Origin: Promethearchaeia archaeon
Lineage (GTDB): Archaea > Asgardarchaeota > Lokiarchaeia > Sigyniarchaeales > SOKP01
DNA length: 64,000 nt
Reading direction: 5' to 3'
Assembly: GCA_049671145.1 (NCBI GenBank)
Contig: JBATUM010000088.1
Span: 13,801 to 77,800 of the forward strand
In this document: in pieces, positions 1 through 64,000 of the stretch
Layout: every line of letters begins with the position of its first letter
How positions within the stretch are numbered: position 1 is the first letter of the stretch
The notes under the pieces: generated by a model
Told to the model about the DNA's origin: nothing
Databases searched by the model: none
Seen by the model: the letters and a program-made list of their open reading frames with translations, nothing else
Made by a program: the position numbers and the translations under genes

Positions 1-267
1 TCTTCCCAAAATTTACAACTTGATCAGATTGAAACAATATTACCAGAATTATTCTTTCTAAATAAAATTAAACTCGAAACTGAAATTGAATCAGGATTGA
101 TATTTTGCCCAAAATGTAAACGCTGGTTTCCCATAAGAGATAGTATTCCACAGATGCTCCCAGATGAATATAGAAAGAAAAACGAAGAAGTTGAATTTTT
201 AAAGATTAATAAAAAATTATTAGGTGAAAGTTTTTTTAAGCATAATTTAAAACCATTCAATATTTAA
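1..267 (+). CDS. Trm112-like zinc-ribbon protein, N-terminus cut by window edge
   Basis: Frame 1 is open from base 1 to TAA at 265-267. It is absent from the ORF track because no Met lies in the window. The translation ...GLIFCPKCKRWFPIRDSIPQMLPDEY... matches the Trm112/UPF0434 C-terminal signature (CPxC ... [FY]PI.D.IP.ML). The antisense track ORF 24..260 is low-complexity. Confidence 0.55.
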   Translation, partial: SSQNLQLDQIETILPELFFLNKIKLETEIESGLIFCPKCKRWFPIRDSIPQMLPDEYRKKNEEVEFLKINKKLLGESFFKHNLKPFNI

Positions 268-299
268 ATTTTAATGAATTTATTAATTACATAAAATAA

Positions 300-372
300 A
301 GCCCGGTGGTGTAGCGGCCAAGCATATGGGGCCTTGAACCCCGTGACCACGGTTCGAATCCGTGCCGGGCTA
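300..372 (+). tRNA. tRNA-Gln (anticodon UUG at 334-336)
   Basis: 73-nt cloverleaf. Acceptor AGCCCGG/CCGGGCT with the A1-U72 pair typical of archaeal tRNA-Gln; U8. D arm GTGT/GCAT. Anticodon stem TGGGG/CCCCG with loop CCTTGAA. T arm CACGG-TTCGAAT-CCGTG. Discriminator A; no encoded CCA. Position 33 reads C rather than the near-universal U. Confidence 0.8.
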
Positions 373-571
373 TAATTACAACTTTTTTTAGTATAATTCG
401 ATAATTCTATGAATAAAAATTATTAGCAACAAATTTCCCGATCTTAATTCAAAAGGAATTAAATACAAGTATGATTAGTAAATTAAGATAAAAGTTTTAA
501 TGAAATTTAAACTAACAACGATTTTTTACCTTAATAAAGTTTAATTTAGATGTCCTTTTTAAAAAATTAAT

Positions 572-1522
572 ATGAAAAGCACTATTAAAAATACCTTAAA
601 TCTTTTGCGAATAAGGCAGTATTATAAAAATGTGTTAATTTTCGTAGGATCTTTCTTTGCTGGAAAATTATTAGACATTTTACTTTTACCACTTCTTATT
701 TTAGGCTTTATAATTTTATGTTGCGCATCTTCAATCAATTATATTATAAATGATATAATCGATATCGAAAAAGATAAGCTACACCCAGAAAAATTAGAAA
801 AAAAAGCCCTTGCTTCCGGAAAACTTTCTGTAAAGTTTGCACTGGCATTAATAGCATTCCTTTTTATAATTATAATAATTTTATTAATATTTTTAATCCC
901 AAATTTAAATTTCATCATCATGTTGGTTTTAGTATTTGGAACGGGACAATTTTATAATTATTTCTTTAAAAAATATGCATTTATTGATGTTTTAGTCTTA
1001 GCATTAATTTATCTTTGGCGTGCATTAGCAGGGTGCGTCTTGATAGATGTTATTGTATCTCCTTGGTTAATTTTAGCGGTATATGAAGGTGCATTATTTT
1101 TGGTTATTGCAAAAAGAAAAGGAGATTTAATCTTATTAGGAGAAGATAAAGCTAAAGTACATAAAAAAATCTATGAACAATATAACATGAAATTGTTAGA
1201 ACAATTCCATACGATTACTGCTGCTACTATCTTAATTACTTATATTATGTATTTGATATCTCAATTTTATCTATTCGAAGATTTGAGATTTTTTTATCAA
1301 TATTTAATAATCTTATCTATACCAACTATGTCTTATATTATTATGAGGTATATGTATTTAACCACAGCGAAACCTGAAATTGCTCGGAGTACTGAAAAAG
1401 TAATTTTCGATAAGGGAATTCTTATCGCTGGGTTATTTTTAGGTGCAATATTCTTTTTTACTTTTTATTATATGGATATAAAGCAGATTTTATATGATTT
1501 GTTTAAAATAACTTTACCCTAA
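572..1522 (+). CDS. UbiA-superfamily prenyltransferase (decaprenyl-phosphate phosphoribosyltransferase-like branch)
   Basis: 316 aa, polytopic membrane protein. N-terminal LLRIRQYYKNVLIF and the Asp-rich NDIIDIEKD motif (NDxxDxxxD) are UbiA-family hallmarks. Confidence 0.75.
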   Translation: MKSTIKNTLNLLRIRQYYKNVLIFVGSFFAGKLLDILLLPLLILGFIILCCASSINYIINDIIDIEKDKLHPEKLEKKALASGKLSVKFALALIAFLFIIIIILLIFLIPNLNFIIMLVLVFGTGQFYNYFFKKYAFIDVLVLALIYLWRALAGCVLIDVIVSPWLILAVYEGALFLVIAKRKGDLILLGEDKAKVHKKIYEQYNMKLLEQFHTITAATILITYIMYLISQFYLFEDLRFFYQYLIILSIPTMSYIIMRYMYLTTAKPEIARSTEKVIFDKGILIAGLFLGAIFFFTFYYMDIKQILYDLFKITLP

Positions 1523-1560
1523 TTTTTAATTTGACCTTATAACACTTTATATTTAGAAGT

Positions 1561-2760
1561 TTATTCAATTTGTGAATCCAAATATGATATGGTTTCATGA
1601 CAAATTCCTAGACATCCATTTAAAATCTTATTTGAACATTTATCTGGAGTGTCTCTTATAGAATGAATGTATTTTGAATCCTTATCTGAATGGAAACATG
1701 CAACCTGAAAAGAGCTTTTAGTTTTCTTACTAAAACGTCGAAATGAAATATGATCTCCTGCTGGTTTACGCACTTTTTTATAAACTTCTAAAGGTATTTT
1801 TAGTTTCCGTGCGGATTGTTGAATTTTTTTATTTAAATTCTTATTAAATGCTTTTTTTCTAATTAGTCCCTTTTTGTTGAAGAGCCCTATATAAGTACCT
1901 ACCATATCTATATTTATATTCATAGATTTGTTGAGATCATATTTATTTTTGAGATAATATTTATTTCTTTTGATAAAATTTTTTGACCCCTTCAACCCCC
2001 ATTCCTCTGCTCCACACCAAACTAATAAAACGTCATAATTTTCAAGCGGTTTATTTTTTATTAATTTCGCTAATTCAATTAAGATAGAAACCCCACTTGC
2101 ATTGTCTATGGAACCAGTTGATTTATTTGCAATAAAGAAAAATAAAAAAGTTGGAATTACTACACTTAAAGAAATTATTGAAATAATACTTACTAAATAA
2201 ATAAAAACTACATTGTATACGGTAATTGAAAACAAATTAAGTGCTATCCAAATTGAAACAAACATATTTAGACCAATATATGGTAAGATAACAATCCTAA
2301 TTATGAATAATAATGCATTTTGAACTTTATAAGAGATCCTTGAAGAAACAGAATCATAATGAGCAGAAAAAATAATCACTGGCCTGTTTTTTACCCTCCT
2401 TCTAGCTTTAACGGTTGCAATTAAGTTTTTAGATTGTTCTTTTTTTGTAAACGAGATCTTCCTGGTTTTTTGAAACATGTATTTAATAAAAAAAAAGAAT
2501 ACAATTACTAAGAATAAACGAAAAACAAGTAAATATGCTAATACCATTAAATAAATAGTTTTCATTAAAAATCTTATTGGACTACTCCATGCAAAATATT
2601 CCAATTTGAATTTAATCCCATTATCAAAAAGTTCTTCTTGCAAATAATTAACAGCTTTTGTTTCTCCTACCGTTGCTGCTGAACGATCAAATGCTAAACG
2701 ATTAACATGTTTAATAGTATCTAATTCATCGATTACTTCTTGTTCTAATACAACCACCAT
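1561..2760 (-). CDS. M28-family metallopeptidase with inserted transmembrane helices
   Basis: 399 aa. M28 motifs FSAHYDSV, GSIDNASGVSILIELAK, WCGAEEWGLKGSKNF and NIDMVG. Several hydrophobic helices interrupt the catalytic domain. Confidence 0.7.
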   Translation of the reverse strand: MVVVLEQEVIDELDTIKHVNRLAFDRSAATVGETKAVNYLQEELFDNGIKFKLEYFAWSSPIRFLMKTIYLMVLAYLLVFRLFLVIVFFFFIKYMFQKTRKISFTKKEQSKNLIATVKARRRVKNRPVIIFSAHYDSVSSRISYKVQNALLFIIRIVILPYIGLNMFVSIWIALNLFSITVYNVVFIYLVSIISIISLSVVIPTFLFFFIANKSTGSIDNASGVSILIELAKLIKNKPLENYDVLLVWCGAEEWGLKGSKNFIKRNKYYLKNKYDLNKSMNINIDMVGTYIGLFNKKGLIRKKAFNKNLNKKIQQSARKLKIPLEVYKKVRKPAGDHISFRRFSKKTKSSFQVACFHSDKDSKYIHSIRDTPDKCSNKILNGCLGICHETISYLDSQIE

Positions 2761-3065
2761 TTCATCTCAATTTATAATTTTATTGATCCTTTATAATGTT
2801 AATTATGTCAGAAGTTTAGTAAAAAGTGATTTTTTATAACACTTATAATGATTCATGTTTTTTAAAAAATATCTCAGAAAGCTTAATTTTGAAATATTTA
2901 AATTTTACAATAATAAAACTAGTTGAAAATTTTTACACTACCTAAATTCTGATTATTTTTACATAACAACAAAAAAAAGGTAAAACTTATAAGTTTACAA
3001 ATTAACTTTCAATAACTACAAATCTAATTATAATAAAAAATCAAAAAATTTTAAGTGATATAAAT

Positions 3066-4841
3066 ATGGAAATGGAAAAGAAAAATGTAGCAATCATTAT
3101 TCTCGCCATAGCATTAATCGCCTCAGGTGTTGGCAACATTATCCTTGTTGTACAACCACAATTAGAACCTGAAGTGGGAATACGGACTATAAAATTCGGT
3201 AACATGTATATAGCCGAAGATATTGACCCTCAATATTCCTGGGATTCAGCTTCTTTTGATGCGGAGATGATGGTTTGGGAGCAATTATTCAAGAATAATT
3301 TGACTGCGCCTTCACTAGGAGTTAATATGGAAGCCTTTCCCTTGCTTACAACTGACATGGGTACTTACGATGTAACAGGAACAGAATTAACTGTTTACCT
3401 TAAACCAGGGATTAAGTTCCACGATGGTACCGATTGTGATGCTGCTGCTGTTGTATGGAGTTTTCAAAGATTATTATACCTGATGAATACCACATGGATG
3501 GGAGGTGCTCATCCTTGGGGCACTCTACCAGATACCTGCTTTTATAACATCCCAACTATTGTTGATTCGTTATATTATGTTGGAGGAGTTCCAATTATTT
3601 ATAATGTTGAAGCTATTACTACAACAGAAGTAAAGTTTACTTTAAGTCAACCTTATGGTGTTTTCCGCGCTTTATTAACATTCCCAGCATCATCTATCAT
3701 GTCTCCTACTTCTACACCACAACTAGATTATATTAATCCAAGTTTAGTTGATACTGGTATCTGTGTTGGAACTGGTCCTATGGAAATACTAAAACTTGAA
3801 ACTTATGAAGTAAGATTCAAAGCGTATGAAGATTATCATCGACCTCGAATAGGTTTTGATGTCTTAGTACATGTTAAAATCCAAGATGGTGATGCCAGAA
3901 ATATGGCAGTACTTTCTGGTGCTGTAGATATCGTCACAGATCCTTTCTTCTCATACTTCCCTACAATGATAGCAGAGCCAGAAGTTACTCTTTTAAATAC
4001 AGGTACAGTAAATTCTATTACCCAATACATGGGTATTAATACCAAATGGTATAACATAACATGGAGAAATGTATTTTCATACGCATTTAACTATACTGGA
4101 GTAATCGATGGTATAATGGAAGGTTATGGAGTGAGAATGAAAACGCCAGTACCACCAGGAATTAAGTACCATAACGACACATTCAATGTCCCAACCTATA
4201 ACCTTGCAACGGCTAGATCATATATGCAGGCCATGGGTTATGGACTTGGATTTACATTAGACTCACAATGGGAGGCAGCAACTTTTCTAACTGTCAACTA
4301 TACCTATAACACTGGCAATCTTGTCAGAGAAGGGGTATATGATATATTAGAAAAAGCCTTTGATAAAGTAGGAATAGTTGTAGAGGATGCGGGTATGACA
4401 TGGGAAGATTTCAAAGACAGATTATACGACAGAAGGGTATCAAGTGCCGGCTATAATGCCATGCATCTTTGGTGGGTCGGATGGATCCCTGACTATAACG
4501 ATCCTGAGAACTTTATTAACCCATTAATGCATCCGGATTCATCCAGTAACGCTGCTCAATTAAATGATCCTTATCTAAATGGATTAATGCAAGACGGAAT
4601 CGATACAACTGATGAACAAGCAAGAAAACACATTTATTGGGAGATTCAGCGCTATGTCGTTGAGGAGACCAGACAATGGCTATTCGGCTACCATGGAGAG
4701 AACTTTGATACCTTTGACATTAACCTTAAAGGATGGGTTGGCAATCCAATCGGATATAATGATTTCTACGGAACTTACTGGGACGGAGAGCTTAGAGCAG
4801 GCGAATATGGATATATGGAAGATGGATTTATCCCTACCTAA
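3066..4841 (+). CDS. ABC transporter substrate-binding protein, family 5 (peptide/nickel, OppA/DppA-like), membrane-anchored
   Basis: 591 aa. N-terminal hydrophobic anchor VAIIILAIALIASGVGNIIL. Family-5 SBP-like pattern (LKPGIKFHDGT, size about 590 aa). Lies in the same orientation as the downstream Dpp/Opp-type permease and ATPase genes. Confidence 0.8.
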   Translation: MEMEKKNVAIIILAIALIASGVGNIILVVQPQLEPEVGIRTIKFGNMYIAEDIDPQYSWDSASFDAEMMVWEQLFKNNLTAPSLGVNMEAFPLLTTDMGTYDVTGTELTVYLKPGIKFHDGTDCDAAAVVWSFQRLLYLMNTTWMGGAHPWGTLPDTCFYNIPTIVDSLYYVGGVPIIYNVEAITTTEVKFTLSQPYGVFRALLTFPASSIMSPTSTPQLDYINPSLVDTGICVGTGPMEILKLETYEVRFKAYEDYHRPRIGFDVLVHVKIQDGDARNMAVLSGAVDIVTDPFFSYFPTMIAEPEVTLLNTGTVNSITQYMGINTKWYNITWRNVFSYAFNYTGVIDGIMEGYGVRMKTPVPPGIKYHNDTFNVPTYNLATARSYMQAMGYGLGFTLDSQWEAATFLTVNYTYNTGNLVREGVYDILEKAFDKVGIVVEDAGMTWEDFKDRLYDRRVSSAGYNAMHLWWVGWIPDYNDPENFINPLMHPDSSSNAAQLNDPYLNGLMQDGIDTTDEQARKHIYWEIQRYVVEETRQWLFGYHGENFDTFDINLKGWVGNPIGYNDFYGTYWDGELRAGEYGYMEDGFIPT

Positions 4842-4845
4842 TCTA
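4835..4845 (+). repeat. 11-bp direct repeat TACCTAATCTA, left copy (spans the SBP stop codon)
   Basis: Exact 11-mer also present at 6670-6680. Both copies contain the TAA stop of the preceding ORF. Confidence 0.6.
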
Positions 4846-4886
4846 GCCGGACCCAGATATGCGTAATAAATCAAATTAAATTATTA

Positions 4887-4906
4887 TTTTTTTTTATTTT
4901 TTTTTT
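4887..4906 (+). terminator. oligo-T tract (T9-A-T10), candidate archaeal terminator after the SBP gene
   Basis: Two long T runs lie 46 nt past the stop codon. Archaeal RNAP terminates at oligo-T. Confidence 0.35.
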
Positions 4907-5052
4907 ATTATTGTTCTTATTCCCAAAGATTACAAAAGAAGGAACCAATAAAAACCAATTAAACTATTTAGAATTGGTGTTCAGATTTTTGAACAGAATA
5001 TATTAGGGATAGTTTTAAAAAGCAAGAAATCACAAAATTATTTAGTAAATAT

Positions 5053-5355
5053 ATGAAAGAGAAATCTAAATTAAATGTAGTTTTAACGATTTTTGGAATC
5101 GATTTTGCTTTATCACCAATATGTGGCAACAATATCAGTTTTAATGCTGGAGACAGCAATAGAGGTTTGGAATATAACGATTATATTAATTTAGATAACG
5201 AAATTTTAAAAATCTCAAGAGTTTCGGGGAAAATCCATCTCAATCATAGTTGGTTTACTACTAAGGCTGCCAGAATTTGCACGGATTCAGGCGCTTATTC
5301 TGATCCTAATGTTATTGAAGATTTGGTAATAGATGGTGGAGGTGGATTCTTATAA
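5053..5355 (+). pseudogene. Possible 5' remnant of a beta-helix/adhesin-like surface protein gene
   Basis: 100-aa ORF with an N-terminal hydrophobic segment. It ends in ...AARICTDSGAYSDPNVIEDLVIDGGGGFL*. This resembles the start of archaeal right-handed beta-helix surface proteins (G.G..SDPY.IE.L.ID), but the ORF stops where the helix repeats should begin. Confidence 0.3.
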
Positions 5356-5471
5356 ACTCAAGAGGTTTATTTAAAAGTCCCCCTCCTAAATTAAAATCTT
5401 TTAAAAACGATATTGCTCCGATTGGGTTTTATTTTGATTTATTTGCCCCTGATCTCTTTAAAATTCCTGTA

Positions 5472-6209
5472 ATGCCCGTTCCGATGAGAATCGACAAATT
5501 ATCAAATGGAAAGCCCACCTTATTTATTTATCCTGACACTATTAAATTAAATAGACTATGTAAAAAATTGAATTTATCTTTAAATTTCGAATTATTTTTC
5601 ACTATAGGATTTAAAAATCTAATAAAATATACAAAAAAAAAATACAAAGAAATAACGTTTCGTACGCTAGAAGATAATAAAATCATAGATTGGTTTAATT
5701 ACTCAAAAATAATAAACGCAGATATTTCTTACCTTATATGTGATTTTACATTTTTAACTTCTGAATTTTTAAAATTATATTCAAAAATTGATTTTAGGAA
5801 GGATTTAGAAGAATATCATACTGAATTCATCCAATACTGTGACAGAATAATTAATTTTTTAAAACATAGAATAGAAAATAATATATTAGAAAATGAATGT
5901 GAAAATGTTATTAAAACTGAAAAATTATATGAGGAAAGAGAAAATAAATATTTTCCTAATATAATTTCTCTAAAAATTTATAATTCTAATATAAAGAAAT
6001 GGAAAAATATGAATTTCATTCCATATTTGATATATGATGATCTGTTTGATTCGTTTTCTTATAACAAGAAATTATTACATGAAGAAAAGTATTCACTGTT
6101 TGATTTACAATTATGGAAAGAAAATAATATAATTAATAACGGATCGAAAACTTATGAATTTGTTTTTGAAAAATTTCTTTATAATCTTAATATTAGAGAT
6201 TTAAAGTAG
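5472..6209 (+). CDS. Hypothetical protein, Asn/Lys/Ile-rich, no recognisable domain
   Basis: 245-aa ORF in a strongly AT-rich stretch inside the ABC operon. No motif recognised. Confidence 0.4.
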   Translation: MPVPMRIDKLSNGKPTLFIYPDTIKLNRLCKKLNLSLNFELFFTIGFKNLIKYTKKKYKEITFRTLEDNKIIDWFNYSKIINADISYLICDFTFLTSEFLKLYSKIDFRKDLEEYHTEFIQYCDRIINFLKHRIENNILENECENVIKTEKLYEERENKYFPNIISLKIYNSNIKKWKNMNFIPYLIYDDLFDSFSYNKKLLHEEKYSLFDLQLWKENNIINNGSKTYEFVFEKFLYNLNIRDLK

Positions 6210-6220
6210 GGAATGCTATC

Positions 6221-6676
6221 ATGAAAAAAAAAATTGAAATTGGACGACAATCTAAATTTATTTTAGCATGTTTATTAATTCATTTTTTATACTTTGGATA
6301 TATATGTAATGTATATGAAAAATCGATTGGAGAAAATATTCTCTTTTTATATAGAGTAATGTTTAATCCCCAGTCATATTTATCGCTAATTATTTTATTC
6401 GGTATTATTTTTATCACTGTATTCAGAGAAAGATTTTTTGAATATGGGATTAGAAATAGTATGTGGTTAATTCTGTTTATCATATTCGAATCATGGATAT
6501 GGTATTGGTTTATTAATGGATTTGATATTCTCATAATTTTTACATTTTTTATAAGATATGAAGCTTATATATCAATTCTTTCGTTAGTAGGGCTAAATTT
6601 ACTATCAGCATTTCTTGGCGCTACTTTAAAACAAAAATATATAAAGTATCTTGAAAAAGTTAGAAAAGTTACCTAA
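6221..6676 (+). CDS. Hypothetical membrane protein (about 4 TM)
   Basis: 151 aa with four hydrophobic helices. The start lies 12 nt after the previous ORF. The stop sits inside the right copy of the 11-bp direct repeat. Confidence 0.45.
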   Translation: MKKKIEIGRQSKFILACLLIHFLYFGYICNVYEKSIGENILFLYRVMFNPQSYLSLIILFGIIFITVFRERFFEYGIRNSMWLILFIIFESWIWYWFINGFDILIIFTFFIRYEAYISILSLVGLNLLSAFLGATLKQKYIKYLEKVRKVT

Positions 6677-6680
6677 TCTA
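6670..6680 (+). repeat. 11-bp direct repeat TACCTAATCTA, right copy
   Basis: Exact match to 4835-4845, 1835 bp away. Confidence 0.6.
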
Positions 6681-6740
6681 TCAGAAAATTAAAAAAAAAA
6701 AAAGGAAAAAAAAAATGTATATAGGGTGATCTAATAGTCT

Positions 6741-7757
6741 ATGAGTATGATCAAATATATCTTCAAAAGAGTCCTAAGTATGATACCTGTGTTGTTTGGT
6801 GCTTTATTACTGACATTTATTCTTTCTAGAGCCATGCCAGGCGATCCTGTTTCAGCATACCTCCCTGCCAGAGCCACTCCGGAACAATATTGGGATGCAT
6901 ACTATTCTTACGGATTTCATCTTCCCATCTGGCAACAATTCTTTATATACCTCGGTAACATATTCACAGGAAATTGGGGTAATTCGATTAATGTTGCTAA
7001 AGGTGTACCGGTTTGGGATTTAATTTGGGAACGACTCCCAAGAACCATAGATGTTACCCTCTTTTCAATGATTATTGCTGCATTTATAGGAGTTAAAACC
7101 GGTGTAATTTCTGCAAAGCATCGAAATAAATGGAGGGATACGGTTTTTAGAGGTACAGCGCTTATAGGCGTATCAATCCCTGTTTTCTGGTTAGGGCTAT
7201 TATTGCAATATTTTATCTCTTACCAATTGGGTTGGCTACCTAATATGCACTTTAAAGATGCTGGATATCCAGATCCTCCTATGGTTACGGGTTTTAGAAT
7301 AATTGACTCGTTAATTTCAGGGCAGTGGTACTTAGTAGGGGATTATTTAGTCCACTTGGCGTTACCTGTTTTCTCCTTATCATTTATTTTTCTCGCATCA
7401 ATTACACGGCAAACTCGTTCAAGTATGCTTGAAGTACTTCAACAAGATTATATAAGAACTGCTCGCGCAAAAGGGTGTAAAGAAAAAGATGTAATTAAGA
7501 AGCATGCTCGGAAGAACGCGTTAATCCCAACTGTAACAATTATTGGATTAAACATCGGAGGGTTATTAGGTGGTGCATTTTTAACAGAAACTACCTTTAA
7601 TTTATTTGGAGTCGGCGATCTTTTGTTAGAGGCTATAACAGGTCGTGATTATAGTACACTTAATGCGATTGTTGTTATGACAACGTTAGTTTTTATAATC
7701 GTGAATTTATTTGTGGATATAATTTACGCCTATTTAGATCCTCGAATAAAATATTAA
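6741..7757 (+). CDS. ABC transporter permease (DppB/OppB type)
   Basis: 338 aa, 6 TM. Conserved loop QDYIRTARAKGCKEKDVIKKHARKNALIP and C-terminal AYLDPRI. Confidence 0.9.
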   Translation: MSMIKYIFKRVLSMIPVLFGALLLTFILSRAMPGDPVSAYLPARATPEQYWDAYYSYGFHLPIWQQFFIYLGNIFTGNWGNSINVAKGVPVWDLIWERLPRTIDVTLFSMIIAAFIGVKTGVISAKHRNKWRDTVFRGTALIGVSIPVFWLGLLLQYFISYQLGWLPNMHFKDAGYPDPPMVTGFRIIDSLISGQWYLVGDYLVHLALPVFSLSFIFLASITRQTRSSMLEVLQQDYIRTARAKGCKEKDVIKKHARKNALIPTVTIIGLNIGGLLGGAFLTETTFNLFGVGDLLLEAITGRDYSTLNAIVVMTTLVFIIVNLFVDIIYAYLDPRIKY

Positions 7758-7777
7758 ATAATATAATTCAAAAAAAG

Positions 7778-8800
7778 GTGGAAAGAAAAATGAAACAAGA
7801 AGTAAGTCTTCAAGAATTAGAGGGAGAATTGGAAGCCGAAGAAGAAAAAAGCGCCAGTAAAGCTGTTTTTAAATGGTTCTTCAAAAATATTAAGTTCCTT
7901 CTTATTCCTGCTTCAAGATTAGAAGAACTTACGATGCGAGAACGTGAATATGAAAAGTCTGTGAGTAAAAGAAAGTTTCTTAAAAGATTAAAATCAATAT
8001 TAACCATTATTGGAGTTATTCTGGTGCTTTATGTTATAACCCTAGCTGTATTTGGTGCTTGGATTTCTCCATATACCTTTGCAGAAGCTGATGACGTGTA
8101 TGGCGTATATTGGACAGCACCTTCTCCAGTACATCCTTTAGGAACCACCTATATGGGGCGAGATGTGTATGCAAGAATGATATATGGAGCCAGAGCTTCA
8201 TTAACTATGGCTTTACCCGCAATAGGATTAAGTCTTGGTGCGGGTATTGTTTTTGGAGTAATATCTGCTTACCAAGGTGGTTGGCTCGATACAATAATTA
8301 TGAGGATTTTTGACGTTATGCTTGCATTCCCGGCGTTAATCTTTGCTATAGTTATGGTATCAATCTTTGGAAGACAATTGAATAATATTATCATGGCTTA
8401 TGGTATTCTTGGAATTCCTTATTATTCACGATTAATAAGGGGAAATGTATTACAAGCAAAAGAGTTGCCGTATGTACAAGCGGCAAAGGTATCTGGTGCA
8501 AAAAACTGGAGAATAATGTTTAAACACATACTACCAAACACTATCCAACCAATTATAATATCATTTACATTGGATATTGGAGGAGTCATTTTAAGTTTTG
8601 CTGGTCTTGCATTTCTGGGATATAGTGATCCAGATTTAATAGAATGGGGTAGAGATATCAGTTTAGCCCGGGGTCATATTTTAACAGCACCTTGGGCGTC
8701 TCTTTGGCCAGGAGTGATGATTATTATCACAGTGCTAGGATTCATGTTACTTGGAGATGGGTTACGAGATGCTCTCGATCCAAGATTGAAGAATTTATAA
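7778..8800 (+). CDS. ABC transporter permease (DppC/OppC type)
   Basis: 340 aa. Motifs LGTTYMGRDVYARMIYGARASL, YVQAAKVSGAKNWRIMFKHILPN and GDGLRDALDPR. GTG start; an ATG at 7790 is an alternative. Confidence 0.9.
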   Translation: MERKMKQEVSLQELEGELEAEEEKSASKAVFKWFFKNIKFLLIPASRLEELTMREREYEKSVSKRKFLKRLKSILTIIGVILVLYVITLAVFGAWISPYTFAEADDVYGVYWTAPSPVHPLGTTYMGRDVYARMIYGARASLTMALPAIGLSLGAGIVFGVISAYQGGWLDTIIMRIFDVMLAFPALIFAIVMVSIFGRQLNNIIMAYGILGIPYYSRLIRGNVLQAKELPYVQAAKVSGAKNWRIMFKHILPNTIQPIIISFTLDIGGVILSFAGLAFLGYSDPDLIEWGRDISLARGHILTAPWASLWPGVMIIITVLGFMLLGDGLRDALDPRLKNL

Positions 8801-8846
8801 TTTTTTTTTTTAAAAACAATTAGACTAAGATTGATGATTAAGAAAA

Positions 8847-10085
8847 ATGGAAAATGTAGAAGAAAAACAAGTATTTAAAGAAGAGGTATCATCAGTAAAA
8901 AAAGAGGCTAAGAAACTACTTGAGGTTAAGAATTTAAAAACCTACTTTTACACCGAAGAGGGTGTTGTAAAAGCTGTAGATGGTGTTTCTTTTGATCTGT
9001 ATGAGGATGAAGTCCTCGGTTTAGTAGGTGAAACTGGTTGTGGAAAATCGGTTACGGCGCTCTCCATTATAGGTCTTGTAAGGGAACCAGGAAAGATAAT
9101 AGACGGATCTATAAAACTTAAAGGTGTAGATCTACTAGAATTAGATGAAAAAAGAATGAGAGATCATAGAGGTAAAGATATAACTATGATCTTCCAAGAT
9201 CCTTTAAATTCCCTAAATCCAGTAATGACAGCGGGAGTACAAATTGGAGAAGTCTTTTTACTTCATCAAGAAGATGAACTTAGAAGATTTCTAGATGAAA
9301 AAGTTCTAGGAAGGAAACAAAAAATTGAAGAACGTAAAGAATTAAGGGAAAATTTAAAGGAAAGTGAGCTATCAGAAGATCAAAAAGAAGATATCAAAAT
9401 TAAAATTAAAGAAGCCAAAGAAAAAGTACCAAGAATACCATATCTAAAAGATATATTAAATGAGAAAGTAGAAAGAATTATTAAAGAAGTGGGTATTGCA
9501 GATGCAAAAGGAATTTTAAAAAGATATCCACATGAACTTAGTGGTGGAATGAGACAACGTGTAATGATTGCTATGGCGCTTTCTTGCGAACCACTGTTAT
9601 TAATTGCTGATGAACCAACCACTGCTTTAGATGTTACCATTCAAGCTCAAATTTTAGATTTGATGAAAGGTTTAAAAGAGAGATTTAATACATCTATACT
9701 AATGATTACTCATGATTTAGGAATCATTGCTGATTTGTGCGATAGGGTCGCAGTGATGTATAGCGGTAATATAGTTGAGTATGCTACAGCAGAACGCTTA
9801 TTTAAAAATCCTCGACACCCCTATACACAAGGATTAATTGGTGCAATTCCTAGTATTGAAAAAAAAAACCAAAAGTTAAAGGTTATTCGTGGTATGGTTC
9901 CTAATTTAATATTTCCTCCATCAGGTTGTAGATTTCATCCTAGATGTGATGAAAGAATGGAAATATGTGATAAAATAAAACCGAAACTTAATGAAATTGG
10001 AGAAAGATATTTTGTAGCATGTCATCTTTTTGATCCACAATATCGCGATTCACCCAAATATGATTGGAGTAAAGAGAATATTTAA
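8847..10085 (+). CDS. ABC transporter ATP-binding protein (DppD/OppD type) with charged insertion
   Basis: Walker A GETGCGKS, Q-loop MIFQDP, signature LSGGMRQR, Walker B LLIADEPTTALD, ITHDL, and the C-terminal HPYTQGL oligopeptide-ABC tail. An extra Lys/Glu-rich segment of about 55-60 aa lies between the Q-loop and the signature motif. Confidence 0.9.
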   Translation: MENVEEKQVFKEEVSSVKKEAKKLLEVKNLKTYFYTEEGVVKAVDGVSFDLYEDEVLGLVGETGCGKSVTALSIIGLVREPGKIIDGSIKLKGVDLLELDEKRMRDHRGKDITMIFQDPLNSLNPVMTAGVQIGEVFLLHQEDELRRFLDEKVLGRKQKIEERKELRENLKESELSEDQKEDIKIKIKEAKEKVPRIPYLKDILNEKVERIIKEVGIADAKGILKRYPHELSGGMRQRVMIAMALSCEPLLLIADEPTTALDVTIQAQILDLMKGLKERFNTSILMITHDLGIIADLCDRVAVMYSGNIVEYATAERLFKNPRHPYTQGLIGAIPSIEKKNQKLKVIRGMVPNLIFPPSGCRFHPRCDERMEICDKIKPKLNEIGERYFVACHLFDPQYRDSPKYDWSKENI

Positions 10086-10131
10086 AATTAGATTTAAAGT
10101 ATAAATCAATTATAATAGAAGAAGAATTAAT

Positions 10132-11286
10132 ATGACTGTAAGTAAGGAGAAATATGAATATTTAAAAAATGACTATTCAAAAAGTAAAAAAAAAGTTATT
10201 TTATCTGTAAGAAATCTTAAAACATATTTCCCTATATATGGTGGAATTTTTAAGAGAAGAATAGCAGATGTTAAAGCAGTTGATGGCGTTTCCTTTGATA
10301 TGTATGAGGGAGAAACTTTGGGTTTAGTTGGAGAAAGTGGATGTGGTAAAACTACTGTAGGAAATACTATTTTAAACTTAGTTAAGCCTACAGACGGAGA
10401 AGTCATTTATAGGAATAAAAAACTAGTTATTAATAAAAAATTACATAAAAAACAAATGAAAGAAAAAGAAAAACCTGAAGTAAAGCTAACTAAATTACAA
10501 AGACATGACGCTAAAGCAATTTATTATACCACAGAGATTCGGAAAAAAATTCAAATGGTATTCCAAGACCCAGATTCATCTTTAAATCCTCGTTGGAAAA
10601 TTGTAAATATTATTGGTGAACCACTTAGAATATTAGAAGGAATGAAAAAAAGAAATAAAATTCGTGCTAGAGTTCTTGAATTATTAGAAACTGTCTCAAT
10701 GAAAGCGGAGCATTTAGATCGATATCCTCACGAATTTTCAGGAGGCCAAAAACAAAGAATAGTCATTGCTAGAGCTCTTGCCTGTAATCCTGACATAATG
10801 ATTCTGGATGAACCTACCTCTGCCTTAGACGTATCAGTTCAAGCACAAATATTAAACCTTTTAAGGGACCTTCAATCTCAATTTAATTTATCTTATATGT
10901 TTATTACCCATGATTTAAGTGTAGTGCATCATATAGCTGATAGAATTGCTGTTATGTATTTAGGTAAATTTGTTGAGAGAGGTCCTATAGAAAAGGTTTT
11001 CTATCATCCTACTCATCCATATACTAAAGCTTTATTATCAGCACGCCCAACTTTTGATCCTACTTCAAGAATAACTAGGATAATCTTAGAAGGTGATGTA
11101 CCAAGTCCTATTAACCCTCCCGAGGGATGTGCCTTTAATCCTAGATGTTATGAAAAAGGTGAGCATATAGGGTGCGGGAAGGAGGATCCTCTTGAGTTCG
11201 AGATAAGTGAAGATCATTATATCATGTGCAGACCATTTGTAAAAGAAGAAAAATCTTATGAAGGAATGGAATATATTTCTGATTAA
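10132..11286 (+). CDS. ABC transporter ATP-binding protein (DppF/OppF type) with charged insertion
   Basis: Walker A GESGCGKT, MVFQDP, FSGGQKQR, IMILDEPTSALD, ITHDL, HPYTKALL. An extra Lys-rich segment lies between the Walker A region and the Q-loop. Confidence 0.9.
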   Translation: MTVSKEKYEYLKNDYSKSKKKVILSVRNLKTYFPIYGGIFKRRIADVKAVDGVSFDMYEGETLGLVGESGCGKTTVGNTILNLVKPTDGEVIYRNKKLVINKKLHKKQMKEKEKPEVKLTKLQRHDAKAIYYTTEIRKKIQMVFQDPDSSLNPRWKIVNIIGEPLRILEGMKKRNKIRARVLELLETVSMKAEHLDRYPHEFSGGQKQRIVIARALACNPDIMILDEPTSALDVSVQAQILNLLRDLQSQFNLSYMFITHDLSVVHHIADRIAVMYLGKFVERGPIEKVFYHPTHPYTKALLSARPTFDPTSRITRIILEGDVPSPINPPEGCAFNPRCYEKGEHIGCGKEDPLEFEISEDHYIMCRPFVKEEKSYEGMEYISD

Positions 11287-11291
11287 ATTTC

Positions 11292-11300
11292 TTTTTTTTT
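11292..11300 (+). terminator. T9 tract after the last ABC gene
   Basis: Run of 9 T starting 6 nt after the stop codon. Confidence 0.35.
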
Positions 11301-11409
11301 AAAAAACTAATTCATTTAATTAATTTTTAAGCATTTTATTAATGAAATTCTATTTTTAAATAGATTATTTTCAATAAAAAAATTAAATAATTAAATATTA
11401 AAATTCAAA

Positions 11410-12591
11410 ATGTCAACAAATAGAGCCCAAATTTTTATAATAAATACTTCTCCAAAAACTGTTTTGGAAGATTATAAAAGATTAATGGATTTAACAGAGT
11501 ATCAGAAATACTATTTAAAAAGGAAACAAATTATCATTAAGCTTAATTTAAGTTGGTCAAAATTTTTTCCTGCATGTTCAAGTCCTCCTTGGCAAGTAGA
11601 GGGTGTTTTGAAAACTATGATAGATGGTGGTTATGATCCTAAAAAATTATTTACAGCAGAAAATAGAACTGTGGTTACAAATATTGAAAAAGGCTTAAAA
11701 GGGAATCATTGGTGGCCAATCATAAGGAAGTATAATGCATGGTTTGTACCCCTAACGCGTATTCCTTTTATCCCTTATGAATCACTGAGACCTAAATTTT
11801 TGAGTTTAAAGAACCAGAAATTACTTGCATTAGATTCCAAAATATTTCCTGAAGGATTTAAAATACCAGAATTTTATGTCGGGAAATCTATTATTCATCT
11901 TCCAACGATGAAAACTCATGGACATACTGGTGCTGTGGGGGGATCATTAGAACATACTAAAAGTGAAATGAAACATGGGGGAATTACCTGTGCTATGAAG
12001 AATGCTTTTGGTGGATTACTAACAAAAAGAAGGCATTTTTCCCATCAATATATGAGTGAAGTCCTTGTTGATTTACTAATAATCCAAAAGCAAATACACC
12101 CAAATATTATGTCTATAGTTGATGGTACTGTTTGCGGAGATGGAGCAGGACCAAGGACTATGATACCAAAAATTAAGAACACTATACTCGCTGGATATGA
12201 TCAAGTCGCTGTAGATACAATTGTTTCTAAAATGATGGGTTTTGATCCATTGAAATTACCTGCTATAAAATTAGCTCATGATATGGGATTAGGATGTGGC
12301 GATTTCGATCAAATTGAATTAATAGGTGAAGATGTTTCAAATGTCAATTGGAACTTCAATGTAAAGAGAAGCTTAGTGATTTGGGGTGATCAGATGGTTA
12401 GAAAAGGCCCATTGCAATTCATGTATCCATTGTTTAAGAATGATCTTTTTTTTATGGGACCTATCATGGCATCTATGATATTCCATGATATGTTCTGGTA
12501 TCCAACAATAGGAAAAAGTAGGATTAAAAAATTTATGCAAACAGATTGGGGAAAATTATTTAGGAGTTATCAATCTATTAAAACTCTCTGA
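11410..12591 (+). CDS. DUF362 domain protein
   Basis: 393 aa. The pattern IIKLNLSW...PWQVEGVL...HLPTMKTHGHTG...AMKNAFGGLL...VDGTVCGDGAGPR...LAGYDQVAVD...MGFDP matches my recollection of DUF362. Its 3' end overlaps the convergent tlyA by 14 nt. Confidence 0.6.
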   Translation: MSTNRAQIFIINTSPKTVLEDYKRLMDLTEYQKYYLKRKQIIIKLNLSWSKFFPACSSPPWQVEGVLKTMIDGGYDPKKLFTAENRTVVTNIEKGLKGNHWWPIIRKYNAWFVPLTRIPFIPYESLRPKFLSLKNQKLLALDSKIFPEGFKIPEFYVGKSIIHLPTMKTHGHTGAVGGSLEHTKSEMKHGGITCAMKNAFGGLLTKRRHFSHQYMSEVLVDLLIIQKQIHPNIMSIVDGTVCGDGAGPRTMIPKIKNTILAGYDQVAVDTIVSKMMGFDPLKLPAIKLAHDMGLGCGDFDQIELIGEDVSNVNWNFNVKRSLVIWGDQMVRKGPLQFMYPLFKNDLFFMGPIMASMIFHDMFWYPTIGKSRIKKFMQTDWGKLFRSYQSIKTL

Positions 12592-13375
12592 TATTAATAT
12601 TATCGATAACTTTTTCAATTTCCTCAAAAATTTTGAATTGTTTCCGTTCTTTATCTATTCTCAAATGAATTAAAAATTCAACTGACCCCCCCTTACCCAA
12701 AATTGGAGATTGTGTTATCCCATAAGGAAAAAAACCATTTTCAGAACTCCAGTATAAAAAATCATGTAAAATTTTTTTAAGTCTCTGAAAATTTGTGATT
12801 TTTTTTAAAAATTTTTTATCATAAAAATTTGTCTCAAAAAGTGGTTTAACTAAAACAATAATGTCTCCATCTCTTTTTAAATAATTCTTAACATTTGGTA
12901 GAATTTTTTTTAATGGAGCAAACGTAATATCTATGGTTACAATATCAATCATTTCATCCAATTCGATTAATGATCGCGCATCAACTCCTAATAACTTGAT
13001 AACTTTATTATGTTTACTCGTTAATGATGGATGAAGAATATGTTTTGCTGTATCTATAGTATAGACTTTTAATGCTTTATTTTTTATGAGACAATCGGTA
13101 AATCCCCCAATAGAAGCTCCAATATCAGTGCATACCTTATTTTTCACCATTACTGCAAATTTATTTAGCGCTGCTTCTAATTTTAACCCACCACGCCCTA
13201 CATAGGGAAATTCCTTTTTCAATGTAATATTAGCCTTATTATCTACCTTTTTTCCCGGTTTTTTTAGTACAACTCCATTTATTAATACAAAACCGTTTTT
13301 TATTAACCACTGGGCTTTTACTCTACTCTCTACTAATCGTTTTTTAACTAAAATAATATCAATACGTTCTTTCAT
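12578..13375 (-). CDS. tlyA: TlyA-family rRNA (cytidine-2'-O)-methyltransferase
   Basis: 265 aa. N-terminal S4 domain (RIDIILVKKRLVESRVKAQWLIKNGFVLING) plus an FtsJ-like methyltransferase domain (VGRGGLKLEAAL, CTDIGASIGGFTDCL). Confidence 0.8.
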   Translation of the reverse strand: MKERIDIILVKKRLVESRVKAQWLIKNGFVLINGVVLKKPGKKVDNKANITLKKEFPYVGRGGLKLEAALNKFAVMVKNKVCTDIGASIGGFTDCLIKNKALKVYTIDTAKHILHPSLTSKHNKVIKLLGVDARSLIELDEMIDIVTIDITFAPLKKILPNVKNYLKRDGDIIVLVKPLFETNFYDKKFLKKITNFQRLKKILHDFLYWSSENGFFPYGITQSPILGKGGSVEFLIHLRIDKERKQFKIFEEIEKVIDNINIREF

Positions 13376-13450
13376 AAATCAATTTCATTGATATCTAAAT
13401 CCTAAATTTTAAGATTATTCCTTGTTTTTTAAGGTTTTTATTTAAAATCT

Positions 13451-14527
13451 TTATAATCTCTTTGCTAGCGCTCTACTTAATCTTCCAATCTGCATCTTTA
13501 TCGAAAAATGAGGGCCGATCTTAATATGAATAATTCTCAGTAAAATGCCAATTAAAAAGAGAGTGATTGAAATATACATCAAGAGATATATATATTTTAA
13601 GCTGTTTTGAAAAATAAAAAACAATACATTATGAAGTAGATAAATGGAAAGAGAATAGTATGAGAAATAATAAAGGAATTTATAGTTTTTCTTAAAACGA
13701 AAAACCTCAATTTCCTCAATAAAAATCAGAGAAGATATTAATATTAATTCAATGCCTAATGAATAAACTAACCAAGAAAATGTTCGATGTTGTAAGAAAT
13801 TAGGAAATTGAAAAAATATCCCAAAAATTATCAAAATTATACCAAATATTAATCCTGGAATCAGTAATTTTTTCCTTAAAATAAAGCTTCTCTCGTTTCG
13901 ATCCTCAATTAAATAAATTTCAAAAATTATATCTCCAACAACTGTGCCAATTATAAAAAATGTGAAGAATGATAAAATAGGATCTAATCCTAATCTATTA
14001 TATAGGAGATGATTAAGGATGCCAAGAAAATTCATTTGTCCACTAAAGTTTGATAGATAATTCATTAAAAATAGATTAATGACCCATAAAATTAAACCTA
14101 AATATATTCTGAAGCGTTTACTGGTTTTTAATAAGGGCCAACCTAAAAATAATGACACAGAAACTGTTAATAAAATAAACCAAGTCCAAATATCTGCAGG
14201 ATTATTCAATTTTATAGAAATAAGAGCATTATATATCAAAGCAATTATAAATATAATGGATGTACGAAGCAAAAACTCTCTCCTATATAATTTCATGCTA
14301 CTTGTTTTATTTATTTCTATATCCTGAATCTTTTTTTTATAGGATAACGCAGTGCTTACTCCAGCAATAAATAAAAATGCTCCTGAGCCTAATGGGTCTC
14401 CTATTGAACGAAGTATATTGAAAAACCAAAGTTCTTCATTTAATATCCACCACTCGGTCAAATGACCAATAATCATCCAAATTATGCTTATTCCCCGAAG
14501 TGCATCAATCGTTTTAAATCTCTTCAT
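13451..14527 (-). CDS. DUF1624/acyltransferase-3-like polytopic membrane protein
   Basis: 358 aa, about 10 TM. The opening KRFKTIDALRGISIIWMIIGH matches the R...[LI]DALRG...M...H start of HGSNAT/DUF1624-type acyltransferases. Confidence 0.5.
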   Translation of the reverse strand: MKRFKTIDALRGISIIWMIIGHLTEWWILNEELWFFNILRSIGDPLGSGAFLFIAGVSTALSYKKKIQDIEINKTSSMKLYRREFLLRTSIIFIIALIYNALISIKLNNPADIWTWFILLTVSVSLFLGWPLLKTSKRFRIYLGLILWVINLFLMNYLSNFSGQMNFLGILNHLLYNRLGLDPILSFFTFFIIGTVVGDIIFEIYLIEDRNERSFILRKKLLIPGLIFGIILIIFGIFFQFPNFLQHRTFSWLVYSLGIELILISSLIFIEEIEVFRFKKNYKFLYYFSYYSLSIYLLHNVLFFIFQNSLKYIYLLMYISITLFLIGILLRIIHIKIGPHFSIKMQIGRLSRALAKRL

Positions 14528-14618
14528 TCTAAAACTAACTAATTAGTTTAAATTCTAACAAATAAATGGTAACTAAGTTTTATTCTTATGTTTAAAAAGA
14601 CAAATAAAAACTTATTAA

Positions 14619-15503
14619 TTAATATTTCTTTTTCGAAAGATAAGCAGAATATTCATGAATAATCTTTGTTGATTCCATTAAGGATAATTCTCCATTTAGT
14701 ACCCTTTTTGCTAAAGCTTCTAATGAAAGATTATATTCATTATTTTTTTCGAATTTAAAATCCTTCCATCTATCAACCTTTAATCTTTTTGTCTTAATTT
14801 GATTAAAGAAACTTTCATAATTAACGAGGTTTACTTCTATCCCTTCTCGCAAAGATATAATCAATGCGGCTATCTCATCTTTAGAGAATTTTGTCTCTCT
14901 TTTACTATAAATTTTTATTTTTGATGATTTATATTCATCAATTAAAAAAATTCTTATAAATCTGTCTTTATATTTGCTAAATATAAGTTTCACTAAATTA
15001 TGAGTTACTGAAATAACACCTATCCCAAATTTGAAGTTTAACCATAAATTTTCATTTTTACTCCTAAAATATGCTACATATTCTTCTAAAATATGTATAA
15101 GGTCTAACTCTTTGAAACAACAATAAGAATCTAAAAAAAAATCATCTAGAAAAATCATTAAACCTATTTTTTTACCAGGATCAATTGAAAATGTAAGAGA
15201 GGAATAAATCTCTTTATATCCAACTCTATAAGAAGATAGCACTTCTAAAAAATAATTTTCAAACTTTTCAGTATCTGAATAAGCCAAAATTATAGCTTTA
15301 TTGTTTATTCTTTCTAATTTATTAAGCTCTTTACTTGTAGTAAGGATTAATGAGGGAGTGTATGGTAACTTCTTTTCTATATTCAAAACTTTAAATTGGA
15401 TTTTTTTTTCTTTTAATGCCTTATTTAATCTAAAAAAAAAATTCAAATTTTCTGTGAATATATATAAAGGTAATTTTCTCAAATTAATTATATAAATTAA
15501 CAA
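14619..15503 (-). CDS. Hypothetical protein with a possible RNase H-fold (RuvC/YqgF-like) nuclease core
   Basis: 294 aa. Three acidic motifs occur in RuvC-like order: FSIDPGKKIGLMIF (D108), IFLIDEYKSS (D189/E190) and SKDEIAALIISL (D209/E210; compare RuvC DAADALAIA). The N-terminal ~100 aa are unassigned. The function call is inference only. Confidence 0.4.
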   Translation of the reverse strand: MLIYIINLRKLPLYIFTENLNFFFRLNKALKEKKIQFKVLNIEKKLPYTPSLILTTSKELNKLERINNKAIILAYSDTEKFENYFLEVLSSYRVGYKEIYSSLTFSIDPGKKIGLMIFLDDFFLDSYCCFKELDLIHILEEYVAYFRSKNENLWLNFKFGIGVISVTHNLVKLIFSKYKDRFIRIFLIDEYKSSKIKIYSKRETKFSKDEIAALIISLREGIEVNLVNYESFFNQIKTKRLKVDRWKDFKFEKNNEYNLSLEALAKRVLNGELSLMESTKIIHEYSAYLSKKKY

Positions 15504-15524
15504 TTGATTTAAAAATTTACAATA

Positions 15525-16217
15525 ATGGATTATTTAATAAAACCCTTCAACGAGTTATTCGACTATATTTTTCCGATTAAGGGAATTCTTTCTGTATGGG
15601 GTGATTTTGGAGTTGGAAAAACCACATTTTCACTACAAAAAGCTATAAGTTATGTATCAGGTAAAAATAAAATAATTTATATTTATACAAAACCTAATTT
15701 TCCTCTTGAAAAAATAAATAACTCTATCCAAAAATCAGTAAGAAATCCCTTAGATAAAATAATTTTTATAAAATCTTTAAATTTTGAAGATCTATATTAC
15801 TTAGTCTTCAATTTGGAATTTATATTACTAGATACTTATAAAAAACTTAATACCGTTATAGAATTAATAATTATTGATTCTATAACTGATTTATACCGAT
15901 TGGAGCTCAATAGAGAAAGCAAAGAGAAAAATTTTTTATTGAATTATAAGTTAAATCAGATTTTAGCAAATTTATTTTTTTTAAATAAGAAATATAGCAT
16001 TAATATTATAGTTGTAAATACTCAAACTAATATTAATCAAAATGGGCAGTTAATTGAAGTTCAAAGCGGTGGTAAGGTTATGGATTATTGGATTGACAGC
16101 TCGCTCAAAATTTTACGAACAAACGAATTAAACTGTCGGAGATTTGTTTTTAAAAAGAAGAATAATAAAAAAGCAATTGCATCTTTATCGACTCTCACAC
16201 AAGATGGATTTATTTAA
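15525..16217 (+). CDS. RadB-like RecA-superfamily ATPase
   Basis: 230 aa. Walker A GDFGVGKT, Walker B LIIIDSITDLYR, and a later NTQ...SGGKVMDYW segment. No N-terminal HhH domain. The start is 21 bp from the divergent 14619..15503 gene. Confidence 0.6.
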   Translation: MDYLIKPFNELFDYIFPIKGILSVWGDFGVGKTTFSLQKAISYVSGKNKIIYIYTKPNFPLEKINNSIQKSVRNPLDKIIFIKSLNFEDLYYLVFNLEFILLDTYKKLNTVIELIIIDSITDLYRLELNRESKEKNFLLNYKLNQILANLFFLNKKYSINIIVVNTQTNINQNGQLIEVQSGGKVMDYWIDSSLKILRTNELNCRRFVFKKKNNKKAIASLSTLTQDGFI

Positions 16218-16375
16218 ACCATAAAATAATTTACAATAGAATAGAAGTTTTTATTAAAAGCTTTTTAGTTGGATTAATTCTTATTATAATGTTGAGCATG
16301 TATAAAGAATTATCTATAATTTTTCATTAATATAATTGAAGAATTTAAAATATAATTAAGGAAATAAATTTACAT

Positions 16376-17368
16376 ATGAATGCTAAAAGTGAGAAAATAA
16401 AGCTATCTAGATGGTTAGAGACATATATTCCTCACGCTTTCCCAAATAAAGGAGAAATAATTGAAATTATTGAAACTATTGCTGAAGCCACGATTCCTAT
16501 TCGAGGGTTATTAGAAAGAGGAATAACCTCTCGTGAGATAGAACACAGAATGAATATTAAAAAACCAACTTATGATTCCAAAAACATTTTTGAAGAAACA
16601 CAAATTCATGAAGATATTTTAACTCATAGTATAATCTTACAAGCTTTAAATGAAGGAAAAGTAGGTTTTTCTTTTATCGCATCTGAGGAGTCAGAACCTG
16701 TGTTAGGTGATGGAATTTTTGGAATTACAATTGATCCTGTTGATGGCTCTTCTAATGTTGCTGTCAATAGAACAGTTGGCACTATAATAGGAATTTATAA
16801 TGAATCGGGGAAAATAATATGTGGATTTTATGTACTCTATGGAATCTTTACAAATCTTGTTTTAGCTATTAATGGTAAAGTTGCTGAATTCATTTTAGAT
16901 ACTTCACCTTATAGTATGACTTTCTATCATTATGTGTTTCAAGAATTAAAAATTATGCCCAACAAAGAAGAGGGAAATATTAGGTGTATTGGAGGAGATA
17001 ATACACAGTGGATTGATAAATACAAAAATTATGAGAAGTTATTGATGAATAAGCGATTCAAAGATCGTTATAGTGGTAGTTTTGTGGGAGACTTTCATGC
17101 AATCATTAATTATGGTGGTGTATATGCATATTTTCCGTCTCCAAATCCAAAATTAAGGATTTATTATGAATGGCTACCATTGGCTTTCATTACAAAATCT
17201 CTTGAAGGAGAATTTATAGCTTTAGAATATTTAGATAAAAAAGAAAAAATAAAACATATAGAAGACTTTGAACCTTTAATGAGAAATAATGTTCAAAAAA
17301 TTCATTCTCTTACGTATGGTGGAATTTTAGGAAGTAAAAAAGCAGTAGATCTATATTTTACGCTTTAA
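16376..17368 (+). CDS. fbp: Fructose-1,6-bisphosphatase, class I
   Basis: 330 aa. ASEESEPV, IDPVDGSSNV, VGTIIGIY, RYSGSFVGDFHAIINYGGVYAYFP and KLRIYYEWLPLAFI align with class I FBPase motifs (DPLDGSSN, RY.GS.V.D.H, KLR.LYE..P.AF). Confidence 0.8.
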   Translation: MNAKSEKIKLSRWLETYIPHAFPNKGEIIEIIETIAEATIPIRGLLERGITSREIEHRMNIKKPTYDSKNIFEETQIHEDILTHSIILQALNEGKVGFSFIASEESEPVLGDGIFGITIDPVDGSSNVAVNRTVGTIIGIYNESGKIICGFYVLYGIFTNLVLAINGKVAEFILDTSPYSMTFYHYVFQELKIMPNKEEGNIRCIGGDNTQWIDKYKNYEKLLMNKRFKDRYSGSFVGDFHAIINYGGVYAYFPSPNPKLRIYYEWLPLAFITKSLEGEFIALEYLDKKEKIKHIEDFEPLMRNNVQKIHSLTYGGILGSKKAVDLYFTL

Positions 17369-17427
17369 AATTTTTATATATTTAAACAAATATATTTTGC
17401 TCTGTAAATTAAATAAAAATTATAATT

Positions 17428-18672
17428 ATGAGAAGAAACAAGAACATTCAAGAAAATAAAAAATATTTACTACAAAAAGAAAGTTCTGTTGATTTTTATA
17501 TATATGATTCAGATAAAGATAAAATTCCATCAAAATCTATGGATGTTTTTTATAATAAAAAGATGGAAATAAATCGTGATATAACTAATTCTTCTATTAT
17601 TGCATATAATGAATTATTTAATCCAGAATCTTTAATAATAGTGGATTCTATGGCAGCATCAGGAATAGGGGCCATAAGATTGCTCCAAGAATGTAAAAAT
17701 ATCGAAAAAATTTATATAAATGATATAAATCCTTTAGCAATAAGCCTTATAAAAAAAAATTTAGAATTAAATAAGATTAAACCCACTCATGTAGAATTAA
17801 CTAATAAAGATTCAAATTTTTTATGTTTAAAACTAGCCCAACAAATTAAATTAAATTTAAAAATACGATTTAAGCGTCCGAATGTAATTATAATCGATCC
17901 ATTCGGTACCCCTTCTCATTTTGTTGATGCAGCGTTGAAATTAATTCAAAAAGAAAATGGATTATTAAGTATAACTGCAACTGATACAGCCGTTCTATTT
18001 GGTGTCAGAAAGAAAGCATGTTTTAAAAAATATATGTCCAAACCTCTTCATAATGAATATTGTAAAGAAACTGGTGCAAGAATTTTACTTCATTTCATAT
18101 CAAAAATAGCTAATATAAATAATCTTGGCATAAGTCCATTAATAACGTTTTATTCTGGTCATTTCATAAAAATTTTTGCCCATACTTATAAGAATAAAGA
18201 TAAGATTTATACAAACTTCTCTAATTATGGATATATCATACATTGTAATAATTGTGGGCACCGTTCTGTATATAAAAACAATGTTGTAAAAATTCCTCAT
18301 CAATGCCCCTCTTGTAAGGAAGGTAAAATAACCGAATATGCTGGACCTCTTTGGATTGAAAAAATCCATGATAAAGCATTTATTAAGCGAGTTCTTTTTC
18401 AAAATTCAAACTCGAATCATTATACTAAGAAAAAAATTAATAAAATTCTAAGCTTGATATCAAATGAAATTGATATGCCTATTACTTACTATGATATACA
18501 TCTCTTATGTGAAAGGTTGAAACTATCCCAAATACCTAAAATTGAATTAATAATTGAACAAATAAAAAGAAGAGGTGGTCAAGCTTCAAGAACTCATTTT
18601 GATTTTTTATCAATAAAAACAAATATTGGAATAGATGAGTTACAAAAAATAATAATTGAATTACAGAAATAA
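17428..18672 (+). CDS. trm1: tRNA (guanine26-N2)-dimethyltransferase Trm1
   Basis: 414 aa. Motifs MEINRDIT, DSMAASGIGAIRL, INDINP, IIIDPFGTPSHFVDAAL and ITATDTAVLFG, plus a CNNCGH...CPSC zinc module. Confidence 0.85.
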   Translation: MRRNKNIQENKKYLLQKESSVDFYIYDSDKDKIPSKSMDVFYNKKMEINRDITNSSIIAYNELFNPESLIIVDSMAASGIGAIRLLQECKNIEKIYINDINPLAISLIKKNLELNKIKPTHVELTNKDSNFLCLKLAQQIKLNLKIRFKRPNVIIIDPFGTPSHFVDAALKLIQKENGLLSITATDTAVLFGVRKKACFKKYMSKPLHNEYCKETGARILLHFISKIANINNLGISPLITFYSGHFIKIFAHTYKNKDKIYTNFSNYGYIIHCNNCGHRSVYKNNVVKIPHQCPSCKEGKITEYAGPLWIEKIHDKAFIKRVLFQNSNSNHYTKKKINKILSLISNEIDMPITYYDIHLLCERLKLSQIPKIELIIEQIKRRGGQASRTHFDFLSIKTNIGIDELQKIIIELQK

Positions 18673-18675
18673 GAG

Positions 18676-19320
18676 TTGTCGAATGTGACTAAATATCCAG
18701 TAAATCATAGAAAAGAATCTCATTATAGAAAAGCTAAACAAAAGGGATATAGAGCACGTTCCGCGTTTAAGCTTATTGAAATACAAAAAAGATTTAATAT
18801 CTTCAAAAGAGCATTTTATATTCTTGATTTAGGTAGTGCCCCTGGTTCTTGGTTACAGGTTGCTAAAGAATATGCCATTGAAAATTTAGAAAAATATCAT
18901 GATGATCATTACTCTAGAACCCATTATAAAATTATGGGAGTTGATTTTAAGAAGCTAACTCCAATTGAGGAGGTAGAAATTATTAGAATGGATCTCACAA
19001 ATAAAGAATTAAGAAATAAAATAAATGAATATTTTAATGGAGAGAAGTTAGATTTAATAATCTCTGATGCAAGTATAAATAAGTCTGGGATTAAGTTTAG
19101 TGATCAAGCAAGACAAATAAAATTATGCTATGAGATATTAAAATTAACAAAATTTTTGAAATATAAAGGAAATTTTGTTATTAAACTCTTTCAAGGAAAA
19201 GATTATGAAGAATTTTATAAGTTTTTAAAAAAAAAATTCATTAATATTAAAAGTTTTAAACCAAAATCTTCATATAAAAAAAGCAATGAAATTTATTTTA
19301 TCGCATTAAAAAAGAGGTAA
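18676..19320 (+). CDS. rlmE: 23S rRNA 2'-O-ribose methyltransferase RlmE/FtsJ
   Basis: 214 aa. Motifs YRARSAFKLIEIQKRFNIF, LDLGSAPGSWLQV and LIISDAS. TTG start 4 nt after the trm1 stop. Confidence 0.85.
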   Translation: MSNVTKYPVNHRKESHYRKAKQKGYRARSAFKLIEIQKRFNIFKRAFYILDLGSAPGSWLQVAKEYAIENLEKYHDDHYSRTHYKIMGVDFKKLTPIEEVEIIRMDLTNKELRNKINEYFNGEKLDLIISDASINKSGIKFSDQARQIKLCYEILKLTKFLKYKGNFVIKLFQGKDYEEFYKFLKKKFINIKSFKPKSSYKKSNEIYFIALKKR

Positions 19321-19932
19321 TTATTCTAAAGTCTCTGATTGAATCTCCTCAAAATTCACTTTATAAACCTTTCCTTTTAATAAGGAGTAAATCCAATCAG
19401 TGAGCCAGGGACAAACTTTGGGATTGAATCGATCATTATTAGTTTCACTACACCTAGTGATGAATGGACAAATTAAACACGGTTGATATGAAAAAATATC
19501 TAAAATAAAATCTTTTTTACTTTCATCAATTTTTACATCTTTTACCTTTAACTCAATTTCTTCAATAGCAGATATGAATTTTGTCCAAGATGCATCAACT
19601 AATTCTCTTCTTACCTTAATTTTTGATTGTAAAGATAAAATATCTAAAATATCGTCCAATTCATTGCGATTTTTATTCGTATATTTCAGTAGATCATCAA
19701 AATATAAATTTCCTCTTTTATTTATAATGTCAAGAACAATTCTTTCTTCTTTTTTAAGATTCCTAGTAAAATGTTTTTTCCTTTCTTCTATTCTTTCTAT
19801 TCTTCTTTCAACCTCGGACTTATCAGAGTCTTCAGGGCTCACTAATCTCTCCTTTACTTTACATTTATGGCGAGATAAATATGCAAAGCTATTACCACAA
19901 TAAGGACAAACTTCTTTTTTTTTCTTTGCCAT
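19321..19932 (-). CDS. TFE-beta / RPC34-like winged-helix protein with C-terminal Cys cluster
   Basis: 203 aa. N-terminal CPYC...H.C knuckle, then a central winged-helix-like segment (IVLDIINKRGNLYFDDLLKYTNKNRNELDDILDILSLQSKI). The C-terminal CLICPFITRCSETNNDRFNPKVCPWLTDWI fits the C-x2-CP-x4-C...P-x2-C-x-[YW]-x2-W pattern of RPC34/TFE-beta Fe-S domains, as I recall it. Confidence 0.5.
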   Translation of the reverse strand: MAKKKKEVCPYCGNSFAYLSRHKCKVKERLVSPEDSDKSEVERRIERIEERKKHFTRNLKKEERIVLDIINKRGNLYFDDLLKYTNKNRNELDDILDILSLQSKIKVRRELVDASWTKFISAIEEIELKVKDVKIDESKKDFILDIFSYQPCLICPFITRCSETNNDRFNPKVCPWLTDWIYSLLKGKVYKVNFEEIQSETLE

Positions 19933-20085
19933 GTTTAATATTGATTATTTAGTTTAGCAATATATTTTATGTTTATTTTAAAATTAATTTTTTGATTTTT
20001 TTTTTTAAGTATTACTTATTAAGGTTTTATTGATTAAATTCTTCATAATAATTAAATTTTTAAAAATTAAATTTATAGACAAAAG

Positions 20086-20880
20086 ATGAGTATTGACATT
20101 TCCAAATTTCTTAATAAAACAAATCAACACGTCGATGCTAATGCTATAATTAATGAACAAGGTAAAGATTTAAAGCAATCCAACATATCCTGTTCAGGGT
20201 CAAAACATTTAACTGAAATCTTGAATGGTGGATTTTATTCAGGAAAAAAATATTTAATATTTGGTGAAAATAGTACCGGGAAAACTCAATTATGTCACCA
20301 ATTATGCGTTGAAGCATATAAAAAATTTTCTAATTCTATTTTTATAGATACTGAAAATACCTTTCGACCTGAGAGAATTAAGGAACTGGCAGATACTCAA
20401 AAACTTAATTCAACTAAGGTATTAAAAAGTATTTTAGTATCAAAGATCATGAGTAATTCCATGTTACTCTTAAATTTGAAAAATATTAAAAACTTAATAA
20501 AACATAAAAATTTTAAAGTGATTTTGATAGATTCAATTAATAATTATTATCGACTTGAACAAGCTGATTCAAATATCAGCTATTTAAAAGCTAAAACAAC
20601 TTTTATAAAAATCTTAGAATACTTTAATAATCTTACTAATAAATACAAGTTAATAACTATAGCAACAGCTCAAATTACTCCCAATTTTGTTAATAACTCT
20701 ATAATTAATCACACTCCCGTAGGAATTCAATATCTTAGCCATTTCTTTTCAGAGTTCTTATATTTAAGCATTAAAGAAGATTCAACTGGACATGCCCATT
20801 TAGTTAATTCTTTTATCCTTCCCGAAAAAAAAGCATTATATAAAATAACTTCTGAAGGAATTCAAGATTATAAACTCTAA
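20086..20880 (+). CDS. RadA/Rad51-paralog ATPase (RadB-like, core domain only)
   Basis: 264 aa. Walker A GENSTGKTQLCHQL; IFIDTENTFRPERI (Rad51/RadA hallmark IDTE.TFRPER); Walker B VILIDSINNYYR. No N-terminal HhH domain. Confidence 0.7.
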   Translation: MSIDISKFLNKTNQHVDANAIINEQGKDLKQSNISCSGSKHLTEILNGGFYSGKKYLIFGENSTGKTQLCHQLCVEAYKKFSNSIFIDTENTFRPERIKELADTQKLNSTKVLKSILVSKIMSNSMLLLNLKNIKNLIKHKNFKVILIDSINNYYRLEQADSNISYLKAKTTFIKILEYFNNLTNKYKLITIATAQITPNFVNNSIINHTPVGIQYLSHFFSEFLYLSIKEDSTGHAHLVNSFILPEKKALYKITSEGIQDYKL

Positions 20881-21723
20881 TTAATATTCATCTAAAACTG
20901 ATTTCTTAAAACCATTTAATGAAATATTTAGAAGGTTTTTAGATTTAGTTGTGGAATTTACATAATAAATTGGACATTTAATCCTATTTTGAATCCATTC
21001 TATTAGCTTCTTTGCGTAGTTTAATTTCATTTTTTTAATTTTTGAAGCTTTAAAATTCCTAAATTTACCAACTTTGCTATATTTTCCAATTATTTCGTCA
21101 AAATCCATTCCTATTAAAAATATTTTATGATCTGGAGATACTAGAGATTTTAAAAAAAATAGAATTCGATCTCCATCAGTAAAACCACCATGATTTAAAA
21201 TATTTTCAAGAGGTTCTACTTGAGTAGTACATATTAGGTTATCAAATTTAATAATATGTTTTTCAAAATCCTGTAATTTATCTAAATTATCTCCATGAGC
21301 ATGAACGACTACAAATTTTGAGTAATAAAATTCCGTATCTGTTATTCCATCTAAATCCGTAAAAACAGCATCAACCGTTATTTCATTTTCTCTTAATAAT
21401 CTAGATGCTCCATCTGCAGGAAAATTAAGAAAATTATTAAAAACTTGCTTTCCTTTAGTATTAAGAATATAATCTATTGTTTCTTCTAAAGAAGGACCAC
21501 AACCATAAACTAAAATTATTTTTTTGCTGTTAATAAGATTATTAAGAGAATAAAGAACTTTTTCAAGATTCCATTCTTTAGATTTTTTTAATATAATTTC
21601 GTGTAAAAAATTTCTTGCTTCATTATCACTATGGCGATTGAACTTGAATTCTTTTATTATTTCAGAATAAAATTGTTTGAATTCTTCATAAAAGTTAATC
21701 CTATCTTTAAAGGAAGCTGTCAT
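20881..21723 (-). CDS. MptE-like (DUF115) putative 6-hydroxymethylpterin diphosphokinase
   Basis: 280 aa. ILVYGCGPSLEE, ADGASRLL, FTDLDG and VVHAHGDN are as in DUF115/MptE. Confidence 0.6.
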   Translation of the reverse strand: MTASFKDRINFYEEFKQFYSEIIKEFKFNRHSDNEARNFLHEIILKKSKEWNLEKVLYSLNNLINSKKIILVYGCGPSLEETIDYILNTKGKQVFNNFLNFPADGASRLLRENEITVDAVFTDLDGITDTEFYYSKFVVVHAHGDNLDKLQDFEKHIIKFDNLICTTQVEPLENILNHGGFTDGDRILFFLKSLVSPDHKIFLIGMDFDEIIGKYSKVGKFRNFKASKIKKMKLNYAKKLIEWIQNRIKCPIYYVNSTTKSKNLLNISLNGFKKSVLDEY

Positions 21724-21854
21724 TTTAATGAATTCAATTTTAAGATTATACCTAATAAAAAAATTTTATATTTTTGATATAATTAATTTTATCATATAAT
21801 TTAATTCAATATAATTATAATTCATAAAATTATTAATAAGGAGTTTGATATAGT

Positions 21855-22256
21855 ATGACAATTTGGTTTACTAAAACCCACCAATGGTTTAATGATGAAA
21901 CTGGAGAGGTTGGAATTACTCCCTTTGCTGCTGAACAATTAGGTGAAATTTCTTTTGTAGATGTTGAAGCTCTTGAAGGGGCTACCATAGATCAAGTTAA
22001 GATGGATGGGGATGAGCCAAGTACCGATCCATTGGATTGTACTGTTGAATCAAGTAAAGCTGTTGGAGATATTTATAGCCCAGTTTCAGGTAATGTTACT
22101 GAAGTTAATGCTGATTTAATGGATGAGCCTGAAAAAATCAATGAAGATGCTCTCTCTGCTTGGTTATTTAAGGTTAAGCCTTCAAATTGGGATGCAGAGA
22201 AAGGAAATTTATTAGATGAAGCCGCTTATAAGGCTTTCATTGAAACACTGAAATAA
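21855..22256 (+). CDS. gcvH: Glycine cleavage system H protein
   Basis: 133 aa. FTKTHQW..ETGEVGITPFAAEQLGEISFVD; lipoyl-lysine context VESSKAVGDIYSPVSGNVTEVN; PEKINEDA..WLFKV. Confidence 0.85.
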   Translation: MTIWFTKTHQWFNDETGEVGITPFAAEQLGEISFVDVEALEGATIDQVKMDGDEPSTDPLDCTVESSKAVGDIYSPVSGNVTEVNADLMDEPEKINEDALSAWLFKVKPSNWDAEKGNLLDEAAYKAFIETLK

Positions 22257-22408
22257 ATCATTTTTAAATTTTAGATTAAACACACATAATTTATTCTTTT
22301 TTTTTATTATTTTATATTTATCGCTCAAGGTTTAACTCAAATTGACTGAAATTAATATACTGAATTTCTGTGTATCACAAATATAAGTAAGTTTTTTCTA
22401 ATAAAAAA

Positions 22409-22921
22409 TTAAACATTAAATAATTTTTCGCCAAGTTTTATTGTTATTATTGCTTGCAATGCAACAAAAGCTGAAATAACTAAAATTATTCCTATTACTA
22501 AAATTTTTACGGCGGTTTTTTTATTATATACATATTTGGATGCTTGATAGACTAATAAAAACCCTATAGAACAAAGAAAAATGAAAATTGAAGCTACTAT
22601 ACTCTCAATTATAAAAGCTTCGTTAAGATCAGGATATAAAAGAATAGCATTACCTTGTTGATCCGCTCCTATTGCTACAGGGTCTCTATAAATAATATAT
22701 ACTATTCCCATCTGAAGTAGGAATAGGATAATATAAATTCCTATAACCACTAAAGACTTACCTGGTAAAGGCATATCCATTTTAGGAAGTTTTATTTGCG
22801 GATAGGCTATTTTCGGTTTCCTCAATGAATTTCCAAAGACCCAAGGGGTCTTACCTTTTATTTTTTCAAAAATTGTTTCTGAACCACTGATATCTTCTTT
22901 AGCAGTTTTTCGTTTTTGCAT
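22409..22921 (-). CDS. Membrane protein, possibly OST3/OST6 (TUSC3/MagT1)-like membrane domain
   Basis: 170 aa, 3-4 TM. The segment YIIYRDPVAIGADQQGNAILLYPDLNEAFIIESIVASIFIFL resembles, from memory, the TM1-loop-TM2 region of TUSC3/OST3 (..[34 protein letters not shown]..). No thioredoxin domain. Confidence 0.3.
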   Translation of the reverse strand: MQKRKTAKEDISGSETIFEKIKGKTPWVFGNSLRKPKIAYPQIKLPKMDMPLPGKSLVVIGIYIILFLLQMGIVYIIYRDPVAIGADQQGNAILLYPDLNEAFIIESIVASIFIFLCSIGFLLVYQASKYVYNKKTAVKILVIGIILVISAFVALQAIITIKLGEKLFNV

Positions 22922-23005
22922 GGTTTGTATTTGTGTTTTTTCTAAAATTAATTAATCTTCTTTAAATTAAAAACTTTTTAATTATTCTTCTTCTTTTCAG
23001 AATAT

Positions 23006-24517
23006 CTATACTAATTTCTTTAATAATGCTATCAAGAAATTCCAAATTTTTTCTACACTGTTTATTTTTAAACGTTCATCTGGTGAATGAACATCAATAA
23101 TATCTGGTCCGATCGAAATTATCTCCATATTTGAATAATGATAATTAAAATAGGCACATTCTAAACCTGCATGAATTGCTTGAATTATAACTTCATTATC
23201 GAATAGTTCTTTATATATCTTATTAGAAAGCTTTGAAATTTTTGAATTGAAATTTGGAGGCCAACTTGGATATTCATATTTGATATTTACATTTAAATCC
23301 AAACCAGATATTTCGAACAATGTTAAAAATTTTTCATATATTAAGTCTAAATCATATTGAGTTAAACTCCTTTGGCTTATTACAAAATTTATAGAATTTT
23401 TTTCAGTTTTTATTGAAGCAAAGTTAGTAGAAGTATGTACCAATTCTTTAGTTATAGGGTGTATCGAAATTGGGCCGTTTGGCATTGAAAATAATAAGTC
23501 TATTAATTTATTCTGTAAATCTCTAGAAATTATTGAAGATTCATTAAAATTTTCCAATTTCTGAATTGAAATTTCCATATTCGATTCAATTCCATTATAT
23601 AACATCTTAATATGCGGAGAATTGTCATTAATAAAATTAATTATCTCAGAAAGATCATTCTCTTCAATAAAAAATATAGCTTCGACTTCTCTTGGAATAG
23701 CATTATCCAAATTACCCCCATTTAAGGAATTTATATAAATATCATATTTTCTTTTTAATTTCCATAAAATTTGAGAAATTATTTTTAGTGCATTCGCTCT
23801 ACCTTTATTAATATCCCCCCCAGAATGCCCACCAACCAGTCCTATAACTGAAAGTTTCATTGGAAATACTTTTTTTTCATTATCTACAGATTGTCTTCCG
23901 TTTTTTACAATAACTTCAAAAACTCTTCCTCCTGCAGCACCAATAGTAAATCTATTTTCTTCCTCTGAATCAAGATTTATCATATAGGAGCCACTTATCA
24001 TATTTTTATCAATTTGACTTGCACCAGTTAGACCTCTCTCTTCATCTACAGTAAATAAAAGGTCTAATGAAATAGGGCCTAGATCTAACTCTCCTTTATA
24101 GATTTTTTTCATAATCGCTAGTTGGTAAGCCATTCCAACAGCATTATCCGCTCCTAAAGTAGTACCATTTGCGGTTATCCACTTTTCATTATTAATTTCA
24201 ATTAAATTCAAATCTAGCGGATCTTTCGAAAAGTCGTGCTTAACATCATCATTCTTTTCGCAAACCATATCCATGTGGCTTTGCAAAATAACTCCTGACT
24301 CCTTACTTTTTACTTTTGAAGGAATTTTAATTACTATGTTGTTAACTCGATCTGTCCTAGTTATAAAACCCATTTTTTCTGCTTCTTTTTGAATAAAAAC
24401 TCTCATTTGATCCTCATTTCCAGAGCATCGAGGAATTTTTGATATTTCGAAAAAATATTCCCAAAATTCTAAAGGTTTACCCAATTCTTTTAAATCTTCC
24501 ATCATAATCGCTTTCAA
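23006..24517 (-). CDS. pepD: Aminoacyl-histidine (Xaa-His) dipeptidase PepD, M20 family
   Basis: 503 aa. FFEISKIPRCSGNE, QSHMDMVCEKN, ANGTTLGADNAVG, FTVDEERGLTGA, GLVGGHSG and HAGLECA match PepD. Confidence 0.85.
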   Translation of the reverse strand: MKAIMMEDLKELGKPLEFWEYFFEISKIPRCSGNEDQMRVFIQKEAEKMGFITRTDRVNNIVIKIPSKVKSKESGVILQSHMDMVCEKNDDVKHDFSKDPLDLNLIEINNEKWITANGTTLGADNAVGMAYQLAIMKKIYKGELDLGPISLDLLFTVDEERGLTGASQIDKNMISGSYMINLDSEEENRFTIGAAGGRVFEVIVKNGRQSVDNEKKVFPMKLSVIGLVGGHSGGDINKGRANALKIISQILWKLKRKYDIYINSLNGGNLDNAIPREVEAIFFIEENDLSEIINFINDNSPHIKMLYNGIESNMEISIQKLENFNESSIISRDLQNKLIDLLFSMPNGPISIHPITKELVHTSTNFASIKTEKNSINFVISQRSLTQYDLDLIYEKFLTLFEISGLDLNVNIKYEYPSWPPNFNSKISKLSNKIYKELFDNEVIIQAIHAGLECAYFNYHYSNMEIISIGPDIIDVHSPDERLKINSVEKIWNFLIALLKKLV

Positions 24518-24600
24518 TGAAAATATAAATATGTATTATTTTTTATTACTTATAAGAATAATATTAATTTTCTTATAATCTTAACGTGAGAGATTTTTAA

Positions 24601-25707
24601 ATGAGTAGCTGGAAAGATTTATATTCTGAAGTTAAGCAACGTAAAATGGAAGCTCTAAACAAAAAGGATGTTGTAAAAGCAGTTGAAGAACATGGTAAAA
24701 TTTTGGCTGTTGAAGGACGATATGAAAAACCTAAAAAAATTATTGAACATATGTATGCCGCAGCTCATGAGACAATAAAACCAAAACAAATCATGAAATA
24801 TAACCTTAAAGATTATGATGTTGTGTTGATTGGATGCCCAGCTGATGGAGTACCACATGCAGCTTATCCAAAAATTAAAGAGTATGTATCATCACATGGA
24901 GGCTGGTTAATTACCACAGATTGGGCAATAAAAACTATGGTTGAAGTAATTTTTCCAGGATATATTCGCTGGAATGGAAAAAAGACTGCTGATGCCGTTG
25001 TTGCTTGCCAAATTATGGAGCCAAACCATCCATTTTTGGATGGCGTCTTAACTGAAATCCAACAGAATAAATGGCAAAAAGGAGCCTCAAAAAATACTAA
25101 AAAAACAGAATTTCGATGGTGGTTGGAGACTAAGAGTTTTCCCATTAGTATATTGAATCCAGCGGTTCATATTTTAATATCATCGCAAGAAATCCTACGA
25201 AAGTGGGGAGAATCTCCTGTTTTTGTGTATTTTGATTATGGGAAAGCTGGTGGTAGAGTAATTCATATGATCTCCCATACTCATTTACAAAAAGGAGGTG
25301 TTAAAGGAAAATATGCTTCAGCACTAATACTTACTAATATTTTAGACGAAAAAGTTTCTCAAAAGACAGGTATTTCAAAGACCCCTACGCCTGGATATGT
25401 ATCTAATTGGGAACAAGCCCAACAACCTCAGCAGCAATATGTAACACCAAGTCAACAAAATAATTTTTTAAATCCTTCGGACGCAGTAAGTGGATTAACA
25501 GGAACTGCACAAATCGTAGATGTAAATGCAAATAGCAACGAATTTTCATTTGCTAGTACATGTGGTTATTGTGGATATGACTTTGGGGAATATACTGGCA
25601 AAATTTATATGTGTAATGCCTGTAAAATACCATATCATGAAACGTGTTTAAATATGCAGATAAATGAAGGTACGTGCAAAAATTGTAATAAAATTTTATT
25701 ATGGTAA
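24601..25707 (+). CDS. Two-domain protein: GATase1/ThuA-like N-domain, Gln-rich linker, C-terminal C4HC3 (PHD/RING-like) zinc finger
   Basis: 368 aa. The N-domain motif YDVVLIGCPADG...GGWLITTDWA is a flavodoxin-like/GATase1-like pattern. The linker is WEQAQQPQQQYVTPSQQNN. The C-terminus has C321-x2-C-x13-C-x2-C-x4-H-x2-C-x9-C-x2-C362 (nt 25561-25686). Confidence 0.5.
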   Translation: MSSWKDLYSEVKQRKMEALNKKDVVKAVEEHGKILAVEGRYEKPKKIIEHMYAAAHETIKPKQIMKYNLKDYDVVLIGCPADGVPHAAYPKIKEYVSSHGGWLITTDWAIKTMVEVIFPGYIRWNGKKTADAVVACQIMEPNHPFLDGVLTEIQQNKWQKGASKNTKKTEFRWWLETKSFPISILNPAVHILISSQEILRKWGESPVFVYFDYGKAGGRVIHMISHTHLQKGGVKGKYASALILTNILDEKVSQKTGISKTPTPGYVSNWEQAQQPQQQYVTPSQQNNFLNPSDAVSGLTGTAQIVDVNANSNEFSFASTCGYCGYDFGEYTGKIYMCNACKIPYHETCLNMQINEGTCKNCNKILLW

Positions 25708-25914
25708 TTCCACATTTTATTTCTTATCCTTTTTTTCCTTTAAACTATTATGTTCCTTTAACCTTTTAATTTACTTTTATGATATTACATACACATATAT
25801 CAGAATAATGTTTAAGTATGTATGAATAATCGTGAAAGGGGGGTTTCACGAACTTATTTTTAAAATACTCTTTTTACTACCTTTTATTTTATACTGAATA
25901 TTATTATATAGATC

Positions 25915-26265
25915 ATGAAAAAAAAAGCCTGTAAAGTTGTAGAAGATTATAAATCCGCTTATCCAGATCCTTTTATAGTGAATAAGGGTGAAATATTGAG
26001 AATTGAAAATAAAGAATTTGAATGGTCTGGCTGGATTTGGTGCGTTAAGAATGATGGCGAAGGAAGGTGGGTTCCAATGGATCATATAGAACTTAAAGAA
26101 ACTCGAGCTAAATTTATCCAAGATTATAATTCCATAGAATTAACAGTATCTGCTGGGCAAATCCTAACTATTGAAAAAGAATCATATGGTTGGATTTGGG
26201 TAATTGATGAAAATAATAAAACTGGATGGATACCACTAAAAAATGTCAAAATTTTGAATGAATAA
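25915..26265 (+). CDS. Tandem SH3-like domain protein
   Basis: 116 aa made of two ~50-aa repeats. Each has an SH3-like pattern: EDY..(x)..NKGEILRI...GWIWCV..DGEGRWVPMDHI and QDY....SAGQILTI...GWIWVI...KTGWIPLKNV. Confidence 0.5.
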   Translation: MKKKACKVVEDYKSAYPDPFIVNKGEILRIENKEFEWSGWIWCVKNDGEGRWVPMDHIELKETRAKFIQDYNSIELTVSAGQILTIEKESYGWIWVIDENNKTGWIPLKNVKILNE

Positions 26266-26334
26266 TTAAAAGATAAAAAATAAAAAAAAGTATTATTAAA
26301 ATCCTTAGTTTCTAGTTTTTCATTTCAACTTAAT

Positions 26335-26532
26335 TTAATCTTCCGTAATTGTAATAGCTTCTTCAGGGCATTGTGTTTCACAAGCTCTACATCCTACACA
26401 ATCTTCTCTATTTTCCTCAATTATATTAACTTTACCGCCTTCAGGTTCTCCAAAACATTCACTTGGACAAACTTCATAGCATGTTCCACATCCGGTACAA
26501 GCGTCATTATCAATTTCAATCCCGAAACTCAT
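26335..26532 (-). CDS. 2x[4Fe-4S] ferredoxin
   Basis: 65 aa. Two CxxCxxCxxxCP motifs (CTGCGTCYEVCP, CVGCRACETQCP). Confidence 0.85.
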   Translation of the reverse strand: MSFGIEIDNDACTGCGTCYEVCPSECFGEPEGGKVNIIEENREDCVGCRACETQCPEEAITITED

Positions 26533-26693
26533 ATTTAAAACCTTTTTGTTAGTGATTTTTTATTTTTGTTTCATAAAAGTATATATCAGTAATTATGAGA
26601 ATAATATAAAAAATTTAAATTTCGTTTTTATTTTAGAAATATTCTTCTGAAGATTTAGTTTGAAACTTAATTTGCAGGATTAAAAAAAAGAAA

Positions 26694-27128
26694 TTATATA
26701 TTTTTTTGTTTTAAGAAAAACAAAATTGTATTGAGAAAGCCACCAACCACACTTCCATAAAAACCTAATTCGGGCCACCATTCATCTCCTATGTGTACAA
26801 CTCCAAAAGATATAAGGCCAATAATTGCCAAAGCAAATGTTGTTATTGCTATATATAAACTATATTTAGTTAAATCGATTGATATAAATTTCTTTGGAAG
26901 TAAATCATTCAATGCAATCACCACCTGAATTATAAATAGGATCAGAATGAAAATTTGTGCGATTAAATCACCTGTCGTCCAATATTCACACCCTAAACAG
27001 GAATATCTATCTCCATATCCTCCATAATAGAATCCAGCGAAAGGACCAATTGCTACCAAAACAATGGCAATGATACTAAGTATTAGTATTAATACTGAGA
27101 AAATATCAATATTTCTATCTTCTGACAT
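26694..27128 (-). CDS. Hypothetical membrane protein (4 TM)
   Basis: 144 aa with four hydrophobic helices. No recognised motif. Confidence 0.5.
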   Translation of the reverse strand: MSEDRNIDIFSVLILILSIIAIVLVAIGPFAGFYYGGYGDRYSCLGCEYWTTGDLIAQIFILILFIIQVVIALNDLLPKKFISIDLTKYSLYIAITTFALAIIGLISFGVVHIGDEWWPELGFYGSVVGGFLNTILFFLKQKNI

Positions 27129-27273
27129 TTTTATATCGTAAATTTTATTTTTAGAATATAGTTAGGTTTTGGAAGTAAATAAATGCTATTATTTTATAAT
27201 GTTGCTGCTTATAGAATTTATTATAAAAAATTGAAATTTTATGTAAAATATTATTCAGATTAATTGAAGCATT

Positions 27274-28392
27274 TTGAAAATTGAAAAAGGTTGGGATTTT
27301 AACACGAATGAACAATTACTAGGAGTAGTTCTAGGAACTCTAACCGAAAGTAGCAAAAAACAAATTATTACATATACTAAATCTGGAAAAATCCTAATAT
27401 TCTCATTAAATGGGAAACTATTGTTTAAAGATGAGATAACACAAAATACGCCAATTTGGAAAGCACTATTATATGATATAGATAATGATGGTAAAGAAGA
27501 ATTACTTCTAGGTGGAATGGATGGACTTTTAAGAGCATTTAAATATAATAATGAATTTGAGTTAGAACCTTATTGGACCCATAGATTTGGATCCTCAATT
27601 GGGGGAATTTTAGTAGATGATCTTAATAATAACGGAAGTAATGAAATTATCTCCTATTCTCTTGATAAGAGCCTAAGAATCCTAAACCCATTAGATGGTT
27701 CTTTAATATGGGGACAAATTTTTGAAGAAGGCATTGGTGATGCGCTAATATGGAAAAACTCAGTAGATTCCGATAAGATTGAAATCATTGCTTGTAGTAA
27801 TGATGGCACAATAAGAAGTTTTGATAATAAATGTGGAGAACTACTCTGGTTTAAACGATTTTCTGATAAAGTTAGGTGTTTATCATATATGCATTCATAT
27901 CAACATGATTATATTGTATGTGGAGGAGATGATAAAAAAGTACATATTATTGATAAAGAAGAAAAAGAAGAAATTAAAACAATCGAAACAGATGATATTA
28001 TTTGGAAATGCCTATCATTTCCTCCACAACGACTTAATAGTTTATTAGTAAGTTCCTATTCTTTTGAATTTTTAGATAAATCAACCCCAATTAAAGATAT
28101 AAAATTCACTTCAAAAGTAATGTGCTTCAATGAGAATTTTGGTGTAAAGTGGGAGTATAAAAATGTAAATACTGAAATTCTCAGCTATATTAAAACGTTT
28201 GAAAACAAGTGCATCGTGATTGGAACAACACGTGGTTATTTAATGCTATTAGATGAAGTCAATGGTAAATTATTAGCTCAAATTAATAATCCTTCTTGTT
28301 TAAATGGTTTTGGCTTTGATACTGATTCAAAGATATTAATAACTTGCCATGATGATGGATATATTTATGCTTTTATTCTTGATAAAAAGTAA
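27274..28392 (+). CDS. Beta-propeller repeat protein (FG-GAP/PQQ-like blades)
   Basis: 372 aa, TTG start. Recurring blade motifs: YDIDNDGKEELLLGGMDGLLRAF, DDLNNNGSNEIISYSLDKSLRILNPLDGSLIW, IIACSNDGTIRSFDNKCGELLW, IVCGGDDKKVHII, ITCHDDGYIYAF. Confidence 0.55.
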   Translation: MKIEKGWDFNTNEQLLGVVLGTLTESSKKQIITYTKSGKILIFSLNGKLLFKDEITQNTPIWKALLYDIDNDGKEELLLGGMDGLLRAFKYNNEFELEPYWTHRFGSSIGGILVDDLNNNGSNEIISYSLDKSLRILNPLDGSLIWGQIFEEGIGDALIWKNSVDSDKIEIIACSNDGTIRSFDNKCGELLWFKRFSDKVRCLSYMHSYQHDYIVCGGDDKKVHIIDKEEKEEIKTIETDDIIWKCLSFPPQRLNSLLVSSYSFEFLDKSTPIKDIKFTSKVMCFNENFGVKWEYKNVNTEILSYIKTFENKCIVIGTTRGYLMLLDEVNGKLLAQINNPSCLNGFGFDTDSKILITCHDDGYIYAFILDKK

Positions 28393-28491
28393 TTATCTTT
28401 TTGATTCACTATTGAAAAATTTAAATATGGATATGGCAAAATTACAAATAAAAGTAATATAAAAAAAATAAAGAATTTTTAGTTGTTCTCT

Positions 28492-28815
28492 CTAACCTTC
28501 TGAAGATTCTTCTTCCTCGGCAGCTAGTTCTTCTTCCAACTCTTCGAGTGGAACAGGTGCAGGAGTGGTGAGCATACTATACCCTATCCATATAGCGATA
28601 ATACAAATTAATATTACAATCAACCACATTGGTAAAACAACGAATGCTTCATAATCTAGCCAATCAACACCAAAGAATCGAAAAGCTAGATCCCAGTTTG
28701 GATTGTTAAGCAATTTATCAAATATGAGATCAACGAGGGACCCCATTGTATAGATAATAGCAATTAAAATTCCTAAAATTGCTACAATAGCACCAATAAT
28801 TTTATCTTTTGCCAT
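28492..28815 (-). CDS. Small membrane protein with acidic C-terminal tail
   Basis: 107 aa, two TM helices, C-terminus LEELEEELAAEEEESSEG. Confidence 0.5.
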   Translation of the reverse strand: MAKDKIIGAIVAILGILIAIIYTMGSLVDLIFDKLLNNPNWDLAFRFFGVDWLDYEAFVVLPMWLIVILICIIAIWIGYSMLTTPAPVPLEELEEELAAEEEESSEG

Positions 28816-28989
28816 TATTTTTCACTTTTTAGTATACAATTAGTTTCTTATTATAATAAGCAACTTAGTTATTGTTAATATTATTTTTTAAAATAATATT
28901 AAATTAAAACCATTCGATAGGATACAAATGATTTTAATGGTGATGATCCACAATTAGTAAATAACATCTAAAAAAATAGATGTAGGATT

Positions 28990-29958
28990 ATGATCAACGT
29001 AAAAAATTATGTCATTATTATCGGTTCGAGTAATATGGACTTAAATATTTATTCAGAAAGGCTACCAAAACCAGGTGAAACTGTTACAGGCGGAATATTT
29101 AAGCAATTTTTAGGAGGAAAGGGAGCTAATCAATCAGTTGCATCCGTACGTTCCGGTTCAGACACATTTTTTATCGCGAAAATTGGGAGAGATGCTTTTG
29201 GTGATCAAATGATCTCACAATTAAGAAATGAGGGTATTAATATAGACTATATAATTAGGGATCCAAATGAACCAAGTGGAATTGCTTTTATAATGATTGA
29301 TAAAAATGGTGAAAACATTATAAATGTCGCTCCTGGAGCAAATGTTAAATTGAAGCCTAAGGATATTGAAAAGCATGCAGATTTAATTAAAAATGCAAAT
29401 TCATTACTAGTACAGATGGAAATTTCAATTGAGACTATCAATAAAATTTTCTCTATTGCTTCCAAAGGAAATGTAATCAAAATTCTTAATCCTGCTCCTT
29501 TAAAACTAATTCCAGTTGATATTTTAAAAAATGTTGATATTATCATCCCAAATGAGGGAGAATTAATTCGATTGTATTCATTATTGGGATTTAAGGAATT
29601 AAAAATTAGAGGATATAAGGAGATGATTAAAATTTCAAAGGATCTTACTCGTTTAGGAGTCAAAGACGTGATTACTACTTTAGGAAATAAAGGATCATTA
29701 ATATACCAATCTGAATTAGATAAAACTATTAAAATTCCTGCAATAAAAGTTCATGCTATTGATACAGTTGGAGCAGGTGATTGTTTTAATGGAGTTTTAG
29801 CTAGCAAATTAAATCAAGGAGAAGATTTAATAACAAGTGTTAAATATGCTACTTCGGCAGCTTCTATAGCTGTAACTCGCAGAGGAGCGCAAGCATCAAT
29901 ACCTTATCTCCATGAAATTGAAGAAAAATATAAAGAATATAATAAATTATTTAATTAG
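28990..29958 (+). CDS. rbsK: Ribokinase
   Basis: 322 aa. IIIGSSNMDL..., PKPGETVTG..F....GGKGANQSVA, NEGE and DTVGAGDCFNG (PfkB signature). Confidence 0.85.
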   Translation: MINVKNYVIIIGSSNMDLNIYSERLPKPGETVTGGIFKQFLGGKGANQSVASVRSGSDTFFIAKIGRDAFGDQMISQLRNEGINIDYIIRDPNEPSGIAFIMIDKNGENIINVAPGANVKLKPKDIEKHADLIKNANSLLVQMEISIETINKIFSIASKGNVIKILNPAPLKLIPVDILKNVDIIIPNEGELIRLYSLLGFKELKIRGYKEMIKISKDLTRLGVKDVITTLGNKGSLIYQSELDKTIKIPAIKVHAIDTVGAGDCFNGVLASKLNQGEDLITSVKYATSAASIAVTRRGAQASIPYLHEIEEKYKEYNKLFN

Positions 29959-29970
29959 AGGTATTTTTCT

Positions 29971-30645
29971 ATGATGCATGAATATTTGCCTCCTAAAAGA
30001 GGGACTTTTCTAAGGAAAAATGGTTCAAACGAATTAATAATTTCCATTAATAATAATGAGCTTGATGATATATTCCTCATAAATGGAACTTCTTTTATTA
30101 CCAATAAATTATCTACTAAAGATTTGATTATTGCTCCCAATAAATATTATATGATAATAAATGATGGTAAGAAGAAAATTCAAATTAAATATAGCCAGGA
30201 TAGTTCTATTCATGATATAATTTACAATCCATATAAATATGAATATTCTAAAAAAGTAGATTTTGACCCAGAAATATTTAAAACAGTATATAATATTCCT
30301 GATGGTTTTATTGATGTGCTGCCAAAGTGGTACAGTATAAAATTCACATATCCCGATTATAACTTAATATATATTAAACCAGAGATGGGAATTTCTATTC
30401 AAGTTCATCACCTCAGGAGTGAGACTTGGGAAATTATAGAAGGAAAACCTGTTATTATTAATGGTAATAAAGTTTTTTATTTTGTTGAGAATGGCACTTA
30501 TTTCGAAAATTCAATTAATACGTTTCATTCAGTGATAAACCCAAATATTGATCCCGAAAACTTCGTGTTAATTAAAGAAAAATGGAAAGGAAAATTTGAC
30601 GAAGAGGACATAGAAAGGGTATATAATCCTAACAGGTATTATTAA
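29971..30645 (+). CDS. Cupin-domain protein (type II phosphomannose-isomerase-like C-terminal barrel)
   Basis: 224 aa. The C-terminal ISIQVHHLRSETWEIIEGKPVIINGNKVFYF.ENGTYFENSINTFHSVINP fits the cupin_2 pattern (Q.H..R.E.W....G ... H...N). Confidence 0.45.
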   Translation: MMHEYLPPKRGTFLRKNGSNELIISINNNELDDIFLINGTSFITNKLSTKDLIIAPNKYYMIINDGKKKIQIKYSQDSSIHDIIYNPYKYEYSKKVDFDPEIFKTVYNIPDGFIDVLPKWYSIKFTYPDYNLIYIKPEMGISIQVHHLRSETWEIIEGKPVIINGNKVFYFVENGTYFENSINTFHSVINPNIDPENFVLIKEKWKGKFDEEDIERVYNPNRYY

Positions 30646-30877
30646 TTATTATCAAAAGTTGAAAAATAACTACCAAATCCCTCGATAAAATTAGTGTATT
30701 AAAGATCTTATAGACTTTCATCAAATTTGTATTATAACCTTTTAAATTTTATGTTTTTCAGTTCTCTTGTTTTAATAAAATTAAAATTTAATAGATAACT
30801 AATAACCTTACATGTCAAAATAATTAAGTAAATAATAAACAATAAACATTAAACGGAACAAATAGATTGGTGGAAAA

Positions 30878-31414
30878 ATGGCTCCGAATGAGGAACTTGA
30901 CAAAGAAGATCAAGAAGATATAGAAGAAGAAGAATCTCTTGAGGAAATAGAAGAAGAAGTTGAAGAAGAAATAGAAGAGGAAGAAGGTTTAGATATCGAA
31001 AAAGAGCGTGATAGATTACGTTTTCATTATCGTGGTCATACTTTAGATGATTTAAAAAAGATGAATATGGATCAGTTATTACAATTATTACCTGCAAGAG
31101 CTAGAAGAAGCTTAAGAAGAGGACTGCCTCCGAGACAAAAAAAAGTTATTGAAAGGCTAAGAAGAGCGTATAGAGCAAAAAAAAGAGGTAAAGATTTAAT
31201 TGTGAGAACACATATACGAGATTTGGTAATTTTCCCAGAATTTGTGGGGCTTAAGGTTGGAATTTACAACGGAAGAAATTTTGATATTGTAGAAATACGA
31301 CCTGAGATGATTGGCCATTATTTAGGCGAATTTGCCCTTACAAGAAAGAGGGTACAACATGGTTCTCCTGGCATCGGAGCAACACGCTCAAGTAAATATG
31401 TTCCCCTAAAGTAA
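30878..31414 (+). CDS. rps19: Ribosomal protein uS19 (S15e-type) with ~45-aa acidic N-terminal extension
   Basis: The C-terminal ~130 aa carry uS19 motifs FHYRGHTLDDL, LPARARRSLRRG, THIRDLVIFPEFVG and GHYLGEFALTRKRVQHGSPGIGATRSS. No alternative start codon lies between the ATG at 30878 and the conserved FHYRG, so the Glu/Asp-rich leader appears to be translated. GGTGG lies 6 nt upstream. Confidence 0.9.
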   Translation: MAPNEELDKEDQEDIEEEESLEEIEEEVEEEIEEEEGLDIEKERDRLRFHYRGHTLDDLKKMNMDQLLQLLPARARRSLRRGLPPRQKKVIERLRRAYRAKKRGKDLIVRTHIRDLVIFPEFVGLKVGIYNGRNFDIVEIRPEMIGHYLGEFALTRKRVQHGSPGIGATRSSKYVPLK

Positions 31415-31438
31415 TGTTAAATATTAATATAAAATGAG

Positions 31439-31927
31439 ATGATTATAATGCCTACCTGGGGTTATTCATTTATTGAACAGAAATATGATGCAGAAAGATT
31501 AGCAAAAGCATCTGGAAGAGATTTAAGAATTAAGCCAAAACACGCAAGAGAAATTTGCGCTGTAATAAAGGGTATGAATCTTGAAAAAGCTAAATCATAT
31601 TTAGAAAAGGTTATTCAGTTAAAACAATCAATACCATTCAGAAGACATAAAAAAAAGCAAGCACATCGAAAAGATTTAAAACAATTTAAATGGTATGCGG
31701 GTAGATATCCCCAAAAAGCAACTGCTAGAATTTATGAATTGTTATCTGCTGCTGAGTCGAACGCAGAGTATAAAGGATTAGATACTGAATCATGTAGAAT
31801 AATCCATGCAGCAGCTCATCGAGGAAGAGTCATCAAACGATTTATCCATCGTGCCCATGGAAGATCTACACCAAAGTATAGGCACTTAAGTCATGTTGAA
31901 ATTGTAGTATATGAATTTCCAAGTTAG
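31439..31927 (+). CDS. rpl22: Ribosomal protein uL22
   Basis: 162 aa. ASGRDLRIKPKHAREICAVIKGMNLEKAKSYLEKV and the C-terminal HVEIVV. Conserved operon position after uS19. Confidence 0.9.
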   Translation: MIIMPTWGYSFIEQKYDAERLAKASGRDLRIKPKHAREICAVIKGMNLEKAKSYLEKVIQLKQSIPFRRHKKKQAHRKDLKQFKWYAGRYPQKATARIYELLSAAESNAEYKGLDTESCRIIHAAAHRGRVIKRFIHRAHGRSTPKYRHLSHVEIVVYEFPS

Positions 31928-31959
31928 GTAAAAAACAAGAAAAGAAAGGAGAATAAAAA

Positions 31960-32736
31960 ATGCCACTAGCTAAACATTTTATTGAACAAGGAATAAAATT
32001 AATGCAAATAAATGAATATCTCAGATCTGAGTTAGTACGTGCCGGATTTGCAGGTATTGAAATTCAGAAGACCCCTTTAGGCGTTAGAATAACACTAAAA
32101 ACCTCGCGCCCTGGTTTGGTAATTGGTAAAGGAGGAAAAAGGATTCAAGAGATTACTGACACTTTACAGGAGCGTTACGGACTTGAAATGCCTCAGATTG
32201 AGGTAGAGGAGGTCGCAAATCCAGACCTAGATTCCCAAATAATGGCTGAGAGATTAGCATATAGTCTTGATAGAGGTAGACATTATCGCAGGGCAGGTTA
32301 TTATATACTGAGGAAAGTAATGGATGCGGGTGCTCGAGGAGTAGAAATTCGTATATCTGGAAAAGTAACTTCGCAAAGAGCTAGGTGTCAAATATTTAGA
32401 GCAGGCACAATGACAAAATCTGGCCAACCAGCAGAAGAAGGAGTAGATAAAGGTGTTGCCCAATGTATTCAGAAGAGCGGTGTTCTTGGGATTATTGTTA
32501 AAGTAATGAGAGCTGACACAAAGATGGGAGATGATATAAAAATTAATGAAGATGAGTTAGCAAAAGCACAGATAAAAGCAAAAGCAAAAGCAAAGAAAAC
32601 CAGAGCAGAGAAAATTGCAGAAGAATATGGAATTGTCGAGGAAGAAGCAGCTTTATCTGAAGAAGATAAAGATTTGCTTGATGATGTTGACGAAGAAGAT
32701 ATTTCAGAAGTATCGATTGAATCTGGTAAAGAATAA
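31960..32736 (+). CDS. rps3: Ribosomal protein uS3 with Lys/Ala then acidic C-terminal tail
   Basis: 258 aa. KH-domain motif RPGLVIGKGGKRIQEIT, RRAGYYILRKVMDAGARGVEIRISGK. The tail is AKAKAKKTRAEK...EEDKDLLDDVDEEDISE. Confidence 0.9.
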   Translation: MPLAKHFIEQGIKLMQINEYLRSELVRAGFAGIEIQKTPLGVRITLKTSRPGLVIGKGGKRIQEITDTLQERYGLEMPQIEVEEVANPDLDSQIMAERLAYSLDRGRHYRRAGYYILRKVMDAGARGVEIRISGKVTSQRARCQIFRAGTMTKSGQPAEEGVDKGVAQCIQKSGVLGIIVKVMRADTKMGDDIKINEDELAKAQIKAKAKAKKTRAEKIAEEYGIVEEEAALSEEDKDLLDDVDEEDISEVSIESGKE

Positions 32737-32770
32737 AACATTAAAAATTTAAAGAATAAGTGAAAAAGTA

Positions 32771-32986
32771 ATGCCAGAAATAATAACAGCAGAAAAAGTT
32801 CGAGAAATGGATGAGAGAGAAAGAGAAAGAACATTGATTACGTTAAGAGAGGAATTGATGATGTTATATAGTCAACAGACTGGTGGTGGTATTGCTGATA
32901 ATCCTGCAAAGGCTAAACTTCTGAGAAAACAAATTGCTAGAATTCTCACAGTTAAAAACGAAGAAAAGTTAAAGGAGAACGAATGA
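32771..32986 (+). CDS. rpl29: Ribosomal protein uL29
   Basis: 71 aa. LREELMMLYSQQTGG...NPAKAKLLRKQIARILTV. Operon position after uS3. Confidence 0.85.
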   Translation: MPEIITAEKVREMDERERERTLITLREELMMLYSQQTGGGIADNPAKAKLLRKQIARILTVKNEEKLKENE

Positions 32987-33276
32987 TTAGTCCAAAGTAC
33001 TTAATATATCATGATTTAATAGGATTTCAAATATATGCAAAACTGAAATCAGAATTAGGTAGTAGAGGTTTCTCTTATATTGGTGTTGTTATAGATGAAA
33101 CGTATAATTTGTTAATAACCGAAAAAGAAAATAAAGTTAAAAAGTATATTAAAAAAGATCATATTTTCAGGTTAAAGCTAAATGAAGATTTATTGGAAGT
33201 TGATGGATCAAAAATTATTGGAATTCCTGAAAATAGGTTGAGAAGGTTAAAAAAGAAAAAGTGGATGAAAACATAA
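32983..33276 (+). CDS. rnp1: RNase P protein component 1 (Rpp29/Pop4)
   Basis: 97 aa. LIGFQIYAK......YIGVVIDETYNLLITEKENKVKKYIKKDHIF and VDGSKIIGIPENRL. ATGA overlap with uL29, which is the canonical archaeal position. Confidence 0.8.
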   Translation: MISPKYLIYHDLIGFQIYAKLKSELGSRGFSYIGVVIDETYNLLITEKENKVKKYIKKDHIFRLKLNEDLLEVDGSKIIGIPENRLRRLKKKKWMKT

Positions 33277-33277
33277 A

Positions 33278-33628
33278 ATGAGTATTCGAAATATTGGTAT
33301 TCCAGGAGTGTCCCCTCCAAAGGCAAAGGAATGTGATGATAAGGATTGTCCATTTCATGGAACAACAAGAATAAGAGGTAAAATCACTAGTGGTGTAGTA
33401 GTGAGCAAAAAATCCCGGAATACAGTTATAATTAGACGAAATTATGTTCAATTTATTAAAAAATATCAAAGGTATGAAAGGCGTAACACACGCCTTGCAT
33501 GCCATTTACCAGATTGCTTAAGAAATGAGATAAATTTAGGAGATTTAATAAGAGTAGGCGAAAGCAGAAAACTTTCCAAGACGAAAGCATTTATAGTATT
33601 AGAAAAAATATCAAGTGAGGAGATTTAG
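33278..33628 (+). CDS. rps17: Ribosomal protein uS17
   Basis: 116 aa. CDDKDCPFHGTTRIRGKITSGVVVSKKSRNTVII and GDLIRVGESRKLSKTKAF. Confidence 0.9.
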   Translation: MSIRNIGIPGVSPPKAKECDDKDCPFHGTTRIRGKITSGVVVSKKSRNTVIIRRNYVQFIKKYQRYERRNTRLACHLPDCLRNEINLGDLIRVGESRKLSKTKAFIVLEKISSEEI

Positions 33629-34054
33629 ATGGGAACAAGAAGAAAGTTGGGACGTAAAATGCTGGCTAAACCTCGGACAAGCTATGGTTTGCAAAACGGT
33701 TCTAGATTATTCATTGCAGATAATTCTGGAGCAAAAATTGCCCAGATTATTAATGTAGATCACATGAAAACAAGGATGAGCCGATTGCCTAAAGCAACTG
33801 TAGGTTCGGTTTGTTCAGTAACCATCAAAAAAGGTCGTCCTGAAATGCGTGGAAATATAATGAAAGCAGTTATAGTAAGACAAAAGATGATCTTTAAAAG
33901 AATAGATGGAACACGCTTATGTTTTGAGGATAATGCTGGAGTAATAATAAGTAAAGAAGGAGATCCTAAAGGAACAGAAATTAGAGGTCCAATTGCGAGA
34001 GAGGCTGCTGAATTATTTCCTAGGTTAGCATCAATATCCTCTCTAATAATATAA
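33629..34054 (+). CDS. rpl14: Ribosomal protein uL14
   Basis: 141 aa. LFIADNSGAK, GSVCSVTIKKGRPEMRG, AVIVRQK, FEDNAGVII, GTEIRGPIARE. Confidence 0.9.
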   Translation: MGTRRKLGRKMLAKPRTSYGLQNGSRLFIADNSGAKIAQIINVDHMKTRMSRLPKATVGSVCSVTIKKGRPEMRGNIMKAVIVRQKMIFKRIDGTRLCFEDNAGVIISKEGDPKGTEIRGPIAREAAELFPRLASISSLII

Positions 34055-34078
34055 AAGTTAATAGGAAGTGTTGAAATT

Positions 34079-34513
34079 ATGAGAGTTGCATCAAAAAAGC
34101 CCGGAAAACAAAGGAAAGCATTATTTAATTATAAAAATCACCAAAGATCAAATTTAATATCAACCAGAATTGCAGATTTTCTTAGAGAGGAGTATGGAAT
34201 TAAAAAACTTCCGCTAAGAGTCGGTGATCAAGTTCGTGTTTGTAAAGGGGAATTTAAGGACTTCGAAGGGGAAGTTCTTGAAATAACTAAAAATCAAAGA
34301 GCAAAAATTAAAGAGTGCAAATTCGAAAAAGCAGATGGTACTGACTTTAATCCATCTATTCATATTTCAAATTTAGTGATTACAAAATTTGGTAAAGAAA
34401 AGAAACTAGATCCTTGGAGAGCTAACATGATTGAAAGAAAAGCTTTATATGTATTTGGTGAAGAAGAATTAACTGCCCCAAAAAAATTCAAAGAGGAGGA
34501 TGAGATAAAATGA
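34079..34513 (+). CDS. rpl24: Ribosomal protein uL24 (L26e-type)
   Basis: 144 aa. KQRKALFN, KOW motif LRVGDQVRVCKGEFKDFEGEVLEI. Confidence 0.9.
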   Translation: MRVASKKPGKQRKALFNYKNHQRSNLISTRIADFLREEYGIKKLPLRVGDQVRVCKGEFKDFEGEVLEITKNQRAKIKECKFEKADGTDFNPSIHISNLVITKFGKEKKLDPWRANMIERKALYVFGEEELTAPKKFKEEDEIK

Positions 34514-35265
34514 CTCGCCACGGTGGTATGAAAGTATTAAAAAGATTAAATACTCCAAGATTCTTGCAAATTAAAAGAAAACATGGTAAATTCTTCGTAA
34601 AATCATCACCTGGTCCTCATCCAAATCGATTTTGTTTACCCTTACTACATATTGTAAGAGACCTTCTTAAAATTGTTGATTTTCATAGAGAAGCAAAAAA
34701 ATTGATTGTTTTAGGGCATTTTAAAGTAGATGGAAAAATCATAACGGATAAATCTTTTCCTGTAGGGTTAATGGATGTATTAACTATTGAAAAGATGAAT
34801 CAACATTATCGAATTCTTCCAGATTCTCATTATGGTTTAATATTACATGAAATCTCAGAGGAAGAGAGTCAATACAAATTGTGTAGGATTAATCAAAAAA
34901 CAACACTTAAGGGAGGCAATATTCAATTGAACTTACATGATGGAAGAAATATAGTTATTCAGGTGAAAGATCCCCAAAATCCTAAAGAAGATATATATAA
35001 AAGAATGGATGTTCTAAAAATTACAGTCCCAGAACAAGAAATTGAGAAAGTCTTAAGATTTAAAGAAGGAAATCTAGCTGTTATTATGTCTGGGAAAAAT
35101 ATTGGGCAGGTTGGAAAAATTATTAATATTTTAAAAAGATTTGGTCCTAAAGCAAGTACAGTATCAATTCAGCATAACTCTCAACATACTGAAACTTTAT
35201 ATGATTATACCTTTATTATAGGAGAAGATAATTCTGAAATTAGTTTACCTCAATTTGAAAGTTAA
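34510..35265 (+). CDS. rps4e: Ribosomal protein eS4
   Basis: 251 aa. GMKVLKRLNTPRF, GPHPNRFCLPL, VDGKIITDKSFPVGLMDVLTI, GKNIGQVGKI. Confidence 0.9.
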   Translation: MTRHGGMKVLKRLNTPRFLQIKRKHGKFFVKSSPGPHPNRFCLPLLHIVRDLLKIVDFHREAKKLIVLGHFKVDGKIITDKSFPVGLMDVLTIEKMNQHYRILPDSHYGLILHEISEEESQYKLCRINQKTTLKGGNIQLNLHDGRNIVIQVKDPQNPKEDIYKRMDVLKITVPEQEIEKVLRFKEGNLAVIMSGKNIGQVGKIINILKRFGPKASTVSIQHNSQHTETLYDYTFIIGEDNSEISLPQFES

Positions 35266-35277
35266 TAATAATAAGAA

Positions 35278-35883
35278 GTGATATTTAAGTTGTCAGTTAA
35301 AACTAAAAAAAAAACTACAAAAACACAAACAGAAGAATTTGAGAATTTATGGAAAAATGCTATGAAAAGACCCTTTCTTGAGAAAATAGTGTTAAATATT
35401 GGTGTTGGTGCTGGTGGTGAAGAATTAGAAAGAGCAGTAACCGTCTTAGAAACAATTTCCGGCAGAAAACCTATAAAAACCCTCTCAAAAAGAAATATAA
35501 AAGAATTTAATTTAAGAAAAGGACGCCCTATAGGGACTATGGTTACTATAAGAGGCATTGAGGCAGAGAAATTATTAAAAAGACTATTAATTGTAAACAA
35601 TAACAAAATTCTTCGTAGGAGTTTTGATAATTATGGTAATTTTGGTTTTGGAATAACTGAGCATATCTCTATACCAGGTATTGAATATGATAATTTAATA
35701 GGTATATGGGGTTTAGACGTTGTTGGAAGAATTATAAGACCTGGTATGAGAGTCAAATATCGAAGGAAGGCTCGAGCCAAAGTTCCAAAACATCATTATG
35801 TTTCTAGATTAGAAGCTCAATATTTTTTCGAAAAAAATTTTGGAGTGGATATTGTAGAACAATTGGATTTAGAATATATGTGA
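35278..35883 (+). CDS. rpl5: Ribosomal protein uL5
   Basis: 201 aa, GTG start. NAMKRPFLEKIVLNIGVG, GRKPIKTLSKRNIKEFNLRKGRPIG, FGFGITEHI. Confidence 0.9.
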   Translation: MIFKLSVKTKKKTTKTQTEEFENLWKNAMKRPFLEKIVLNIGVGAGGEELERAVTVLETISGRKPIKTLSKRNIKEFNLRKGRPIGTMVTIRGIEAEKLLKRLLIVNNNKILRRSFDNYGNFGFGITEHISIPGIEYDNLIGIWGLDVVGRIIRPGMRVKYRRKARAKVPKHHYVSRLEAQYFFEKNFGVDIVEQLDLEYM

Positions 35884-35910
35884 GTTAATAAAAGAAATTA
35901 ATAAAAAAAG

Positions 35911-36066
35911 ATGATTCAAGTGCCACAAGGTAAAATTGGCAAGGGACAAAGAAATTGCAGAAGATGTGGAACTCATAGAGGATTAATAAGAAGGTATGGT
36001 TTATATATTTGTAGACGATGTTTCTATGAAATAGGTAAAGATATTGGATTTCGACGGTATGATTAA
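35911..36066 (+). CDS. rps14: Ribosomal protein uS14 (zinc-ribbon, S29e-type), 51 aa
   Basis: Not in the ORF track because it is under 60 aa. ATG at 35911, TAA at 36064-36066. The translation MIQVPQGKIGKGQRNCRRCGTHRGLIRRYGLYICRRCFYEIGKDIGFRRYD has the CxxC...CxxC uS14 pattern. Canonical position between uL5 and uS8. The antisense track ORF 35885..36202 is rejected. Confidence 0.85.
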   Translation: MIQVPQGKIGKGQRNCRRCGTHRGLIRRYGLYICRRCFYEIGKDIGFRRYD

Positions 36067-36103
36067 CATGAACTTGATATAAATTTAAAAAATTTAAAAA
36101 AAG

Positions 36104-36496
36104 GTGGAAAAATTGGTAAATACACTCGCAGATGCGATGAATATGATGCGTAATGCAGAAAGAGCAAGAAAGAAAGAAGTAGTTATAAACCCAGCATCTC
36201 AATTAATACAAAAAATTCTTTTGCTTCTGCAAAAAAATGCTTATATTGGGGAATTCGAAAGATTTGATGATGGACGCCAAGGAAAATTTAGAGTTGCTTT
36301 ATTAGGGAGAATAAATGAAGCAAAGGGACTATTAAGACTGAATTATAAGGTTTCCCAATTTGAAATGATCGAAAGAAGACTATTACCAGCACCAGGTTTA
36401 GGATTAATAATTATGACTACTAATCAAGGCATAATGACAATGAAAGAAGCAGAAGAAAAAAATATAGGTGGCATGTCATTGTGTTATGTTTATTGA
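36104..36496 (+). CDS. rps8: Ribosomal protein uS8
   Basis: 130 aa, GTG start. LADAMNMMRNAERARKKEV, GLGLIIMTTNQGIMTMKEA. Confidence 0.9.
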   Translation: MEKLVNTLADAMNMMRNAERARKKEVVINPASQLIQKILLLLQKNAYIGEFERFDDGRQGKFRVALLGRINEAKGLLRLNYKVSQFEMIERRLLPAPGLGLIIMTTNQGIMTMKEAEEKNIGGMSLCYVY

Positions 36497-36518
36497 AAAT
36501 GTATAAAGGTAATTAATA

Positions 36519-37097
36519 ATGGTAAAAACAGCATTTTTTAAGCAAGAATTGGAAATTCCCAAAGGTGTAAAGGTCACTTTAGGTGGAGGTCACCATATAA
36601 CTGTGAATGGACCAAATGGAGAAATAACAAAAGATTTTTCTCATATAAGAGGAGTTAATGTTTCAATTGAAGAAAATACTATTAAATTTTCATGTTTTTT
36701 CCCTAAAAGCGGTACACTCGCATTAACCAACACAATATTTAACTTAATTAAAAATTTAATTATTGGTGTTCAGACAAATTATAAATATTATTGTAAAATT
36801 GCTTATTCTCACTTTCCTTTTACTGCAGAGGTTAAGTCAAATAAAAAAGAAGTACATGTCATCAACTTTTTAGGAGAGAGAGCTCCAAGAATATCAAAAT
36901 TTTTAGATAATGTAGAAGTAAAGGTTGAGGGAGAAGATATTATCCTAATTGGACCTGATAAAGAAAAGTTAGGACAAACTGCTGCTAATCTTAAAAGATG
37001 CTGCAGAATTAAAAAGAAAGATCCTCGGGTATTTCAAGATGGTATCTACCTTTTTAAAAAACAAGTTGGAGATGAAATTCTCTGGCAAATTAAATAA
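36519..37097 (+). CDS. rpl6: Ribosomal protein uL6
   Basis: 192 aa. IPKGVKVTLGGGHHITVNGPNG, YSHFPFTAEV, and the C-terminal KKDPRVFQDGIYL. Confidence 0.9.
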   Translation: MVKTAFFKQELEIPKGVKVTLGGGHHITVNGPNGEITKDFSHIRGVNVSIEENTIKFSCFFPKSGTLALTNTIFNLIKNLIIGVQTNYKYYCKIAYSHFPFTAEVKSNKKEVHVINFLGERAPRISKFLDNVEVKVEGEDIILIGPDKEKLGQTAANLKRCCRIKKKDPRVFQDGIYLFKKQVGDEILWQIK

Positions 37098-37112
37098 TAT
37101 GGAGAAATAATA

Positions 37113-37592
37113 ATGCAACAAAAAAAATTAGTACAACTCAGACAAAAAATAAAGAAAAAGAGACCCTCATTCAGACGAGTAGAGTCATGGAGATATAAAA
37201 GAGTAAAAGATTCATGGAGAAAAGCTAGAGGTATTGATTCAAAAACAAGGAAAAAGAAAAAAAGTGGAGTTAAATCTCCAACAATAGGTTATAGAAGCCC
37301 TAAAAAAATTAGGGGAATACATCCATCAGGATTTGAAGAAGTAAGAATTTTTACATTAAATGGTTTTGAAGGATTAAGTAATAAAAAACATGCTATTAAA
37401 ATTTCAAGAAGAGTAGGTGCCAAAAAAAGAATTGCGCTAGTTGATTATGCCCAAAAAAGGGGATTTAAAGTACTTAATTTAGGGATATCTCAAAAAGAAT
37501 TAGAAAGTTTAGAATCAATGTTAGAAACATCTCTTGAAGATGAGGAATACCTTGATTTAGAAGATCTAGAAGAATCATTAGATGAGGAATAA
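37113..37592 (+). CDS. rpl32e: Ribosomal protein eL32 with acidic C-terminal tail
   Basis: 159 aa. RPSFRRVESWRYKRVKDSWRKARGIDSK, GYRSPKKIRGIHPSGF. The last ~35 aa are acidic (LESLESMLETSLEDEEYLDLEDLEESLDEE). Confidence 0.9.
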   Translation: MQQKKLVQLRQKIKKKRPSFRRVESWRYKRVKDSWRKARGIDSKTRKKKKSGVKSPTIGYRSPKKIRGIHPSGFEEVRIFTLNGFEGLSNKKHAIKISRRVGAKKRIALVDYAQKRGFKVLNLGISQKELESLESMLETSLEDEEYLDLEDLEESLDEE

Positions 37593-37613
37593 ATAAAATT
37601 TTGGTGAGAATTT

Positions 37614-38069
37614 ATGAGTCTAAAAGCCCAAAAAAGAATGGCAGCAGAAATCTTAAAATGTGGCGAAAATCGGGTCTATTTTGATCCTTATTTAATTGAT
37701 GAGATTCAATTAGCTATAACAAGAGAAGATATTAGGAGTTTAATTAAAGAAGGTATAATAAGAAAAAAATATAAAAAAGGAATCTCAAAATTTAGGAAAA
37801 AGTTACATCATCAGAAGAAGAAAAAAGGAAGGGCTAGGGGTTTAGGAAAGAGAAAGGGGTCTAAATATGCTAGAAGTCCAAAGAAAAAAGCCTGGATGAA
37901 GAGGATCCGCCCTCAAAGAAGAGAATTAAAAAAATTGAGAGATCGAAAATTAATTACAGCTGCTATTTATCGAAAATTATATAAAAATGCTAAAGGTGGA
38001 ATGTTTAACAGCGTTGCTCAGATGAATCGGTACATTAGAGAGAAAGAATTATTAAGAAGAGGAAGGTAA
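37614..38069 (+). CDS. rpl19e: Ribosomal protein eL19
   Basis: 151 aa. LKAQKRMAAEILKCGENRVYFDP, KGRARGLGKRKGSKYAR. Confidence 0.9.
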   Translation: MSLKAQKRMAAEILKCGENRVYFDPYLIDEIQLAITREDIRSLIKEGIIRKKYKKGISKFRKKLHHQKKKKGRARGLGKRKGSKYARSPKKKAWMKRIRPQRRELKKLRDRKLITAAIYRKLYKNAKGGMFNSVAQMNRYIREKELLRRGR

Positions 38070-38071
38070 TA

Positions 38072-38665
38072 ATGGCTAAAGGACCAATATATAGAAGAGC
38101 GTTTAGAAGAAGAGTAGTTGGCAAAACAGATTATCATAGGAGATTAAAGTTACTTAAATCAAAAAAATTAAGAATTGTAATAAGAGCATCAAATAACCAT
38201 ATAATTGTTCAACTTATTCAATCTAAAATTGGAGGAGATAAAGTCTTATCTTCTGCATTTTCTAAAGAATTAAAAGATAAATTTGGCTGGAAAGCAAGTA
38301 CAGGTAATATTCCTGCTGCGTATTTAACGGGATATCTTGCAGGCTTAAGAACTAAGAAAAAAGATATTTCAGAAGCAATTCTTGATTTAGGAATATTCTA
38401 TCATCGTAATAGATTACTTGCGGCATCTAAAGGGATAATAGATGCTGGTTTAGAAGTTCCATATAATGAAAAATTCTTTCCAGAAAACTTGGAAGAAAGA
38501 ATCAAGGGTGAACATATCGAAAAGTATGCTAATATTTTAAAAAATGAAAATCCTGAAAAATATGAGAAAATATTTTCAGGTTATTTAAATAAAGTAAAAA
38601 TAAATCCATTAAAAGTTAGTCAAATGTTTTCCTCGACATTGAAAGCAATGGAAAATAGTGTTTAA
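38072..38665 (+). CDS. rpl18: Ribosomal protein uL18
   Basis: 197 aa. RRRVVGKTDYHRRLKLLKS.KLRIVIRASNNHIIVQL, GNIPAAYLTGYLAG. Confidence 0.9.
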   Translation: MAKGPIYRRAFRRRVVGKTDYHRRLKLLKSKKLRIVIRASNNHIIVQLIQSKIGGDKVLSSAFSKELKDKFGWKASTGNIPAAYLTGYLAGLRTKKKDISEAILDLGIFYHRNRLLAASKGIIDAGLEVPYNEKFFPENLEERIKGEHIEKYANILKNENPEKYEKIFSGYLNKVKINPLKVSQMFSSTLKAMENSV

Positions 38666-38679
38666 ATTAGTGAGCTAAT

Positions 38680-39294
38680 ATGAGTCGATTAAGAAATATT
38701 GAAGAATCATGGGTTCCAAGGACGCGCCTTGGTGAGCTTGTTAAGCAGGGATTGATTACCCTAGATAAAATATTTGCAAATAATCTTGTTGTTAAGGAGA
38801 AAGAAATAATAGATGTTCTTCTCCCACAATTACGTGAAGATGTTGTAAAAATAGCTATGGTTCAGCAAATGACTGCTAGTGGTCAGCGATCTAAATTCAA
38901 GGCAGTGGTGCTTGTGGGTGCCGAAGGATTTATAGGTGTAGGGGCCGCTAAGAGTCGTGAAGTGGGTCCTGCGATAAGGAAAGCAATTGGTAAAGCTAAA
39001 TTAACTGTTATTCCTATTCTTCGAGGATGTGGTAGTAAGGAATGTGGATGTGGAGGTACCCATAGCATTCCATTTAAATTAAATGGCAAATGTGGTTCAG
39101 TCAGAATTCAGCTCATTCCTGCTCCAGCAGGAGTAGGATTAGCATGTGCAGATAAGGTAAAACAATTATTACGATTAGCTGGTATTGAAGATATATGGAG
39201 TAAAACATTTGGTGATACTAGGACAAGTGAAAATTTAGTTAAAGCTACATTTAATGCCCTAAAAAATGCTCATAAATTTAGTTTCAATTTATAA
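38680..39294 (+). CDS. rps5: Ribosomal protein uS5
   Basis: 204 aa. WVPRTRLG..V, GQRSKFKAVVLVGAEGFIGVGAAKSREVGPAIRKA, GVGLACADKVKQLLRLAGIEDIW. Confidence 0.9.
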   Translation: MSRLRNIEESWVPRTRLGELVKQGLITLDKIFANNLVVKEKEIIDVLLPQLREDVVKIAMVQQMTASGQRSKFKAVVLVGAEGFIGVGAAKSREVGPAIRKAIGKAKLTVIPILRGCGSKECGCGGTHSIPFKLNGKCGSVRIQLIPAPAGVGLACADKVKQLLRLAGIEDIWSKTFGDTRTSENLVKATFNALKNAHKFSFNL

Positions 39295-39301
39295 ATAATA
39301 A

Positions 39302-39847
39302 GTGGTTAATATGATGGCTAAAAACGAGTCAATTACAAAAAAGAAACCGAAAATTAAAGAATCGCGACCTCCAGTATTATATTTTGCTATTAGAATAAGA
39401 GGCGCTCCCGGAATGAGAAGAACTATTCTTAATACTCTACAAATGCTAAGACTGCATAAGGTAAATCATGGTGTTCTTATTTGGGGAGAAAAAAGTTATA
39501 TGGGAATGCTCAATAAATGTAAAGATTATATCTCTTATGGGGAAATTGATGAGAAAACACTAATCAGACTTTTGAGAGTAAGAGGGAGAGTAGAAGGAAA
39601 TAAACCACTTAAAGATGAAAATATTGAGAATTTGACAAAATACAAAAGTATCAAAGATATTGCTAAAGCTTTATTGAAGGGTGAAATACAATATAAAACC
39701 AAAGACATGAATAAAATTAAACCTGTATTTCGATTGCATCCTCCCCGAAAAGGTTATCGAGGTTCTATCAAAAAGCATTATGGAGAAGGCGGTAGTTTAG
39801 GATATGTTCGAAGTTTTATAAATGAATTAATCCATAAGATGATTTAA
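39302..39847 (+). CDS. rpl30: Ribosomal protein uL30 (L7e-type)
   Basis: 181 aa. YFAIRIRGAPGMRRTILNTLQMLRLHKVNHGVLI. GTG start; ATG at 39311/39314 is possible. Confidence 0.85.
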   Translation: MVNMMAKNESITKKKPKIKESRPPVLYFAIRIRGAPGMRRTILNTLQMLRLHKVNHGVLIWGEKSYMGMLNKCKDYISYGEIDEKTLIRLLRVRGRVEGNKPLKDENIENLTKYKSIKDIAKALLKGEIQYKTKDMNKIKPVFRLHPPRKGYRGSIKKHYGEGGSLGYVRSFINELIHKMI

Positions 39848-39867
39848 AGATTAAAGGTGTAATAAAT

Positions 39868-40347
39868 ATGAGAAAATTTTCAAAAAAAATAAGAAAAAAG
39901 AGAGGAACTCGAACATGTGGCTATGGTAGAGTAGGACAACACCGTAAAACTGGACAAAGAGCAGGTCGCGGAAAAACTACTCAGTGGAAAAAAAGCAAAA
40001 AATCTTATTATCTTAAACAAAAAGAACTAGGTTTTCCTGATCCTGATTGGAAAATGGGCAAAAAAGGTTTTAAAAGACCCCAAGATATAACACGCATTTA
40101 TAAAACCAATACTCTAAATATCAAAGATTTAGATCAAAAAATTGATAAATTAGTACTAGAAAATATTGCATCTAAAACTGGAAATACCTATATTATTAAT
40201 TTAAATGACGTTAATATTCAAAAAATTTTAGGTCGCGGAGAAATTAATAAAAAGATTAATGTCTCTGTCAAGAGAGCCTCAAAACAGGCCATGGAAAAAA
40301 TAGAGGCTGCTGGGGGTAAAATAACACTTTTACTTGAAACAGAGTAA
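39868..40347 (+). CDS. rpl15: Ribosomal protein uL15
   Basis: 159 aa. KKRGTRTCGYGRVGQHRKTGQRAGRGK and the C-terminal KQAMEKIEAAGGKI. Confidence 0.9.
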   Translation: MRKFSKKIRKKRGTRTCGYGRVGQHRKTGQRAGRGKTTQWKKSKKSYYLKQKELGFPDPDWKMGKKGFKRPQDITRIYKTNTLNIKDLDQKIDKLVLENIASKTGNTYIINLNDVNIQKILGRGEINKKINVSVKRASKQAMEKIEAAGGKITLLLETE

Positions 40348-40349
40348 TA

Positions 40350-40355
40350 TTTTTT
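40350..40355 (+). terminator. T6 tract immediately after uL15 (end of the r-protein operon)
   Basis: TAATATTTTTTCC; an oligo-T lies 3 nt after the stop, and the next gene is convergent. Confidence 0.3.
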
Positions 40356-40387
40356 CCTTTATTATTAATTATTTAGTTTAATTTACT

Positions 40388-41050
40388 CTAATCTAATAAC
40401 TTATAAATTAAACTAGTTAATCCTGGCAAAATAAAGATAAATTCTAGGGTATTCCCAATTAAATGTACTGTAGTAAAAGGAATTCCATAAATATATGAAA
40501 CTATAAAAAATTCTAAGCTAAAAGAAACTATAAATGCCCCTGCTAAGGTGCTAATGATATCATAAATAAATGTGATTAAGGCTCCAATCAACCCTAGAAA
40601 AGCCATTAATCGAAATGAATATAAATCTTCTTTTGGCTTAAAATCTTCTTTTTTGAGCAGATAACCTCTTGTAATGCCACCAATCAAACCGGTTAAAGAA
40701 TAATGAATAATTTGATAAATAAAAAGAGGTACTGGTGAAGTTCCATAAGGATTAAAAAATACAAAAATAAAAGAACTTAAAAGACCAATAATTAAACCAT
40801 CTCTTTTACCTAATATAAAACCTCCTAAAAAAATCATAAAAGTGAATAATTCTACATTTGGAATAGCAGCTAATGCATATCCTAGAACTACTGCTAATGC
40901 TGAAAAAGTACTAACTAAAACTATTCGAAATGATTTCTTTTTAAGCCATATTGAGCCATTGTAATTTTCTGTTTTATCTTTTTTAACCATTTCTTCATAA
41001 TTTAAAGACTTCTCAGAACCTATGCCATTATACTTAGTTTTAAGTTCCAT
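40388..41050 (-). CDS. ECF-transporter S-component-like membrane protein
   Basis: 220 aa, about 6 TM. The pattern IVLVSTFSALAVVLGYALAAIPNVELFTFMIFLGGFILGKRDG resembles ECF substrate-capture subunits (by eye). Confidence 0.4.
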   Translation of the reverse strand: MELKTKYNGIGSEKSLNYEEMVKKDKTENYNGSIWLKKKSFRIVLVSTFSALAVVLGYALAAIPNVELFTFMIFLGGFILGKRDGLIIGLLSSFIFVFFNPYGTSPVPLFIYQIIHYSLTGLIGGITRGYLLKKEDFKPKEDLYSFRLMAFLGLIGALITFIYDIISTLAGAFIVSFSLEFFIVSYIYGIPFTTVHLIGNTLEFIFILPGLTSLIYKLLD

Positions 41051-41223
41051 AATATGAGATTAATGTAGTATAAAATTCCTATATTTAAAATTATTTTAAA
41101 TTATATAAAGTTAATGTAAAAAGTTAAATACTATTGAAAATTCTTAAAAAATAATAAAAATATGTAGGACAAGTTTCCTACTATTCCTTTTTTTACAAAA
41201 GTGTAAATAATCATTTAAAAAAT

Positions 41224-42615
41224 ATGAAAAATACAAAATTTTCAATGGGTTTAATAACATTTTTTATGATTTTTCAAGGATTACTATCCTTTTCTATTCA
41301 GAACGTAAAAGGAAATGGAATAGTACCACCGCAATATTCTGAAGAATTGGACTTGAATGGCGAATATATATATAATGTTTTAGATTTTGGCGAAGATTCG
41401 AATTGGATTAATTTTTCAGATAATTCTGAAGGGGAATGGTCGACTAATATTAGCGATAAGATAAGGATTAATATTACTGGTTTTTATAATCGAGATCCAA
41501 ATGATGTAGTAGGAGACACATTTTCTGATACAGATATGCCCTGGTTTGATATTGAAATATTTAAAGAGACAAATCTAAATTTTACTCTTTTTAATGTTTC
41601 TAATAGTGAACTAGCGAGAAATTTAAAATTAGGATTTTCTGGATTTCAATCTGGATTTTTAATCCCAAATAATCAAACTGACTGGATAAAAGCTAATGCA
41701 ACTTTAGAAGCCAACGGAGCATCAGATTTAACAGCAGATCTTACAATGGAAGAAACTTATAATTTCTTATATTTTAGATTTGATCAATATGGTGAAATTC
41801 AAAATCAAAAAACTGAATTAATTTATGACAAGAAAACGGGATTATTAGTAAAAGCTAATACTACTTTAGGAGACTTTAAACTTGCTTTATCCTTAACGAA
41901 TTATACTTTAGACATTGAAACTGAATATAAGTATAATGTCAATACTTTTGAGCCTTTAGGTTGGGCAATTTGGACAGACTTATGGGGAAATTATAAAGAT
42001 ATATATGCTACCGGTTCAGAGCGTGGATGGGTATTAGTTAACTTTACAGGATTTTATCATCGAGATCCGTTACTATGGGATCCAGATCCTTTTAAATACG
42101 CAGGTGGAAGACCATGGTTAGATATTAAAGTCGTCTATCAAGGTGATGTTAGGACAGATATCACGATGCAAATGGATAATATTTCAGATTCAGAATGTGC
42201 TAATAATTTATTAATTTCCTTTCCTGGATTTTTATCTGGATTTTTATTACCCACAGTAAATAATGAGACCTATGATATTGAGGCAGAAGTTATAGCAGCT
42301 TCCTGGTTTACAGTCGATCGAGAATTTACATATGAGGAGACTGATTTAACAATTAGTATGTATTTTATATGCGGAGGGTCTTTTCCGCAAGAGACAAGGC
42401 TAATTTATGAAAAAATAACCGGTATATTATTATATGTAGATACGTTGGGACAAAATTACCATCTTGAAATGAATATAGAAAATTATGAACTAGATCAAAA
42501 CGGTGTTGATACATCTTCAGAAATACCTTCATTCTCTTTGATTGTTATAGTGAGTATAGTTTTAGCAACAACGTTAATAATTATTAAAATCAATAAAAAA
42601 AAGATGAAACAATAA
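41224..42615 (+). CDS. Secreted, C-terminally anchored surface protein built from an internal tandem duplication
   Basis: 463 aa. N-terminal signal-like helix; C-terminal TM plus basic tail (IIIKINKKKMKQ). Two ~200-aa repeats (about 41329-41898 and 41899-42546) share INITGFYNRDP/VNFTGFYHRDP, PWFDIEI/PWLDIKV, GFSGFQSGFLIPNN/SFPGFLSGFLLPTVNN and ELIYDKKTGLL/RLIYEKITGIL. Many N-x-S/T sequons. Confidence 0.6.
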   Translation: MKNTKFSMGLITFFMIFQGLLSFSIQNVKGNGIVPPQYSEELDLNGEYIYNVLDFGEDSNWINFSDNSEGEWSTNISDKIRINITGFYNRDPNDVVGDTFSDTDMPWFDIEIFKETNLNFTLFNVSNSELARNLKLGFSGFQSGFLIPNNQTDWIKANATLEANGASDLTADLTMEETYNFLYFRFDQYGEIQNQKTELIYDKKTGLLVKANTTLGDFKLALSLTNYTLDIETEYKYNVNTFEPLGWAIWTDLWGNYKDIYATGSERGWVLVNFTGFYHRDPLLWDPDPFKYAGGRPWLDIKVVYQGDVRTDITMQMDNISDSECANNLLISFPGFLSGFLLPTVNNETYDIEAEVIAASWFTVDREFTYEETDLTISMYFICGGSFPQETRLIYEKITGILLYVDTLGQNYHLEMNIENYELDQNGVDTSSEIPSFSLIVIVSIVLATTLIIIKINKKKMKQ

Positions 42616-42644
42616 AATTATATTTTTATTTTATGGTAATATAG

Positions 42645-43070
42645 ATGAAAAAAAAACTTAAATTTGCGATTATCACGCTAATTGGAATTTCAAGTTTCAC
42701 AGTTTTAATCTTATATAGTTTTGGGTTCTTCCCATTTTTAAATCCAAATCAAGGTGGATACAATACAGGGAGGGATACAGCCTTACCGGAAGTTTTCAAT
42801 ATTAGTTTAACTGTAGAATATGTTACTCAACCAACTCAGACATGGGAGAATATTTCTTTATATGATTATGATACAACTGTTTTAGATGCACTGCGAGAAA
42901 AATGTACTGTAGAATTCTCCTACTTTAGTAATGGAGCTTTAGTTATAGGGATAGATGGCGTTAATGGGGATTGGATTTATTATGTTAATGATATGTTTGC
43001 CGGAGTTGGAGCAGCAGATTTTCATTTGAATCATGGGGATAAAATCTACTGGAAACATGTAAATACATAA
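42645..43070 (+). CDS. DUF4430-like secreted/anchored protein
   Basis: 141 aa, N-terminal TM. TVLDALREK..VEF...NGALVIGIDGVNGDWIYYVNDMFAGVGAADFHLNHGDKIYW matches the DUF4430 (transcobalamin-like) pattern. Confidence 0.55.
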   Translation: MKKKLKFAIITLIGISSFTVLILYSFGFFPFLNPNQGGYNTGRDTALPEVFNISLTVEYVTQPTQTWENISLYDYDTTVLDALREKCTVEFSYFSNGALVIGIDGVNGDWIYYVNDMFAGVGAADFHLNHGDKIYWKHVNT

Positions 43071-43108
43071 TAAGATTTAAAAATTCTTTTACAAAATTAG
43101 GTTTTTCA

Positions 43109-43531
43109 TTATTTAGTTTCAATTTTCTTTAAAACAGGTTCCATTTCTTTGAAAGATTTGCGAATTTTATGAAAGTAATAGCCTAACTTATAGCCTTTTT
43201 TACAATTAGTAAAAAGCATGAAATTATTTTCAGCATCACCAACAATAATAATTGTATATCCCTTTACGCCTCTAATCACGATTTCTCTTAATTCACCTTG
43301 ACCAAGTCCAGTACTTATCTTTTCTCCTAAGGAAATTAAAGTTGCGGGACTTGCGCTATATACATCAGCAACGATATCAGCAGTTTCAGAACTAGCAATT
43401 CGCAATCCTGTTTTTGATACTAAAGCAGTTCCTTCAAGATCTGTGGAACTCTCTAATTGTTCTAAATTACGCATTAACTCATCTAGAATTTCTTGATCGA
43501 TATCAATTTCAGAAGTATGTATTCCTTCCAT
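43109..43531 (-). CDS. Roadblock/LC7 (MglB-like) domain protein
   Basis: 140 aa. LEGTALVSKTGLRIASS...YSASPATLISLGEKIS...LREIVIRGVKGYTIIIVG is the typical Roadblock alpha-beta-alpha pattern. The start is 27 nt downstream of the selB stop on the same strand. Confidence 0.65.
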   Translation of the reverse strand: MEGIHTSEIDIDQEILDELMRNLEQLESSTDLEGTALVSKTGLRIASSETADIVADVYSASPATLISLGEKISTGLGQGELREIVIRGVKGYTIIIVGDAENNFMLFTNCKKGYKLGYYFHKIRKSFKEMEPVLKKIETK

Positions 43532-43558
43532 TATTACTACCTCAGTTAATAATATAAA

Positions 43559-45010
43559 TTAATTTTGAACATTTAAATCTTTTTTAGATTTCAATTTAAA
43601 ACTTCTTAATTCTTTCAAAATGACGTTATCCCCTTTTTTTATAATATTTTTAACACTTAAAATCCCCACAATTACAGATCCTTTTGTTCCAAATGGACTA
43701 GTAATTTTTGTAAAAGGAGGCTCTAATTTTCGCCCTACAATTTTTTTAGCGCCTATTAGACTTTGTGCTAAACCACTAGAAATTATACCTTGAGCATGTG
43801 TTGGATTTTGGATAATCCCCTTTTTTATTTTATATTTATAAAGTAATGGCGGTTCTTGATGTATTTTTGTTAACTCTGCCGATCCCAATATCCTTAAAGT
43901 TGTTGGAGGCAAATCTAATCGACTTAATAACATGATAGTTTTTTCTTTACCAATTAAGATTCTCTCATTTAACCATAAAAAAGCTCGAAAATTATTTAAA
44001 TCATTTTTTATGCTCATTTGAATTTTCTTTCCGTTGAATTCATAATAAGGGTATATAAATCCTGCTGTAGTAAACATTCCTATTGTTACATGGAGTTGAG
44101 TACCAAAATGGGTTTCTGCTTTAAATAATTTGTTTTTATTTACTTTCACTTCAATTAAATCACAGTAATCAAAAGCACCTTTATTGTCTGTTGCATAACA
44201 CCCCCTGTATATCTTCTTTGCGTCCAATCCTTTAATATTAATCCCAATTCTATCACCCGCTTTTGCGATTTTTACTTCTTGATGAAAGATTTGAATTGAT
44301 TTAACTCTCCCTGAAATTCCTAAAGGCATTATATATATTTTTTGATTTAATTCTAATTTCCCCCTTAATAATGTGCCCGTTATTATTGTCCCTCTCCCTT
44401 TTATCGAAAAATGGTGATCTATGGGTATTTTGATACTCCCTCTGAGTTCTCTTTTTATTTCAAGACCTTTAATTTTTTCTAGTATTCCACCTTTTAATTT
44501 TTCAAATCCTATTTTTTCTTTGGCAGATACTGCAAATATAGGTATTTGTGCACCATAAGATGTTGATTGAAAGAAATTTCTTGTTTTTTCCATTTCCTGC
44601 TTCATATCACCTTTAAATAGGTCTATTTTATTAAGTACAACTATGATATCTTTAATATTTAACGCCTCTACCATTATTAAATGCTCACCGGTTTGAACTT
44701 GAGGTCCTTTATTAATGTCTATCACGATTATAGCGCAATCAATTATTTCTACCGAAGAAGCACTTATTTTTATTAAATCTGCATGACCAGGACCATCAAC
44801 CAATGATACTAAATAATCATCCAATACAAAACTTGAAAACCCTAAATCGATAGTTATACCTCTTTGTTTACTTTGTGGATGAGCATCAATCCCAGCAGTC
44901 GATATTATTTCACTTAACACAGAAGCTATCGCAGTTTTACCACAATCAATGTGTCCAAACAATCCAATATGGATCGGAATTAATTTCTCAACGTCAATCA
45001 TAAGAATCAC
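43559..45010 (-). CDS. selB: Selenocysteine-specific elongation factor SelB (archaeal type)
   Basis: 483 aa. G1 GHIDCGKT, QSKQRGITIDLGFSSF, G3 DGPGHADLI, GPQVQTGEHL, G4 NKIDL. These closely parallel methanogen SelB as I recall it (ESQKRGITIDIGFSAF..DAPGHADLI..GPKTQTGEH). The size fits aSelB. tRNA-Sec and SepSecS lie 4 kb away. Confidence 0.8.
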   Translation of the reverse strand: MILMIDVEKLIPIHIGLFGHIDCGKTAIASVLSEIISTAGIDAHPQSKQRGITIDLGFSSFVLDDYLVSLVDGPGHADLIKISASSVEIIDCAIIVIDINKGPQVQTGEHLIMVEALNIKDIIVVLNKIDLFKGDMKQEMEKTRNFFQSTSYGAQIPIFAVSAKEKIGFEKLKGGILEKIKGLEIKRELRGSIKIPIDHHFSIKGRGTIITGTLLRGKLELNQKIYIMPLGISGRVKSIQIFHQEVKIAKAGDRIGINIKGLDAKKIYRGCYATDNKGAFDYCDLIEVKVNKNKLFKAETHFGTQLHVTIGMFTTAGFIYPYYEFNGKKIQMSIKNDLNNFRAFLWLNERILIGKEKTIMLLSRLDLPPTTLRILGSAELTKIHQEPPLLYKYKIKKGIIQNPTHAQGIISSGLAQSLIGAKKIVGRKLEPPFTKITSPFGTKGSVIVGILSVKNIIKKGDNVILKELRSFKLKSKKDLNVQN

Positions 45011-45193
45011 TATAGGGATAAAAAGCGACTATATGTTTCTTTTAAGATTAGAAAAGTAAAACATTTTCCTATATTTTTAATTAATCTTTTAAATATTGGA
45101 CTCCAATAAAATTTAATTAAATAGAATTTACTTTTAAACATAATATCAACTTTTTAAAATTTATAATAAAATAATATTGATTGTGAGATAAGA

Positions 45194-46075
45194 ATGCCAA
45201 AGTATTGCGTTTATTGCGGAAATCCCTTAAAATCGACAGATAAGTATTGTATAATATGCGGAAAACCAGTATTAAGAGATGTACAAAAACCAAAAGCTGT
45301 TCAAAAACCAAAAGCTGTTCAAAAACCAAAAGATGTTATAAAAGAAAAAGTAAGAGAGATAAAAGGTGAAGATTCTTCATCCGAGATTGAAGAATACCCC
45401 GTAGAAGAAGTCGAAATTGAAGAGAAAGTAGAAAAGAAGAAAAAAGCTAGAAAAGAAGTAAAGGTAGAAAAACCACTACCATTTGAAGTAAAAGAACAAA
45501 TGATCCTTTATATTGAATACAATGATATGCAATTGAATAAAAAATTGTTAGTTGAGAAGTTAAAAGAAATTCAAAAATCTTTAAAAGATCCTCGTTATGA
45601 TGTAGATCAGGAATTTAAAAAATCAATTAATGTAAAAATTGAAGCGATAAGGACACTAATCAATGAACTTAAGCAAAATGAAATTGAAGTTAAACAAAAA
45701 ATGGTGGAACCATTTATTGTCCAGAGAATAAAGGATGACATTGATAAGAGAATTTTTCAACTCAAGAATTTAACTAAAGAATTTAAATTACATAAGATTA
45801 ATAAGGAGACTTTCGAATCTCTTAGAGAAAAATACAAACAAGAGAAAACAGATTTTGAGAATGAAAGAAAAGACTTAATATCCGGTATGAAGCTATGGAT
45901 AAAAGAATTGAACATGGAAAAGTCAGATATTAAAGCAGAGAAAAACCTCAATAAGGGTAGATTTTCAGCTAAGGAAATTGAAGAAGAAGATTATAAAGAA
46001 AAAGATAAAGAATTTGAAGTAAAACTTAAAAAGATTGATGTGAAAATTACTACTTTAGAAGATCTTATTAAATAA
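45194..46075 (+). CDS. Zinc-ribbon plus (QKPKAV)x3 repeat plus long coiled-coil protein
   Basis: 293 aa. N-terminal YCVYCGNPL....KYCIICGKP zinc ribbon, then a tandem hexapeptide repeat, an acidic stretch, and ~200 aa of heptad-like Lys/Glu-rich helix. Confidence 0.55.
   Translation: MPKYCVYCGNPLKSTDKYCIICGKPVLRDVQKPKAVQKPKAVQKPKDVIKEKVREIKGEDSSSEIEEYPVEEVEIEEKVEKKKKARKEVKVEKPLPFEVKEQMILYIEYNDMQLNKKLLVEKLKEIQKSLKDPRYDVDQEFKKSINVKIEAIRTLINELKQNEIEVKQKMVEPFIVQRIKDDIDKRIFQLKNLTKEFKLHKINKETFESLREKYKQEKTDFENERKDLISGMKLWIKELNMEKSDIKAEKNLNKGRFSAKEIEEEDYKEKDKEFEVKLKKIDVKITTLEDLIK
45284..45337 (+). repeat. 3 x 18-bp tandem repeat CAAAAACCAAAAGCTGTT (third copy has GAT for GCT)
   Basis: Read directly; units at 45284-45301, 45302-45319 and 45320-45337. 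Coding: QKPKAV QKPKAV QKPKDV. Confidence 0.9.
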
Positions 46076-46120
46076 AATTATTCCAAAATTTTATTTTATT
46101 TCCAACATTATTTAATATCG

Positions 46121-46246
46121 ATGAGGAAAAAATTAATTGGATTTATAATAGTATTACTTGCTTTATCTCTCCTAACAATTGGAATTATTGAAGCTCAATA
46201 TTCAATAATCGGTAAAATTTATGAAGAGATGGCAGGGATTCCTTGA
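46121..46246 (+). CDS. Possible 41-aa single-TM micro-protein
   Basis: ATG at 46121 to TGA at 46244-46246. MRKKLIGFIIVLLALSLLTIGIIEAQYSIIGKIYEEMAGIP. Below the ORF-track cutoff, and nothing supports it beyond hydrophobicity. Confidence 0.2.
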   Translation: MRKKLIGFIIVLLALSLLTIGIIEAQYSIIGKIYEEMAGIP

Positions 46247-46269
46247 ACCTTTTTTAATAAAAAATGGAA

Positions 46270-46572
46270 TTAATCGTATCTCTTCATTTTTCCTATAGAA
46301 AGAGAATCCTCTAAAAAGCCTTTTTTCTGGTATATTTTTTCCTGAGATTTTCGGAATTTATTAGCTTCCTTGTAATGATTTTTACAAAGATAAATTTTAT
46401 TTTGTTTATTCTCGTTATATCTTAAAGTTGCTTTTTCTACATATGATTTCCATTTACTCTCGGAAAGAGATCTTACTGCTACTTCATTACACCCTTTCAC
46501 AGAACATTTTTTTCCTTTACTTATTGTTCCGCTCAAATCCCTTTTTTCTTTTAGTTCCTTTGGGAGTTTCAA
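46270..46572 (-). CDS. Small basic Cys/His protein (putative zinc-binding), unknown function
   Basis: 100 aa. C-x3-GC ... C-x2-H arrangement (KKCSVKGCNEVA...IYLCKNHYKE). Confidence 0.45.
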   Translation of the reverse strand: MKLPKELKEKRDLSGTISKGKKCSVKGCNEVAVRSLSESKWKSYVEKATLRYNENKQNKIYLCKNHYKEANKFRKSQEKIYQKKGFLEDSLSIGKMKRYD

Positions 46573-46656
46573 TTTTAAACACTTCCTAAAAATTTTATTA
46601 GGATTAAATATTAAGTTTTTTAATTAATCAACATCTTAAAATTTTTCCAATATTTT

Positions 46657-47364
46657 ATGGATTCTTTAAACTTAGTATTTGATGAAAACTTTATTCGTAC
46701 AAAATTATTTCCTTGTGATTCACCCTCTAGAATAAAACTAAGAGATGATTTCTTTACAAATTCAGCTGTTCTATTCTGCATTATTCCCTATAAAGAGAAA
46801 CCCTATGATTTAGTGTTAATTCATCGCTCAAATCGTGGAAAGAGACACAGGGGGGAAATATCATTTCCGGGTGGTAAAATCGAACCTGATGATATCTCAT
46901 TGAAAGCCACTGCCTTAAGAGAAGCTGAAGAAGAAATTGGATTACCAAGAGAAAATGTAAAAATATTAGGTTGTTTAGACGATTTTCCGACTATGACTAA
47001 ATTTGTAATTACTCCTTATGTTGCCATCATCAATAAGGATCAAAAATTAATAAAGGATGACAGAGAAGTTCAGAAGATATTAAAAATCCCAATAGATTTT
47101 TTTATAGGAAAGAAGAATTTTAGAGAACAAGCAGTGGATATCGATGGCAATAAATTCCCTGTTTTTTACTTTAACTATAAAGATGATGAAAGTAAACAGA
47201 CTTATACAGTTTGGGGAGCAACAGCCTATATGATATCTACTTTTATCGAAATTATTTATGGATTAACTATGTCAAACCTAGGTTTGAGACGATTTAAATT
47301 AGAAAAAATAAAAGATCTTAAAGAATATATTAAATATAGGGACCAAATTACAAAAAAATTTTGA
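46657..47364 (+). CDS. Nudix hydrolase, CoA pyrophosphatase-like (NUDT7/8/NudL type)
   Basis: 235 aa. Nudix box GGKIEPDDISLKATALREAEEEIGL preceded by LIHRSN......GEISFPGG, as in CoA diphosphatases. Confidence 0.7.
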   Translation: MDSLNLVFDENFIRTKLFPCDSPSRIKLRDDFFTNSAVLFCIIPYKEKPYDLVLIHRSNRGKRHRGEISFPGGKIEPDDISLKATALREAEEEIGLPRENVKILGCLDDFPTMTKFVITPYVAIINKDQKLIKDDREVQKILKIPIDFFIGKKNFREQAVDIDGNKFPVFYFNYKDDESKQTYTVWGATAYMISTFIEIIYGLTMSNLGLRRFKLEKIKDLKEYIKYRDQITKKF

Positions 47365-47392
47365 GATGGTATTGTAATCAAATAAATATGTA

Positions 47393-48070
47393 ATGGATAA
47401 AATGGATTTTATCTTTAATGAGAAAAAAATTGCAGGTAGGTTAAAACAATTAGATTCTCCTGAACGAATTTCAATGCATCATGAATACTTTGTAAATTCT
47501 GCTGTTATATTCTTAATAATTCCATATCAAGAAAGACCATATGATCTAGTCCTAATTCGAAGAACCAAACAAATAAATGATAAGCATTCTGGAGAGATGT
47601 CTTTTCCAGGGGGAAAATTTGATCTCAATCAAGATAAATCGTATTTAGATACAGCTTTGAGGGAATTGAGAGAAGAATTAGGAATTCCAGGGAATAATGT
47701 GACCATATTGGGATGTATTGATGATCATCTCACCCCTAAAGGATTCATTATAACTGCTTTCGTAGCCTATATCAATAAAGACCAGAAAATGATTAAACAA
47801 GTAGGAGAAGTCGAAGAGATCGTGAAAATTCCAATTACTTTTTTTGCTAATAAGAAGAATTTTAAAGAAAAAACTTATAAACTCAAGGAAGATTTAATTG
47901 GAGTTGGCAAATTCAACTATAGGTCTCCAAATAATAAAAGATATGTAATATTTGGAGCCACATCCCACATTATTGTAAACTTTTTAGATACTATATACAA
48001 TTTAGGTCTAATGATTCTGGGTTGCAGACGAATCACATGCGAAGATATTAAGGATAAAATCATTAATTAA
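47393..48070 (+). CDS. Nudix hydrolase, CoA pyrophosphatase-like (tandem paralog)
   Basis: 225 aa, colinear with the upstream paralog. LIRRTK...GEMSFPGGKFDLNQDKSYLDTALRELREELGI. Confidence 0.7.
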   Translation: MDKMDFIFNEKKIAGRLKQLDSPERISMHHEYFVNSAVIFLIIPYQERPYDLVLIRRTKQINDKHSGEMSFPGGKFDLNQDKSYLDTALRELREELGIPGNNVTILGCIDDHLTPKGFIITAFVAYINKDQKMIKQVGEVEEIVKIPITFFANKKNFKEKTYKLKEDLIGVGKFNYRSPNNKRYVIFGATSHIIVNFLDTIYNLGLMILGCRRITCEDIKDKIIN

Positions 48071-48112
48071 TGAATTAAAGGATAAATTAATTAAAGAATC
48101 AAAGGATGAAAG

Positions 48113-49135
48113 ATGGATGATAAAAATTCAATAGCAGGAAAAAATATTGTTGAAATTTGTTCACGATTAATGCCTTCTGAAAGAGCAACTATAGTGACTG
48201 ATAAAGAAACTATAAATATTGGGGAACTTATAAAAAAATTTGCTAAAAACATTACAAAAGAAATTAATTTTCATGTTTTAGAAGATTATGCTGAAAGGCC
48301 ATTAATATCTATACCAAAAAAAATAAAAATTGATGTTGGAAAAAGTGATATTTTATATCTCGCAGTCAAATCAAAACCAGGAGAATTACACCGATTTAGG
48401 GGGCCTATAGTTAGACTTGCTATATCTAAGGGGAGAGAAATTCATATGCCAAATATTAATGATAAAATAATTCAAACTGGTATGCAAGCAGATTATTTTA
48501 AGATTGCTTCTTTAACATTCTCAATTATGAGTTTTGCCACAATCTCTAAGTCTGCTAGAGTAGAAACTCCTGAAGGAACAAGTCTCAAAGTATCATTTTC
48601 AGATAAGTTGAGGTGGGTTCCAGATACAGGGTTATTATGGTATAAAGGTATGTGGGGTAATTTACCTGCGGGAGAAGCTTTTACTTGCCCTGAAAATATC
48701 GAAGGCGTCATGGTTGTAGATGGCACTTTAGGAGATTTTTTCAATGAGAAATATGGAGCCCTTAATAAAACTCCTGTTTCAATACCTATTACAAATTCTA
48801 GGGCTAACATTGAAAATATTACATGTGAGAATCAAGAATTGTTATCCGAATTTAAACAATATCTAAAACAAGATGAAAATGCAAATAGAGTAGGAGAATT
48901 TGCATGTGGGACAAATATTTATTTGAAAAATTTTGTAGGAAACCTTTTACAGGATGAGAAATTTCCAGGCGTTCATATTGCTTTTGGAAATCCTTTTCCA
49001 CAGCACACAGGAGCTAATTGGACTTCAATCGGACACGTAGATGGGATAATGAAAAAATGTTCTCTATGGTTTGATAACAAAAAAATATTAGAAGATGGTA
49101 GATTTATTGAGGAAGAGCTTTTAAATTTGGATTAG
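48113..49135 (+). CDS. M29-family (AmpS/PepS-like) aminopeptidase
   Basis: 340 aa. GNLPAGEAFTCPE..EGVMVVDGTLGDFF, VGEFACGTN, LLQDEKFPGVHIAFG. Confidence 0.65.
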   Translation: MDDKNSIAGKNIVEICSRLMPSERATIVTDKETINIGELIKKFAKNITKEINFHVLEDYAERPLISIPKKIKIDVGKSDILYLAVKSKPGELHRFRGPIVRLAISKGREIHMPNINDKIIQTGMQADYFKIASLTFSIMSFATISKSARVETPEGTSLKVSFSDKLRWVPDTGLLWYKGMWGNLPAGEAFTCPENIEGVMVVDGTLGDFFNEKYGALNKTPVSIPITNSRANIENITCENQELLSEFKQYLKQDENANRVGEFACGTNIYLKNFVGNLLQDEKFPGVHIAFGNPFPQHTGANWTSIGHVDGIMKKCSLWFDNKKILEDGRFIEEELLNLD

Positions 49136-49216
49136 ATTCTTTTTATTAAAATTTAAATGGTTATTAATTTAATAAAAATCATAAAGAAAATTTATCAAAA
49201 AATTCATTTTATTTCA

Positions 49217-49228
49217 ATTATATTTTAA
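49217..49228 (+). promoter_or_regulatory. Candidate TATA box for tRNA-Sec
   Basis: AATTATATTTTA centred about 27-28 nt upstream of the tRNA 5' end. AT-rich background makes this weak. Confidence 0.3.
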
Positions 49229-49249
49229 TCTAATAATGTTATTCAATAT

Positions 49250-49342
49250 GGCCCTTGACGGTTAGAGTGGTCTCTGACGCTGGGCTTCAAACCCAGTTAT
49301 CCTGCGGAGGGATAGGGGTTCGATTCCCCTCGAGGGCCGCCA
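49250..49342 (+). tRNA. tRNA-Sec (anticodon UCA at 49287-49289), 9/4 fold, CCA encoded
   Basis: 9-bp acceptor stem GGCCCTTGA/TCGAGGGCC (one G-U). 7-bp D stem GTTAGAG/CTCTGAC with 4-nt loop TGGT. 6-bp anticodon stem GCTGGG/CCCAGT, loop CTTCAAA. Long variable arm TATCC-TGCGGAG-GGATA. 4-bp T stem GGGG-TTCGATT-CCCC. Discriminator G followed by CCA. Confidence 0.9.
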
Positions 49343-49359
49343 ATTTTTATAATACTAGC

Positions 49360-50736
49360 GTGATAAATTTGATTGATTTTAATAAAATTATTGATTATTT
49401 TAAAAGCACACCTATCCCTCAAAATATGTTGAATAGAGGGCAAGTTGTTTTAAATGAGTTTTTAAATCCTATTAAAATTTTATTTGAGCAGAAAAATGTT
49501 CCTATGGAACCTTGGAGTGATGAGCAAATTAAATTTTTCTTACTCGCCCTCTCGAATATGGATACAGATAAAGATTTTAAAGCAGCAAGGGTAGGTGAAA
49601 GAGAAGCAAGAATTGCATCTAAAATACATTTAAAAACCTCAGCAGGATTCTGTCATGGTGTAGGCAGAAGTGGTTTTCTGACGGCTCCTCAACCAAAGGC
49701 TCCCGGTGGCTCAATTATGTATGAAATAACTAATTACTTAGCGAGAGACTTTCTTAAAAAATTTGGTTTACCTAATATAAAAAGTGCTATAACTGTGCCG
49801 TTATGTACAGGAATGTCTTTAGCTTTATGCATCGGAGCGCTTAGACCAGATTGGAATATTAAAGACTTAAATAATAAAAGAACTGTTCTTGTTCCTCAAA
49901 TTGATCATAAATCTCTTATTAAGGGACTGGAACTAATGGGTATAAAAAGAAAAACTATCGAAGGTAAGGTATTTGGTGATGCAGTAAGGATTCCAGTTGA
50001 AGATATTAAATTAAGTATGGATAAAGATTGTTTTGCGGTTATTTCAGTGACAAGTTTCTTCCCTCCTCGCGAGCATGATAACATCAAAGAGATTAGTAAA
50101 TTTGCTAAAGAAAATAATTTGGTTCATATCGTAATTAATGCATATGGGGTTCAAAGTTCAGAATGGATGGATTTAATTCGTTCAGGAATCGATGCAGGAA
50201 GAGTAGATGCAATCATACAATCAACTGATAAAAATGTACTTTCTCCAGTAGGTAGTGCTATTATTGCTTCCCCAAATAAGGAAATAATAACTAAAATTAG
50301 TCAAGCGTATGCAGGACGCGCTTCTGCTACGCCTGTAGTAAATTTTTTAATCTCTATGCTCTCTTTAGGTACTAAAGGATATCAAAGATTAATGATTAAT
50401 CAACAGAAAAACAGAAAATTATTAGAAGAAAAGATGAATGAAGTTGCTAGCAAATTAAAAGAAAGAATTTTAGATGTAATTAACCCAGTAGCCGTAGCAA
50501 TGTCTTTAAAGAATTTGAAAAAAGAACAATTATCTAATTTAGGAGGAGCTTTATATAATTTAAGAGTCACGGGACCTAGGGTCTATAATCCAGAAGAAAA
50601 TGTTTTTGGAACGTGTTGTTCAAATTATTTAACACCTTATATAGTAATGAATGCCGCAATAGGCGCAACCTCTGAAGATATAGTCTTAGCAGTTGAAAGA
50701 TTTGAAAAGGCATACGCTCAAATTATTCAGAAATAA
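49360..50736 (+). CDS. O-phosphoseryl-tRNA(Sec) selenium transferase (SepSecS)
   Basis: Colinear with methanogen SepSecS as I recall it: LNEF, MDTDKD, RVGEREARI.SKIH, SAGFCHGVGRSG, PQPKAPGGSIMY, PLP-lysine context QSTDKNVLSP, YAGRASATPVVN, LYNLRVTGPR, YIVMNAAIG. The track ORF start (49255) lies inside tRNA-Sec. I place the start at the in-frame GTG at 49360 (VINLIDFN, compare MLDFN); TTG 49369 or ATG 49426 are alternatives. Confidence 0.85.
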   Translation: MINLIDFNKIIDYFKSTPIPQNMLNRGQVVLNEFLNPIKILFEQKNVPMEPWSDEQIKFFLLALSNMDTDKDFKAARVGEREARIASKIHLKTSAGFCHGVGRSGFLTAPQPKAPGGSIMYEITNYLARDFLKKFGLPNIKSAITVPLCTGMSLALCIGALRPDWNIKDLNNKRTVLVPQIDHKSLIKGLELMGIKRKTIEGKVFGDAVRIPVEDIKLSMDKDCFAVISVTSFFPPREHDNIKEISKFAKENNLVHIVINAYGVQSSEWMDLIRSGIDAGRVDAIIQSTDKNVLSPVGSAIIASPNKEIITKISQAYAGRASATPVVNFLISMLSLGTKGYQRLMINQQKNRKLLEEKMNEVASKLKERILDVINPVAVAMSLKNLKKEQLSNLGGALYNLRVTGPRVYNPEENVFGTCCSNYLTPYIVMNAAIGATSEDIVLAVERFEKAYAQIIQK

Positions 50737-50833
50737 AATCAATCAAAATATTTCATTCCTATTTCTAATTAAATAAAAATAAATAAAAATGAGTAGAACT
50801 ATATAATATTAAAAATTATTAGGTTATCTAACT

Positions 50834-51514
50834 ATGGAGAATCGACTTTTAAATCAATTTAATAATGTAATTTCTAATCAATGGGCCTTCAAAGAAGTAG
50901 AAGAACCATATAAACCATTGACACCAAGGGCGTTATTTGAATTAGCGTACCATACTTGTAATTCTGTAACAATGAGAAATATTTTTATTAAATTATCACC
51001 AAGCGAGGAAAAAGGTGGATTCCAAGCAGTTTTTTATTCAAACAGTAAAAAATTCATCAATATAGAAGGATTAGACGATGTTATAAGATTAAGGAAATTT
51101 TACCCAGAAGACTCTACTGGAGATAAACTGATAACGGAAATTCAACCAATATTAAATAAAAGAAAAACCGAATTTATTAAAAAAGATAAGCAGATTCAAA
51201 CTCAAATTCTAAAAATTATATTGGTAGAGCGTAAATTAGATGAATGTGCGAATCTGGTAATGTTAAAAGAAATTAATAGAAAAATTTATTTTGCTATTGG
51301 TGATGCTCGGGAAAGTGCCGCTGTAGTACCTATATTTATGGAAGCGGATGGTTCAAGTCTAGTACAACTCGCTTTGAACAAATGGATGACCACAGTCCAA
51401 AATTTGGACCAAGAAAAAGTTTTTCCTGATAATCTTGTCTCTGGATTACTAAAAAACCTAATGCAGATAAAAAAATGGATCTTAAACTTAATTTCATTAA
51501 ACCTAAATAAATAA
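50834..51514 (+). CDS. Hypothetical protein, no recognised domain
   Basis: 226-aa ORF, mixed alpha/beta by composition. No P-loop, Cys cluster or TM segment. Confidence 0.5.
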   Translation: MENRLLNQFNNVISNQWAFKEVEEPYKPLTPRALFELAYHTCNSVTMRNIFIKLSPSEEKGGFQAVFYSNSKKFINIEGLDDVIRLRKFYPEDSTGDKLITEIQPILNKRKTEFIKKDKQIQTQILKIILVERKLDECANLVMLKEINRKIYFAIGDARESAAVVPIFMEADGSSLVQLALNKWMTTVQNLDQEKVFPDNLVSGLLKNLMQIKKWILNLISLNLNK

Positions 51515-51589
51515 ATTTAGATTAAAGATTAATTTCTGTTAATTCAATAGTATTGTTTAAACTCATTCTATTTTAATAACAAAAAAAGT

Positions 51590-51741
51590 GGTCCAGGGGG
51601 GATTTATTCTTTAGAGAAGATTTTTCTCTTCTATTGAACCCCCGATCTCGGGTTTTTACGTATACAGACAAGTTTTTTATTATTGTGTGTCTGTAGGGCC
51701 TTATAAGACCCGCGCTTTAACCAAGCTGAGCTACTGGACCT
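51590..51741 (-). tRNA. tRNA-Ile (anticodon UAU, + strand 51704-51706) with two introns
   Basis: Minus strand. Acceptor GGTCCAG/CTGGACC; U8 A9. D arm GCTC-AGCTTGGTTA-AAGC (one C-A mismatch). Anticodon stem CGGGT/ACCCG with loop CTTATAA. Variable AGATC. T arm GGGGG-TTCAAAT-CCCCC. Discriminator A. The gene is interrupted by a 47-nt intron at 37/38 (51656-51702) and a 30-nt intron in the T-loop (51605-51634). Mature length is 75 nt. Confidence 0.75.
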
Positions 51742-51940
51742 TTTGAAAGAAAATTTAAAATTCTGAGACTTTTATAAATCTTAATCTCTGTGCTAATGGA
51801 CCTAATAATAATCATATAAAAACACAAAAACATAAAAATTTTTTTATTGTTGTACTCTGTTATATTTATAATTGAAGCATCAAAAAGAAAAAATATATTA
51901 TATTAAATAAATTTGAAAAGGTGATAAAACTATAGCTGAA

Positions 51941-52336
51941 ATGCTTACAGATTTATTAAACTCCATTTATAAAAGAATTGCTCAATTAGGCCAAGCAATC
52001 CAAGGGCTAAAAACTTCTTTGGATGGATTAAATCAGAACATTGAAGAAAAAATAACAAATTTGAATGAAAAATTAAAATCATTTTCAGAAGAAATTGACA
52101 TAACTCAGACGAAACATATTGATGTTTTGAAAGAAATTGGAGAAAGTACTAAAGATGAATTAAAAACAATTCAGGAAGGATTAGGATTAGATGCTTTAAA
52201 CACTTTAGTTAAAAAACTTAATGAGTTTGAAAAATTATCTGGAGAGATATTAAATCAAGATACCGTTAATTTATTGCTCTCTGAAGCTATAAGTTCGGTA
52301 AAGAATTTAAAGCAGAAGCCTTCCAATAAATTATAA
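51941..52336 (+). CDS. Small all-helical coiled-coil protein (paralog A)
   Basis: 131 aa with heptad-like Leu/Ile/Gln spacing throughout. No TM and no Cys motif. The N-terminal LLNSIYKRIAQL...SFSEE parallels the downstream paralog. Confidence 0.5.
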   Translation: MLTDLLNSIYKRIAQLGQAIQGLKTSLDGLNQNIEEKITNLNEKLKSFSEEIDITQTKHIDVLKEIGESTKDELKTIQEGLGLDALNTLVKKLNEFEKLSGEILNQDTVNLLLSEAISSVKNLKQKPSNKL

Positions 52337-52347
52337 AAGGTGAAAAT

Positions 52348-52767
52348 ATGACAGAAAATTTATTGAATGAGATGATTAATAAAATTAATCAAATAACTTC
52401 TTCATTAGATGGTACTATTGCTCAGATTAATCAAATGAGTACAGCAATTCAAACAATGTCTCAGAAATTCTCTGAAGAAACAATATCTGTTAATGAAAAC
52501 ATTCGACTAATTGTCGAAGTACTAAAGCAATTTAGAATGAAATCTAGTGAAAGTATTCAAGAAATAGCTGATACTTTTAATGCAAAATTAAAAGAATTAT
52601 ATGATAAAAAATCTCTAGAAGCTATATCAGAAGAAGAAAAGAAAGCTATAGATACAATTAGGAAAGCAGCTAAAACAGTTTCTAATAACCTCTATTACGC
52701 TCAACTTTTAAATATTATTCAATCAATTAGAGAAGAAACAAATAGAATAATGAGCTGTAAAGAATAA
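52348..52767 (+). CDS. Small all-helical coiled-coil protein (paralog B)
   Basis: 139 aa, starting 12 nt after paralog A (AGGTG 7 nt upstream). LLNEMINKINQI...KFSEE aligns with paralog A. Confidence 0.5.
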   Translation: MTENLLNEMINKINQITSSLDGTIAQINQMSTAIQTMSQKFSEETISVNENIRLIVEVLKQFRMKSSESIQEIADTFNAKLKELYDKKSLEAISEEEKKAIDTIRKAAKTVSNNLYYAQLLNIIQSIREETNRIMSCKE

Positions 52768-52841
52768 TAAATTCTTTAAATCATTATAATTACCCATTAT
52801 TATATTTTAGTAATATTCAATTTTAAGGAGTTTAAACATCT

Positions 52842-53744
52842 ATGCCAATTGGCAGTTTTGTGATATTATTACCATTAGATGCAGATTATAAAATTTCTGG
52901 ATATTATTTTAAAGAAGGTAAATCAAATTTTGAGGTAACAAGCGATCTCTTTCTTAGATTAAATCTAGATCATACAAAAAACGAATATAATCTGTTAAAA
53001 CTGAAAGATTTCCAAGTTTTTTCATATATTTATAGATTTAAAGGAAAATTAGCTCGAAAGGCTTCAGGGGCAATAATTGGATTATTATTGAATGAAAATG
53101 ATAAGCCAGAGAAGTTTCGTTCATCCCTTAAATTGGGCGCTGAAGCAATAGAAATTATTGGTTTTAATTTAGTAAGCATGCCTCAGGATGATTTTAAATT
53201 AATATTAAGGGATATTTACTTTGAGCATTTCGAGCCATTAATTGACATTTTAAAACCTGACGCGCTAAAGGCAAGTATTATGTCAATCACAAAATTTATG
53301 TTAAGTGGAGAAAAAAACGAAAGAAGAATTGCAACAGAACTTTTAAAAAAAGTAGAAAATGGTGAACATGAAAAAATATCCGAATATTATACTTCAGCTG
53401 AAAATGCCTTAAAATCATTAGATTATGATAAAGCTACAAAATTTTATAACAAGGCAGCAGAACTTGCAGAACAACTTTATATTATTGATATTGCCGAATC
53501 TTTAAATGAAAAAGCAAGTTTTTCAGGGCAAGTACCTGATTTATCAAAACAACGAGATAAAGCTGTACAAGATGCAAGAAATTATCTTCGTAATGAGAAT
53601 TTTCATTCAGCATATATTTCATACAAGAAAGCAAGTGAATTATCTAAAAAATTAGTAGAGTTTGATAAAGAAGAAGAATATCGATTAAAAGCTAAAGCTT
53701 TAGAAGAATTTTACAAAGTAGATGAAGAATACAAAAAAAGTTAA
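52842..53744 (+). CDS. Hypothetical protein: longin/roadblock-like N-domain plus two MIT/TPR-like helical hairpin repeats
   Basis: 300 aa. The N-terminal ~140 aa show a beta-beta-alpha-beta-beta-beta-alpha-alpha-like pattern (GSFVILLPLD..YKISGYYF...FQVFSYIYRF...GAIIGLLLNEN..). The C-terminal half has two A-x3-A-x7-Y-x2-A-x-E-L-type repeats (YYTSAENALKSLDYDKATKFYNKAAELAEQL; AVQDARNYLRNENFHSAYISYKKASELSKKL). The fold assignment is by-eye inference. Confidence 0.4.
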   Translation: MPIGSFVILLPLDADYKISGYYFKEGKSNFEVTSDLFLRLNLDHTKNEYNLLKLKDFQVFSYIYRFKGKLARKASGAIIGLLLNENDKPEKFRSSLKLGAEAIEIIGFNLVSMPQDDFKLILRDIYFEHFEPLIDILKPDALKASIMSITKFMLSGEKNERRIATELLKKVENGEHEKISEYYTSAENALKSLDYDKATKFYNKAAELAEQLYIIDIAESLNEKASFSGQVPDLSKQRDKAVQDARNYLRNENFHSAYISYKKASELSKKLVEFDKEEEYRLKAKALEEFYKVDEEYKKS

Positions 53745-53811
53745 ATAAATTATAGATCTGATTTTATTGAATTTTTCTATCTTGCTAAAGATTTGATAGA
53801 TTTTCAAGATC

Positions 53812-54651
53812 ATGAAAGATTTAAAGAAAAGAGTAATAGGATTAATTACAGATTTTGGTTCTAAAGGCTTACATTATGTAGCAACCATGAAGGCAGTCAT
53901 ATTAAAAATTAATCCTAACGTTCAAATTATTGATATCTACCATAATATCACTCCATTTAATATTTATGAGGCTATTTTTCTAATAAGTACAACATATAAA
54001 TATTTCCCTCAAGGTAGTGTATTTATTATAGTAGTTGATCCAGGAGTTGGAAGTTCTAGAGACATTTTAGCAATAAAATTAGCATCTGATTATTATTTTA
54101 TTGGACCGAATAATGGAATCTTTACTAATGCATTTAAATCAAATGATATTAGTGAGTGTATAAAAATACAGAATGATAAGTATTTTATTAAACCTGTTTC
54201 TAATACCTTTCATGGAAGAGATATAATGGCGCCTGTAGGAGCCTATATCACAAAAAATGTTGAATTAAAGAATTTTGGTCCTAATTTTGATTCAAAAGAT
54301 TTTGCTCCTTACCCTATTGAATTTAAAGTCTCATTAAAAGAAAAACGAATTAAAGGAATTATTCAATATATTGACCAATTTGGAAATGGAATAACAAATA
54401 TCCCAATAGAGGGTAATAAAGTTAAGGGAAGTTCACTAAATTTGGATGATGGAGATTTAATTCAATTTCGATTTAATGATAAAGAGTATAAAGGAACATT
54501 TAATTCATTCTTTAGCTCTCAACCACTAAAGACCCTATTATTTATTAAAGGATCAACAAATTATCTCGAAATCTCAATTAATCAAGGTAATGCAGCAAAA
54601 CAAATTGGTTTTAAGGTGGGAGATACTCTTATATTTAATGTAAAGGAATAG
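53812..54651 (+). CDS. SAM hydroxide adenosyltransferase (DUF62, fluorinase/chlorinase-like SAM hydrolase)
   Basis: 279 aa. IGLITDFGSKGLHYVATMKAVILKINPNVQIIDIYHNITPFNI and FIIVVDPGVGSSR match DUF62 hallmarks (TDFG..D.YVG.MKGVI, VVDPGVG..R). Confidence 0.8.
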   Translation: MKDLKKRVIGLITDFGSKGLHYVATMKAVILKINPNVQIIDIYHNITPFNIYEAIFLISTTYKYFPQGSVFIIVVDPGVGSSRDILAIKLASDYYFIGPNNGIFTNAFKSNDISECIKIQNDKYFIKPVSNTFHGRDIMAPVGAYITKNVELKNFGPNFDSKDFAPYPIEFKVSLKEKRIKGIIQYIDQFGNGITNIPIEGNKVKGSSLNLDDGDLIQFRFNDKEYKGTFNSFFSSQPLKTLLFIKGSTNYLEISINQGNAAKQIGFKVGDTLIFNVKE

Positions 54652-54661
54652 GATCAAATTT

Positions 54662-55807
54662 ATGGAAAAAGAAATTTTAGCTTGCATTGAGAATAAAAAC
54701 ATAAAGTTTCTTCATTCGGGTCAAATTTCAAAATATACCTTTCCTATGGAAAGACATGAAGCACATCAGAAAAAAATTAGTCATATTATTATTAGGTTTT
54801 TTATTGTTAGTATTTCACCGGATAATAAGATTCTATATCTTGTTCAAAAAAGAAATAAAAAAAAGAAAGAATTTCCAGATTATTTTACTGATTCAGCATC
54901 TGGACATGTAATCTACAAAAAAAATTTAAGCCTAAATAATATCAAAGAAAATGCGAAAAGAGAATTAGAAGAAGAATTTGGAATTCCCCCAAAATCAATA
55001 AAAAAAATGAAATTTTATGATTTAAGCGTTGAATCTAATAATAGAACTACAGAGATAGCTTATACATTTATAGGTTTAGTCCAATACAACATAGAATTAA
55101 AACCTAACTCAGAAGAGTTAGAAATTAAAGAAAGTAGATTTTATACAGAAAAAGAATTAAATGATATATTAGAAAATGAAAAATTAATAGATTATTCAAA
55201 AAGAATATGGGAAAAAATTGCTGAATTAGATATTATCAAATATTTTGAATTAAATAATGATTTAAAAAGAAATAAAAAAACAAAAAATGAAATTGCATTA
55301 TTTATTGGAAGATTTCAGCCATTACATCATGGTCATATATATGTCTTTAATTATTTGTTAAAAAATTTTAACTTAATAAAAGTAGGAGTTGGAAGCTCTC
55401 AGCTTTCTCAAACAAAAACAGATCCCTTTACAAGCAAGGAAAGAGTTCGATTTATTCAAGCCGCTTTAGAAAAAAGAGGAATTTCATCTGAACAATATAA
55501 AATTTACGAAATTCCTGATATTTTTAACGCTAAAAAATGGGTTAATCATGTAGTATCAATAGTAGGAAAATTTGATTTAATTTTTTCTAATAGTGAATGG
55601 GTAAGACAACTATTTCAAAACCAAGGATATAAACTTGGAAGAAAGCTAATTATATTTAAGAAGAAATATAATGGCTCTAACATTAGATCTCTAATTAATA
55701 AACAAAGTTATAACTGGAAAAGTTTAGTTCCAAAAGAAGTATTTAATTTAATGACTGAATTTAACGGAATTCAAAGAATCAAACAGTTATACATTAATTA
55801 TGAATAA
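54662..55807 (+). CDS. Bifunctional Nudix hydrolase (N-terminal) / nicotinamide-nucleotide adenylyltransferase (C-terminal)
   Basis: 381 aa. Nudix box SGHVIYKKNLSLNNIKENAKRELEEEFGI in the first half. Archaeal NMNAT motif ALFIGRFQPLHHGHIYVF and a later SNSEWV in the second half. Confidence 0.75.
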   Translation: MEKEILACIENKNIKFLHSGQISKYTFPMERHEAHQKKISHIIIRFFIVSISPDNKILYLVQKRNKKKKEFPDYFTDSASGHVIYKKNLSLNNIKENAKRELEEEFGIPPKSIKKMKFYDLSVESNNRTTEIAYTFIGLVQYNIELKPNSEELEIKESRFYTEKELNDILENEKLIDYSKRIWEKIAELDIIKYFELNNDLKRNKKTKNEIALFIGRFQPLHHGHIYVFNYLLKNFNLIKVGVGSSQLSQTKTDPFTSKERVRFIQAALEKRGISSEQYKIYEIPDIFNAKKWVNHVVSIVGKFDLIFSNSEWVRQLFQNQGYKLGRKLIIFKKKYNGSNIRSLINKQSYNWKSLVPKEVFNLMTEFNGIQRIKQLYINYE

Positions 55808-56879
55808 ATCAAAATATTTAGAAATTGACGGAGCTTTTGGGGAAGGTGGGGGTTCAATTTTACGTTTAAGTGCTGGATTTTCAGTATTGTTCAACCAACC
55901 AGTAAGAATTAAAAATATTAGAGCTAATCGCCCAAAACCTGGTTTAAGGTTGCAACATCTTATCGGTCTACAAACTTTAGCTAATTTGACAGGGAGTGAA
56001 TTGAAAGCTTTGGGTGGTGAATGTAATATTGGTACTCGAGAACTAATATTTAAGCCAGATTTAAATATTCAAGACAAAATAAAAATTAATGTTAACACCG
56101 CAGCTAGCATTGGTCTATTACTTCAGCCAATTCAAATTGCAAGCTTAAATTTTATGAAAACACCACAAATCGAAATTTTTATTAACGGAGGCGGCACATT
56201 TGGTAAGTGGGCACCAAGCTTAAATTATCTAATGAGTGTAACATACCAGATTTTCAAAAAAAGTGGATTAAATATATCAATTGATATAAACAAGTATGGT
56301 TTTTATCCAAAAGGTGGTGCTTTAACTAAATGTACAATTTTTCCACCAAAAGCTACTTTAAAACCACTAAACCTAAAGGAATTAGGGACAATTGATTTAA
56401 TTGAAGGTGATATAATATTGTCAAATCAATTAAGGCGAAGTGGTAGAAATATTGGAGAGAGGATTAAAAAATCAATAAATTTAGAATTAAAAAATCATCT
56501 AAAAATTGAAACAGATATAAAGTATAAATATGTTGATGCCACTAGTCCTGGTGTGGGTCTTTGTCTCTGGGCTCGTTCAGATACAGGAGCTATTATATCC
56601 TCGGGAACTATTTTAGGTGAGAGAAATATCACTTCAGAAAAATTAGGAAAGAATGCTTCAAAAGAAATTTTAAAATATATCAAGAATGATATAACTGTTG
56701 ATAATCATTTAAGTGACCAATTAATACCTCTAATAGCTTATAATAAAGAGCCATCATCTCTTAGGGTGCTTGAAATTACTAACCATACTAAAACTAATTT
56801 AGAATTAATGAACCTCTTTACCCAGAGAAGTTATGAAATTATTAAGGAAAAAAATTCTTACATAATTGAATTAAATTGA
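55800..56879 (+). CDS. rtcA: RNA 3'-terminal phosphate cyclase
   Basis: 359 aa. LEIDGAFGEGGGSILRLSAGFSVLFNQPVRIKNIRANRPKPGLRLQHL; catalytic-His context DNHLSDQLIPL. 8-nt overlap with the upstream gene. Confidence 0.85.
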   Translation: MNKSKYLEIDGAFGEGGGSILRLSAGFSVLFNQPVRIKNIRANRPKPGLRLQHLIGLQTLANLTGSELKALGGECNIGTRELIFKPDLNIQDKIKINVNTAASIGLLLQPIQIASLNFMKTPQIEIFINGGGTFGKWAPSLNYLMSVTYQIFKKSGLNISIDINKYGFYPKGGALTKCTIFPPKATLKPLNLKELGTIDLIEGDIILSNQLRRSGRNIGERIKKSINLELKNHLKIETDIKYKYVDATSPGVGLCLWARSDTGAIISSGTILGERNITSEKLGKNASKEILKYIKNDITVDNHLSDQLIPLIAYNKEPSSLRVLEITNHTKTNLELMNLFTQRSYEIIKEKNSYIIELN

Positions 56880-56918
56880 TGATTAAGGATTTAAAAAAAA
56901 AAAAAAGGTTTTTTGAAG

Positions 56919-58145
56919 TTAAATCGGAATTTTTTCTTGGGCAATAGCAGGTGTTCCAATTCCGAAATAACCTTTTGTTCTAAATGAGGTTGCAAACGAA
57001 GCAAGAGTCCACATACCCAGAAGATTCTCAGGATTATCGAATCTAAGAATGCTTGCATCAGTATAATCATTATAGCTTTCAATAGCTATGCCATTCTTAA
57101 TAGTAAATTTCTTTCGTTGTTCTAATGCATTAATAATTAGTTCCTCAGCTTTTATTTGTCGAGCGATACTATATATAGGATCTAGTAAAAAAACCTTTAA
57201 ATCTTCTGAGACATAAGTATTAGTTCTAACAGCAAATTCCCTCTTTTCAATATAACTAACAGTAACTATATTGGGAGCGGTCTCTAAAGCAATGGCACTT
57301 CCTTTCTTATCACAAACGATATAGTTGAAATAACAAGTAAGACTAGAGGTTATTACTGAAATAAAATCTTTAGCAGTCCGACAAGTTTCAAATGCAATCC
57401 TAGATTTCAATGACGTGGGAACTCCAAATTCAGCGAACTCCCACGATTGAATTAAATTCTGAGTACATGAAACTCTCCTATTTTTACCTATTACTAAAGA
57501 TGATGCACCCATTCTTAATGAGAATACTTCATTTTTTCCAGAGACTTTATGATGTACCCATGCAAAGGTAGGGAAAAACGCAAGGCCAAAATCCATTGTT
57601 TGACCATGTACGATATTCCGCCTTGAATTCTTAACTACAAAACCCGTACATGCCCCAATGTTTTGTTGAGAAATCTGTAAAGGAATTAAAATTCCATAAT
57701 ATACGTCTAAAAAGACATATTGAAGCAATATTTCATAATAAGTCAATCCTGTAGCATCAGCAATTCCCAACATTTCTGTATAGTATGGCTCGGGTATTTC
57801 ATATTGAGAAGCAAAATAAAGAATAATTTGAAAATCAAGATTATATGCATCAATAAAATAATCGATTAAATTATCAAATGCAATAATTTGGTAAGCTAAA
57901 TATTGTCCAGTTAAATATCCTAGCGTATAATAGTCTAAGGCTTGAATATATAAGTACTTTTGATTATCTCCTCGCCATTCAGCAAAAGAATAATCTGAAT
58001 CTCGACATGAGGTATCTAAAGATATATCATTATGATCATAATTCCGTATGCTAGTATCTGCTACAGATACGCCTCCAAAAGCAACCCCCATAAGAAAAAT
58101 GATTGTAATGAATAAACCTATAACTTTTTTAGCAGAACTTTTCAT
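56919..58145 (-). CDS. Secreted Ntn-hydrolase, C45 (acyl-CoA:6-APA acyltransferase-like) family
   Basis: 408 aa with an N-terminal signal/anchor. Internal G-C-T site (NIGACTGFVVKNSRRNIVHGQTMDF) typical of autoprocessing Cys-Ntn hydrolases. Confidence 0.5.
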   Translation of the reverse strand: MKSSAKKVIGLFITIIFLMGVAFGGVSVADTSIRNYDHNDISLDTSCRDSDYSFAEWRGDNQKYLYIQALDYYTLGYLTGQYLAYQIIAFDNLIDYFIDAYNLDFQIILYFASQYEIPEPYYTEMLGIADATGLTYYEILLQYVFLDVYYGILIPLQISQQNIGACTGFVVKNSRRNIVHGQTMDFGLAFFPTFAWVHHKVSGKNEVFSLRMGASSLVIGKNRRVSCTQNLIQSWEFAEFGVPTSLKSRIAFETCRTAKDFISVITSSLTCYFNYIVCDKKGSAIALETAPNIVTVSYIEKREFAVRTNTYVSEDLKVFLLDPIYSIARQIKAEELIINALEQRKKFTIKNGIAIESYNDYTDASILRFDNPENLLGMWTLASFATSFRTKGYFGIGTPAIAQEKIPI

Positions 58146-58470
58146 ATAAACCCAACCTAATCTGTTATTAGATTCAAATTATCTCTAAACCTTATTGTAA
58201 AGGTTAAAAGATTTAAAAATAGTATATCTTAAACTATAAAAAATACGCAATTTTTTTCCCTTAAAATATTTAACAGCAAAAATAGTGAAATACTAATATT
58301 ACATTTATTGGAGATTTGAATGCTAAAGAAATGGCAAAAAGAAAAAAACAAAGATTAATAAAACCTTAAACTATTGTATATTTAATACGGGTTCCCTTGG
58401 TCGATTTGCTAAATTCAATAAGAATTGACGAATCGTATACAACCCAGAAATCGTAAAAATATCGTAAAAT

Positions 58471-59364
58471 ATGTCATCGACTACTAGATGTCCGAGATGT
58501 GGGAATGAAGTTCGCGCAGATTTTTTTGTGTGTGCTTTTTGTGGTAAACGTTTAAGAATTGAAAGGATTGAAAATTTTTCATTTTTTAAACGAATTGAAA
58601 CTGAGTGGACTACTCCTGATCGATGGTATACTATCCTTTTATGGTTATTTATAAAACCTAACAAAGCATTTTGGAGTATTAATCATCGCAGAAAATCAGC
58701 TCCAGGCTATTTTATATTACTATTTAATGCATTACTTTTTGGAGTCATGGGGATAGCATATTTCTCTCATTTCAATATACAGGATATCCCTCCACTAGGA
58801 GTTTTTATTTATAATTTAGTAATCTTTTTAGCTTTCTTCATCTTTGGGTTTGCCTACTTTTTCATTTTTGGATTTATTTTAATATGGTTATTCACAAAGG
58901 GAGCAAACTATGCAGTTGGTTTTTCAGAAAAATTAGAATCCTTTTTTGGGGGGTCAGAAAGAGAAGAATATAGTGAAGCAGAAATGAGTGTATTCAGTAT
59001 TTATAAAGGAGGTACTTTACATCAGCAACAGGCATTTAAATATAAAATGATGTTTTGCTCATTTGCTCCTTTCTTACTAATTAATCTTATTGAAGTTATC
59101 ATTATTTTAGCAGGTTTTCCGACCGTATCCATAAATGTACTAGGTTTATTTAATCCAACTATATTTAGTCAAATTTTTAATTCTTCGACATGGACAGTTT
59201 TACATTTCATTGATGCTATAACAATTGCGGTATGGATTCCAATATTAGTTGCACTTTCTATCAGAGAATTATCAAACTCATCAACAACTCGAGTCTTATT
59301 ATCCTCTCTAATAATAGGGATATTGGTGGCCGTAATTTTCTTTTTTCTGCGCCCAACATTTTGA
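58471..59364 (+). CDS. N-terminal zinc ribbon fused to a 5-6 TM Yip1-like membrane domain
   Basis: 297 aa. RCPRCGNEV....FVCAFCGKRL, then IKPNKAFWSI... followed by multiple TM helices. The Yip1/DUF1282-like assignment is by eye. Confidence 0.45.
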   Translation: MSSTTRCPRCGNEVRADFFVCAFCGKRLRIERIENFSFFKRIETEWTTPDRWYTILLWLFIKPNKAFWSINHRRKSAPGYFILLFNALLFGVMGIAYFSHFNIQDIPPLGVFIYNLVIFLAFFIFGFAYFFIFGFILIWLFTKGANYAVGFSEKLESFFGGSEREEYSEAEMSVFSIYKGGTLHQQQAFKYKMMFCSFAPFLLINLIEVIIILAGFPTVSINVLGLFNPTIFSQIFNSSTWTVLHFIDAITIAVWIPILVALSIRELSNSSTTRVLLSSLIIGILVAVIFFFLRPTF

Positions 59365-59432
59365 GGATAAATTTATTAACTCTAAATCTTCTTCTTATAT
59401 AATTACTAGCAATTAAATCATTAAATAGTTAA

Positions 59433-60083
59433 ATGTCTGAAGAAAAGGATAAAAAATCTATTCTCTATTCCAACATTGAATCAGATCTATATTCAATCAT
59501 TAATACAATACTAAATCTTTATAAAAAATATCAGAATGGAATTTTGAAAGAAAATTTCTTTCAAAAGGCTATTAAGAATAGTATGAATGAGCTTTTAAAA
59601 ATTAATTTCCTATTAAATGAACATAATATAATACTCTCTGAGTTATTGGATAACATGAATTTTACTAAAAGATACTATGAAGCAATTGATATAATAAATA
59701 GCTTGTCGGCTCTAAATTTTCCAGATAGCATTTTAAGTAGTAAGGAATTACCCCAATATAATAAAGTTATAAGCTCTTCCATGCTTGAGCTTCCGGGAGT
59801 CACAGCACAAATTACATCTTCTTTTATAACACTATTGGATGCCTTAAAATTAGATGCCCTAAATAATAAAGAAGTAATCATGAAGTTATTTGAAGATTTA
59901 AAAAAAAATCTAAATAAATTCCCTGGTTTAGAGTTAATTCAAATTAAATTTGAAAATCTTTATAAATATGTTTTAGGTAATTATCAAAAGTTTTCTAAAA
60001 ATAAGAAATTTAGGGATTTAATAGGGGATGATCTATACAAAATATATCAAGAGTTTCAAGATAAATTGAATTTGAAAGGGTAA
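59433..60083 (+). CDS. Vps28-like protein (ESCRT-I subunit homolog)
   Basis: 216 aa versus ~220 aa for eukaryotic Vps28. N-domain LYSIINTILNLYKKY (compare human ELFAVVKTMQALEKAY). C-domain SSFITLLDALKLDALNNKEV...LFEDL (compare SLFITVMDKLRLEIRAMDEIQPDLREL). C-terminal LYKIYQEFQDKL (compare FDLESAYNAFNRFL). The comparison is from memory. Confidence 0.55.
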   Translation: MSEEKDKKSILYSNIESDLYSIINTILNLYKKYQNGILKENFFQKAIKNSMNELLKINFLLNEHNIILSELLDNMNFTKRYYEAIDIINSLSALNFPDSILSSKELPQYNKVISSSMLELPGVTAQITSSFITLLDALKLDALNNKEVIMKLFEDLKKNLNKFPGLELIQIKFENLYKYVLGNYQKFSKNKKFRDLIGDDLYKIYQEFQDKLNLKG

Positions 60084-60175
60084 ATAAAATAATAAAATTA
60101 ATTAACTTGTTATAATTTTATATTATATTAATTTAAAAGTCAATTCTCAATAATAAGAAACGAAAGGGAGCTTAA

Positions 60176-60445
60176 TTGCCACGGCCAGGATTAAGATCGA
60201 AAGCACAAGCAAGAAAGAAATTAAAAACTCCAGGTAATCGGAATGCAACCCATTATTGGAGAAAAAAACCCAGTAAAGCTCACTGTGCGGTTTGTAAAAA
60301 ACCTCTTCAATCAATTCCAAGATTAAGACCATCTGAAATGAAGAAAACAAATCTAACTTCAAGAAGAGCTAATAGAATAGAGAGTGGACGCTATTGTGCT
60401 AAATGTTTACAAATTTTAATTAAAGATGCAATTTGGCATTCATAG
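60176..60445 (+). CDS. rpl34e: Ribosomal protein eL34
   Basis: 89 aa, TTG start. RSKAQARKKLKTPGNR..HYWRKKPSKAHCAVCKKPLQ and GRYCAKCL form the zinc ribbon. Confidence 0.85.
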   Translation: MPRPGLRSKAQARKKLKTPGNRNATHYWRKKPSKAHCAVCKKPLQSIPRLRPSEMKKTNLTSRRANRIESGRYCAKCLQILIKDAIWHS

Positions 60446-60516
60446 GCTTCCTTTTTAAAAATATTGTTTCTTTTCAATTTTAATTCTTAGTTCACATTTT
60501 AAAAAGGTTAATTGAT

Positions 60517-61053
60517 GTGATTCTTTCAATTTCAGGATTTCATGGAACGGGAAAATCTACAATTGGAAAGTTAATTGCTGAATCTCTTGGTATTACCTAT
60601 TATTCTACTGGTGAAGCATTTCGAGAACTCGCAAAAGAGAAAGAGATGACACTAGCAGAATTTACTGAATTCGTTGAGAACCACCCTAACGTAGATCTTG
60701 AATTGGATGAAAAAATCATAGAAATAGCAAAAAAGGATAATATTGTAATAGATAGCCAGCTTAGTGGATTCCTTCTTAAAGATATAGCCGATTTTAAAAT
60801 ACACTTAGTTTGCCCAATTGATATAAGAGTTAAAAGAATGGCAGCAAGAGACCAAACATCGTATAAAACAAAACTAAAAGAAACTGCTTTAAGGGAAAAG
60901 TCAGAGTTGGAACGTTTCAAGAAGCTTTATAATATTGATTTAAATAATATTAAAGAAGTAAATGAAACATTTGATTTGATCATAGATACAGAAAATCTGA
61001 CTATAGAAGAAGTTTTAAAATTAATACTTTTAAAATTGAAAGAATACGATTAA
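60517..61053 (+). CDS. cmk: Cytidylate kinase, archaeal type
   Basis: 178 aa, GTG start. ILSISGFHGTGKSTIGKLIAESLGITYYSTGEAFRELAKEKEMTLAEF. Confidence 0.8.
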   Translation: MILSISGFHGTGKSTIGKLIAESLGITYYSTGEAFRELAKEKEMTLAEFTEFVENHPNVDLELDEKIIEIAKKDNIVIDSQLSGFLLKDIADFKIHLVCPIDIRVKRMAARDQTSYKTKLKETALREKSELERFKKLYNIDLNNIKEVNETFDLIIDTENLTIEEVLKLILLKLKEYD

Positions 61054-61185
61054 GCCTCAAATTACACAAATCATAAAAGATTTATTTTTAGCATAATTTC
61101 TTAATTTACAAAAGAATGTTTATCTTTACTGAGGTCTAAATTCAGTATCGAAAATTGAATTAAAAATAATTTGGTGACGAATTAT

Positions 61186-61455
61186 ATGAGTGTTTACGAT
61201 ATTGGAAGAGTTTGTGTAAAAACTATGGGAAGAGAAGCGGGAAACTACTGTGTTGTAGTAGATATCATTGATAAAAACTATGTCATAATTGATGGTTTGA
61301 ACATCCGAAGAAGAAGGGTTAATTACAAGCATATTGAACCTTTAACGGAGCTTGTTGAAATTAAAAAAGGTGCTAAACATGAAGACGTCGAAGCTGCTAT
61401 TAAAAAAGCTAAATTAGATAAAAAAATGAAAGAGAATGTTCAAATTCCTAAATAA
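61186..61455 (+). CDS. rpl14e: Ribosomal protein eL14
   Basis: KOW-type MSVYDIGRVCVKTMGREAGNYCVVVDIIDKNYVIIDG..IRRRRVNYKHIEP. I prefer the ATG at 61186 over the track TTG at 61171. Confidence 0.8.
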   Translation: MSVYDIGRVCVKTMGREAGNYCVVVDIIDKNYVIIDGLNIRRRRVNYKHIEPLTELVEIKKGAKHEDVEAAIKKAKLDKKMKENVQIPK

Positions 61456-61494
61456 CAAATTATTCTGAAATTTACTAAATAAATTAAATTTTAT

Positions 61495-61608
61495 GCAAGC
61501 GTAGCGTAGCCTGGTAACGCGCTGGCTTGGAGAGGAATAAAAACCAATTTCTACCCCCATTTAGCCAGTGTGGGCAACCACTCGGGGGTTCGAATCCCTC
61601 CGCTTGCG
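61495..61608 (+). tRNA. tRNA-Ser (anticodon GGA at 61529-61531) with a 30-nt intron at 37/38
   Basis: Acceptor GCAAGCG/CGCTTGC. D arm GCGT-AGCCTGGTA-ACGC. Anticodon stem CTGGC/GCCAG. The loop TTGGAG|A is interrupted by 61533-61562. Long variable arm TGTGGGCAACCACTC (class II). T arm GGGGG-TTCGAAT-CCCTC. Discriminator G. Mature length 84 nt. Confidence 0.7.
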
Positions 61609-61609
61609 C

Positions 61610-61616
61610 TTTTTTT
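61610..61616 (+). terminator. T7 tract 2 nt after tRNA-Ser
   Basis: GCGCTTTTTTTATAT; an oligo-T directly follows the tRNA 3' end. Confidence 0.4.
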
Positions 61617-61643
61617 ATATTATTTTTCTCCTTTAATCATAAT

Positions 61644-62312
61644 CTAAACATCAGGAAATTCCAGAGACTTTCCTTTACCGCCTCCCATCATCTGTCCCAT
61701 TCCACCAGAAGCTTGAGTCTGTAACTTGAAAATTCTTTGTATTAAAGTATTTATCCCAAGACTACAAAGAAAATACCAAGCAGTAAAACCGATCCATCCA
61801 TGAGCGGGCAAAATTTCAATTGCTACACCATAAAAAGCTTCTGACCAGGCTGCTACCTCTCCTAAACTACTAGCTGCTAATATGCCACCTATTAATGGAA
61901 CATCATTTGCATTCATGGCAGTTAACGCGATAGGTACTCCACCAAAAAATGTGTTTACAATCCCAAAAATTATAATCATGGGTAAGAATGTAATACATGT
62001 TGGTTTCAGCCTTTGTAGTGCCATTTTTTGTTGACTCTGTTTAAACATTTCATCTTTACGCTCCCATTTCTTCCGGGATTTTCTATATCGTTCAGGATCT
62101 ACTTCTGCGAGCTCTATTATCTTTTCTTTTTCTTCATTATGTGCTTTCATTTGAACTTGTTTTCTATTTATTTCATCTGTATCGACTAGCCATTTGGTTA
62201 ATCCCATACTTATTAAAGCTGTGGTTGTTGCAAGTAACAATACAGCTATCATTGAACCAGGTGGTGTTCCTATCCACTCTAAAAATGGATTTTGAAAAAC
62301 AGTTAGCAACAT
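61644..62312 (-). CDS. DUF106 membrane protein (archaeal Oxa1/EMC3/TMCO1-superfamily insertase-like)
   Basis: 222 aa. TM1, then a long Lys/Glu-rich coiled-coil hairpin (INRKQVQMKAHNEEKEKIIELAE...RKSRKKWERKDEMFKQSQQKMALQRLKP), then 2 TM and a Gly/Met-rich tail. This is the architecture of Mj0480-type DUF106. It is the canonical neighbour of secY. Confidence 0.7.
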   Translation of the reverse strand: MLLTVFQNPFLEWIGTPPGSMIAVLLLATTTALISMGLTKWLVDTDEINRKQVQMKAHNEEKEKIIELAEVDPERYRKSRKKWERKDEMFKQSQQKMALQRLKPTCITFLPMIIIFGIVNTFFGGVPIALTAMNANDVPLIGGILAASSLGEVAAWSEAFYGVAIEILPAHGWIGFTAWYFLCSLGINTLIQRIFKLQTQASGGMGQMMGGGKGKSLEFPDV

Positions 62313-62395
62313 AATTAATTTAAAATATATACATTACTATTTTAAATTTTTTAAAACGAATAAGGCTTAATTTATTAATATTTGGTTATTTTAAC

Positions 62396-63850
62396 TTAAT
62401 CCAATCCAAGGAAGCTCCGCATCCCGGGATATTGCATCGCAGCAGCCTCTTTAGCAATAGTTTCGGAATACTGGTGCACAATTCCTATTGCTATTAGAAG
62501 TCCGGTACCAGACGTTAATGCTCCCAACGAATCTGCAAAAAAGCTCATACCAGCTATTATAATTCCATTTAAAATCACTAACGTAGGAATATATCGCTTT
62601 AAAATCCTTTCAATTATTCTTTCTGAACTCCTAAAACCAGGTACTTGCATACCTGAATCAATAATTTGTCCTGCTATATCACGTGGCGCCAATCCTGAGA
62701 CTTCTACCCATAGACGGCCGAGCATTACACATAGGAAAATAAATATGACTAAATATATAACTGCTCTTAGAGGGTCAGCTAAAACCGCCGCAATTCCCTG
62801 AGGAGGAGAAAGATAATATAACAATCCACCAGTTGGAATTAGATAGTTACCTTGGGTACCTCCATTAGATGACTCAAAAGTACCCAATAAATTTAACCAA
62901 AAATCAGTACCTGGATTACGCAATGCAGACTCTGGACCAGCAATTAATTGCCCAAAAAATAAAAAATTTGCGTACAAAGCATTTACTAATATCACCGGAA
63001 TATTCGATACATATAACAACTTCATTGGATATTTTCCTTTAAAACCTCGATAGCCTCTATAAGTTAGCGGTATCTCCACCCTAGTTGATTCAAGCCAAAT
63101 AACAATTACAAATATAATTAATGTTGTAATACCCCCTAACATTGAAGGTAATCGACCCCCCCTATAAATTAAAGAGCCCGTATCTAAATCTGGATTAGTA
63201 AAAGACTCAAATAATGCAACAACTATCCCTCTTGCGCCTTCTGCTGTGTTTAATCCAACAAAACTGAAACAATTCCAAAATATTTGTCCAGCGACTCCTG
63301 CAGCTATGAATAAAGAAACTCCACTTCCTAAACCCCATCCTTTTTGTAATAATTCGTCTAATAATATAATTACAACACCAGCGAATAATAACTGCAGAAA
63401 TAAAAACGCTTGAGTCGCAATCCCTAAACCTTCTCCAAAAGCTCCACCTAATATATAAGCTAATGCATTGAATACTGTTAAAATCATAGCCATTACTTTT
63501 TGTGAACCACTGAACATTGCCCTATCATAAGGATCACTCATATCTACATTAATTATCTTTGAACCTAAAAGTAATTGCATCACAAGTCCCGCGGTTACTA
63601 TTGGACCGATTCCTAATTCTGTTAAAGTTCCTCTTTGACTAGCAAGAATAACTCTTAACCAATAATAATAATCAGTAGTTTCCTCAAGTTTCACACCATA
63701 TAAAGGAATATTGGAGAGTATAATATAAATAATAAGAACAACAGCTGTCCAAATTATCTTTTCTTTGAAACTTACCTCTCTCTGGGGCTGTTTTAGCTCT
63801 GGCATTACCCGTACAAATGGAGAGAAAAATTTAAGAAACTTACCCGTCAT
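62396..63850 (-). CDS. secY: Preprotein translocase subunit SecY (Sec61-alpha type)
   Basis: 484 aa, 10 TM. FKEKIIWTAVVLIIYIILSNIPLYG, ILASQRGTLTELGIGPIVTAGLVMQLL and MKLLYVSNIPVIL are typical of archaeal SecY. Confidence 0.95.
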   Translation of the reverse strand: MTGKFLKFFSPFVRVMPELKQPQREVSFKEKIIWTAVVLIIYIILSNIPLYGVKLEETTDYYYWLRVILASQRGTLTELGIGPIVTAGLVMQLLLGSKIINVDMSDPYDRAMFSGSQKVMAMILTVFNALAYILGGAFGEGLGIATQAFLFLQLLFAGVVIILLDELLQKGWGLGSGVSLFIAAGVAGQIFWNCFSFVGLNTAEGARGIVVALFESFTNPDLDTGSLIYRGGRLPSMLGGITTLIIFVIVIWLESTRVEIPLTYRGYRGFKGKYPMKLLYVSNIPVILVNALYANFLFFGQLIAGPESALRNPGTDFWLNLLGTFESSNGGTQGNYLIPTGGLLYYLSPPQGIAAVLADPLRAVIYLVIFIFLCVMLGRLWVEVSGLAPRDIAGQIIDSGMQVPGFRSSERIIERILKRYIPTLVILNGIIIAGMSFFADSLGALTSGTGLLIAIGIVHQYSETIAKEAAAMQYPGMRSFLGLD

Positions 63851-64000
63851 GATTTATCAGCATTAACTGATTTTTAAGGAATCCAATTTATGTATAAATT
63901 TAACTTTCATATTTTATGAATGTAAATAATAAAAATTTAAGTTTTAAAAAAAGTTTTTGATTCAAAAGCGAATTTTATACGCCTTTTTCTATTCACAGTA

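Follow-up and report, generated by a model that had tools for sequence, protein, structure and literature searches.

What does an unnamed archaeal protein do when its gene lies head to head with a gene for a RadB-like ATPase? This question is raised by a locus in the 64-kb stretch of DNA analysed here (the window), which a first-pass annotation had read as a RuvC/YqgF-fold nuclease and a RadB-like ATPase expressed from divergent, overlapping promoters. The two ORFs on which that reading was built, the longest minus-strand ORF of 294 aa at 14619..15503, with a TTG start, and a 230-aa ORF at 15525..16217, are found exactly so in the mechanical ORF list. The nuclease-candidate ORF is confirmed as a real, conserved gene, present in one copy within the window, with 189 close homologues and 236 cluster representatives at 50% identity, all unnamed or labelled 'hypothetical'. 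Members of the family range from 205 to 310 aa and have an N-terminal domain of their own. They are distributed over the Asgard archaea and the Bathyarchaeia, and scattered others carry the label Hydrothermarchaeota or Thermoplasmata.

The gap of 21 bp originally given for the two genes matches the longest ORF. Most homologues start with MR(K)xPLYI, which is equivalent to the second TTG of the window gene, at 15482, and a TTG start is near-universal in the family. Given these homologue N-termini and the conserved spacing of the two genes (41-45 bp in 62 of 70 species-level loci), the true start is probably the TTG at 15482, making a protein of 287 aa and a gap of, most likely, 42 bp. Residue numbers used here follow the 294-aa numbering. 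The locus is then composed as follows.

14619..15482, minus strand: nuclease-candidate gene, 287 aa (from the ORF list, with the start taken from homologue N-termini and the conserved gap)
15483..15524, no strand: divergent intergenic region, 42 bp, with two TATA-like boxes in crossed order (from the sequence)
about 15488-15495: TATA-like box TTATATAA, roughly 30 bp upstream of the RadB-like ATG
about 15508-15518: TATA-like box TTTAAAAATTT, roughly 30 bp upstream of the nuclease TTG
15525..16217, plus strand: RadB-like RecA-family ATPase, 230 aa (from Pfam, NCBIfam and motifs)

Both the length and the motifs of the intergenic region are conserved in 62 of the 70 species loci, and a palindrome, AATTAAAAATTTTTAATT, is present in many of them. 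The TATA-like boxes are, by their sequence, putative promoters. Because the gap is so short in most loci, the promoters must overlap even with the corrected start, as had been deduced from the shorter gap.

The identity of the plus-strand neighbour was borne out. Its best NCBIfam match was TIGR02237, recomb_radB (81 bits, E 1e-22, under the equivalog cutoff of 172.4 bits), and Pfam Rad51 matched residues 19-168 (6e-8). It also has the architecture of RadB, a RecA/Rad51 core of ~210-240 aa with a Walker A motif (GDFGVGKT at residue 26) and a Walker B-like LIIIDS, and the N-terminal HhH domain is absent. At the other loci, TIGR02237 was always the best match of the partner gene, with scores from 44 to 181 bits: 96 bits at L008, 138 and 146 in Bathyarchaeia, and 181, which passes the cutoff, at L009. 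RadB has been implicated in homologous recombination, the Haloferax protein being a recombination mediator, and it has been described as restricted to Euryarchaeota; the occurrence of RadB-like genes in Asgard archaea and Bathyarchaeia goes against this usual statement.

A survey of genomic neighbourhoods revealed that the pairing of the radB-like and nuclease genes is conserved across phyla. The RadB-like gene lies directly upstream and divergent in 71 of 72 species-representative loci of Promethearchaeota, adjacency having been lost in one genome, and the same pairing was seen in 65 of the 69 informative metagenome loci of Bathyarchaeia type. Since the surrounding synteny is also kept within each clade (FBPase, Trm1 and FtsJ at Loki-type loci, CarS in Bathyarchaeia), part of this count represents phylogenetic inertia. 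The pair also occurs with other flanks in deep Asgard branches, at L008 (25% identity), L009 (22%), L090 and L091, and thus its conservation reaches beyond local synteny. At L014 the two genes are co-directional, separated by 30 bp, and in the relatives labelled Hydrothermarchaeota and Thermoplasmata radB does not adjoin the nuclease gene. Near some of the pairs lie genes of DNA repair: MutS-MutL at L015, NucS at L090, and XPD, HhH-GPD and Clp1 at L091. Literature searches on DUF460/COG2433, on RadB with YqgF or RNase H-like proteins, and on archaeal RuvC YqgF turned up no description of the pairing.

The AF2 model of the nuclease candidate (pLDDT 85, pTM 0.87) has RNase H topology. A small alpha/beta domain at the N-terminus precedes the RNase H-like core, which is followed by C-terminal helices; the parts are encoded as follows.

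15210..15482, minus strand: N-terminal alpha/beta domain, residues 8-98 (AF2 domain model, pLDDT 84)
14832..15206, minus strand: RNase H-like core of YqgF type, residues 100-224 (AF2 secondary structure, fold and profile matches)
14622..14831, minus strand: C-terminal extension, a low-confidence linker followed by helices 261-269 and 275-292 (AF2 and alignment)

In the core, the order of elements is beta-beta-beta-alpha-beta-alpha-beta-alpha, with strands at 102-108, 113-119, 122-129, 154-160 and 183-188 (beta-1 to beta-5), helices alphaA at 132-149 and alphaB at 164-177, and a C-terminal helix at 208-217; this is the core fold of RNase H-like clade D (beta1-beta2-beta3-alphaA-beta4-alphaB-beta5-alphaC). 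Foldseek returned RNase H-like nucleases only, as structural matches that were weak (TM about 0.2-0.4, best E near 1e-3). The best was a phage RuvC-like resolvase (E 8.6e-4, prob 0.99), and others included RuvC (7xhj), RuvX (7ess), terminase nuclease domains, PIWI and the RuvC domain of Cas12a. Thus, model and structure search both support the RNase H-like fold that had been predicted from the motifs. To read the top PDB match as an Argonaute-like MID-PIWI was rejected, given an rmsd of 15.7 Å and no sequence support.

The N-terminal ~100 aa, previously left without an assignment, still show a generic alpha/beta fold: Foldseek with this domain alone gave generic Rossmann-like, IIB or receiver-type matches only (best E 0.12, TM 0.63), and a profile search with it retrieved fragments of the same family only and no new domain contexts. 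It carries conserved residues, namely T17, an FF/YY pair and an L/I-T-T-x-x-E motif (T55, T56, E59). The C-terminal extension, a feature of the Asgard proteins, has a conserved L-x-G-E-L-S-L motif and is missing in the ~210-aa forms of Bathyarchaeia.

Three acidic motifs had led to the original prediction. To place the candidate catalytic residues, conservation was counted over 72 relatives having 18-85% identity.

15180..15182, minus strand: codon of D108, first catalytic carboxylate candidate, in SIDPG where beta-1 ends (72/72; codon verified)
14934..14936, minus strand: codon of E190, second carboxylate candidate, just after beta-5 (72/72)
14877..14879, minus strand: codon of D209, third catalytic candidate, in a K-D-E-I-A-A-L motif where the C-terminal core helix begins

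All three motifs are present and conserved. E190 lies in a (V/I)(D/N)E-x-x-(S/T)(S/T) motif, and G110, G114, G160 and A213 are likewise found in 72/72. Position 209 is D in 42 relatives, H in 29 and N in 1, and 25 Bathyarchaeia forms all have Asp there. Two of the acidic residues first proposed did not last beyond the close clade: D189 is variable (D 44, N 15, E 5, S 4) and E210 is found in 36/72. Because of this, the catalytic set is likely to be D108, E190 and D/H209. In the AF2 topology and the alignment of the 72 sequences, D108 closes beta-1 and D/H209 opens the C-terminal helix; judged from this topology, the three residues may cluster at one metal site.

The position of the second carboxylate also bears on the type of enzyme. 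Strand beta-4, FKFGIG, has no acidic residue, and the invariant E190 comes after beta-5, which places the protein with the YqgF/Tex type and not with RuvC. The relocation of the acidic residue from beta-4 to beta-5 is a trait of YqgF and Tex (Majorek 2014), and the window nuclease shows it. RuvC (PF02075) shares the clade D fold, and RuvC of D. radiodurans and RuvC-like resolvases of phages are among the structural matches; in contrast to the protein studied here, RuvC has a catalytic Glu or Asp on beta-4, and its model matched, weakly, only two of the 72 relatives (best E 0.021). RuvC proper was thus rejected for want of a beta-4 carboxylate. Of the RuvC/YqgF assignment, then, the RNase H-like fold holds and the affiliation is with YqgF, Tex and DUF460.

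Sequence models placed the window protein less directly than its relatives. It had no match among Pfam, NCBIfam or PDB sequence models, and a profile of its close clade likewise gave nothing meaningful. Among the 72 relatives, Pfam matches at E<=0.01 were to DUF460 (20), RuvX (6), RRXRR (5) and Tex_YqgF (1), and each remaining listed family was matched by one member. The Bathyarchaeia forms matched DUF460 in 25/25 and Tex_YqgF in 11/25, and family profiles matched the Tex YqgF domain along their entire core, with E-values of 0.019 and 0.028. We conclude that the 287-aa protein belongs to an uncharacterised archaeal branch of the YqgF/RuvX-Tex-DUF460 RNase H-like nucleases.

With the bacterial YqgF/RuvX family (PF03652, COG0816), this branch shares the RNase H-like core, the G-(I/L/F)-D-x-G motif at beta-1, the second carboxylate after beta-5 in D-E-x-x-(S/T)-(S/T), which aligns with DERLST of E. 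coli YqgF, and an Asp and an invariant Ala within the C-terminal helix. YqgF/RuvX proteins are, however, single domains of ~140 aa, whereas the window protein is archaeal and paired with radB, and has 287 aa with a ~95-aa alpha/beta domain added at the N-terminus and a ~70-aa helical extension at the C-terminus. The RuvX gathering score (29.2) was passed by one distant relative, P0228, with 29.9 bits, and the window protein gave no match; hhalign against the single E. coli YqgF sequence produced the expected motif register at a probability of only 10%.

DUF460/COG2433 (PF04312) is also RNase H-like and Tex-related, and it is an archaea-only family predicted to consist of RuvC/YqgF-family nucleases, whose extra domains were deduced from the average length of the proteins (Majorek et al.). 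Since such a family exists, Archaea already offer a precedent for YqgF-like proteins with the RNase H fold. The best DUF460 E-value in batch scans was 6.9e-6. The matches of the relatives span beta-1 to beta-3 only, and those listed individually, at ~13-25 bits, do not reach the gathering cutoff of 28 bits; the window protein has no match. PF04312 is flagged on many Bathyarchaeia forms in precomputed protein-collection tables, and some relatives bear the public label 'predicted RNase H-like nuclease (RuvC/YqgF family)'. The best sequence match of solved structure is the YqgF-like domain of Tex/Spt6 (PF16921; PDB 2oce, 3bzc), in which the whole core is covered and the GxDPG, IGNG and V-x-E motifs align. 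The E-values are only 0.02-0.03, and Tex differs in being a multidomain RNA-binding protein without the third carboxylate, which the window family retains as D/H209.

What, then, would such a protein do beside RadB? The likeliest function, to which we give about an even chance, is that of a metal-dependent, structure-specific DNA nuclease in partnership with RadB. The pairing suggests that the two proteins form a module for DNA recombination or repair, one not described before. D108, E190 and D/H209 would hold a divalent metal for cutting nucleic acid, and the enzyme would act jointly with the RadB-like ATPase encoded head to head with it, which may recruit or gate it. Its probable substrates would be branched DNA or ss/ds-junction DNA formed when homologous recombination takes place or forks are repaired, among them flaps, D-loops and perhaps four-way junctions. 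We further infer that the crossed promoters of the 42-bp region may make transcription of the two genes mutually exclusive or coordinated. Ever since RadB was discovered its function has been an open question, and the evidence for a mediator role is only indirect; a nuclease locked genomically to radB in two archaeal phyla provides a concrete, testable hypothesis for it. The nuclease is also a candidate junction or flap processor for the Asgard archaea, the prokaryotes most closely related to eukaryotes, and a fold and probable active site can now be assigned to several hundred 'hypothetical' proteins.

A stronger form of this proposal, which we consider rather unlikely, is that the non-euryarchaeal RadB paralogues and their dedicated YqgF-like nuclease are an obligate two-component machine, in which the ATPase recognises or remodels a recombination intermediate and licenses its cleavage. 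If so, the pair would be a resolvase or flap nuclease gated by a recombinase paralogue, of a kind undescribed in any domain of life, and a prokaryotic precedent, in the lineage nearest to eukaryotes, for junction processing associated with Rad51 paralogues. The crossed promoter of 41-45 bp and the TTG start would then be a built-in device setting the ratio of the two proteins.

Pyrococcus RadB reportedly modulates Hjc. That case resembles the present one in that a RadB-type RecA paralogue is tied to a structure-specific nuclease; it differs in that the link is biochemical and here genomic, a conserved divergent pair, in that the nuclease here has the RNase H and not the Hjc fold, and in that the lineages are Asgard archaea and Bathyarchaeia as opposed to the Euryarchaeota of described RadB. 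This precedent, the conserved pairing, the RuvC/YqgF-clade fold and a RuvC-like resolvase as the best viral structural match all speak for a true Holliday junction resolvase under RadB control, a dimer making paired cuts in four-way junctions that would replace or back up Hjc in these lineages. We nevertheless think this unlikely. The layout of the active site is of YqgF type rather than RuvC type, and the characterised YqgF/RuvX proteins are monomeric and vary greatly in substrate: DrYqgF, a Mn-dependent RNase, lacks resolvase activity, and MsRuvX cleaves flaps and ss/ds junctions and not Holliday junctions. Because characterised enzymes of this group mostly do not resolve junctions, a resolvase role is an extrapolation. 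An approximate Hjc motif, written as a regular expression, was not found in the 64-kb window, which says little about the whole genome.

The RNase activity of DrYqgF, together with the RNA-processing role proposed for E. coli YqgF, raises the alternative of an RNA-processing nuclease acting in rRNA or tRNA maturation, for which adjacency to RadB would be mechanistically irrelevant. The gene's neighbours in the window and at Loki-type loci include a TlyA-like S4-FtsJ methyltransferase, Trm1 and RrmJ; the relative labelled Thermoplasmata overlaps the archaeosine TGT gene at that gene's end; downstream at L015 come NOG1 and a pseudouridine synthase; and the closest sequence match of solved structure, Tex, binds RNA. 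RNA-modification genes often neighbour the pair, an observation that counts against a DNA role. These neighbours vary by clade, however, radB being the only one common to Asgard archaea and Bathyarchaeia, and once, at L014, the co-directional pair is operon-like. We hold an RNA-processing role to be as improbable as that of a resolvase.

Less probable still is a protein that does not cut at all, a degenerate or non-catalytic RNase H-like scaffold, as argued for the YqgF domain of Tex/Spt6, with nucleic acid or RadB as its binding partner. In favour of this, Tex lacks the third carboxylate, nuclease activity of Tex or YqgF had not been demonstrated as of 2014 (Majorek et al.), and position 209 varies between D and H. 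Against it, such D/H variation is also known in active RNase H-like nucleases, and two carboxylates invariant in 72 divergent sequences would be unusual in a purely structural role.

Finally, a mobile-element or anti-virus defence pair of nuclease and P-loop ATPase is highly improbable: such ATPase-plus-nuclease pairs are common in defence systems and the Bathyarchaeia RadB weakly matches mad8 in PADLOC (E 1.4e-4), but PADLOC gave no match for the nuclease, which is single-copy and keeps a fixed position among housekeeping genes in 71/72 species, with no repeats or integrase noticed nearby. A mobile element or transposase was rejected on the same single copy and fixed synteny.

In the window, whose G+C content is ~24-35%, the mechanical ORF list contains two head-to-head reading frames, with exactly the coordinates and lengths that the first-pass annotation had given:

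14619..15503, minus strand: nuclease candidate, 294 aa, TTG start
15525..16217, plus strand: RadB-like ATPase, 230 aa

The three acidic motifs that had been claimed for the nuclease candidate, SIDPGKKIG, FLIDEYKSS and SKDEIAALIISL, were all found. A search of a 5.8-billion-protein collection returned 189 homologues (E<=1e-3), all unnamed or 'hypothetical' and all from MAGs labelled as Asgard; none of the 189 has a Pfam domain. Most begin with MR(K)xPLYI. Because most homologue starts align with a second TTG, at 15482, the product is likely a 287-aa protein and the intergenic gap likely 42 bp (15483-15524) rather than the 21 bp first proposed; residue numbers below refer to the 294-aa form. The NCBI MAG labels of close homologues (79-85% protein identity) conflict (Hodarchaeota, Hermodarchaeota, Odinarchaeota, Heimdallarchaeota, Thorarchaeota and Promethearchaeota), and therefore the phylum labels of these submissions are unreliable for taxonomic inference.

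A divergent RadB-like gene lies directly upstream of the nuclease gene in 71 of 72 Promethearchaeota species-representative genomes, the sole exception (locus L084) having an unrelated dehydrogenase there. This count alone is not decisive, because the wider neighbourhood in the clade, with FBPase, Trm1, FtsJ and an acyltransferase around the pair, is also syntenic. At 25% identity (L008) the pair is kept although the flanks differ, and at 22% identity (L009/L010) it is again kept with different flanks, CarS and RadA lying nearby. Two Bathyarchaeia genomes also have the pair, one with NucS nearby (L090), the other with Clp1, XPD, an HhH-GPD glycosylase and a topoisomerase (L091). A metagenome scan with a Bathyarchaeia-type profile found divergent radB in 65/69 informative loci, the median gap being 82 bp. 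For every partner tested, the best NCBIfam model was RadB (44-181 bits), with the L009 partner above the equivalog cutoff. The proposed linkage to a radB-like gene thus extends beyond local synteny.

In L014 (3647-5406) both genes run in the same direction with 30 bp between them, and the partner, a diverged RadB-like protein, resembles RadB only in its N-terminal P-loop region; L015, where MutS-MutL lie upstream, has a RadB-like partner that is likewise diverged. The deep-branching source of L014 is a MAG labelled Bathyarchaeota, yet shows Asgard-like Trm1/FtsJ synteny. In L091 (5001-6963) the nuclease gene and the Clp1-type polynucleotide kinase gene downstream of it overlap, with XPD and the HhH-GPD glycosylase adjacent. 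radB does not adjoin the nuclease gene in relatives labelled Hydrothermarchaeota and Thermoplasmata; in a Thermoplasmata relative with no radB nearby (L012, 3194-5801), the nuclease gene overlaps the end of an archaeosine tRNA-guanine transglycosylase gene.

The spacer between the two genes (window 15483-15524 and its equivalents in L017-L088) measures 41-45 bp in 62/70 Promethearchaeota loci, and the start codons are TTG for the nuclease and ATG for radB in 68/70 each. A conserved palindrome, AATTAAAAATTTTTAATT, occupies the radB side of the spacer in many of these loci, and a TTTATATAA-type box the nuclease side. Because each TATA-like box stands ~30 bp upstream of the start codon across the spacer from it, the two divergent promoters appear, in this very AT-rich genome, to interlock, and the leaders would then be very short. 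The TTG starts suggest that initiation of the nuclease is unusual or weak by design.

Neither the window protein nor a close-clade profile matched any entry in Pfam, NCBIfam or PDB sequences. An AlphaFold2 model built from a 47-sequence alignment was confident (pLDDT 85.2, pTM 0.87) and comprises:

residues 13-95: small N-terminal alpha/beta domain
core, in this order: strands 102-108, 113-119 and 122-129, helix 132-149, strand 154-160, helix 164-177, strand 183-188 and helix 208-217
residues 261-292: two C-terminal helices, after a disordered linker

The modelled order of strands and helices in the core is that of an RNase H-like topology, so the fold had been recognized correctly. Modelled alone, the N-terminal domain (pLDDT 84) is a generic four-stranded alpha/beta sandwich, and its best PDB neighbours (the PTS IIB-mannitol domain, receiver domains and NAD kinase N-domains) are all non-significant. 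It is kept across the whole family, including T17, an aromatic pair and a TTxxE motif, and no fusions of it to other domains were found. The C-terminal helices occur in Asgard forms and some others and are missing from the ~210-aa Bathyarchaeia forms.

Searching 1.84 billion cluster representatives exhaustively with a profile gave 236 for the family (E<=1e-3), many at only 18-28% identity. In a 72-sequence alignment drawn from these, D108, G110, G114, G160, E190 and A213 are invariant, and position 209 holds Asp in 42 sequences, His in 29 and Asn in one. D189 and E210, also named in the first-pass annotation, are unconserved. Beta-4, ending FKFGIG, has no acidic residue, and the invariant Glu comes after beta-5; a second carboxylate that has shifted to beta-5 from beta-4 is the hallmark of YqgF/RuvX and Tex, as opposed to RuvC (Majorek et al. 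2014). The broad family profile matches the Tex YqgF domain (2oce, 3bzc) over the whole core (E 0.019; sub-profile, E 0.028). Pfam matches among the 72 members (E<=0.01) were to DUF460 (20), RuvX (6), RRXRR (5) and Tex_YqgF (1), the remaining families listed having a single member each; one member, the distant P0228, passed the RuvX gathering score. In the Bathyarchaeia-type subfamily, DUF460 was matched by 25/25 members and Tex_YqgF by 11/25. Alignment to E. coli YqgF alone with hhalign was weak (10% probability), placing IDPG on FDFG and LIDEYKSS on LHDERLST. In some sources, relatives carry the label 'RNase H-fold protein (predicted Holliday junction resolvase)' or 'predicted RNase H-like nuclease (RuvC/YqgF family)'. 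Because of the carboxylate arrangement and the profile and Pfam matches, we place the predicted protein as YqgF/Tex/DUF460-like rather than RuvC-like. Such proteins have a precedent in Archaea, since DUF460/COG2433 is archaea-specific (Majorek et al. 2014).

The conserved D-E-D/H set on a modelled RNase H-like core argues for a predicted metal-dependent nuclease. The cross-phylum pair argues that its role would be tied to RadB and, through it, to homologous recombination or fork repair; RadB has been implicated in mediating recombination. A true Holliday junction resolvase, as first proposed, is improbable and finds no support by analogy: DrYqgF is an RNase without resolvase activity, and MsRuvX, a monomer, cleaves flaps, splayed arms and ss/ds junctions and leaves Holliday junctions uncut. 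Because of these analogies, the conserved pair and the active site, we favour, with about even confidence, a RadB-associated DNA nuclease that would act structure-specifically in recombination or fork repair. An RNA-processing enzyme is just as improbable as a resolvase, and a non-catalytic scaffold somewhat more so. A defence or mobile-element function is very improbable, given no PADLOC match, a single-copy gene and fixed synteny.

No publication on the family or its pairing with radB was found in the literature searched, whose coverage did not extend to subscription journals. The protein is a predicted YqgF/DUF460-type nuclease whose architecture is new and whose partnership with RadB is conserved. 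RadB is usually said to be limited to Euryarchaeota, yet Asgard archaea and Bathyarchaeia carry RadB-like genes, and these have a fixed nuclease partner.

The 230-aa neighbour has the ATPase core of RecA/Rad51 but lacks an HhH domain; its Walker A is GDFGVGKT, and the family it fits best is RadB (TIGR02237), at 81 bits against a cutoff of 172. The window holds a second such gene:

20086-20880, plus strand: small RadA-core paralogue, 264 aa, best NCBIfam RadA (124 bits), without an HhH domain

In most Loki-type loci this paralogue is conserved at a distance of ~3.5 kb from the pair, and the lineage therefore has two or more short RecA paralogues within the same neighbourhood. Between it and an RrmJ-like gene lies a gene for a 203-aa Cys-rich protein (19321-19932, minus strand); L002 and L005 have unannotated 203-aa genes at this position, and L014 has, at a similar one, a 131-aa gene that weakly matches TFIIE-alpha in Pfam. 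Two tRNA genes were found elsewhere in the window:

49250-49338, plus strand: selenocysteine tRNA (Rfam tRNA-Sec, 62 bits; ARAGORN anticodon TCA)
61495-61608, plus strand: 114-nt tRNA (Rfam call, absent from ARAGORN output)

From the first, the organism probably has a Sec-decoding system; the second is probably an intron-containing archaeal tRNA.

Follow-up and report, generated by a model that had tools for sequence, protein, structure and literature searches.

Both ubiquitin operons and RING-type E3s have already been described in Asgard archaea and Aigarchaeota, where the E3s known so far are small stand-alone RING proteins. For srfp, the RING-type protein of the Caldiarchaeum subterraneum and Asgard ubiquitin operons, a two-residue shift of ligands 3 and 4 and an extra Cys have been reported (PMC5654768). 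RING domains contact their E2 partners through a hydrophobic residue before ligand 2, a Trp or other hydrophobic residue on the helix four positions after ligand 6, the Pro that follows ligand 7, and a basic linchpin beyond ligand 8 (PMC5654768). More broadly, binuclear RING-like treble clefs pair a β-β-α unit with a C-terminal strand beginning at the final ligand, and many of them have no E3 role (PMC4506424). In the 64-kb stretch of Promethearchaeia DNA analysed here (the window), we detected a gene for a protein that resembles srfp in having an archaeal finger of predicted RING-type cross-brace form, but which carries a 257-aa enzyme-like domain and lies outside any ubiquitin operon. It would be a conserved Asgard RING-like protein that bears its own substrate-side domain, a modular design typical of eukaryotic E3s.

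Gene architecture and the C-terminal finger

The gene occupies 24601..25707 on the + strand and encodes 368 aa plus a stop codon from an ATG start, with no internal stops in the translation taken from the mechanical ORF list. An AT-rich intergenic region (24518..24600, read on the + strand) separates it from a divergent M20 peptidase gene (23006-24517, - strand), and the TATA-like 'cttataatc' found about 20-28 nt 5' of the ATG may be its promoter. Directly 3' of the stop codon is a T-rich stretch (25708..25760, + strand), possibly an archaeal oligo-T terminator. No signal peptide or membrane segment was found in the 368-aa translation, and the product is a cytosolic protein of two modules. The first of these, residues 1-257 (24601..25371, + strand), is predicted by AF2 and Foldseek to have a GATase1-like fold, and is followed by a low-complexity linker rich in Gln and Pro at about residues 258-296 (25372..25488, + strand), which reads EQAQQPQQQYVTPSQQNN. 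The linker varies in length and sequence across aligned homologues and would join the two modules as a disordered tether, with pLDDT below 50 over residues 261-290 (values of 26-35 were reported). Beyond it, the conserved segment SGLTGTAQIVDVNANSNEFSF (residues 297-317; 25489..25551, + strand) contains a predicted β-strand at 301-308 with pLDDT above 80, and L299, T302, Q304, I305, N311, F315, and S316 are invariant or almost so. The finger itself covers residues 318-368 (25552..25704, + strand) and ends the protein with the tail STCGYCGYDFGEYTGKIYMCNACKIPYHETCLNMQINEGTCKNCNKILLW.

We found 238 full-length homologues at 65-86% identity, and the gene is present in 138 GTDB species-representative genomes at identities of at least 64%; the best relative, at 97%, comes from the Promethearchaeota MAG YT2_053. 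An earlier note, made from the letters of the window, had called this architecture unfamiliar, and it is indeed covered by neither Pfam nor NCBIfam. No description of the protein turned up in the literature that we searched on PHD and RING proteins of Asgard archaea, on what ThuA does, and on clusters of OST genes. We dropped a reading as a defence system since PHROGs and PADLOC returned no match for the protein or five relatives.

The finger follows the pattern C321-x2-C324-x13-C338-x2-C341-x4-H346-x2-C349-x9-C359-x2-C362, with C321 beginning at nt 25561 and C362 ending at nt 25686, exactly where the earlier note had placed a C4HC3 array. Seven of the nine Cys residues of the protein fall inside this 42-residue span, and 200,000 shuffles of its sequence produced a PHD-style C4HC3 pattern 0 times. 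The pattern is likewise missing from every other six-frame ORF in the window. All eight ligands are invariant across 42 aligned homologues, and the spacing (13/4/H/9 or 10) is kept in 130 of 131 finger-bearing relatives. The C-terminal I-L-L-W-COOH is also invariant, as are Y323, Y345, Q353, N355, and K360.

AF2 predicts a hairpin (335-338/344-346) with the C338-x2-C341 knuckle inside it, a helix (347-356), and a strand (365-367), a topology that agrees with the features of binuclear RING-like treble clefs (PMC4506424). In Foldseek searches, the isolated-finger model (pLDDT 85) superposed on RING domains over 50-53 columns with TM 0.70-0.75, rmsd 1.8-2.4 Å, and probability 0.96-0.99. The model therefore bears out the cross-brace finger of the earlier note and points to a RING-type, binuclear double-zinc finger rather than two sequential ribbons. 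Its predicted zinc sites would be C321/C324/H346/C349 and C338/C341/C359/C362.

The best whole-finger structural matches were to RING-H2 E3s (RNF12/RLIM, RNF24, RNF38, Arkadia, EL5, and RNF4; TM 0.70-0.73, rmsd 1.8-2.2 Å), including RNF12 with TMq 0.73 at 1.8 Å, EL5 at 0.70, and RNF4 at 0.71. These proteins share with the finger a central helix after ligand 6 and a short C-terminal strand after ligand 8, and RNF24, RNF38, Arkadia, EL5, and RLIM were also its best profile-to-PDB matches (E 2e-5 to 3e-4). RING fingers have C3HC4 or C3H2C3 ligand sets and a spacer of 2-3 residues from ligand 4 to ligand 5, whereas the finger is C4HC3 with a four-residue spacer, the length seen in PHD and C1 domains, against two residues in RING-H2; it also lacks the helix Trp and the Pro after ligand 7 and scores below the zf-RING_2 cut-off. 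The highest single TM (0.74-0.75) belonged to Slx1, and Nse1 was listed as well. The Slx1 C-terminal RING, the Nse1 RING-like domain, and RING-CH/RINGv have the same ligand order as our finger, but their Pfam scores were far below cut-off, and the partner domains of Slx1 and Nse1 (a nuclease and a kleisin-associated module) are unrelated to the GATase1-like domain. The affinity to RING-CH suggested in the earlier note is weakened, as RINGv (PF12906) had no match in the Pfam scan.

Compared with srfp by its published description and not by alignment, the C-x2-C-x4-H of the finger would be consistent with the srfp ligand shift. The residue before ligand 2 is hydrophobic in both (I30 in srfp, Y323 here), and a basic residue, K/R364, stands two positions past ligand 8 in the homologue alignment. 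At the helix position four residues after ligand 6, by contrast, the lineage has an invariant Gln353 where srfp has W58, and Lys360 takes the place of Pro after ligand 7. In the alignment, then, the canonical E2-contact Trp and Pro are missing from this lineage.

Ubiquitin operon and conserved neighbourhood

Our link to ubiquitin comes from one lineage, represented by the homologue P0131, which has the same two-domain architecture (34% identity end to end, E 1e-70) and, in a set of 5.8 billion proteins, has no close relatives. On two contigs, its gene directly follows and overlaps a JAB/Rpn11 gene, within a srfp-type operon ordered E2-like+RING, ubiquitin, ThiF E1, UQ_con E2, and JAB. P0131 retains the Cys, Asp, His, and His residues that mark the N-terminal domain, and its finger scores above the zf-RING_2 gathering score (29.6 versus 27.3) and has Ile, Trp, and Arg at the E2-contact positions, the Trp being at the helix position where srfp has its own. 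The finger profile of the target family also matched the E2-like+RING protein of the same operon (E 1e-5). This placement inside a complete ubiquitin operon makes the target a candidate for an archaeal adaptor of ubiquitin-ligase type, in preference to a reader of chromatin. Of the two roles offered in the earlier note, E3-like or reader, the first gained ground and the second found no supporting evidence. Neither the window nor the 5-8 kb around the gene at the other loci retrieved, the 80 Asgard species loci among them, contains genes for ubiquitin, E1, E2, or JAB, leaving P0131 as the only member with this genomic association.

We assign a probability of about 0.4 to the reading that a RING-type finger tethers a probable enzyme and that the protein has an E3-like role. 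The finger would most likely dock a partner, preferably an E2~ubiquitin-like conjugate, and the protein would act as an E3-like adaptor whose substrate is selected or processed by the N-terminal domain; the target of that domain would be a protein or a protein-linked group. If this is true, the family offers a testable case of substrate-specific ubiquitin ligases before eukaryotes, with P0131 as a relative still within a Ub/E1/E2/JAB operon. If it is false, the protein remains a conserved, unexplained partner of Asgard OST-region genes.

Those genes favour a second explanation, in which the finger is a RING-like module for protein-protein interaction, dimerisation, or localisation that plays no part in ubiquitin ligation, and function is set by the neighbours, the N-terminal enzyme being tethered to membrane partners that handle N-glycoproteins or peptides (OST3/6, peptidase, β-propeller, GT4, and ribophorin I). 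Genes for OST3/6, a peptidase, and a β-propeller form a conserved block together with the target gene. Among the 80 species loci kept for neighbourhood analysis, all from Asgard MAGs at 64-97% identity, 78 have both OST3/6 and the upstream M20 peptidase, and the divergent arrangement of peptidase and target is repeated in 78. Diverged lineages are rearranged, yet the gene still adjoins related ones: P0122 lies next to OST3/6 with β-propeller, GT4, and Trm112 genes upstream, and P0125 and P0287 adjoin β-propeller, GT4, and ribophorin I genes with an S15/S9 peptidase divergent upstream. Together these neighbours point away from ubiquitin. The absence of the E2-contact Trp and Pro while other finger residues stay invariant likewise suggests a specific, non-canonical partner, and a finger of this fold without ligase activity would be in the company of many RING-like treble clefs that are not E3s (PMC4506424). 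On the other hand, the linkage may reflect inherited synteny of a larger RadA-MptE-GcvH-OST3/6 block rather than functional coupling. The genes lie on different strands in what look like separate transcription units, the protein has neither signal peptide nor membrane segment, and the operon context of P0131 would be left unexplained. We consider a non-ligase role somewhat less likely than the E3-like adaptor, which stays the preferred reading.

Downstream of the target, M20 peptidases are found in some genomes; in the window an SH3 protein lies there instead.

The N-terminal domain and its family

The model of the N-terminal domain (pLDDT mostly 80-97) matched GATase1-type folds in the PDB at E 6e-7 to 1e-4. 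The enzyme-type matches, to PabA-type GATase, GMP synthase subunit A (TMt 0.69), TrpG, and PH1346, had E 6e-7 to 1e-5 and probability 1.0, and others included the GH42 middle domain, ThuA-like 1t0b, and HTS. Sequence profiles gave matches below threshold, in the PDB to ThuA-like 4e5v (E 0.03), IFT52 (0.17), and GH42M, and in Pfam scans of relatives to GH42M (6 of 21), ThuA (3), DUF4350 (3), and ABC_transp_aux (1). The target itself had no sub-threshold match to these four Pfam families, and its N-terminal domain matched nothing in Pfam and NCBIfam at E ≤10, GATase models included. A class I glutamine-amidotransferase-like (flavodoxin-like) fold, as the earlier note had proposed, is thus supported by structure prediction, and the closest branch would be that of ThuA, GH42M, DUF4350, and GIFT (IFT52, GldG). 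The domain shares with this branch the fold, a strand-helix-strand element of signature '...FV..GG...', and an H-x3/4-H close to the last strand, but reaches no curated cut-off, and its N/G-C-P-G, T-T-D-W, and H-x-x-S-H-x-x-L-Q motifs were not seen in the aligned ThuA-like, IFT52, and GH42M chains.

Some searches for more distant kin gave little. An hhalign comparison of the domain profile with E. coli PabA returned no alignment, and a profile search of a word-indexed database with distant N-terminal domains recovered Asgard orthologues alone. A match to 2cyj was marginal (E 0.008-0.012), and a phmmer match to 4grh was set aside as chance.

Four residues stand out within the domain. Cys79 (codon 24835..24837, + strand) lies in the motif (N/G)-C-P-G after the strand at 74-77, and Asp107 (24919..24921, + strand) lies in T-T-D-W-A after the strand at 102-106, a small-x-Nu-x-small 'nucleophile elbow' pattern. 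Both are invariant in alignments A1 and A3 and 99% conserved among distant representatives (122 for Cys79). His222 and His226 (H-M-I-S-H; 25264..25278, + strand), 98% and 100% conserved in distant representatives, close the last strand of the domain, where ThuA-like 4e5v has an aligned H-x4-H, and are followed by a flexible T-H-L-Q-K-G loop (pLDDT below 50 at residues 227-232). Of 128 distant relatives, 123 retain all four residues, and Cys79 and Asp107 are lost jointly in two paralogues.

The GATase1 triad of elbow Cys, His, and Glu (H-P-E) is not present; going by strand order, T-T-D107-W-A would form the elbow and S-H226-T-H228 the distal element, where position 228 is Tyr in most relatives. 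The register of secondary structure would place Cys79 in the GATase1 'GGPG' oxyanion loop, and strand order would make Asp107 the equivalent of the catalytic Cys. With all four residues falling by strand order in classical active-site loops, where they may cluster in space, the domain is most probably an enzyme, or failing that a pocket that binds a metal or a ligand.

The wider family falls into 775 clusters at 50% identity, with members from bacteria and Asgard archaea as well as from bdelloid rotifers and virus-like contigs, and we saw no obvious operon at the locus of a bacterial relative, P0153 (one bacterial neighbourhood). Distant relatives carry FHA, HEAT, SH3, PBZ, or kinase modules in place of the finger; counted across other lineages, the fusions were to FHA (15 of 72), HEAT (7), SH3 (4), PBZ (2), kinase (1), and GGACT (1). 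Retention of the Cys, Asp, His, and His set, together with these fusions to targeting modules, points to the N-terminal domain as the part that does the work. The analysis thus exposes a sizeable family that has no curated model and combines these invariant residues and a predicted pocket with signalling-type fusion partners.

A more specific and improbable extension is that the domain founds a new enzyme family in which the active site has moved within a GATase1 scaffold, and that in Asgard archaea this enzyme is fixed to a RING-type finger as an ancestral 'E3 plus editing enzyme'. Catalysis would then use the Asp107 elbow with His226, or a Cys79-His226-Asp107 triad, for side-chain amide or isopeptide chemistry (deamidase, isopeptidase, DUB-like, or N-glycanase-like activity). 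Such an enzyme could check the quality of proteins that are secreted or N-glycosylated and would be an early, prokaryotic version of ERAD-type logic. The extension would account for both the copy in the ubiquitin operon and the neighbourhood of OST3/6, ribophorin I, GT4, peptidase, and β-propeller genes.

PHD, C1, and zinc-ribbon readings of the finger

Scanned whole, the target protein falls below every Pfam cut-off, and the finger-family profile matched RING-H2, C1, and PHD chains of the PDB alike (E 2e-5 to 3e-4). By sequence profiles, then, these three classes are inseparable for this finger. No zf-RING_2 match at E ≤10 was found in the target, and 16 of 19 family fingers did match (best E 2.4e-8); Prok-RING_1 (PF14446) scored 14.4-17.1 bits on the target against a cut-off of 29.1 and matched 18 of the 19, all below threshold. 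SLX1_C and zf-RING-like were among the weak matches.

The first half of the 'PHD/RING-like' label in the earlier note would make the finger a true PHD that reads a protein tail, for example of an Asgard histone, and brings the N-terminal enzyme to chromatin. PHD (PF00628) was the top whole-protein Pfam match (E 8e-4), and the finger has its Cys4-His-Cys3 order and first six ligand spacings within the PHD range, but at 19.8 bits the whole protein stays under the cut-off of 24; the tail scanned alone passed it narrowly (25.2 and 24.7). C1_1, RH_dom, Prok-RING_1, and zf-RING_2 score as well as PHD does. Classical PHD fingers have about 12-46 residues between ligands 6 and 7, and usually a Trp two residues before ligand 7. 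The earlier note was right that this spacer is short: it is nine residues in the target and 9-10 in all 131 finger-bearing relatives, and no Trp precedes C359 in the homologue alignment. MLL1 PHD3 and plant AL PHD fingers appear in the Foldseek list, but PHD chains cover just the first 33-35 of 54 columns or align at full length with rmsd 5-7 Å, against about 2 Å for full-length RING superpositions, and the central helix of the finger stands where the C-terminal half of a PHD would be. Nor are there chromatin genes near the target or in the other neighbourhoods examined. The RING half of the label thus holds up better than the PHD half, and a chromatin reader seems decidedly improbable.

The C1 consensus is H-x12-C-x2-C-x13/14-C-x2-C-x4-H-x2-C-x7-C, and the core of the finger, C-x2-C-x13-C-x2-C-x4-H-x2-C, has exactly this spacing. 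A C1/FYVE-like module that binds lipid or membrane, with the I-L-L-W terminus as an insertion element, would also suit membrane-related neighbours such as OST3/6, and C1_1 (PF00130) matched all 19 family fingers (best E 3.6e-7), with PKC delta and theta C1 domains matched by the finger profile at E 7e-5. Here, however, V308 and not His stands 13 positions before C321, and the finger ends with C-x2-C after nine residues instead of a single Cys after seven. C1_1 gave 17-22.6 bits on the target against a cut-off of 26.5, and C1 domains were absent from the top 50 Foldseek matches of the model, which leaves this reading highly improbable. The names in NCBI reflect the same spread, with some orthologues labelled 'PHD finger domain-containing protein' and one 'C1 domain-containing protein'.

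Finally, two ordinary sequential zinc ribbons or knuckles with no RING-like fold, binding nucleic acid or purely structural, are scarcely credible, as the weak Pfam matches to Zn_ribbon_3, DZR, and ADK_lid and a single low-probability Foldseek match (0.41) to HVO_2753, an archaeal zinc finger, are set against far stronger RING, PHD, and C1 matches, the predicted hairpin-helix-strand with its knuckle inside the hairpin, the RING superpositions, and the His346 at ligand 5 followed by x2-C that is the hallmark of cross-braced fingers. Elsewhere in the window, an ORF at 60176-60445 that was weakly matched by an operon RING protein proved to be a ribosomal-protein-like zinc ribbon and not a RING.

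Architecture and conservation of the target protein

The target gene (24601..25707, forward strand) starts with ATG and encodes 368 amino acids; an AT-rich region of its own, containing a TATA-like element, precedes it, and a T-rich stretch follows its stop codon. The final 48 residues read C321-x2-C324-x13-C338-x2-C341-x4-H346-x2-C349-x9-C359-x2-C362, then N-K-I-L-L-W and the stop, and translation of the ORF placed this C4HC3 pattern at nt 25561-25686, exactly where the earlier note had reported it. Seven of the nine cysteines fall within this stretch, and a PHD-style C4HC3 pattern appeared in 0 of 200,000 shuffles of the protein and in none of the other six-frame ORFs of the window. The Gln/Pro-rich linker was likewise confirmed at about residues 258-296; its length differs among homologues and it is predicted to be disordered (pLDDT 26-35). 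We regard the target as solidly a two-module cytosolic protein.

We detected 238 homologues in a set of 5.8 billion proteins; the best 120 are full length throughout at 65-86% identity, with named sources in Lokiarchaeia/Promethearchaeota MAGs, and a few carry the NCBI label "PHD finger domain-containing protein". Relatives were encoded in 138 genomes of the GTDB species set, the best 80 of which were Asgard MAGs without exception (identity 64-97%), the nearest being isolate YT2_053 at 97%. The ligand spacing (13/4/H/9-10) was kept in 130 of the 131 relatives with the finger, and a 42-sequence alignment revealed as invariant the eight ligands, Y345, Q353, N355, G357, K360, and the C-terminal I-L-L-W. 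This is a core Lokiarchaeal gene under strong constraint, and purifying selection on its protein is solidly strong. Asgard RING proteins and ubiquitin operons are already known, so the target is of a known kind; we found no description of the protein itself in the searchable literature, and what is new is the fusion of the finger to a GATase1-fold domain, that domain family itself, and its conservation.

Predicted structure of the finger

Structure prediction was more discriminating than sequence profiles in assigning the finger to a class. The tail had pLDDT 83-91 in the full-length AF2 model and 85 when modeled in isolation, and in the former it forms a hairpin (335-338/344-346) with the C338-x2-C341 knuckle inside it, a helix (347-356), and a strand (365-367). 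This predicted topology is that of RING-like binuclear treble clefs, in which a primary hairpin is joined by a helix following ligand 6 and by a strand at the C terminus that begins at the last ligand (PMC4506424). In Foldseek searches of the PDB, all 50-53 residues superposed on RING domains with probabilities of 0.96-0.99, including RNF12 (TM 0.73, 1.8 A), the Slx1 RING (TM 0.74-0.75), RNF4 (0.71), RNF24 (0.71), and EL5 (0.70), along with GATOR2/SEA RINGs, Nse1, and Rad18; E-values were weak (0.06-0.4), as expected for a query of 54 residues. The finger is solidly predicted to be RING-type and cross-braced, and the predicted fold suggests zinc pairing by ligands 1,2,5,6 and 3,4,7,8.

Ubiquitin operon, genomic neighborhood, and readings of the finger

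One diverged homologue, P0131 (339 aa), aligns with the target end to end (34% identity, E 1e-70), keeps Cys79, Asp107, His222, and His226 of the N-terminal domain (C-D-H-H), and has a finger above the Pfam zf-RING_2 cut-off (29.6 vs 27.3). Its gene is the sixth in a tight same-strand cluster on two contigs (L089, 1525-7516, and L090), following those for an E2-like/RWD-like protein that ends in a RING (UQ_con 35.8 bits, Prok-RING_1 27.2; RWD match), ubiquitin (34.9 bits), a ThiF E1 (165 bits), a UQ_con E2 (55 bits), and JAB/Rpn11 (51 bits), which overlaps its start; a seventh gene encodes a 263-aa protein with another finger of the same spacing. The finger profile of the target family matched the E2-like RING protein of this cluster (E 1e-5, 4,697 ORFs). 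The cluster is a complete archaeal ubiquitin operon in which three products, the E2-like RING protein among them, end in one finger type, C-x2-C-x12/13-C-x2-C-x4-H-x2-C-x10-12-C-x2-C, and its ubiquitin ORF terminates in ...GFSVRL, not GG. The small RING finger protein E3 (srfp) of Caldiarchaeum subterraneum/Asgard ubiquitin operons depends on I30, W58, and R69 (PMC5654768). P0131 has Ile, Trp, and Arg/Lys at these places (C-T-I-C, C-L-E-T-W, C-R-K), whereas the target's lineage has Tyr323, the invariant Gln353, and a basic residue two positions past ligand 8, as well as Lys360 where RINGs have Pro. P0131 had no close relatives among the 5.8 billion proteins, and no ubiquitin, E1, E2, or JAB genes were detected in the 64-kb window, nor in the 5-8 kb around the gene at the other fetched loci, the 80 Asgard species loci included.

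Of the specific mechanisms, the single best supported is a putative E3-like function within the ubiquitin system of Asgard archaea, to which we assign a probability of roughly 40%. It is supported by the RING fold, by the similarity to RING-H2 profiles, and by the operon copy, and weakened by the missing E2-contact residues and the lack of a ubiquitin linkage in the target's lineage. The finger would likely be a docking module and the N-terminal domain likely a working or substrate-selecting one.

The main rival, possible though doubtful, is a RING-like module that serves interaction rather than ligation and is tied to the OST/peptidase/beta-propeller neighborhood. Upstream and divergent lies an M20 peptidase gene (23006-24517, reverse strand), and past it OST3/OST6 (22409-22921, reverse), GcvH, and genes resembling MptE and RadA. 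Directly 3' is the gene for a 116-aa tandem-SH3 protein (25915-26265, forward; two SH3 domains, Pfam SH3_2, E 4e-15), and farther downstream are those for a ferredoxin, a membrane protein, and a beta-propeller (27274-28392, forward) that matches BBS7, Itfg2, FG-GAP, and ACSF4-type propellers. Of the 80 species loci, 78 had the M20 peptidase and OST3/6 upstream, 68 had the ferredoxin, and 46 had the beta-propeller. The diverged orthologue P0122 lies immediately 5' of OST3/6 and is flanked on the other side by the beta-propeller, GT4, and Trm112; P0125 and P0287 have a divergent S15/S9 peptidase on the upstream side, and the beta-propeller, GT4, and ribophorin I follow downstream. The neighborhood may represent an old block of Asgard genes surrounding the N-glycosylation machinery, and its conservation may reflect ancestral synteny or a functional link to that region. 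In diverged Asgard lineages the beta-propeller and OST3/OST6 remain near the target across several rearrangements, joined by GT4 (Alg7/AglH-like), ribophorin I, and Trm112. The tandem-SH3 gene was detected in only 9 of the 80 species loci; in most Lokiarchaeia one or two M20 peptidase genes take its position, and one genome encoded a 655-aa DUF885-SH3 protein nearby.

Sequence profiles could not tell RING-H2, C1, and PHD apart. The whole protein scored 19.8 bits against Pfam PHD (cut-off 24), 17.0 against C1_1, and 14.4 against Prok-RING_1, and the isolated tail barely passed the PHD cut-off (25.2 and 24.7 bits). Among 19 diverse family fingers, C1_1 matched 19, PHD, RH_dom, and Prok-RING_1 18 each, and zf-RING_2 16 (best E 2.4e-8). 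Against PDB sequences, the family profile ranked RING-H2 E3s on top (RNF24 1.9e-5; also RNF38, Arkadia, EL5, and RLIM), with PKC delta/theta C1 domains and PHD fingers scoring almost equally just below. A PHD-type reader is nonetheless unlikely: PHD fingers overlapped the model over only 33-35 columns, or at full length with rmsd 5-7 A, and "PHD" is a weaker label than "RING-like" for this finger and its C4HC3 ligand set. A C1-like membrane module is slightly less likely still, as C1 domains were absent from the top 50 structural matches in the PDB. Two sequential zinc ribbons, which the earlier note had named as the structure that would contradict its reading, are very improbable given the predicted topology and the RING superpositions.

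Two other ORFs of the window carry C-x2-C...C-x2-C. An 89-aa basic ORF (60176-60445, forward), in an apparent ribosomal-protein/kinase/SecY cluster at 60-64 kb, gave a weak chance match to a RING query and is probably a zinc-ribbon ribosomal protein. A 297-aa protein (58471-59364, forward) has an N-terminal zinc ribbon followed by several hydrophobic segments, and thus looks like a membrane protein.

The N-terminal domain

The N-terminal domain was modeled mostly at pLDDT 80-97 (mean for the protein 77.9) and matched class I glutamine-amidotransferase-like structures (Foldseek E 6e-7 to 1e-4, probability 1.0), including PabA-type domains, GMP synthase subunit A 2a9v (TMt 0.69), GH42 middle domains, ThuA-like 1t0b, and homoserine O-succinyltransferase; the GATase1-like fold guessed from sequence was therefore right. 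No Pfam or NCBIfam model matched the domain, even at E <= 10, its relatives gave sub-threshold Pfam matches only (Glyco_hydro_42M, ThuA, DUF4350, ABC_transp_aux), and the family profile weakly matched ThuA-like 4e5v, IFT52, and GH42 chains. When 1.84 billion representatives were searched exhaustively with an HMM, 775 clusters matched at E <= 1e-3 (466 at <= 1e-10), most of them aligning solely to profile positions ~30-235, the N-terminal domain. In these distant relatives other modules stand in place of the finger, and among 72 long proteins these were FHA (15), HEAT repeats (7), SH3 (4), PBZ fingers (2), a protein kinase (1), and a GGACT domain (1); relatives with a named source came from Armatimonadota, a deltaproteobacterium, and bdelloid rotifers, among others.

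Family-wide, Cys79 (N/G-C-P-G), Asp107 (T-T-D-W-A), and His222 with His226 (H-x-x-S-H-x-x-L-Q) are 98-100% conserved, all four being present in 123 of the 128 representatives that cover them; G39, D/E42, G100-G101, W173, E176, S179, and S195 are also conserved. By secondary-structure order, C79 would follow the strand bearing the GATase1 "GGPG" oxyanion loop, D107 would take the nucleophilic-Cys position in the small-x-Nu-x-small elbow, and H226 that of the catalytic His; hhalign of the domain profile against an E. coli PabA sequence gave no match. We take this to mean that a different, strictly conserved residue set fills the fold's classical pocket, which speaks for an enzyme, or at a minimum a metal/ligand site, that interchangeable adaptor modules would target. 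The domain is solidly of the GATase1 fold, unannotated, and equipped with a conserved pocket. In the paralogues P0133 and P0140 (L093, L094), C79 and D107 are jointly replaced (Ser, Gly) and the finger is kept, P0133 having also lost both His residues and gained an extra C-terminal zinc ribbon; these look like pseudo-enzyme derivatives of the same architecture.

Among bdelloid rotifers, Rotaria sordida (A0A813ZZ75) and Rotaria sp. Silwood2 (P0162, P0154) have the N-terminal domain, possibly through horizontal acquisition, and in one copy or more it is fused to PBZ (poly-ADP-ribose-binding) zinc fingers. A 285-aa homologue consisting of this domain alone, with C-D-H-H intact, lies at 6001-6858 of a 60-kb contig (L008) that looks like a virus or mobile element because of its many small unannotated ORFs, integrase, and DNA methylase, and an IMG/VR viral contig (L097) encodes a relative at 32% identity.

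Follow-up and report, generated by a model that had tools for sequence, protein, structure and literature searches.

In the 64,000-nucleotide stretch of DNA analysed here (the window), a Lokiarchaeial (Promethearchaeia) genome carries a GTPase gene whose product is, as judged by its sequence, a true archaeal SelB/EFSec, and the gene immediately downstream encodes a standard full-length Roadblock protein. An ortholog of this Roadblock adjoined selB in about 96 of the 99 loci that were informative. We put at roughly even the chance that this class-wide adjacency is mainly inherited synteny in a slowly rearranging block, in which case the Roadblock would serve one or more partners not specific to selenocysteine (Sec) decoding. 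When conserved synteny was weighed against a partnership between SelB and the Roadblock, synteny was at least as likely. Features of the locus are collected in Table 1.

Table 1. Features of the selB-Roadblock locus and of its Sec neighbourhood, in window coordinates.
Feature	Position	Strand	Length or start	Evidence and elements
Roadblock/LC7 gene	43109..43531	-	140 aa, ATG start	Pfam Robl_LC7, AF2 model, fold search
Spacer between selB and Roadblock	43532..43558	-	27 nt, AT-rich	Shine-Dalgarno-like GAGGT and TATA-like element
selB/EFSec, selenocysteine-specific translation elongation factor	43559..45010	-		Pfam, NCBIfam, phmmer, alignment
Small basic zinc-binding protein (hyp100)	46270..46572	-	100 aa	Invariant C-x4-C...C-x2-H; no Pfam family
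tRNA-Sec, anticodon TCA	49250..49338	+		ARAGORN; Rfam RF01852, 62.1 bits against a gathering score of 47
SepSecS (O-phosphoseryl-tRNA(Sec) selenium transferase)	49399..50736	+		Pfam SepSecS, E 6e-112; TIGR03531, 471.5 bits

The original prediction, that the GTPase has the motif set and size of an archaeal SelB, was borne out by a full-length match to the SelB of M. maripaludis (4AC9), by the Sec-pocket residues and by tRNA-Sec and SepSecS genes at a distance of about 4 kb. The open reading frame encodes 483 aa when read from its GTG; on near-identical contigs, gene callers chose the ATG three codons in (position 45001), and the resulting 480-aa protein is likely the true product. Pfam recognized the domains GTP_EFTU (E 4e-32), GTP_EFTU_D2 and aSelB_III (above cut-off). 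In phmmer, residues 13-470 were joined to residues 20-480 of 4AC9 in one alignment (E 8e-87; 39% identity between the two SelBs), and human eEFSec, bacterial SelB and EF-Tu scored far lower against the same query. The alignment to 4AC9 extended over all four domains, the last of which is the C-terminal domain IV of archaeal SelB. All five G motifs were found: G1 GHIDCGKT (residues 19-26), G2 RGITI, G3 DGPGH, G4 NKID and G5 SAK. Residues D198, H199 and R254 together with the lid residue F58 occupied invariant columns in an alignment that included the M. maripaludis protein, in which Asp191, His192 and Arg247 form the Sec pocket and Phe51 its lid (residue roles from PMC3037878). In its four domains, G motifs and Sec-pocket residues, the window protein resembled both M. 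maripaludis SelB and Lokiarchaeota EFsec. By homology, it would bind GTP and Sec-tRNA(Sec) and deliver the latter to UGA codons at the ribosome.

The best NCBIfam family was TIGR00475 (selB) with 240.4 bits, about 110 bits above the next family, EF-1 alpha (131 bits). This score was 1.85 bits under the curated cut-off of 242.25, and only model positions 1-294 of 581 were matched. The restriction of the match to the first part of the model is expected because archaeal SelB lacks the bacterial C-terminus. The shortfall of 1.85 bits speaks for a SelB-like paralog (aSelBL), which would make the gene pair unrelated to selenocysteine. However, aSelBL proteins have no C-terminal domain, carry deletions in the G domain and occur in genomes without Sec (PMC3037878). 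The window GTPase has a domain IV that aligned to that of M. maripaludis SelB, intact G1-G5 motifs and Sec genes nearby, and its Lokiarchaeial ortholog was placed as EFsec by phylogeny (PMC4989117, PMC11227280), so that the paralog reading is effectively refuted.

The Cys in G1, singled out in the original prediction as an oddity, turned out to be a minor, lineage-typical variant. Among the 120 closest homologs, the residue after the Asp was Ser in 113 and Cys in 7, and human eEFSec also has Ser (GHIDSGKT). Ser, Ala or Cys occupied this position across the Lokiarchaeial SelBs, ruling out a functional anomaly; His was found only in Thor-type and methanogen SelBs, from which the window protein differs in this respect. 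The small residue is, on these alignments, a lineage trait that is common to eukaryotic eEFSec. All SelBs adjacent to a Roadblock gene had a small G1 residue and the Roadblock-less Thor-type and methanogen SelBs had His, a correlation that is confounded with phylogeny.

The downstream gene was confirmed as a real Roadblock gene by concordant results from Pfam, structure prediction (AF2) and a fold search. Its product matched Robl_LC7 (PF03259) with 44.7 bits against a cut-off of 23 (E 1.1e-11). The model (pLDDT 82, pTM 0.76) had the topology a-bb-a-bbb-a with the C-terminal helix of the full-length type; its elements were H13-29, E33-39, E44-47, H62-75, E83-88, E91-97, E104-110 and H113-139. 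The best PDB matches were the Asgard Roadblocks 9JUE and 7F8M, followed by LAMTOR2 and MglB, each with a Foldseek probability of 1.0. The protein is presumably a homodimeric binding platform. Robl_LC7 was its sole Pfam match, and no RNA-binding (L7Ae-like) domain was detected in it. No second Roadblock gene was found at the locus, no Robl_LC7 domain was found in SelB by Pfam, and no small GTPase gene was found from window position 37.6 kb to 50.7 kb, leaving SelB as the only adjacent GTPase.

An exhaustive HMMER search showed that the Roadblock orthologs form a discrete group, the orthologs being at least 58% identical and the next relatives at most 42%. Wherever a source name existed, the group was labelled Lokiarchaeial, and the same search found no ortholog outside Lokiarchaeia across that gap. 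The relatives at about 40% identity, where labelled, came from Baldr- and Freyarchaeia or were Lokiarchaeial paralogs. Three motifs, STDLEGTA, GYTII and KLGYYFH, were invariant among the orthologs. When the two neighbours were compared locus by locus, the Roadblock came out as the better conserved one every time (65 of 65 loci); its conservation was about at the level of the neighbouring ribosomal proteins.

Roadblock proteins are regulators of GTPases and platforms for them, and MglB is the Roadblock-fold GAP/GEF of the bacterial Ras-like GTPase MglA. The MglA-MglB pair resembles the window in that a Roadblock-fold protein is encoded beside a GTPase gene. However, identity between the window Roadblock and MglB was only 14-18% despite the fold probability of 1.0, and MglA is a small Ras-like GTPase, whereas the candidate partner in the window is a 480-aa translational GTPase whose orientation relative to the Roadblock gene varies among relatives. 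LAMTOR2 of Ragulator shares with the window protein a Roadblock fold with a C-terminal helix. Ragulator, itself a platform for GTPases, is built of heterodimers (LAMTOR2/3 and 4/5) and its Rag GTPases have a C-terminal Roadblock of their own; the window, by contrast, has one Roadblock gene and a SelB without such a domain. The closest solved structures were Thor-RB (7F8M) and the MK-D1 proteins Roadblock, Roadblock2 and Roadblock3 (7YH1, 9JQ8, 9JUE; Tran et al. 2024). These have the same full-length architecture and come from the same superphylum as the window protein, but at about 28% identity they are paralogs; the window group is separate, much more conserved, marked by STDLEGTA and KLGYYFH, and selB-adjacent. 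The earlier view that Asgard Roadblock genes normally lie beside small GTPase genes does not hold in general, as in MK-D1 (Ca. Prometheoarchaeum syntrophicum, a cultured Lokiarchaeon) they do not generally share operons with small GTPase genes (PMC10933270).

As predicted, the Roadblock gene starts 27 nt downstream of selB on the same strand; both minus-strand ORFs, which share one reading frame, and the spacer were confirmed. The GAGGT motif in the spacer lies 7 nt before the Roadblock ATG, and the TATA-like element is TTTATATT. In most co-directional loci among L001-L011, the spacer was 27-50 nt long with AGGTG or GAGGT at equal distance. From the strand, the short spacer and the Shine-Dalgarno-like motif, we infer that selB and the Roadblock gene are probably co-transcribed in the window's clade. 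Co-directional genes were found in L004-L011, L090 and 63 metagenomic loci. However, the two genes were convergent (tail-to-tail) in L012, L084-L089, L093-L095 and 11 metagenomic loci, and this arrangement occurred in four of the six Roadblock sub-groups with adjacent selB, among them those of Ca. Lokiarchaeum ossiferum and Ca. Harpocratesius repetitus. The apparent operon of the original prediction was thus upheld for the window's clade by strand, spacer and GAGGT but failed in the convergent sub-groups, showing that co-expression is not built into the association.

Adjacency of the two genes was present in six of the eight Roadblock sub-groups with readable context and persisted down to 40-44% SelB identity; cultured Ca. 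L. ossiferum and Ca. H. repetitus both carry the pair. The outer neighbours varied, with DUF4430, an SKI-zinc-ribbon protein or PIG-L on the Roadblock side and a zinc-ribbon protein or NUDIX on the selB side. In the window's clade, collinearity extended beyond the pair alone to the full segment bounded by the ribosomal-protein operon and SepSecS, and in the convergent clades the order PolB-Rad51-x-Roadblock-SelB-NUDIX was likewise collinear. One locus (L177, sub-group g3) was uninformative for adjacency, the Roadblock gene lying at the contig end. Two sub-groups (g7 and g8) retained the Roadblock gene with no selB nearby. No selB, NUDIX or hyp100 gene was found near the Roadblock ortholog within 1 kb in L096 or within 6-10 kb in L091 and L092, and the invariant motifs of all three orthologs were intact. 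On the contigs analysed from the g7 and g8 genomes (GCA_964523445.1 and GCA_964623665.1), neither Sec genes nor tRNA-Sec were found.

Outside Lokiarchaeia, no Roadblock was detected near selB by tblastn and the family HMM in Thor-type loci, two unassigned Asgard-like loci and methanogen selB loci, with flanks of up to 8 kb. The Thor-type loci held a compact cluster of SelB, SepSecS and tRNA-Sec (with PSTK recognized by eye in L017) and no Roadblock. Conservation of the pair in Sec-encoding relatives, which the original prediction had proposed as a check, was found in Lokiarchaeial loci but not in Thor-type or methanogen loci. Neither of two searched accounts of the Lokiarchaeial EFsec mentions a neighbouring Roadblock gene (PMC4989117, PMC11227280).

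The wider surroundings of the pair were typical of the class, with tRNA-Sec, SepSecS, the small zinc-binding protein and NUDIX genes. As is usual for archaeal SelB/EFSec, tRNA-Sec and SepSecS keep it genomic company; tRNA-Sec lies directly upstream of SepSecS. The mechanically called SepSecS ORF starts at 49255, within the tRNA gene, and its TIGR03531 match begins only at ORF residue 54; translation probably begins at the ATG near 49399. Mariotti et al. (2016) reported that EFsec and tRNA-Sec of Lokiarchaeum lie on opposite strands about 6 kb apart. For every selB-bearing Lokiarchaeial sub-group, full-length selB loci had a homolog of the zinc-binding protein no more than about 2.5 kb from selB, as did the Thor-type loci L017-L019. 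All six loci checked (one or two per selB-bearing sub-group except g2) retained its adjacency to NUDIX; neither gene was detected in L090, which belongs to g2. The model of the protein was weak (pLDDT 64) and had no significant PDB match. An Asgard-only hypothetical protein near Sec genes has been described (MBD3157761.1; Huang et al. 2024); this accession was not among the cluster members of the 100-aa protein that were read, nor in the supplements of that paper. The zinc-binding protein belongs to the Sec neighbourhood and not to the selB-Roadblock pair. It tracks selB more widely than the Roadblock does and is a stronger candidate for a missing Sec factor.

Inherited synteny was preferred because the Roadblock is extremely conserved, survives without the selB block and is absent in other Sec-using archaea. 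The collinear blocks in the window's clade and in the convergent clades and the retained hyp100-NUDIX adjacency supported it as well, and the orientation that differs between clades counted against Sec specificity of the Roadblock. However, adjacency in nearly all informative loci despite changed outer neighbours and SelB identities of 40-44% counted against the synteny reading, as did the established role of Roadblocks as GTPase regulators and the nesting of the ortholog group in a largely Sec-using class (about 86% of its genomes; PMC11227280). Loss of Sec in the lineages without adjacency, if true, would strengthen the case for synteny. Alternatively, the Roadblock may be an accessory of SelB specific to Lokiarchaeia, a tentative reading that we hold to be rather less likely than not. 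Its dimer would dock on SelB, either on the G domain, as MglB does on MglA, or on domain IV, and would modulate the nucleotide state or bring SelB to ribosomes or SECIS-bound complexes. The adjacency spans six sub-groups and outlived an inversion as well as the change of outer neighbours; together with the operon-like spacer and its conserved motif in the window's clade and the phylogenetically confounded G1 residue, it argues for such a role. By contrast, the convergent genes in four of six sub-groups, the Roadblocks kept in g7 and g8, the Roadblock-less Thor-type and methanogen Sec loci, and the slower evolution of the Roadblock relative to SelB in each of 65 comparisons all argue against it. 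SelB and eEFSec are not known to require an exchange factor, and it is the ribosome that activates their GTPase, which likewise argues against an accessory.

SBP2 is the eukaryotic SECIS-binding protein that recruits eEFSec, and its defining feature is an L7Ae-type RNA-binding domain for kink-turns. What it would share with the window Roadblock is only the hypothetical role, suggested in the original prediction, of an adaptor for the Sec elongation factor. The window Roadblock has no such domain and nothing suggests that it binds RNA, so that a role as an SBP2 analogue by RNA binding was disfavoured and the accessory reading further weakened. The original prediction that no archaeal equivalent of SBP2 is known agreed with the published accounts, in which Asgard archaea have no SBP2 homolog and no archaeal SECIS-binding or SelB-recruiting factor is known (PMC4989117, PMC11227280); this gap speaks for an accessory. 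That the Roadblock is a dedicated SelB partner, part of a machinery coupling eukaryote-like SECIS elements to SelB without SBP2, is possible but doubtful. The Roadblock could also be tied to the Sec neighbourhood and not to SelB, for example as a platform for the zinc-binding protein, the NUDIX hydrolases or the zinc-ribbon coiled-coil protein, and would then take part in handling Sec-tRNA or selenoprotein mRNAs. In selB-bearing loci that were long enough, the Roadblock, SelB and these three genes lay within a few kb of each other, except that NUDIX and the zinc-binding protein went undetected in L090 (sub-group g2); the zinc-binding protein accompanies selB in Thor-type loci too, and the Asgard-only protein of Huang et al. 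(2024) lies near Sec genes. However, g7 keeps the Roadblock without the other genes of the set, and the Thor-type clusters have the zinc-binding protein and no Roadblock; this reading is improbable.

How archaeal SelB picks the UGA codons that it decodes has long been debated as a problem: the protein does not itself bind SECIS, SBP2 is absent, and Lokiarchaeia have eukaryote-like SECIS elements (PMC4989117, PMC11227280). A Roadblock gene that adjoins selB in nearly every sampled Lokiarchaeial locus is a concrete and cheaply testable candidate, and the roughly 100 adjacent pairs recovered provide paired alignments for complex prediction. If only synteny is at work, the operon reading does not generalise and the zinc-binding protein would be the better-supported Sec-linked unknown. 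If the partnership is true, the Roadblock would be the first protein of its fold to regulate a translational GTPase or serve as its recruitment platform, and Roadblock-type regulation would reach beyond small GTPases to include translation factors, in the archaea most closely related to eukaryotes.

An ORF listing of the minus strand returned selB and the Roadblock/LC7 gene with the coordinates, sizes and spacing originally predicted; SelB would have 480 aa if the ATG three codons in is the start, as gene callers choose on near-identical contigs. The 27-nt spacer between the genes contained GAGGT 7 nt before the Roadblock ATG and also a TATA-like TTTATATT. We infer that the two genes are co-transcribed in the window's clade.

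The identification of the GTPase as SelB was borne out by Pfam, the NCBIfam ranking, the alignment to proteins of solved structure, the Sec-pocket residues and the nearby Sec genes. GTP_EFTU, GTP_EFTU_D2 and aSelB_III were all matched in Pfam, and selB TIGR00475 was the top NCBIfam family (240.4 bits, 1.85 bits below the curated cut-off), with EF-1 alpha and EF-Tu ~110 bits lower. The best solved-structure match was SelB 4AC9 from M. maripaludis (one alignment, residues 13-470, E 8e-87; 39% identity), followed by weaker matches to human eEFSec (E 2e-48) and to bacterial SelB and EF-Tu (E ~1e-30). Equivalents of the Sec-pocket residues Asp191, His192 and Arg247 and of the lid Phe51 (PMC3037878) were invariant in an alignment of 13 homologs and M. 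maripaludis SelB. The SelB-like paralogs aSelBL lack the C-terminal domain and carry deletions in the G domain (PMC3037878); neither feature was present, and this identity was rejected. The window GTPase is a genuine archaeal SelB/EFSec, to which SelB function can be assigned by homology. The gene types were already known, Lokiarchaeial EFSec having been described since 2016.

Features of the window and their counterparts at homologous loci (L numbers)
Feature	Coordinates	Strand	Remarks
Ribosomal proteins L19e, L18, S5, L30, L15	37614-40347		3-6 kb from the Roadblock gene
Roadblock/LC7	43109-43531	-	140 aa
selB	43559-45010	-	483 aa from GTG start
Zinc-ribbon protein	45194-46075	+	293 aa; divergent from selB
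hyp100, zinc-binding small protein	46270-46572	-	100 aa; family of 75-119 aa, basic; invariant C-x4-C ... C-x2-H; without Pfam family
NUDIX hydrolases, tandem paralogs	46657-47364, 47393-48070	+	
tRNA-Sec	49250-49338	+	directly upstream of SepSecS; ~4 kb from selB, opposite strand
SepSecS	49255-50736	+	mechanical ORF from TTG at 49255
Rfam tRNA match	61495-61608	+	114 nt
hyp100 homologs	L017:5622-5849, L018:3073-3300, L019:5701-5922, L084:11233-11559, L089:9848-10183, L094:11991-12350		
NUDIX in relatives	L088:8891-9694, L089:8974-9678, L094:10502-11359		
SelB of sub-group g6	L093:466-2427, L094:8502-10463, L095:2287-4248	-	653 aa
Thor-type Sec cluster	L017:7992-12327		also L018, L019, L015

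The Cys in the G1 motif (window residues 19-26) had been regarded as an oddity, a view that did not hold. Among the 120 closest SelB homologs, G1 read GHIDSGKT in 113 and GHIDCGKT in 7. Across all archaeal loci fetched (L004-L019, L084-L176), the residue after Asp was His in methanogen and Thor-type SelB, and Lokiarchaeial SelBs without exception had Ser, Ala or Cys there. Human eEFSec has GHIDSGKT; the window's Cys is therefore the less common form of a small-residue substitution that runs through the lineage and that eukaryotes have too. The small G1 residue matched the presence of a neighbouring Roadblock gene perfectly across loci, a match fully confounded with phylogeny.

The downstream gene was, as predicted, a standard full-length Roadblock. 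It matched Pfam Robl_LC7 (E 1.1e-11), and its AF2 model (44 homologs; pLDDT 82, pTM 0.76) predicted an a-bb-a-bbb-a fold with a long C-terminal helix, with the Asgard Roadblocks 9JUE and 7F8M (~28% identity) as nearest Foldseek neighbours, then LAMTOR2 and MglB. The protein is an ortholog of no solved protein and presumably dimerises. When 1.84 billion cluster representatives were searched exhaustively with HMMER, no ortholog fell below 58% identity; the relatives that came next were at most 42% identical, mostly longer, and, where a source was named, from Baldr- and Freyarchaeia or other Lokiarchaeial paralogs. The orthologs are a discrete family, a new and well-defined member of a known one, with the invariant motifs STDLEGTA, GYTII and KLGYYFH. 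At 65 of 65 loci, conservation of the Roadblock exceeded that of SelB (mean identity 76% vs 63%), and, at 77-87% identity across the window's clade, the Roadblock was at least as conserved as the nearby ribosomal proteins (66-84%). Constraint this strong is seldom seen in a 140-aa protein whose role is putative at most.

When species-representative genomes were searched with a SelB alignment, 16 archaeal selB loci were recovered. A Roadblock ortholog lay directly downstream on the same strand at eight Loki-type loci (L004-L011; SelB 65-70% identical) and adjoined selB in convergent orientation at L012 (SelB 47% identical). No Roadblock ortholog was found within the available flanks of the remaining seven (L013-L019: Thor-labelled, two unassigned, one Promethearchaeota-labelled, and methanogens). 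The compact Thor-type cluster had the order SelB-SepSecS-x-tRNA-Sec, x being a 216-aa gene at L017, without a Roadblock. Upstream lay a homolog of the zinc-binding hyp100 and a gene resembling AIR-synthase/SelD; the L017 cluster was followed by a convergent gene read from its P-loop as a putative PSTK.

From the Roadblock side, 219 orthologs were clustered into sub-groups and their genomic contexts fetched. Orientation of the pair split cleanly by sub-group. SelB preceded the Roadblock on the same strand in g1, the window's type (L001, L002, L004-L011), and g2 (L090). The genes were tail-to-tail in g4, g5, g6 and g9; the 3' ends were either separated by 20 nt or shared 4 nt in g9 (Ca. Lokiarchaeum ossiferum CP104013/CP163304; Ca. 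Harpocratesius repetitus). SelB was absent within 6-10 kb in g7 (two assemblies, L091 and L092) and within the ~1 kb available in g8 (one short contig, L096). Scanning metagenomes with the Roadblock alignment yielded another 80 loci: the genes were co-directional at 63 and convergent at 11, 6 loci did not extend far enough for a judgement, and none lacked selB. The predicted adjacency in relatives thus stood at ~96 of 99 informative Roadblock loci, not all independent, with selB as immediate neighbour; same-strand order was limited to g1 and g2, and the adjacency failed within the available flanks at L013-L019. The g6 SelB owes its length to a ~150-aa insertion that falls within domain III, between residues 322 and 342 of the window protein, and was wholly missed by precomputed Pfam annotation.

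Other genes also accompanied selB. In full-length selB loci, hyp100 was within ~2.5 kb of selB in every selB-bearing Lokiarchaeial sub-group and also occurred in the Sec clusters of Thor type; its association with selB is broader than that of the Roadblock. Its AF2 model was weak (pLDDT 64), with no PDB fold match. An Asgard-only hypothetical protein often close to secS, efSec and pstk (Huang et al. 2024, PMC11227280) may, by its distribution, be hyp100 rather than the Roadblock. NUDIX genes were near selB in full-length loci of most Lokiarchaeial sub-groups; in g4-g6 they lay immediately 5' of selB on the same strand (26-nt overlap in L088), a more operon-like link than that of Roadblock and selB there. 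The zinc-ribbon protein, with the ribbon at its N-terminus, also has PKAVQK repeats and a tail that is long, charged and similar to a coiled coil; its homologs (26-62% identity) were a few kb from selB in all Lokiarchaeial sub-groups. The selB/tRNA-Sec/SepSecS layout has been described for Lokiarchaeum (Mariotti et al. 2016, PMC4989117). Because the mechanical SepSecS ORF overlaps tRNA-Sec, translation of SepSecS probably begins at the ATG near 49399. No tRNA-Sec was called by ARAGORN beside SepSecS in the related L004 and L006, which an intron, as reported for Lokiarchaeum tRNA-Sec (Mariotti et al., PMC4989117), might explain. The Rfam tRNA match was uncalled by ARAGORN, suggesting an intron-containing tRNA gene.

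The Roadblock could, tentatively, be an accessory to SelB that is specific to Lokiarchaeia. Proteins of the Roadblock type are established as platforms for GTPases, and the pair was kept down to 40-44% SelB identity while the outer neighbours varied (DUF4430, SKI-zinc-ribbon protein or PIG-L on the Roadblock side; zinc-ribbon protein or NUDIX on the selB side). However, the surrounding block itself rearranges slowly: g1 was collinear from the ribosomal-protein operon to SepSecS, PolB-Rad51-x-Roadblock-SelB-NUDIX was collinear in g4, g5, g6 and g9, and hyp100-NUDIX adjacency was kept in 6 of the 6 loci checked, which represent all selB-bearing sub-groups but g2 (both genes went undetected in L090). 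Because a single-gene inversion retains neighbours automatically, all that can be read from the convergent state is that co-transcription is dispensable. In g7, the whole SelB-NUDIX-hyp100-zinc-ribbon unit was missing while DUF4430, PIG-L and the Roadblock stayed, invariant motifs included, indicating that the Roadblock behaves as a member of the left-hand block rather than the Sec unit. Archaea of other groups use Sec without the Roadblock, and its stronger constraint compared with SelB would fit a protein that has different partners or further ones.

Most likely, in our view with about even confidence, is a canonical SelB beside a Roadblock that is conserved in position and has a main partner that would not be Sec-specific. 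Roadblock and small GTPase genes of MK-D1 (Ca. Prometheoarchaeum syntrophicum, a cultured Lokiarchaeon) are generally not in operons (Tran et al. 2024, PMC10933270), so an unlinked partner would be normal in this group; this also contradicts the expectation that Asgard Roadblock genes normally sit beside Ras-superfamily GTPases. A Roadblock acting together with the products of other neighbouring genes appears improbable, and a strict role like that of SBP2, the eukaryotic SECIS-binding protein, is unlikely because the Roadblock has no RNA-binding domain in Pfam.

Full-text searches found no paper linking SelB or selenocysteine in Asgard/Lokiarchaeota to roadblock, nor did we come across a publication describing the adjacency of selB and the Roadblock throughout the class. 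The original prediction was confirmed as an observation, with gene identities, layout and conservation pattern shown, and partly supported as an interpretation. A new regulatory system is not established on present evidence; the selB-Roadblock adjacency deserves attention as a possible link between SelB and the Roadblock.
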